From: Proteromonas lacertae
Lineage: Eukaryota
Length of the DNA stretch: 20,000 nt
NCBI GenBank assembly: GCA_002245135.1
Contig: NGBS01000334.1
Location: 45,249 to 65,248 of the forward strand
Direction: 5' to 3'
The translations under genes were made by a program, and so were the position numbers. The number at the start of each line of letters is the position of its first letter. Positions within the stretch are counted from its first letter, which is position 1. Below the pieces are notes generated by a model. The model had not been told where the DNA came from, did not search any database, and saw only the letters and a list, made by a program, of their open reading frames with translations. Shown here in pieces: positions 1-20,000 of the stretch.

Positions 1-70
1 AAACTTATGTAATAAATAAAAAATAAACACCAATTCAATCAATTCAATCAATTCATAAGATATTAGTTAA

Positions 71-1332
71 TTAACATTCATCATCAGAAATAATGATTAA
101 TTCATGAATTATTTGTTCTTTCTTTTTTTTTTCTTCTTCTTCTTGTTTTCTCCTAATTCTACTAGCTTCTACATCTCTAGTAAAGAAATGTATTCTTTTC
201 TTCTTCATTGTTACACTGATAGGATTATATATACTTTGTTGAACTTTATTATATCTCATTATCATTTTACTAACAATAGAATGTAAAGTATTTGTTTTAT
301 CTTTTGTAATAGTGACTTCACATTCGCCATTAATAATTACATTTTTTAATTTCAAGTTAATTACATGTGGTACTATATCTTCATTCAATTTATAATCAAT
401 ATTATGGATAAATATATTACAAAATGGATTAACTTCTGTATTATATATTCTATCATTGATATCACTTCTGAAATTAAATAAACCTTTATCATCTATATGA
501 AATGTATAATATATTATTTCAAATTTATTATCTTGTAATATTTTGTTGCTATAATTTGAATAAATATTTGATATATAATAATTAATTAATCTTATATTGA
601 AATTTAAACTATAACTATAATCATTATATTTATTTATAATAATATCCATTATATCTACTCCTATATTTGAAATAATTGAAAAATATTTCATCTGAATGCA
701 TTTCCTGACAGATTTGATATACACCAGATATGGATATATTTTATTAAATACTACTTTGCTATATTGAATAGATAAAATGAAATCCTCAATTAAATGCAAT
801 ATTAACATAAATTTATAATAATTAGCTGATATGCATTCTTTTGTTATTTCTGTATATGTTGTATTAATAAATGATAAAGTATTACTCTCCATACTATCTG
901 TAATATATATTAATGTTAAATAATTAACTAATTGTTTAATACAATAATTGCAATCTTCTTTTATTAGCTCAAAATCTAAATCTTTAATAGGATAAAAGTC
1001 ATGATCAACTAAAATTATAAATATATATGTAAATTATACTGTGATTGATATTACCTTCCCAATTTTCTTCTTGTTCTTCTTCTTCTAATACATTTCTTTT
1101 AATATCAACACACTTAGTCCCAATGGGACATTTTGATGGCACATGATCAGGCTATTAAAATTAAAAAATATAGTAACATATACGTTAGGACCTACTCTTA
1201 TAGCTGTAACAGTTTTGGAAGGATGTGTTGACATTTTATCTGAATGATTGTATTTCTATACAATTAAATTATTAAAAATAATACTTTCCCCATGTTGCAT
1301 CTTATACAGCAGGTTGGCTTTGTTCTTGCCAT
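71..1332 (-). CDS. Host hypothetical protein, spliced (at least 4 short introns)
   Basis: ATG at 1332 (MARTKPTCCIRCNMGK). GT-AG introns at 1256-1284, 1152-1183, 1009-1054 and 898-942 splice in frame into ORF 71..892. The C-terminus has a charged helix and ends ELIIISDDEC. No recognisable family. Confidence 0.7.
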
Positions 1333-1474
1333 ACTAGTATAGTAAAAAAATGATATAAAAATAAAAAAACGTCAATTGGGTTAATTTATTTTTGTTATTT
1401 TTTAATAACCCAAATTTTTAAAAACTTTAAATAGCAGTATATAAACAATTTAATAACATAGTAACAATATTTAT

Positions 1475-1750
1475 TTAAATAGTTTGTTTATATCTACCTA
1501 TCTTTGAGTTTATATTTGATTTGCGTTTCAAAATGTCATTAATTTCAATCTGACTTTTTAAATTGTTGATAGTTTCTTCATGAGCAAGACCTCTCTCTAT
1601 AATCTCATTCATATTGACTCTCATATCTGACAGCTCTTGTGAATTAGGTAAGCAATTGTGAGATTTCATATATTTCCACAATGCCATAGCTATAATATAG
1701 AGAATAAAGACTAAGACGCTTAGAAATATGTTAAAATAATCGTTTTCCAT
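1475..1750 (-). CDS. Small orphan protein, N-terminal transmembrane helix plus coiled coil (probably element-encoded)
   Basis: 91-aa intronless ORF; hydrophobic YFNIFLSVLVFILYIIAMALW followed by a heptad-like charged helix. Confidence 0.55.
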   Translation of the reverse strand: MENDYFNIFLSVLVFILYIIAMALWKYMKSHNCLPNSQELSDMRVNMNEIIERGLAHEETINNLKSQIEINDILKRKSNINSKIGRYKQTI

Positions 1751-1834
1751 TCAAAACAGAGTTTTTTAAAAGTAATTGAACAATTTAATTTAAAAAATTG
1801 AACAAAAAAACAAAATAAAACTATAAAAGACATA

Positions 1835-2473
1835 TTAATACATATAACCATTATTCAAACTATCATTGAATAGATTGTTGTAACTCATATAACATTCATC
1901 ACGTGCGATATCATTAATGCTATCAAGAGATAGATTGCTATTACTATTACTTTCTCTATTATTTAGAGAATAAAGCGTATTATAATTACTATTTATTACT
2001 TTTGATGTGTTTTTAATAAGTGTCTCAGATGGGATTATCTTCTTGACTTGTTCATTTAGATTAATTATCTTCTTTAATTGTTGTTGAATATTTTGTTGGT
2101 TTTCTATAATCCTTTTTTGACCCATAGTCCTCTTCTCTTTGTTATTAAAACTTCTAATGAATGATGATGATGAGAATGGAGGTAAATTGTTCTCATCTAT
2201 TGCGAATTCTTTACTTAAGTCTCTAAACCATAAGCCTTTTTTAAGCCTTTCTTCTACATCGCATTGATACTCTGGATCAATGTACTGTAGTATATATCTA
2301 ATTTCGTTGTATGTGAGTTCAGACTTCATACCAGAGATGTAATTATAAAGTTTAGTTCTAGTGGGAGATCTAATTTTACCATCATTTCTGAAACATCGCA
2401 TTATTATATGCTTATCTAAGTTATTCAAACATAGATTAACCTTTTTAGATTGCTTAGAATTTTCTACGCTCAT
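1835..2473 (-). CDS. Orphan protein (~212 aa), probably element-encoded
   Basis: Intronless ORF; likely ATG at 2473 (MSVENSKQ); helical N-half and N/S-rich C-half; divergent from the capsid genes. Confidence 0.55.
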   Translation of the reverse strand: MSVENSKQSKKVNLCLNNLDKHIIMRCFRNDGKIRSPTRTKLYNYISGMKSELTYNEIRYILQYIDPEYQCDVEERLKKGLWFRDLSKEFAIDENNLPPFSSSSFIRSFNNKEKRTMGQKRIIENQQNIQQQLKKIINLNEQVKKIIPSETLIKNTSKVINSNYNTLYSLNNRESNSNSNLSLDSINDIARDECYMSYNNLFNDSLNNGYMY

Positions 2474-2582
2474 TGTATAAACAGAAATTAAAAATATTAA
2501 ATTGTGCAAAAATGCTTATAATATTAATAATGCTTATTATGCTTATTTCTTCAATTTCGGTTACACATTTATATAAAAACAA

Positions 2583-3572
2583 ATGATTCCTTATGAACAT
2601 CGTACTTATTACCTTAATTCTGATATGGTATCTTCTGCTAATCAGTTTTCTACTAAGTATAAAAAAGTTTTGCATTTACCTGCATTCGATGAAGATTATT
2701 CTGACATTTCATTGAAAGACTGTGTTATTCCTAATAGTTTTCCTACTATACAAGAGGATACTAATGACACTTTCAGTATATTCATAGATTTACAAGTTAA
2801 TCCATGTTATGGATCTTATAAATTTGATAGAGATGAATTATATAAAGGAGTTAAAATACCAGAAGGTTTTTATACTCAAGATCAAATACTTAAGATTATT
2901 AACAATGTATTCAAAGATATTACATTAAAAGATTTTATGCCTTATAATGAAGAAGTATTATCAGAGGATGATAAGAATATGCAAATGTTTATAGGTGATG
3001 TATTTGAAATAGATGATAAAGATGATTTTCAAACTAATCACTTACAAATAGTTGGTAAAACAACAGTCTTATATGATCCTGTTAGAAGTAGTGGTAAATA
3101 TAGTTATCCAATATGTTGGATTAAAACTATTAAAATAGTTACTAAGGATTTAGCATATAAATATTTTGGTATATCAAAGAAAGGTTATTTTGATTGTTAT
3201 AATCCAGAAGGTAATATTAAATTTGAACCAGGTATGATTAAAGATAACAAAGAAAGATATATTGAAAGACAATTACCATTAGTTCAATTACCTTTCAGAC
3301 CTACTTTAATATGGGTTACTTCCATTACTATTAGAATGGATATAGTAAATATAGATCAAGATAGTCATGTTTTAGATAGTATTCCTATAACAAATCCTGA
3401 ATCAAGTTTTATCACTTATCAGAATTATGATATTTTTAATACTAGTAAAAAGTTTAATAATACTTATAGTAATGGTCAGATCATTTTGCAGATTACACAG
3501 CAAAATGGTTATGAGTTGAATTTAGATAATATAGAGTTTTGTATGAGTATTGTTGTTTTTAAAAGAACTTAA
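2583..3572 (+). CDS. Minor capsid protein (penton, single jelly-roll), Polinton-type
   Basis: Motifs resemble Polinton mCP: YYLNS...NQFSTKY...ISLKDCVIPNSFPTI, IPEGFYTQDQILKIIN, and C-terminal IILQITQQNGYELNL...MSIVVFK. Lies directly upstream of the MCP. Confidence 0.8.
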   Translation: MIPYEHRTYYLNSDMVSSANQFSTKYKKVLHLPAFDEDYSDISLKDCVIPNSFPTIQEDTNDTFSIFIDLQVNPCYGSYKFDRDELYKGVKIPEGFYTQDQILKIINNVFKDITLKDFMPYNEEVLSEDDKNMQMFIGDVFEIDDKDDFQTNHLQIVGKTTVLYDPVRSSGKYSYPICWIKTIKIVTKDLAYKYFGISKKGYFDCYNPEGNIKFEPGMIKDNKERYIERQLPLVQLPFRPTLIWVTSITIRMDIVNIDQDSHVLDSIPITNPESSFITYQNYDIFNTSKKFNNTYSNGQIILQITQQNGYELNLDNIEFCMSIVVFKRT

Positions 3573-3608
3573 TTAATTTCTTTTTAATCTATTATTTCTT
3601 TGCTTAAT

Positions 3609-4937
3609 ATGTCTTTATCTATTCCTAAAGAACAAAAACATGGTGTAGAGACACCTGTTATGCTTCCTTTTTATCAGTATGTAAAATTAAGTCCAGTTGG
3701 CTCAGCAAGTGATTGGACTATAAATGGGGATACATATACTCAAGAAATAAAGTTTGAATTAAGCGGAGATAACATTATTAACTTGTCTAAGTCTTACATA
3801 CAGTATGATCATGTTATTAGAACTACGCCAATTAAAAAAAGTGTGCAAGCATGGACTGGTGATGCAACTAGTAATATAGATAGTTATCCTAATTGCATAA
3901 AAGGATTAAAAGAAGGTTTTGGTATTGCTTCATTCAGAATATGCAATCAGACAGGTACAGATTTAGTTAGAGTGGATGATAGTTATGAACCATATCGTAT
4001 ATTTATGGATGAAATTGTTCGTAAGAGACCAGATCAGTATTATCAAGCAAATTATTATGATGGTATTAAATTGAAATGGAATGATAAAATTAAAGATAAA
4101 GTTATAGAAGATGAAGCTGAGTTTGCAATACCATGGAATAATAATAATAAAATAAAAAATTCTGACGGTGATCGTTATACATATGATAATGAGCCAGAAT
4201 TTAGATTACATGTTAAAATACCTTTAGGAAGATTTTATAATACATTTGCAGCAATGAAAAGTGATGTATTCTTTGCAGAACGTATGTATATATGTATTAA
4301 ATTCCAAACTATTGATAAATTTGGTCCATTTAAATCTTATGCTAATAAAGCTACTTTTAAAACAGCTGGCGATGCTTTAGATAATGCATGTACTTTTAGA
4401 ACACCAGAAGTTGTTGAGAATAACATAAAAATAGAAAATATGAGATTTTATGCATATTATAATAAAGATAGTCAATGCAATAACAATACTAAAAACTATT
4501 GTTTATCTAAACCAATACAATTCAATGATTTTAGATGTCATCAAGTTTCTTATAGTTCTCCTAATGGAATATTCAATTATAGTTTTACATTGAATAGTTC
4601 TAATGGACCATTTTTAAGATTTATTATTTATAGACCATGGGATGAAGACGATAGTAAATGGTTACGTATACCAGAAAATGCACAATTTAGATGGATGATA
4701 AACGACTTTGTTCATCAACCAGATTATGCTTTAATGCAATATTATGATAGTTATATGATGGTACAAGATTATTTTAAAGATTCTTGGTATGATGTTTTCA
4801 GACAAGATAAAAGTTTCAATGAGAAATTTTTCGAAATTTTAAACTTTGGTTCAAGAGATTTAGATAATATTAAGAATCAAGCAGGTAGACCTTTAGCTGC
4901 TGATTATAAAATCTTCTGTTTGCTTGATACGCTCTAA
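3609..4937 (+). CDS. Major capsid protein (double jelly-roll type), Polinton-like; possibly C-terminally truncated
   Basis: ATG at 3609. IKFELSGDNIINLSKSYIQY resembles the Polinton MCP 'IEF...DLSxSYL' motif; also LHVKIPLG...DVFF...MYICIKF; ~440 aa; adjacent to mCP. Confidence 0.8.
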   Translation: MSLSIPKEQKHGVETPVMLPFYQYVKLSPVGSASDWTINGDTYTQEIKFELSGDNIINLSKSYIQYDHVIRTTPIKKSVQAWTGDATSNIDSYPNCIKGLKEGFGIASFRICNQTGTDLVRVDDSYEPYRIFMDEIVRKRPDQYYQANYYDGIKLKWNDKIKDKVIEDEAEFAIPWNNNNKIKNSDGDRYTYDNEPEFRLHVKIPLGRFYNTFAAMKSDVFFAERMYICIKFQTIDKFGPFKSYANKATFKTAGDALDNACTFRTPEVVENNIKIENMRFYAYYNKDSQCNNNTKNYCLSKPIQFNDFRCHQVSYSSPNGIFNYSFTLNSSNGPFLRFIIYRPWDEDDSKWLRIPENAQFRWMINDFVHQPDYALMQYYDSYMMVQDYFKDSWYDVFRQDKSFNEKFFEILNFGSRDLDNIKNQAGRPLAADYKIFCLLDTL

Positions 4938-6212
4938 AATAAGCATTTCTATCTTGCGCTCTTTCTACTAATTCTAATTCATAATGCTTAAACCTCTGAT
5001 TACTAACATTTGGTACAAAGTTACCATTAGTATCACCTATTTGATAAGAAAATCTAAACTTATTTATAATCATATAAACATCATCACTCCAAGTAGTTAT
5101 TTTATCTAATTGTCTTCTTCTTTCTTTAAATCTAACATAGTCACCTACTTTAAATCGTTGTTTATCTTCTAGTTTAAATTCATTATCTACATTTTTATTT
5201 ATGCTTTCAACTAATACTCTTTTCTGTAGTAATTCAGAATGATATACTTCATTAGGAGTATATCCTTTTAATGCAGGATGAGGTTTATTATTATAATCTT
5301 GTACTACTTTATATACTTCATGATTAAAGTTAGTAAGCCACTGATTCATATATGCACTAGGTGGAAAGCTTTTAGCATGAGTTTGATTTCTATAACGAAA
5401 AGGATCAGGAAAGTCTATTTCAACAAGATGTTTATATAATAATTTTTTAACCATAGATACACTTCTATCTAATACACTCATTATTCTATGTTCTGAAGGA
5501 TTCTTTTGATAAGTATTTATACCTTCTGTATCACAAAATTCTTTTATTTTATTAAAACTATCATCTTGATCACTTAATATACTAATAACTCTTCTTTTAG
5601 CTACTATCTTAGGTTGATAGTTTGGATTTAAAAAGCTTCTTGATCTTCTTTATAATACCAAGAAAAGAAAGCATTTAAACAAGTATTTCCATCTTCTCTT
5701 TTCAAAGGTACTACCCATACTTTTCGAGAGTTAGTTTCAATAAAATACAGATGATGTGTTTCAGGTAAAAAATAAACTATATCCATCTGGAACCAACCAG
5801 GCTTTTTAATACTAACGAAAGGATTATCCTTTTTATACTGAAAGTCTACTATTTGATGACCAGGTTGTCTAGCTAAAAATTCTTTTATAGCATCTATAGG
5901 TGGTGGTACTTCATTATTATCTGCAGGATTCATTACCATTTTAATAAAATCTCTATCGCTTAGATAATGATATTTATTATATAGTTGTTGTAAACGATTT
6001 TGATATTGAGAATATTCAGGATTAGGATATAATTTATAGTCAGTAGTAGGAGGTTCTCTAGGTATACCATCTCTACCATAATTCGTATAATATTGCAATG
6101 ATTCAGGATATTTAGGTTGTTTAGGTAAATGTTGTATATTTTTATCCATTAAGTTACCTACATCATTCATAGTATTAAAAAATGCTTTAGCAGGATCCCA
6201 TCCGAAATACAT
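4870..6212 (-). CDS. Retroviral-like (rve) integrase of Polinton type, one 1-nt frameshift at ~5630
   Basis: Adding one T to the T-run at 5630-5634 joins ORFs 5628..6212 and 4870..5481. Motifs: WFQMD, IETNSRKVWVVPLK, ILSDQDDSF, SVLDRSVSMVKK, YNNKPHPALKGYTPNEV and the C-terminal FKVGDYVR...WSDDVYMI...YELELV domain typical of Polinton integrases. Confidence 0.9.
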
Positions 6213-6284
6213 TATTTTTTATTTTATTTTATAATATAAGAAAACAAAAGAAATAATAATAATATAAAAAGAAATATAAAAGTT

Positions 6285-9200
6285 TCAAACATTAGTAGTG
6301 TTATTAATAATAGGTGGATAATAATCATTAAAAGGAATACTATGATAAACATCTAAATAATACCTTTTAGAATCAAATATGCTGAAAGCCAACTTAATTT
6401 GTTCCATAGTATATAAAGTTTGGTTAACACTTCTGAAACTATATTGTTTGATTTTATCAAATCTGTAAGACTTTTCATCTTCAGCATCTGTTAATATTTT
6501 TCTATAAAAGTCAAAATCACAAGTTTTAATTCTATATCCAGTTGTAACACCTTTAGCTCTACTATCATGTGTAACAGAATGTATATCATCGTCTACTCTT
6601 ACTTTTTCATAGGCATACATTTTAGGTTTTAATCCTGCAAATCTAGTAATAGAGTATAAACCATTCTTAGTTTCTTCTATTTTTAATAAGTTAAGTTCTG
6701 AACTTTGATTAACATTTGAATAGTGTATACCTCTAGTTATTAAGTATTGTTTATTAAGATTACCAGTATCAACTTTCTTTTCAAAATGTGGATCGTTCAT
6801 AATATCCATATAGAAATCTCTAGTTTTAACCATAAATATGAAACTATCAGTATCACTCATCAATAATCTTAAACTACTCCCATATTTCCTATATAAATGT
6901 CCATACCAGAACTGAGCCATTAACCTTTTAGATTCACATAATATACTCATACCTATATAAGATGGTTTATCAATAGTGCATTTATATTTTTGAAATTTGC
7001 ATATACGTAAGTTACTATTATCTATAGCAATAAAACTTCTATAAAATGGATTGTAAGTACACTGCAAAAAGTCTTCTTCATTATTAACTAATTTGGAAGT
7101 ACACCTATTCTCAGTATTTTCACATGTCTTTCCATAAGCACTATTTAGAATAAGCTTAAAAGTATCAGCATCAGCATCCCTTCCTTCTAATTTAGCTTGT
7201 CTTCTTAAGTTATGATTCATCATTACAAAGTTATGTGCATAATTAGACTCTTTAAATCTGATAATTCTATGAATATGATGTATAACATAACCCATTTCAC
7301 ATGCAAATTTCAAATATTGATAGTGAACAACATAGTTGTATTTTGTTGTTAAATCACATACTATTTTAGGAACATTTGACTTTAACTTTTTAATTTTATA
7401 TGGTTTTATCAATATTATTTTTAACTTCTGAAACTAATCCTAAAGACTCTGCCCATTTCTTTTGTATTTCAGATAAATTATCATAGTCAACTATTTTTCT
7501 TTCAGGTAACAAAGGATATTCAGCAAATTTTTTTCTTTCATCACTATTACTAGGAGGAGAAATATCTACTTCCAGAATATATCCATACATATTTTTATTA
7601 ATCCATTCTGTATTATAATATTTTTCTCTTTGTTCTTCATAGTAATGTAATGATAATATTTTCTTTACATTTTCAGTAGTTGGTTCAATCCATTCAAATC
7701 ACTATATGGTAACTTCATACTAGCCATAGTACTTGGATATAAAGAATTATAATCCATATACATAATATATGTTTGATTATCTGGATCCTGTACTTCCTTT
7801 TTATTTTTCTCTTGCCATTGAGGTTGATAATGATTCCAAGACTCTGCATATCTCATACTACCAACCATAGAAATCCCACCTATTAATCCAGAATGTATAA
7901 AGTCATAAATATCAGAGTCACTTATTAAATCAATTTTTACATCACAATTTTTAAGGAATATACTCCAAGATAAACCAGGTGAACTACAATGCCATAATGG
8001 ATCTAAAGTAAAATTATTCCATATAACATCTCTAAAATGTTCAAATACACATGTTAATGTAAGAACATCTAATCTGAGATAAAATAAATTGTAGTCCATT
8101 AAGTTATCACATCTAATAACTTTCCATAAAGCCTGACAACTAGCATATTCAACATCTGTTACTGTATTATCATCTTTTAACTTCGAATAGAATGCTTCTT
8201 TAGGGAGGTAGTTCAAAAGTATTGAAATATTTAGATAATGAGTCCACATATTCATATGGAAAATATCCTTTAGATAAACACCATTTATGGATAAAAGCAT
8301 CAATATTCATATCATGATCCAATTTACCAGGAGCAGAATATTTTTTATAAATATCTTCATATACATAACTGAAATATTTTTGATAATTTCCATTATCTCT
8401 TTTTGCTTGAGTATATAATGACTTTGTTAAAGAATCTAAAGAACTTGGTAAGAATTGATAAGAGTCCATAAAGTATAATTTGTTGAACTTTATTAATAAA
8501 AATTTATTATCTGTTTTGGGTAATACTGATAACTGTGATTTATATTGTTTTTTGTTTTTATATTTTCTTATTTTACCATCTTTACATTTAATAATTCTAT
8601 AAGCAGATTGTTCATCTATTTCATCTATAACATCTTCTGCATTTCTAGGACTATCCTTCTTAACATTTCTTCTAATTCTAACAATGCATTAACTTCTTCA
8701 TTATTAATTTGGATTACTTCACTTTCAGCTTCTTGAGTTTCCATATCACTTAAAGAATCATGTAATGGACTCATACTGAAATTATTATTATCATCTTTTT
8801 CTTCTTGTTTTTCTTTTCTTAAATTTTTCACATAATCTTTTATTTTATTTGCTGTTATAAAGCCATTAGTATAAGGAGGTAATGGAGTAAATGTATCACT
8901 ATCTTGATGTGGAACAGGAATAGAATTAGTATTATCTTCTTCTTCAGTATCACTATCAGATTCAGTATCTGAAGCATAATTTACATTAGGATCAATATTA
9001 TTTTCTTTACAAAATTCATCTCTTAACTTATTATCCCATCTGGACAATCCTCTAATAATGAAATTATTGTCATAATTTTTGGAATGATGAGCAATACAAG
9101 GGATTGGCATATTATTTAAACATACATGGAAGTTGCAATTATTACATATTCTACCTATATATTGTCCACTAAAGTGGTCGTGGTGTAAAACAGGTTTCTT

Positions 9201-11151
9201 ATTCTTATTCCTATAATCAAATGGTTCTTTACAGTATATGCAATAATTCAATTTATTTTTAGGATCTTCTCTATTATATCCTATCATTTTTTCAGGATTT
9301 TTTAATTTTTCTTCATATAAATCTAATATTTCTTTTTGTATTTCCATAAATTTAGCTATTAATCTATCCTCTAAATCTGTTTCATTATCTTTAGGTGTTT
9401 TAAAATCATACTCAATTTTATTAGGATATATATTAGGATATTTTGATACAACATATAAACACCAACTGGATAATATATGCTTTGATAATATACCTTTCTC
9501 ATTTAAAATTGGATCTGTTACTTTCTCCTGATAAACTTCAGTATCCCAATATATTACTATAGGTATTAATTGCAGGGAAATTTCTTATAATACCTTTATG
9601 TTGTTGACAATTATATTTTTCATGTTGTATTCTTTTTTCATCTGTTGATAATAAAGCAAAACAATAATTACATCTAGGATAACCATTTTTACACTTCTTT
9701 CCTTTAGGTATTAATATTACATTTAATTTTGTAATAGTAGAATAATGTTTATCATTATATAATAAATTCACATGTGGATAATTATTGAATTTATCTATAT
9801 GTGTTACATATATAGGAACTACTTCTTTATCTGTTATTTTGAATATATTTAATGTTATATGATTTATTGTTTCAAATTCATGAATTTGTTTTTTATGTTT
9901 TATAGGATCTACTGGGAAATATAACATACTATAATTGTAGTTAACTCTAATATATTCTTTATATTGTTCTACTCTATTTAAATTCTTATTATTATTATTA
10001 CCATGAAAAAATGCTGCTGCTATAGCATATAGAAAACATAATTGATCATTTTCTCTATTATTATCTATTGATATAACACATTTTCTATTTCTAATCCAAT
10101 CTGGAAGTTCTTTATTTTTGCCACTACCTGCCATAGCAGTTGCTTTGACTAATTGAACTTCAACTTCACCAACATGTCTAAATTTTAAACTTGATTTTTC
10201 AGTATGCCATAAAGGTCCCATTTCTGTTCTTATTCTATCTTTTAATATTTTATGAGCTACATTCATTTCTGATTCTGTAATAACTACAGGTCTACATTCT
10301 AAGAATACCCAATTTGTAATTTTATTACCATTTGGATTATTATAATCTGGATCGTCTGCTCCTATATAACCACTTCTAAAACTTAATGTTACTTTTATAT
10401 ATTTAACATCTTCCAAATATTCTCTTATTTTAGTAATTAATGGACTACTAGGATCAGTTATAATTTCAACAACAGCATCTGGATCTTTACCATTTACATC
10501 ATTTAAAAAGTTAATTTGATATGTTCTACTATAATTATCTGTACTTCTCTGAATTAAGTCCATATAATATAATCTCTTTTCATATGGTAATTTTAATAAT
10601 TTAGTAGGATGATTTTCTAATATATCACTTGCTTCTCTTAAATCTCTTTCTTCTTGATAAGATAAATTTAAATCTGCTACTCTATTACGCTGTTGTGCAT
10701 TTGGTGGAGGTTGATTAACAACAACAACAGGTTGATTTGGATTAGGATTAGGATTAGGCATTTGAACTTGCATACCTCCTTTTCTTTGTATTTTTGGAGG
10801 ACTTATGTTTTCAAAATCTAATCTTCTCTTGGGAGGTGGTGTTACAAATCCTGGTTCAGGAATATTAATTTGAGGTGTTGAATCTACTCCTATATTTCCA
10901 GGATAATAATTAAAACCAGGATTTGTATTTGTAACTAGATTTCTTGGTGGAACATAATTTCTAACTACTGGAATATTTGGAATAGGTGGAGGCGGTTCAT
11001 ACATATTAGGAGGTGCCATACCTGGATATGGCATGGGCATGGGATTAAATCCATAATTTTGTGGAGGAGGAATATAAGGTGCTCCAAATGGTGGTGGACT
11101 ATAATAATTAAAGTTTGAATAATAATAATAAGGAGGGATGAAAGGGTTCAT
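6285..11151 (-). CDS. Protein-primed family B DNA polymerase (pPolB), ~1600 aa, interrupted by 5 frameshifts
   Basis: Fragments join across frameshifts at ~9573, ~8660, ~8204, ~7697 and ~7405. ExoI IVIYWDTE (in a frame not listed in the ORF track, ~9535-9560), ExoII AHHSKNYDNNFII, FMDSYQFLPSSLDSL, KGYFPYEYVDS, ExoIII YLRLDV, motif A YMDYNSLYP, motif B KLILNSAYGK, motif C SDTDSF, KPKMY. Confidence 0.95.
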
Positions 11152-11210
11152 CTAGAAAATTAAAAATTAATTTTTTATATTTTTATTATTATTTATTTAT
11201 TATTTTTATT

Positions 11211-11230
11211 CTTTTAGAAATTTCTAAAAG
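11211..11230. repeat. Perfect 20-bp palindrome CTTTTAGAAATTTCTAAAAG in the divergent intergenic region upstream of pPolB
   Basis: Directly visible self-complementary sequence between the pPolB start (11151) and the ORF starting at 11397. Confidence 0.8.
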
Positions 11231-11396
11231 TTATATATCAATTCTTTTACGACTTATATCTATTATTTTATATTATTGCTTTTTATTTCTTTCTTTTACT
11301 TGAATTGTATTATATTCTTTGGATCAGATTTGAATTGGAAGAACAATTTCTATTAGTAGTATATCTAATTAATTAATTAATTAATACCAAAAAAAT

Positions 11397-11870
11397 ATGA
11401 GTAATTTTGCTAGAGTATATGAATTCTATGTATTCTTTGATGTACTTAAAAATTATATTAGTAGTTTAAATGATATAAGTAGAAGGGTCTATAAATTAAA
11501 TCTAAGTGAAAATTTAAGTAGTAAAGATAAAACAGATCTAAGAGATAAAATAAAGTCTTTTGTAACTTTCATACAAAATATCGAATTGAAATATAACAGA
11601 AGTAAAATAGCAACCACATTTAACAAATCTGAATTAACATCTTATAGACTGGATATTATAGAAGACTTAGAAAAATTAATTAATAAACTGGACACTTTCT
11701 ATGTAGAAGATTTTGCATATATTTCTGAAGAAGATTTCAATTTGAATGCAAATACTATTAAAAATTTTAGATATATAAAAAATCATTATCTCTATTTAAT
11801 CGATACAAATTCAGAATTAAATTCTATATATAATATTTTTAAAACCAGATTGGAAGATGATAAAGACTAA
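11397..11870 (+). CDS. Orphan helical protein (157 aa), element-encoded
   Basis: Intronless ORF with an A-rich start context, divergent from pPolB; its stop lies 8 nt from the stop of the convergent reconstructed ORF. Confidence 0.65.
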   Translation: MSNFARVYEFYVFFDVLKNYISSLNDISRRVYKLNLSENLSSKDKTDLRDKIKSFVTFIQNIELKYNRSKIATTFNKSELTSYRLDIIEDLEKLINKLDTFYVEDFAYISEEDFNLNANTIKNFRYIKNHYLYLIDTNSELNSIYNIFKTRLEDDKD

Positions 11871-12021
11871 TTAATTTTTTATTTGATTTTTAACATATTG
11901 TTTAAAGTTGGTATTATTTCATTTAATTGTTTTTCTAATTCTTTTTGTAAATATTGACTTGCTTTTTTTTTTCCTTCTAATCTTCCTATTTGATGTAATA
12001 CCATATCATCTAATCCTAAAT

Positions 12022-12660
12022 TGTTGTTCCCCGTATGGCGGAAATCCCCGTATGGCGGAACTCTATATTGCAGAATGATTCAATCAAAACTAATATGATA
12101 TTCATGATGTTTGGAGTTAGTTATTAACAAATATATAGTTAGTTTGTCATATGACCTACATCTGTGATATACTTTTTTATGAACTTCATTATTATCAATA
12201 TTAAACTAATTTTTGTATATTTTCTATTTTAATGTATCAGTCACTACTACAGCCTAAAATACATTATCTGATATGAATAGAATACATTATTTTTAATGTT
12301 AAGGCGGTTAAAAAAGAAAAAAGAAAAAATAAGTTCAAGCCTCACTCAAGCCTACTCTTTAATTTCCTTTTTTATTACCTAAACAATAAAAATAATGTAT
12401 TCTATTCATATCAGATAATGTATTTTAGGCTGTAGTAGTGACTGATACATTATAATAGAAAATATACAAAAATTAGTTTAATATTGATAATAATGAAGTT
12501 CATAAAAAAGTATATCACAGATGTAGGTCATATGACAAACTAACTATATATTTGTTAATAACTAACTCCGAACATCATGAATATCATATTAGTTTTGATT
12601 GAATCATTCTGCAATATAGATTTCCGCCATACGGGGATTTCCGCCATACGGGGAACAACA
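12022..12660. mobile_element. Non-autonomous foldback/MITE-like DNA transposon, 639 bp, 283-bp TIRs, 6-bp TSD
   Basis: Arms 12022-12304 and 12378-12660 are reverse complements with about 5 mismatches; 73-bp spacer; ends TGTTG...CAACA; CTAAAT duplicated at 12016-12021 and 12661-12666. Confidence 0.95.
12028..12061. repeat. 17-bp tandem repeat x2 (TCCCCGTATGGCGGAAA) near the left transposon end; mirrored at ~12621-12654
   Basis: Directly visible GC-rich unit starting 6 bp inside each terminus. Confidence 0.9.
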
Positions 12661-12871
12661 CTAAATGATATTCTTCATTTAATTCTTTTAATTTTAATAT
12701 AATCTCACATGCTATTTTAATTGATGTTTGATAGTCATTGCTCCCATCATCTTTCTTATTGAGATATACATTACACATTTCATATAAAGAATCAAAACCA
12801 TTTTCTGCTTCTTCTTTAATTAGATTATCCATATATGAAATTAGAATATTCTAGAAAATGCAAAAATAAAT

Positions 12872-12958
12872 TATGACCTAATATGACATAGGTCACGTAT
12901 TTTTAAAAAGTTTGGTTTGGTGTGCCAGGAGCCCGAGTCATACGGCTCGGTGTGCCAG
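12872..12958. repeat. GC-rich structured segment, candidate right terminal region/origin of the Polinton
   Basis: Inverted repeat TGACCTA(12874-80)/TAGGTCA(12889-95); direct repeat GGTGTGCCAG at 12919 and 12949; hairpin CCGAG/CTCGG at 12933-12950. Host-like sequence resumes at ~12985. Confidence 0.55.
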
Positions 12959-13009
12959 AACCTTTATTTACTATTATTATATATAATACCAATTTTATAA
13001 CCTAAATAG

Positions 13010-13311
13010 ATATTGGAATGAGTATGAAAGGATTTAGAATGTTAATAGATAGATTAAAGTTTTTTAAACTCATAAGAAATTTGAATATATCAGGAAATGA
13101 ATTGAATGAAAAAGGATTAAGATTAATGAAAGAAAATGAAAGAATATTTGATGGTTTAAGGGAATTATCAATAACTGTAAGAGAAGGTGTAGATAAATTT
13201 GAATTAAAATCATTCTTAAAAACATTCTCATCAGTTAATACAATCAAACTAGATGGAATTTCAGAAGAAGAAAAGAAAGAACTATCAAAAGCATTCTTCA
13301 ATATTCAATAA
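13010..13311 (+). pseudogene. 3' exon of a host LRR-like gene lacking its 5' part
   Basis: IRNLNISGNELNEKG and LRELSI are LRR-like. A candidate acceptor AG ends at 13009, but there is no GT donor in the preceding ~50 nt. Confidence 0.5.
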
Positions 13312-13641
13312 TTAATATCTCATTATATTTGTTGTTTGATGGATTAAAAATAAACGAAAGAAGCTGTTATTGAAAATTCTACAAGGTTATACTTAATATT
13401 TCTTCTAATAGAAAATAATATGATGTAAAGGTATTATTTTAAACTATTCTGAGTATAATTATTCCATAACTGAAGAAGTTTAAGAAGAATTTAAATTATG
13501 TGGGGTATGGAAAAAATATCAATCAAATTTGTATTTTGATCAAGCTTTTATCAATCAAATAAAAATATCATTCAAAAACCGTTTTTTCGTTTTTAATTTT
13601 TAGTATGATTAAAGGCTTTATATTTCCTAGATTTTATATAA

Positions 13642-15558
13642 ATGGCTGAAAGTACAGCAAAGGAAATGAGATTAGCAGGAGTTATTGGTTTAGATGGTAT
13701 TTTTTGATACTTTTTATATTTGTTAATAGGAACAAATCCCAAAAGCATTTTATACCATCCAGATGGTTTACATATTGTTTATTCTTTGGGTTCAACTGTA
13801 GTGATTAGAAATATAACTTCAGGAAAGCAAGTATTTTTGACTGGTCATACAGATCGTGTATCATGTTTCGATATTAGTAAAGATGGTAAATACATTGCCT
13901 CTGGACAAATCACACATATGGGTTTTCTAGCTATTGTTATAGTATGGGATTTTGAAAAAGCAATACAAAATGGAAATATATACGAAGGACCTCACGAACG
14001 AGTATACACATTAGAACTACACAAAGTAAAAGTCCAAGCAGTTGCCTTTTCTCCATCAGGTGAATTCCTAACTACACTTGGTGGTCAAGATGATAATAAT
14101 GTTGTCGTATGGGATATGAAGACAGGTGATGCAATCTGTGGTAGTCCATCTGCACCAGATACAAGTCTCTGTTTAGAATGGTATAACAATAGTGATGCAA
14201 TATTTGTAACATGTGGACATGGAGGTATAAGAATATGGGAGTTTGATCGTCCAGGTAGAAAGATACATCCAACTGACTGTATGTTAGGACAATATAAAAG
14301 AACATTCTGTTCCTTAGCTATTAGTGAATCAGATGAATCAATCTTTGCAGGTACTTTAACAGGTGATATATTAAGAGTAAGTGGTAATACTGCTAGATTA
14401 ATATGTGCAGGTGATAAACGATATTCATTAGGAGTTACATCATTAAGATCATATACATGTGGTTCAGGTAATAGAGCAATGGATTACTTAATGTTTGGTA
14501 CAGGAGATGGTATGATTGGTAGATGTAAGAGTTATGATAGAGAAATGAAACAAGAGTTTGTACAACAAGTAGATGGTGGTGTTACTGCTATTACAATAAG
14601 TCCTGATTTCAAGAAAATAATGATTAGTACAAATATGGGTAATAGATATGAAGCTCCAATAGAGAATATGAAACCAACATTGAAAGAAACATCTCATCAT
14701 TCTCAAATTAATGATGTTGCATTCCCACAAGGATGTTCTGAATTATTTGCAACTTGTAGTAAAGGTGAAATTAGATTATGGAATAGTCGAAATCGTAAGG
14801 AGTTATTACGTATTAGAGTTCCAAATCAAGATTGTTTATCTGTATTTATATCTCCAGATGGTAAATCAATAGTTAGTGGTTGGGATGATGGTAAAATCAG
14901 AGCATTTTATCCAGAAAGTGGTAAGTTATTATACGTTATTCATGATGCTCATCAAGAGGGTGTTACTGCATTAGATATGACTCAAGATAGCCAGTTTATA
15001 TTGAGTGGAGGAACAGATGGACAAGTCAGATTATGGAGGTTATTGCCACAGAAACAAAGAATGGAAGTGTCACTTAAAGAACATAAAGGAGGAGTTAACT
15101 TCATAAGAATCAGAAGTGATGGTTTACAAGCAATCTCTGCCTCTAATGATGGTTCTTGTTTGATATGGGATATGAAAAGATTCATTAGATTAGCTGCAGT
15201 ATATGCAAGCACTATGTTTAAATGTGCTTTATACCATCCAGATCATAGTCAGTTCTTAACTTGTGGAAGTGATAGAAAGATTACATATTGGGATGCTGTT
15301 GATGCTAATGCAATAAGAATAGTTACACCTAAAGGATGTGATAGTGAGTTGACTACTTTAGATATTACAGCAGACGGTGCTCATTTTGTAAGTGGAGGAG
15401 GTGATAAAGTGATAAGAATATGGGATTATGATGAAGGTTTTGTGGATATGGAAGGACATGGACATTCAGGAAGTATAACTAGAGCTGTCTATACACCTGA
15501 TCAGAAGAATGTAGTATCTGTTGGAGCTGAAGGTGGTATTTTTATATGGAATCTTTAA
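13642..15558 (+). CDS. CFAP52: Cilia- and flagella-associated protein 52 (WDR16), WD40 repeat protein
   Basis: Exon 1 13642-13696 (MAESTAKEMRLAGVIGLD), 33-nt GT-AG intron 13697-13729, then a long exon. Diagnostic motifs YIASGQITHMGF, LHKVKVQAVAFS, LGGQDD, ELLRIRVPN, SGWDDGKIRAF.PESG, GSDRKITYW, KIWDYDEG-like. Confidence 0.93.
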
Positions 15559-15623
15559 TTATCTTTAATATTATATTCATCATCTTTATTATTTGCTTTT
15601 TTTTTTTAATTAAATATATATTT

Positions 15624-15631
15624 TGTTTGTT
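15624..15631 (+). promoter_or_regulatory. TGTTTGTT motif downstream of CFAP52, candidate 3'-end processing element
   Basis: Exact match to the GU-rich element known downstream of Blastocystis polyadenylation sites; about 65 nt after the stop. Confidence 0.45.
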
Positions 15632-15690
15632 AAATATTCAAAATTATATATAAAGAAACAAATTTTAAATTCAAATTAACTAAATTTACC

Positions 15691-16736
15691 TCAGCATATT
15701 AAGCCATCTTCATTAATACTATATGTACAACTCATATTCATATTTGGCCCTTTTAAAACACTCATTTTAAACAAATTATTATTCAAATTCTCTAACAAAT
15801 ACTCTCTATCACTTACATAACTCCATATAACACCATTACCTACTTTATATTCGATTCTATTATCATTTGTTATATTACTAGTTGCTGCATTTGTTAATAT
15901 TATTCCTATATTATACCTCGAACTAATCTCATGAATTAATTGATTAAATACAATAATATCTTGTTGAACTAATGAAATAATAATAAATATATAATAATGA
16001 AAAAATACTGTTTTTATATTCATTATTTTCATATTGATTTGATAATAACAAAGGGTTTATACTATCAATTACAATTAATCTTAAACTATTATAAAATATA
16101 TTATTGTTTCTTTCCATATTGTTTATTACTGAAATTAAGAACAATTTTAATTCATTTAATCGAAATACTCGTTTTATTCTTATTGCCTCTAATAATTTCA
16201 TTTTCATATTAATATTCTAAAAAATTAATTAAAAAGTAATTATACTATATTTGTCCCTATTTGTTTGATTATTTTCAGTATATCAAAATTATTACTAGAA
16301 TCAATATATATCACATTTCCTTCATTTTTCATTACATTATAACATATCAAATGACAGAGACTGCTTTTACCTGTTCCACTTGATCCACTAAACTCATTTA
16401 CACAATTACTGTATATTCCATTATCTAATAGCATATCAATACTTTCTATATTCAATGGAAATATCACATTAACACTTTTAGCTTTTTGTAAGTAACTTAA
16501 TCCACTATTTGCTTTAATACTATACTTTTCTATTACATAACATCTTAAATGGTTTAACAACTACAATAGAAATATATGATAAACAAAAAATATACATCAC
16601 AAGATAAACCACTATTTTTACTTAAACTATCAATATTTCTTTCTAAAAACCCTTCAACTGTTCGAATTGGAGGATCTACATTCGATAAACTATTAATAAT
16701 TTTATCATCACATCCTATAGACAAAAGAGAAGGCAT
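15691..16736 (-). CDS. RAD51D: RAD51 paralog (RAD51D-like RecA-family ATPase), spliced
   Basis: IRTVEGFL N-terminal domain, IESIDMLLDNGIYSNCVNEFSGSSGTGKS (Walker A), VIYIDSSNNF, LRLIVIDSI (Walker B), IILTN, GVIWSYVSD. ORF breaks coincide with short AT-rich intron-like segments (~16563-16595, ~16215-16245, ~15972-16008). Paralog identity is less sure than the family. Confidence 0.75.
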
Positions 16737-16991
16737 TTTTATATTTTTAAGAAATCCCGCCAAAACTCAGATCATGAATGTAATTTACATTCTTTATACT
16801 TATTGTTGGTAATTAATTAAATTGAAGTGTATATACCAATTCAGAATACAAAATTGGAAGTTCTGAAATTTAAAAAGTAATTAATAAAATTCTACAACAA
16901 CCTTAATGCATGAATTAGATTTATTAAGTAATCAATACATAAACATTAACCAAATATTAACAACAACAATAATATAGACTAATTATCTCAT

Positions 16992-19900
16992 TTACTGATT
17001 CAACATTCCAACACTTCCATATTCTATTGCCAATAATATATTCTTTTTCATTGTCTCATAATCACTATAAGGAGGTAAATCCACTAAAAAGAAACAAGTA
17101 TGAGCTGTTGGTAATTGAGATGGATCTCCAGCTTTTCTAATCTTGAATTTAGTTGCCCAATTATAAGTACATGGAATTCTTGTTACTCCCCATACAAAAT
17201 AAATCCAACTACTCTTTTGCTCTTCAGTCAATTCATTCATCACAATCAGAAATTGTTTATTACATCATCATCTTCATTATATCCTTCATATTGAGTGTTT
17301 CTCTTTAATGCAGATATATCAATTTCTTGACTTCCGCATATGAAATATTCTAATTCTGATACACTTAAGAAATATAAAACATTTTCGTGTATAACACTAT
17401 ACAAACCATCTCTCATTGAATCAATTTGTTTATCAAATTCATTTATTCTGAATTTATATATTTTATCTAACATTTCATCTCGATTTTCTAATGTTAATGA
17501 GATGTTTGATCCACCATCAATAAATTCTTCATATTCACCTATGAAATTAGATACAACACATTTCGTATCTTCATCAACTACATATGGGAAATCTTCATCA
17601 GAACATTCTTTAATACTGTTTATATAATTCACTATTATTGGATCAATAAATTCTAAATCTTTCATTGTTATATCTTCTGTTTTTCCTAACAATTTCTTCC
17701 ATACTAAAGGTGGGAATGAGAATGGTAATGATAAATCATATCTTAATGATATTCCCATCAGTATTCCAATGAATTTATACATATTTAATAAACTTGGACA
17801 TTTCCATTTAGGATATGGCACAAATGTACCTGTTTTTCCACAATTTAACATTAATTTCAAATTTGGATTGAATATACTACTTACAATCTGAGTTATTGAA
17901 TCTCTAAATAAACCACCAGCATCAATTCCTTCTTCACCTTTATACATAACAGTCATAAAGAATTTATTACATTTAAACAATTCTATAGGTTGATCTTTTA
18001 ATTGTAAATACGCTTGAATAAACATTGAATGACTATGTAATGGATTATCAAATACTACACTCTCTTCTTGTTTTGCAGCTAATGAATCAAATAATACTGG
18101 GAACTGGATTAATATCTACTGCATTCTGTTTTAAAATTGTGGATATGAAAGTAAATTTTTGTAAACGAGGTAATAGATAAAGTGATTCTTTCATTTGATT
18201 TCCTAAACAATTTGGATATTTTAATGAGAAATCTACTAATAAATAGAATATTTCCCATAATTGTATGAATTCATCAATTAATCTAAGTCTAAAATCTCTC
18301 AATAATTGTGGATAACTACATAATAATGGATATTTCTTCTCAAATCCTTCTTCTTGTCGGAAATGAATACCACCTCCTAGTTTATTGGCATTATAATATT
18401 TTATAATCTCTAAATCAGCTTCTATTGGCCATTTATGCATTTTTCATATAAACTTAATATCTCTTCTTTGTTCTGATTTACAACATTAGATAACTTATCT
18501 CTCGGGAATCTACAAATTGAATCTACAATTACTGAAATACCATAGTATTCTTTATCTGTTGGAAAAACAGCACCTTCTTCTTTTGTTATTGAGAGACTAA
18601 ATCCACTACATGTAGCTTTTATTATTGGTTGATATGGAGGTTTCACTATATGTTTTTGTTCTCCAATTTTTATCATTAAATGATATTTGGGTGGTAATCT
18701 AAAACGAGGATCAAAGAATATTCTACATTGCTCAGCACCAGGTATTGAATATGTGCAATTAAAACTATCATCTCTAATTGGATGATCAGAATTAAACTCT
18801 TTTACTACAAAGTAATTTTAAACCAGAAAGTACAGAAAAAATCTTCTGGAAAGTATTGCTGATTTAATCCTCTAAACCATAATGGTGCAAATAATAAACT
18901 AATTTCAACTAAATCTTCTTGTTTTGTTAAATCTTTTAATGGTTCAAATGAGAAGTTTTTAATGTTGGTTTTTCTGTTCTTATTGATTTTGTTACTTGAT
19001 TATTGATATTTTTCATATGATATAATATTTCAGCGAAATATTTATATCTGTTTGATAAGGCAGAGTTCTTTTGCATTAATATACTAAATATAGAAAATAC
19101 ATCAGATATTGGTTCTAAATCAATTGTATAATCAGATGGGAAAACGTCAGGAGATGATAGTAACAATAAAACATCTTAATACTTTCAATATTACCATATT
19201 CTTTAATTCATGGATTAATGATGTATATAACTCAATATTAATCTGTTTATGTTTATATATATCTATCATTTTACTATTAAACAATGATTCACATACCATA
19301 AACCCCATTTTCTATCAGGTATACTGTTTATATCATCTTCAGTTGTCCATTTATGAACTGGTAATTCTCTCACCTCAAATCTAAACCCCCATGTTTGTTG
19401 ATTTCCTTTTAATAAATATTTGAACCACACTGTATCTCCATCTATTACTAATGGAGGAAATACTCCATTATTACCACTATATATGACACTATTATTAAAA
19501 TTTTCATCTCCTGATAATAACAAATAACTATTTCCATTACTACCAAAATCTGTATTTAAATCGAATATAACTATCAATCTTTTTGCTTCATTTAAATGTA
19601 CTTTACCTGAATATGATACTGGCATTTGAATGGGATGTAGACTTTCTTTAATTACATAATTATCACTTATTGTTGTATAATCATTATCTTTAATATGATT
19701 CAATATTTGATGCATATTATATCATATAATCTATTCTGAAACTCTTTATCTTTACTCCACAAGATAATTATGAAATAGATTTGTTTCATATATTGTACTA
19801 TCAAGTGTATTATTCATTACATTTCCAATCATTAAACGAGAAAATAAGTCCATTATATAATCAGTAGGAGATTGTTTTATTTTAGCTATTAATCTTTCAT

Positions 19901-20000
19901 AAGATTTATCATTTGTCAATATATTTAATAATATTCCTTGTGAATAATATCTTTCTAATGATGAAATATAAGCGATTATTTGTGATATTGTTGCTTGTTT
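16992..20000 (-). CDS. Large HECT-domain E3 ubiquitin ligase, 3' part (continues beyond window); several 1-nt frameshifts
   Basis: YKGEEGIDAGGLFRDSI, YKFIGILMGISLR, VWKKL, ELEYFICG, FVWGVTRIP, LPTAHTCFFLVDLPPYS (catalytic Cys). Upstream repeats of the 'HP...IPGA / WGFRFEV' type. Frameshifts at ~17247, ~18100, ~18442 and further breaks upstream. Confidence 0.9.

Follow-up and report, generated by a model that had tools for sequence, protein, structure and literature searches.

A 20,000-nt stretch of the Proteromonas lacertae genome (positions 45,249 to 65,248 of contig NGBS01000334.1; hereafter the window) carries a likely defective, integrated copy of a Polinton-like virus, most likely from the capsid family already catalogued in this species. 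The larger lesions of the copy are likely real, and assembly error probably accounts for the one-base breaks in reading frame. The following features make up the element.

1475..1750, minus strand: orphan ORF, 91 aa, one predicted N-terminal membrane helix
1835..2473, minus strand: orphan ORF, 212 aa, without a Walker A motif (motif scan), divergent from the mCP gene
2583..3572, plus strand: minor capsid protein (mCP, penton), intact, predicted to fold as a single jelly-roll that carries an inserted domain
3609..4937, plus strand: major capsid protein (MCP), predicted double jelly-roll (AlphaFold, Foldseek, homologs)
4870..6212, minus strand: retroviral-type (rve) integrase, two frame segments, break near 5635
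6285..11151, minus strand: pPolB, six frame segments (tblastn of the intact relative P0113; Pfam DNA_pol_B_2)
11397..11870, plus strand: orphan ORF, 157 aa
11882..12832, minus strand: small ORF of about 100 codons, interrupted by the foldback insertion
12022..12660, no strand: 639-bp non-coding foldback transposon with inverted arms of ~298 bp and TGTTG...CAACA ends
12870..12975, no strand: probable right end, GC-rich repeats and hairpins without a clear left partner

The layout described in an earlier sequence-only reading was borne out: the plus-strand ORFs at 2583-3572 (329 aa) and 3609-4937 (442 aa) run towards an integrase and a pPolB on the minus strand. The latter two genes are present as described there, but not as single ORFs: pPolB consists of six frame segments and the integrase of two. 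Four orphan ORFs had also been counted; this count fails for the 194-aa ORF at 5628-6212, which a profile match identifies as the N-terminal half of the integrase. The 91-aa orphan has a 19-residue hydropathy maximum of 2.6 at residue 6, and its matches in Pfam, PHROGs and NCBIfam are weak, all with E of at least 0.005. In the same three databases nothing was found below E 0.05 for the 212-aa orphan, which also has no usable match in the ESM Atlas, or below E 0.008 for the 157-aa orphan. The two flanks of the interrupted small ORF together form a single stop-free frame of 101-102 codons, with a stop codon present. An Rfam search of the window found no family.

Both capsid genes had been expected to encode jelly-roll proteins, double for 3609-4937 and single for 2583-3572, and structure modelling upheld both expectations. 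On its AlphaFold model (pLDDT 86.8) the 3609-4937 product is a double jelly-roll MCP. Foldseek matched the model to an iridovirus MCP (E 2e-9), and structure alignment placed it closest to NCLDV MCPs (Z 15-19; Faustovirus MCP Z 19.0, rmsd 5.0, 370 aligned), with lower scores for the mavirus and Sputnik MCPs (Z 14.1 and 13.4). Sequence searches against Pfam and the PDB failed to recognise this protein: none of 82 aligned MCPs matched Pfam, and the best E against PDB sequences was 0.85. The ESM Atlas gave clusters of viral hypothetical proteins at 0.96 with low recognition, a lead only. The 2583-3572 product is a predicted single jelly-roll penton. It has 8 homologs, 47-68% identical over their full length, and its model is of moderate confidence (pLDDT 65.6). 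Foldseek gave 11 matches with E of 0.001 or less: pentons of mavirus and Sputnik, penton-base entries from adenovirus and a single PBCV-1 capsid chain; the best is the mavirus penton (E 2e-6). VIA Z was 8.0 for PBCV-1 chains, 7.2 for Sputnik chain N and 7.1 for the mavirus penton. A weak Pfam match of the mCP to Endotoxin_C (E 0.0067) was rejected, as it reflects the common jelly-roll fold.

The suggestion that the element represents an undescribed lineage is not supported, because Bellas et al. 2023 (PMC10120064) list a P. lacertae MCP cluster with a representative homologous to the window MCP. According to that survey (Tables S1, S3 and S4), the cluster is single and private to the species, was verified by ColabFold and Foldseek, and has an estimated 285 MCP copies, about 11% of the 52-Mb genome; five P. 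lacertae loci are drawn in Dataset S1, and the main text contains the name Proteromonas 0 times. Compared by eye, the window MCP and the Table S3 representative have four blocks of similarity in the same order, with 13/22, 13/20, 10/16 and 11/13 identical residues, or 47 of 71 in all. The cluster was drawn at 25% identity over 30% of length, and by this sequence comparison the window MCP appears to fall within it. The two are alike in having homologous MCPs, in a structural neighbour class that includes the PBCV-1 MCP and in the kind of host. They differ in that the window copy is damaged and that we found no description of the penton, polymerase, integrase, ends or ATPase of the catalogued cluster. 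In the literature searched, the gene content and ends of the family seem uncharacterised.

On homology, the pPolB and rve integrase genes of the minus strand are real. The polymerase aligns in six collinear segments, 47-74% identical, with the intact 1673-aa P0113 (tblastn). With one exception, no hit exceeds 35% identity to its C-terminal segment, and its N-terminal half aligns weakly with IMG/VR pPolBs (E down to 3e-11). In a tree of 20 rows covering the C-terminal ~400 aa, which assigns no Polinton group, the window groups only with P0113 (97/95). Inspection of the N-terminal half by eye, with regard to fused TP and vOTU domains, gave a candidate Cys and His. The integrase matches a profile of 8 IMG/VR integrases, two of them verified as Pfam rve, at positions 71-123 (E 1.4e-5) and then at 128-318 of 341 (E 2e-16). 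Its tail runs antisense into the 3′ end of the MCP gene, with 68 nt shared by the two ORFs. Searches for related DNA found none for the MCP in IMG/VR, JGI metagenomes or GTDB genomes, none for P0113 or the integrase segment in IMG/VR, and none for the integrase in plasmids.

The claim that the viral genes lack introns holds, since the homology alignments run contiguously over the breaks. Tiny introns as the source of the polymerase breaks are ruled out by the contiguous alignment to the relative. Spliced host genes do flank the element, with GTA..AG introns of 29-46 nt on both sides. One of these neighbours is the flagellar gene CFAP52 (E 1e-148), which, together with the intron lengths and a GC content of 22-27%, is compatible with a Proteromonas-like flagellate. 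The host had been guessed to be Blastocystis- or Proteromonas-like; the second part of this guess fits, and the first is argued against by CFAP52, since Blastocystis has lost nearly all flagellar genes according to a published account (PMC10690189). As a host marker the motif TGTTTGTT was discarded, having only two occurrences in the window and no enrichment in P. lacertae.

Six frame breaks were found in all, five in the polymerase and one in the integrase. Four of five one-base breaks lie within runs of at least three bases (by eye), which hold 23% of bases in the background. The one-base breaks are probably assembly errors and not decay, because the nearby host HECT gene has similar ones, with five frame changes within 2.2 kb, one of which falls between Pfam positions 219 and 223. 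A 19-nt intron could account for one of these five changes. Errors are spread unevenly, as CFAP52 runs for 546 codons without a break. Natural slippage likewise favours base runs, which counts against assembly error, and a conserved Asn replaced by His in the polymerase exonuclease motif hints at some real decay. Were all breaks real, the element would be an old pseudogenised relic and the nearby HECT gene a pseudogene too. The sum of damage in a single element fits such a relic: besides the six frame breaks it has two larger losses, an insertion and a substitution in a conserved motif. We consider it improbable in view of the intact mCP, the absence of in-frame stops from all 9 aligned segments, including ~1,590 aligned polymerase codons, and the GC content at third codon positions, which in the viral genes (0.09-0.17; 212-aa orphan 0.26) is similar to that in host genes (0.14-0.16).

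Unlike the one-base breaks, the larger losses probably exist in the genome itself. The polymerase lacks ~14 codons (about 41 nt), and losses of this size and of >100 nt are atypical for long-read consensus errors. They speak against the converse reading, in which the living cell has an undamaged locus and all lesions, the MCP junction and the missing left end among them, come from mis-assembly of a high-copy family. This reading draws on the one-base breaks in a host gene, on the lack of in-frame stops, on the ease with which a 285-copy family is collapsed or mis-joined and on the spread of MCP lengths in Table S3 of PMC10120064 (304 to 509 aa), but the exact target duplication of the foldback transposon cannot be a consensus error, and we give the reading little credence.

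One larger lesion lies at the MCP end. The MCP alignment to P0001 ends at residue 439 of 479, homology ceases near 4913, and MCP residue 442 aligns with residue 384 of 436 in PBCV-1 Vp54. This copy lacks the final ~40 residues that are typical of the family. Of 14 close homologs, 12 carry the C-terminal motif, the exceptions P0009 and P0012 being shorter and ending earlier, and it occurs in none of the six frames of the window. The point at which the MCP breaks off coincides exactly with its junction to the integrase, which marks a likely deletion site.

No packaging ATPase was found in the element, by Walker A motif in six frames, by Pfam or by an ATPase profile of low reach (leave-out recovery 3/3 in one group, 1/7 in another at E<0.01 and 0/2 in a third), and no unassigned stretch of the element exceeds 245 nt. 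Nor was an Ulp1-type protease matched in Pfam, PHROGs or NCBIfam. The earlier statement that the gene set defines Polintons is correct for MCP, penton, pPolB and integrase but overstated, because the packaging ATPase, also defining, was not found. The compactness then noted is more likely due to deletion than to design. An alternative is that the absence of a recognisable packaging ATPase and protease is natural to the family, so that this would be a minimal Polinton of ~11 kb using other packaging or a helper's ATPase, with only the MCP tail and the small lesions as damage. The tight gene spacing, with gaps of 11-245 nt, is in its favour. Contigs with close relatives are also short (at most 9.4 kb), although this may only mean fragmentary assemblies. 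We regard this alternative as unlikely, given the cut at the integrase junction and published accounts that hold the A32-like ATPase to be a core gene of both Polintons and PLVs.

The ends bear on the same alternative. DNA of the probable right end folds stably (z -3.1; 0 of 200 shuffles equally stable), and the window contains no long end-to-end pair of terminal inverted repeats. Among 288 segments of the 20-kb stretch, the one that best matches the right end in inverted orientation falls at 1371-1404, by the left boundary, and could be a decayed TIR of a near full-length element; it is, however, a gapped AT-rich stretch of 37 columns whose score of 34 is close to the 31 of the next-best segment, and it leaves out the GC-rich core of the right end. 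No TSD was called for the element, since without a TIR pair its ends cannot be fixed.

The foldback insert is flanked by an exact 6-bp target duplication (12016-12021 and 12661-12666), and its arms differ at 3 positions over the outer 270 bp. A 30-nt piece of the arm has no related DNA in JGI metagenomes. The arms were rejected as copies of the right end of the element, as only AT-rich stretches match. TG..CA ends with a 6-bp duplication are shared with integrase-type DNA transposons such as prokaryotic IS481 and GingerRoot (PMC10045372); the insert differs from these in being non-coding, with arms of ~298 bp and no identified partner transposase. Polintons also produce 6-bp TSDs, so that these features fit more than one superfamily. 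It is conceivable, though we doubt it, that Proteromonas-type elements form a separate minimal Polinton-like class (capsid, penton, pPolB and integrase, without ATPase) whose copies number in the hundreds in their host, a flagellate of the anaerobic gut, and that the foldback is a non-coding satellite mobilised by the viral integrase.

Polintons/Mavericks (class Polintoviricetes, PMC11161782) and the window element share a full-length pPolB with a long N-terminal region, an rve integrase, a DJR MCP and a penton, in one intron-free block. In contrast to them, the window copy yielded no packaging ATPase, no recognisable Ulp1 protease, no normal TIR pair and no TSD call, and its MCP has no Pfam match. 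The PLVs of the related stramenopile Halocafeteria seosinensis (bioRxiv 10.64898/2026.07.28.741278) are, like the window copy, endogenous in a Bigyra host; they lack a protease, for which the window copy gave no match either, and include pPolB and rve subtypes and many fragmented copies; their MCPs cluster separately from those of P. lacertae, and complete members, unlike the window, average 23.6 kb with ~485-bp TIRs and an ATPase.

By analogy with Polintons, the protein-primed polymerase of an intact member would copy linear DNA, its rve integrase would insert the viral DNA into a host chromosome, and, as the modelled folds suggest, the double jelly-roll capsid protein and penton would form an icosahedral particle. 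In the copy studied here, a deletion near 4913 probably took the last ~40 codons of the MCP, the integrase stop and the intervening DNA, plausibly with the packaging ATPase. The left end has been lost or has decayed, ~14 polymerase codons are absent, and the foldback transposon has split the small gene.

The locus thus appears fairly ordinary, as a defective copy of a family already catalogued, and the gain is modest: a penton, polymerase, integrase and gene order are added to a capsid family for which we found in print only two mentions in a 2026 preprint and the supplements of a single survey, which give counts, rows of tables and drawings of loci. The capsid family is also wider than catalogued; in a quick tree (24 of 104 MCP hits and 3 putative MCPs from IMG/VR loci, chosen by eye) another 12 MCPs of nearly full length group with the window MCP in a single clade (SH-aLRT 99). 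If full-length copies truly lacked the ATPase, the importance would be greater, because published accounts treat it as core to all such viruses. Blastocystis was covered by the same survey (PMC10120064) and has an empty count cell in one table row, so the P. lacertae family may exemplify a viral load that was lost alongside genome streamlining.

The viral genes of the window are likely to belong to a defective copy of a catalogued Proteromonas capsid family. Using the window sequence and its protein relatives, we found a block without introns, with internal gaps of at most 245 nt, in which capsid ORFs on the plus strand converge on integrase and polymerase on the minus strand, as the sequence-only reading had described. 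Its left border is a spliced host gene (−) starting at 1333, its right border a host ORF of LRR-like type at 13018. GC content (22–27% across the window) shows no contrast between element (0.262) and right flank (0.271).

Features of the window and its viral block
71–1333, minus: spliced host gene, introns about 29–46 nt
About 1440–12975: viral block, in order two orphans (−), two ORFs (+), integrase (−), polymerase (−), an orphan (+) and a small split ORF
12022–12660: foldback transposon of 639 bp with inverted arms of ~298 bp and TGTTG...CAACA ends, flanked by an exact 6-bp duplication
12980–13311, plus: LRR-like host ORF, recognized by eye, no family match
13642–15558, plus: CFAP52 flagellar gene (ORF 13918–15558), E 1e-148, 33-nt intron
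15691–16720, minus: spliced Rad51-paralog-like gene, Pfam Rad51 E 5.5e-7
16992–20000, minus: host HECT ubiquitin-ligase gene, five frame changes in 2.2 kb (19175 to 16995)

Major capsid protein (MCP). The ORF at 3609–4937 has eight close relatives (32–67% identity), and a profile built from them reached 99 proteins at E≤0.001, 13 of these at E≤1e-30; no Pfam family matched any of 82 aligned members. An AlphaFold model from that profile's alignment is confident (pLDDT 86.8, pTM 0.86) and bears out the double jelly-roll predicted from sequence: Foldseek matched double jelly-roll capsid proteins (E 2e-9, Singapore grouper iridovirus; BFVD gave a similar result), and structural comparison matched the Faustovirus MCP (Z 19.0, rmsd 5.0, 370 aligned residues), PBCV-1 chains (Z 15.8–18.3) and mavirus (Z 14.1). 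Since sequence identity to these matches is ~10%, the fold gives no closer kinship.

Minor capsid protein (penton). For the ORF at 2583–3572, with eight full-length relatives at 47–68% identity, the model is weaker than that of the MCP (pLDDT 65.6). The expected single jelly-roll was nonetheless recovered, with the mavirus penton as first Foldseek match (E 2e-6), followed by Sputnik, a PBCV-1 capsid chain and adenovirus penton entries. A wide structural search gave two PBCV-1 chains at Z 8.0, with unrelated jelly-roll domains close behind (Z 7.5).

The suggestion that the lineage might be undescribed is not supported. Bellas et al. 2023 (PMC10120064) report 285 MCP matches in P. lacertae, every one of them assigned to a single ‘new’ cluster that itself totals 285. 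They put the elements at an estimated 5.7 Mb (about 11% of the genome), and the cluster representative was confirmed by structure (PBCV-1, E 4.9e-9). Compared by eye with that printed representative, the window MCP matches in four ordered blocks (13/22, 13/20, 10/16 and 11/13 identities). In a 2026 preprint (10.64898/2026.07.28.741278) the Proteromonas MCPs are set apart from Halocafeteria PLVs; the main text of another, on a PLV framework (2026, 10.64898/2026.06.19.733378), makes no mention of Proteromonas. Searches of the Proteromonas literature on Polintons, capsids and endogenous viruses turned up no account of which genes the family carries; drawings in Bellas Dataset S1 or bioRxiv supplements may already show them.

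The window MCP is cut short. Its alignment to two close homologs (P0001 and P0002) ends at residue 439/479, window position 4913, and model residue 442 aligns to residue 384/436 of PBCV-1 Vp54. Of 14 close homologs, 12 carry a C-terminal motif at a distance of exactly 20 residues from their end, and the two without it are shorter and terminate earlier; the motif is absent from all six window frames. At the MCP end the integrase ORF continues antisense into MCP sequence (68-nt overlap), and we infer that a deletion fused the converging genes tail to tail.

The integrase profile combined eight integrases encoded at polymerase loci in IMG/VR, of which two were confirmed as Pfam rve; the IMG/VR contigs (L001–L013), with pPolB and mostly also rve integrase and ATPase, served as reference only. 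The profile matches two window segments in order (E 1.4e-5 and E 2e-16), which makes the 194-aa ORF at 5628–6212, previously taken for an orphan, the front half of the integrase.

Between 10968 and 6318 the polymerase can be aligned with P0113, an intact relative of 1673 aa, as six collinear segments (47–74% identity). Four of the breaks between them are single-base frame changes and the fifth, near 9573, lacks 14 codons; none is an intron, because P0113 aligns contiguously through each of them. Other matches reach at most 35% identity, and in a tree the window sequence grouped only with P0113. An N-terminal extension rich in Pro/Tyr/Asn (10700–11151, −) and an acidic insert of >100 residues after an endonuclease-VII-like zinc motif (8700–9020, −) recur in P0113 but are not apparent in the other seven homologs. 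An exonuclease motif at ~9085 (−) has His where P0113 has Asn, a possible real substitution.

No window ORF matched the A32 ATPase in Pfam, and IMG/VR ATPase profiles had no match within the element. As these profiles are low in reach (leave-out tests: 3/3, 1/7 at E<0.01, 0/2), the stronger argument for absence is that there is no motif, the sole Walker A motif of the window sitting in the host Rad51-like gene, and no room. It seems improbable that full-length copies of the family naturally lack the gene. No protease was recognized in the element, nor was a long terminal inverted repeat found linking its two ends. GC-rich repeats and hairpins (z −3.1) occupy the right end; among 288 windows compared, its best inverted match is a 37-column AT-rich stretch at 1371–1404 (score 34, next 31), possibly a decayed repeat and possibly a chance match. 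The element works like a Polinton, but under the definitions used (PMC11161782) the window copy, without ATPase and terminal inverted repeat pair, is not filed in Polintoviricetes.

Joined together, the flanks of the foldback transposon read as a single frame of about 100 codons without a stop; the insertion therefore hit a small viral gene. Each end bears a tandem 17-nt GC-rich repeat; with three mismatches in the outer 270 bp of its arms, it looks young. Its ends and duplication length resemble IS481 and some GingerRoot elements, for which PMC10045372 gives 6-bp duplications with TG..CA ends, though Polintons make 6-bp duplications too (same source). The arms showed no convincing resemblance to the right end of the element.

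Assembly error was weighed against real decay. None of nine aligned segments holds an in-frame stop, and by eye four of five one-base breaks fall in runs of at least three bases, against a background of 23% of bases in such runs. The host HECT gene is also broken. An intron is excluded for one frame change, which falls between Pfam positions 219 and 223, and a 19-nt intron might account for another; the remaining three were assessed by eye. These changes are probably assembly errors. CFAP52 runs 546 codons without a break, so the break rate is uneven. The one-base breaks of the element are probable assembly errors; its two larger losses and the foldback insertion are probably real.

Of the proposed Blastocystis/Proteromonas-like host, the second half is favoured. 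Because nearly all flagellar genes are lost in Blastocystis (PMC10690189), a host with CFAP52 is a flagellate, and this gene, with tiny introns (29, 33, 46 nt and similar), fits Proteromonas or a relative. The long last exon of the gene at 71–1333 has no Pfam, PHROG or NCBIfam match. Possibly the LRR-like ORF is the final exon of a host gene that the element interrupted; on the left flank no 5′ part of such a gene is apparent. Acceptor-like sequence precedes the ORF, with no GTA-type donor close upstream.

In public assemblies the 14 close MCP homologs (P0001–P0014) form at least three deep subgroups (about 30–70% identity); the family is therefore more diverse than the window copy suggests.

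Follow-up and report, generated by a model that had tools for sequence, protein, structure and literature searches.

A 639-bp foldback element with TGT...ACA ends inserted in a Polinton-like virus of Proteromonas lacertae

Introduction

Which enzyme carried a short, gene-less palindrome into a gene of an endogenous virus? The question is raised by a 20,000-nucleotide stretch of a Proteromonas lacertae contig (hereafter the window, to which all coordinates refer), bases 1 to ~13000 of which are a Polinton-like virus. A first-pass annotation of this DNA had described a foldback element nested in a viral gene, and had tentatively attributed its movement either to the integrase of the virus itself or to a related Ginger/IS481-like transposase. 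Transposons nested in endogenous protist viruses are already well documented.

Anatomy of the palindromic element

The insert occupies positions 12022-12660 (639 bp) and is bounded by an exact CTAAAT target-site duplication, with the left copy at 12016-12021 and the right copy at 12661-12666 (both on the plus strand). The left arm (12022-12304, plus strand, 283 bp) starts with TGTTGT, that is (TGT)2, and is followed by a 73-bp centre (12305-12377) and by a right arm of 283 bp (12378-12660, minus strand), which ends in ACAACA and is complementary to the left arm at 278 of the 283 positions. Pairing of the arms is ungapped over the entire 283 bp, with five substitutions at element positions 40, 91, 208, 275 and 280, and the two terminal 20-mers are perfect inverted repeats of one another (20/20). 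The centre comprises a degenerate continuation of the arms, ~20 bp per side, and a core that contains a short direct repeat, TCAAGCCT. This inverted pair is the longest of 627 in the window, the runner-up being 55 nt long at 71%. The arm and spacer lengths, the TGTTG/CAACA ends and the exact CTAAAT duplication given by the first-pass annotation were all recovered. Given the base composition, the chance of a 6-bp match at both fixed junctions is ~0.0009. The sole alternative returned by a boundary scan, a 641-bp element with a 4-bp TAAA duplication and 19/20 matching end bases, was rejected as a sub-window of the CTAAAT duplication with mismatched end bases.

The element has no coding capacity, as had been proposed, since the longest stop-free stretch over its six frames is 52 codons; Rfam gave no match to it under E 0.1, and the six weak matches all lay far below the gathering score. 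Inverted repeats, a target-site duplication and a short non-coding length, the features by which a MITE or other non-autonomous TIR transposon is recognised, were all found, and the view of the insert as a non-autonomous, gene-less transposon in a viral ORF holds. A solo LTR was considered and dropped because the element is an inverted repeat. TGTTG at each end fits both the TGTNR pattern of Ginger1/2 and the TNT..AYA pattern of IS481EU.

Inside each end, a GC-rich 16-bp motif is present in two exact copies with a 17-bp period, the first starting 7 bp in (left arm, 12028-12043 and 12045-12060, plus strand; right arm, 12622-12637 and 12639-12654, minus strand). The window holds four matches to this motif, all within the element, against 0.01 expected, and the outer 40 bp of the arms have a GC content of 55-57.5%, compared with 23% for the remainder of the arms. 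The doubled motifs likely represent transposase-binding sites.

Searches for copies or relatives returned little. The 20-base end of the element had no exact match in viral, metagenome and prokaryotic contigs, collections that contain little eukaryotic genome sequence, and the doubled motif had no locus in viral contigs. In prokaryotic genomes, the doubled motif was found at 62 loci, most of them GC-rich tandem repeats and many reading Pro-Tyr-Gly-Gly; these were dropped as candidate transposon ends after inspection of their flanks, in which none carried the doubled motif on both strands. A distant BLAST search with the left arm and centre yielded 13 plasmid records and one phage record, all short AT-rich matches with a coverage of at most 31%, none covering the end.

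The interrupted viral ORF

When the element and one duplication copy are removed, the minus-strand frame that opens at ATG 12832 extends over 102 codons, with the last base of its stop at 11879, so that the restoration of a 102-aa ORF announced by the first-pass annotation was reproduced; both frame-shifted joins stop, at 58 and 59 codons. The 5' part of this ORF comprises 57 codons (12661-12832, minus strand) and the 3' part 44 codons plus the stop (11879-12015, minus strand), the stop lying 8 bp away from a convergent ORF at 11397-11870. In its present state, the frame reads through 57 native and 25 element-derived codons, giving an 82-aa ORF (12584-12832, minus strand).

After shuffling of the downstream flank, 0.55% of 20,000 sequences remained open over 44 codons, and among 20,000 random 44-codon stretches of the gene-dense window 14.7% were open. 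A codon-use model trained on 11 other ORFs of the viral region assigned +20.2 bits to the 57-codon half and +20.0 bits to the 44-codon half, while scores for the other frames of both halves ranged from -11 to -78 and the tail contributed by the element scored -9. Because both halves show virus-like codon use and the other frames and the tail score negatively, a genuine gene was likely struck by the insertion. No homologues were found for the 5' half (candidates of 45-144 aa) or for the 3' half (candidates of 78-2000 aa); the struck ORF is small, lacks a homologue among these and is not a core gene. The insertion is genuine and clean; that it is also recent, as had been suggested, is plausible. 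Inactivation of the virus should not be assumed, because Polintons bearing insertions are described as able to stay mobile (bioRxiv 2025.02.07.637071) and virophages bearing Ngaro elements, in the portion of the account consulted, have no more fragmented genes than others (PMC8547959).

The surrounding Polinton-like virus and its host neighbourhood

The viral region encodes a protein-primed family B polymerase (pPolB; 6285-9550, minus strand), two pieces of which were matched by PF03175 (E 8e-6 and 4e-12), one of the two above the cut-off. A 537-aa ORF with a proline-rich N-terminus (9538-11151, minus strand) stops at the point from which the polymerase frame continues; it may form the N-terminal part of the polymerase. 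A divergent retroviral-type integrase with one frame change near 5630 lies at 4870-6212 (minus strand); it had no Pfam match and five matches, two of them full-length, among 1.84 billion representatives. The full-length relatives, 435 and 460 aa long, are each encoded by a single ORF and have 48-61% identity to the two halves in the window; they keep the D..D..D/E motif, whose third position is D in the window copy and in one relative (P0002) and E in the other (P0001). A PDB profile search returned HTLV-2 integrase cores alone and weakly (E 0.64-0.7), and all rows listed by Foldseek were retroviral integrases, none at E<=0.001, for a poor model (pLDDT 43). The assignment to the retroviral type is consistent with these comparisons but weak.

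In addition, a likely major capsid protein (3609-4937, plus strand; no Pfam match) was recognised weakly through the protein-cluster atlas (recognition 1643), where its nearest clusters are ~90% viral and some of them include members with Capsid_N (16%) or Sputnik MCP (10%). A likely minor capsid protein (2583-3572, plus strand; Pfam matches sub-threshold) is suggested by size and position. No ATPase, protease or left TIR was identified within the 20-kb window, and related Polinton loci were confirmed neither in viral contigs with capsid, polymerase or integrase queries nor in metagenome contigs with the integrase alignment.

One-base frame changes were located at 5610-5650 (integrase), at 7650-8680 and 9525-9560 (polymerase) and at 17225-17270 (host HECT gene), which suggests long-read assembly errors. 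Since the host HECT gene near 17245 is also frameshifted, the integrase and polymerase frameshifts may be such errors as well, and the Polinton may be intact in the cell despite them.

Towards its right end, the Polinton carries a GC-rich patch (12911-12970) with two GGTGTGCCAG copies around a hairpin, beyond which the DNA is AT-rich as far as a likely splice acceptor of the host (13008-13009), the right-end region being taken as 12911-13009. A further hairpin with a 7-bp stem is present at 12875-12896; this hairpin and the patch are likely part of the right terminal repeat or origin. Because the left end lies outside the window, we place the right end by inference, between the GC-rich patch and the splice acceptor.

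To the right of the Polinton lie host genes, namely CFAP52, a RAD51-like gene and a HECT ligase. CFAP52 has an intron of 33 nt and at most 51% identity to the matches listed, except for one protein at 97%, and the host seems to be a divergent protist with flagella. The RAD51/RecA-like gene (15691-16570, minus strand) has short introns and a Walker A-like motif in its translation. A leucine-rich-repeat-like frame without Pfam match (13010-13311, plus strand) starts after the likely splice acceptor, which suggests that the Polinton lies within a host intron. Downstream of the stop codons of three host genes, at 13330, 15624 and 16960-16968 (-), there are GT-rich words (TGTTGT, TGTTTGTT) that presumably resemble the downstream polyadenylation motif of Blastocystis; the ends of the element open with the same word, TGTTGT.

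A separate integrase-like transposase as the probable mobiliser

The element is probably a MITE or foldback transposon that owes its mobility to a separate, trans-acting DDE transposase (IS481/Ginger/GingerRoot-like) encoded at another locus of the genome, the identity of the mobiliser being deduced from the sequence of a single insertion. This reading is favoured because the TGT...ACA ends fit those of Ginger1/2, IS481EU, IS3, IS481 and IS1202, because prokaryotic IS481 and IS3EU/GingerRoot normally generate 6-bp duplications, and because the doubled internal 16-bp motif matches the usual layout of IS ends, in which a short cleavage domain is accompanied by an internal binding region (bioRxiv 2022.12.17.520857). 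TGT ends are described for IS3, IS481 and IS1202 in the same source (bioRxiv 2022.12.17.520857), and non-autonomous TGT-ended families occur in protists (PMC10045372). Against it, the searches turned up no partner transposase, further copy or empty site, no described eukaryotic family matches every feature, and the (TGT)2 end and 6-bp duplication fit a Polinton-type element too. Because each eukaryotic family fails one test, the element would be a MITE-like member of the integrase-like group without assignment to a named family.

Under the proposed mechanism, a predicted trans-acting DDE transposase, encoded elsewhere in the host genome, would bind the doubled 16-bp motifs inside each end and cleave at the terminal CA-3' of the element. 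The ends would then be joined to the target over a 6-bp stagger, which host repair would fill to produce the CTAAAT duplication, and the Polinton would have served as a chance AT-rich landing site, not as a helper. The insertion would thereby have truncated the viral gene to its 57 native codons plus 25 from the element. What the window itself shows is the product of these steps: the structure of the insert, its 6-bp target-site duplication and the disrupted ORF.

The mobiliser named by the first-pass annotation is therefore upheld in part: the ends do point to the retroviral-integrase-like group of enzymes, but not to the integrase of the resident Polinton, whose right-end region they do not resemble. 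The 6-bp duplication, which it called typical of Polintons, does not by itself single them out, as most prokaryotic IS481, IS3EU and GingerRoot elements make 6-bp duplications too.

Alternative explanations

It is unlikely, though worth weighing, that the element is a miniature Polinton satellite that borrows the ends of a Polinton family and was inserted by the integrase of that family. The resident Polinton would be a less likely helper than a sister family whose ends are (TGT)2, with copying perhaps protein-primed; such sister families are plausible because two clusters of related integrases were found, 48-61% identical to the halves of the window copy. A 6-bp duplication, found here, is a Polinton hallmark (PMC12220804, PMC8097293), and the Polinton in the window does carry a retroviral-type integrase, weakly assigned as it is. 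The doubled trinucleotide TGTTGT recalls the (AGT)2 ends that have been linked to jumping-back initiation, and Polinton end motifs vary, an AC type being reported from swamp eel (PMC8097293). The (TGT)2 end of the element is reiterated in this manner, yet it is not a described AG- or AC-type motif, and the described Polinton ends all start with A in the excerpts consulted (PMC6839031, PMC8097293). TGTTGT is also common, with 28 sites on both strands in 20 kb, and nesting by itself is uninformative because viral sequence makes up ~13 kb of the 20-kb window.

A non-autonomous TIR transposon must carry ends that its helper recognises. The terminal 60 bp of the element resemble positions 12833-13010 at chance level only, their score being reached by 349 of 500 block shuffles and by 84 of 107 tiles of the window; no ACA occurs on the plus strand in 12963-13221, and no CAACA in 12667-13640. 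Compared over its full length, the arm is weakly similar to 12863-12906 in AT-rich sequence (a score reached by 17 of 500 shuffles and by 8 of 107 tiles), a similarity that involves the arm interior and not the end. The motif of the element and the end region of the Polinton have a 7-mer in common, which was set aside as chance, there being four such matches outside the element. The neighbouring Polinton is disfavoured as helper because the ends of the element are unlike both its right-end region and described Polinton ends. The associated proposal, that (TGT)2 would act as protein-primed origin and integrase attachment site of a satellite of Polinton viruses and so constitute a new end motif, is doubtful and decidedly unlikely. 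If true, a 0.6-kb snap-back satellite would depend on enzymes of the virus for its copying and insertion, and would disrupt the genes of viral copies already in residence; a Polinton-dependent element would be a parasite of the virus, and a minimal natural substrate defining the sequences needed by the Polinton integrase and polymerase. No MITE moved by a Polinton integrase appeared in the titles and abstracts found, most subscription literature lying outside that search.

Long arms and subterminal repeats are typical of foldback elements of MULE, hAT and P-like kinds, and those of the present element would fit a foldback derivative of such a DDE superfamily whose TIRs start with TGT by chance. 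However, duplications are usually ~9 bp in MULEs and 7-8 bp in hAT and P elements, with different end bases, and these lengths differ from the 6 bp found here. MULEs do nest in Halocafeteria PLVs and virophages (bioRxiv 2026.07.28.741278), but TGT...ACA is a signature of the integrase-like group (PMC2836005, PMC10045372, bioRxiv 2022.12.17.520857), and this origin is improbable. An introner, spliced from the viral transcript and leaving the gene in working order, is very improbable: such elements are common in dinoflagellate Polinton-like viruses (PMC11957031), and, read along the coding strand, the duplication has a terminal AG and the element a GT at its second base, yet no GT/GC-AG pair near the junctions restores the empty-site length, the nearest GT pairs being off by -1, +1 or +4 bases. 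The in-frame options alter the protein by 1-26 codons, the +1-codon option requiring a GC donor at element position 34, and all of them call for an intron of 567-678 nt, compared with 33 nt in the observed host intron. A foldback artefact, produced by long-read sequencing or during assembly, is scarcely credible as the source of the palindrome. The assembly likely does contain one-base errors, as the frameshifts in HECT (near 17245), the integrase and the polymerase indicate, but within the window the arm sequence is confined to the element, the interrupted ORF continues in frame across the flanks, and the exactness of the duplication, the TGT...ACA ends, the distinct sequence of the centre and the five differences between the arms all stand against an artefact.

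Comparison with known systems

Mobilisation by a separate integrase-like transposase can be set against the families whose ends or duplications resemble those of the element. Ginger1 and Ginger2/Tdd share with it the TGTNR ends and the occurrence of non-autonomous copies, and have protist members (Tdd-4, Tdd-5); Ginger1 TIRs of 40-270 bp come close to the 283-bp arm, but duplications are 4 bp in Ginger1 and 4-5 bp in Ginger2/Tdd (5 bp in Tdd), against 6 bp here (PMC2836005), although 6 bp is given for Ginger2 elsewhere (PMC6839031). IS481EU of parabasalids likewise has TGT...ACA (TNT..AYA) ends and non-autonomous protist families, but its duplications are ~4, 15 or 25 bp and its TIRs mostly shorter than 50 bp, compared with 6 bp and 283 bp in the element (PMC10045372). 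Prokaryotic IS481 combines TGT ends with a 6-bp duplication in most members (PMC10045372, bioRxiv 2022.12.17.520857), and the ISAba32 group of IS1202 has TGT ends with a 5-6-bp duplication (bioRxiv 2022.12.17.520857). IS3EU/GingerRoot elements share the 6-bp duplication and an integrase-like enzyme (PMC6839031, PMC10045372) and have TIRs of 100-150 bp (PMC6839031); their ends are mostly TA...TA, the TG...CA of the present element occurring in 5 of 77 GingerRoot copies (PMC6839031), and they are 4-13 kb long and known from plants and animals (PMC6839031, PMC10045372). Polintons/Mavericks resemble the element in their 6-bp duplication and short reiterated terminal motif, but end in (AGT)2, (AG)3 or (AC)3A instead of (TGT)2 and are gene-bearing elements of 13-25 kb, whereas the insert is 639 bp and gene-less (PMC8097293). 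Polinton ends are of the AG type and rarely of the AC type (PMC8097293), and are noted to be unlike LTR ends (PMC6839031).

The combination of TGT ends and a 6-bp duplication, normal in bacterial IS481, is unmatched by the eukaryotic families compared, as far as the excerpts of their descriptions extend. On the favoured reading, the modest value of the element is that it points to an active family of integrase-like transposases which combines TGT ends with duplications of 6 bp. The accounts of virus-nested transposons consulted, in the portions covered, contain no description of a TGT-ended foldback element with a 6-bp duplication. They do describe comparable nesting: Ngaro in Cafeteria virophages is likewise a mobile element of the host in a viral genome, but a retroelement (PMC8547959); a MULE and a LINE are nested in Halocafeteria PLVs (bioRxiv 2026.07.28.741278) and retroelements in cryptophyte PLVs (PMC12220804), in both cases elements of another kind; and the Submariner elements of Pandoravirus are nested MITEs, but of Tc1/mariner affiliation (PMC4495683). 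These nested elements are each moved by the enzyme of their own family and sometimes lie inside a gene, and the insert at this locus is best read as one further mini-transposon in an endogenous protist virus.
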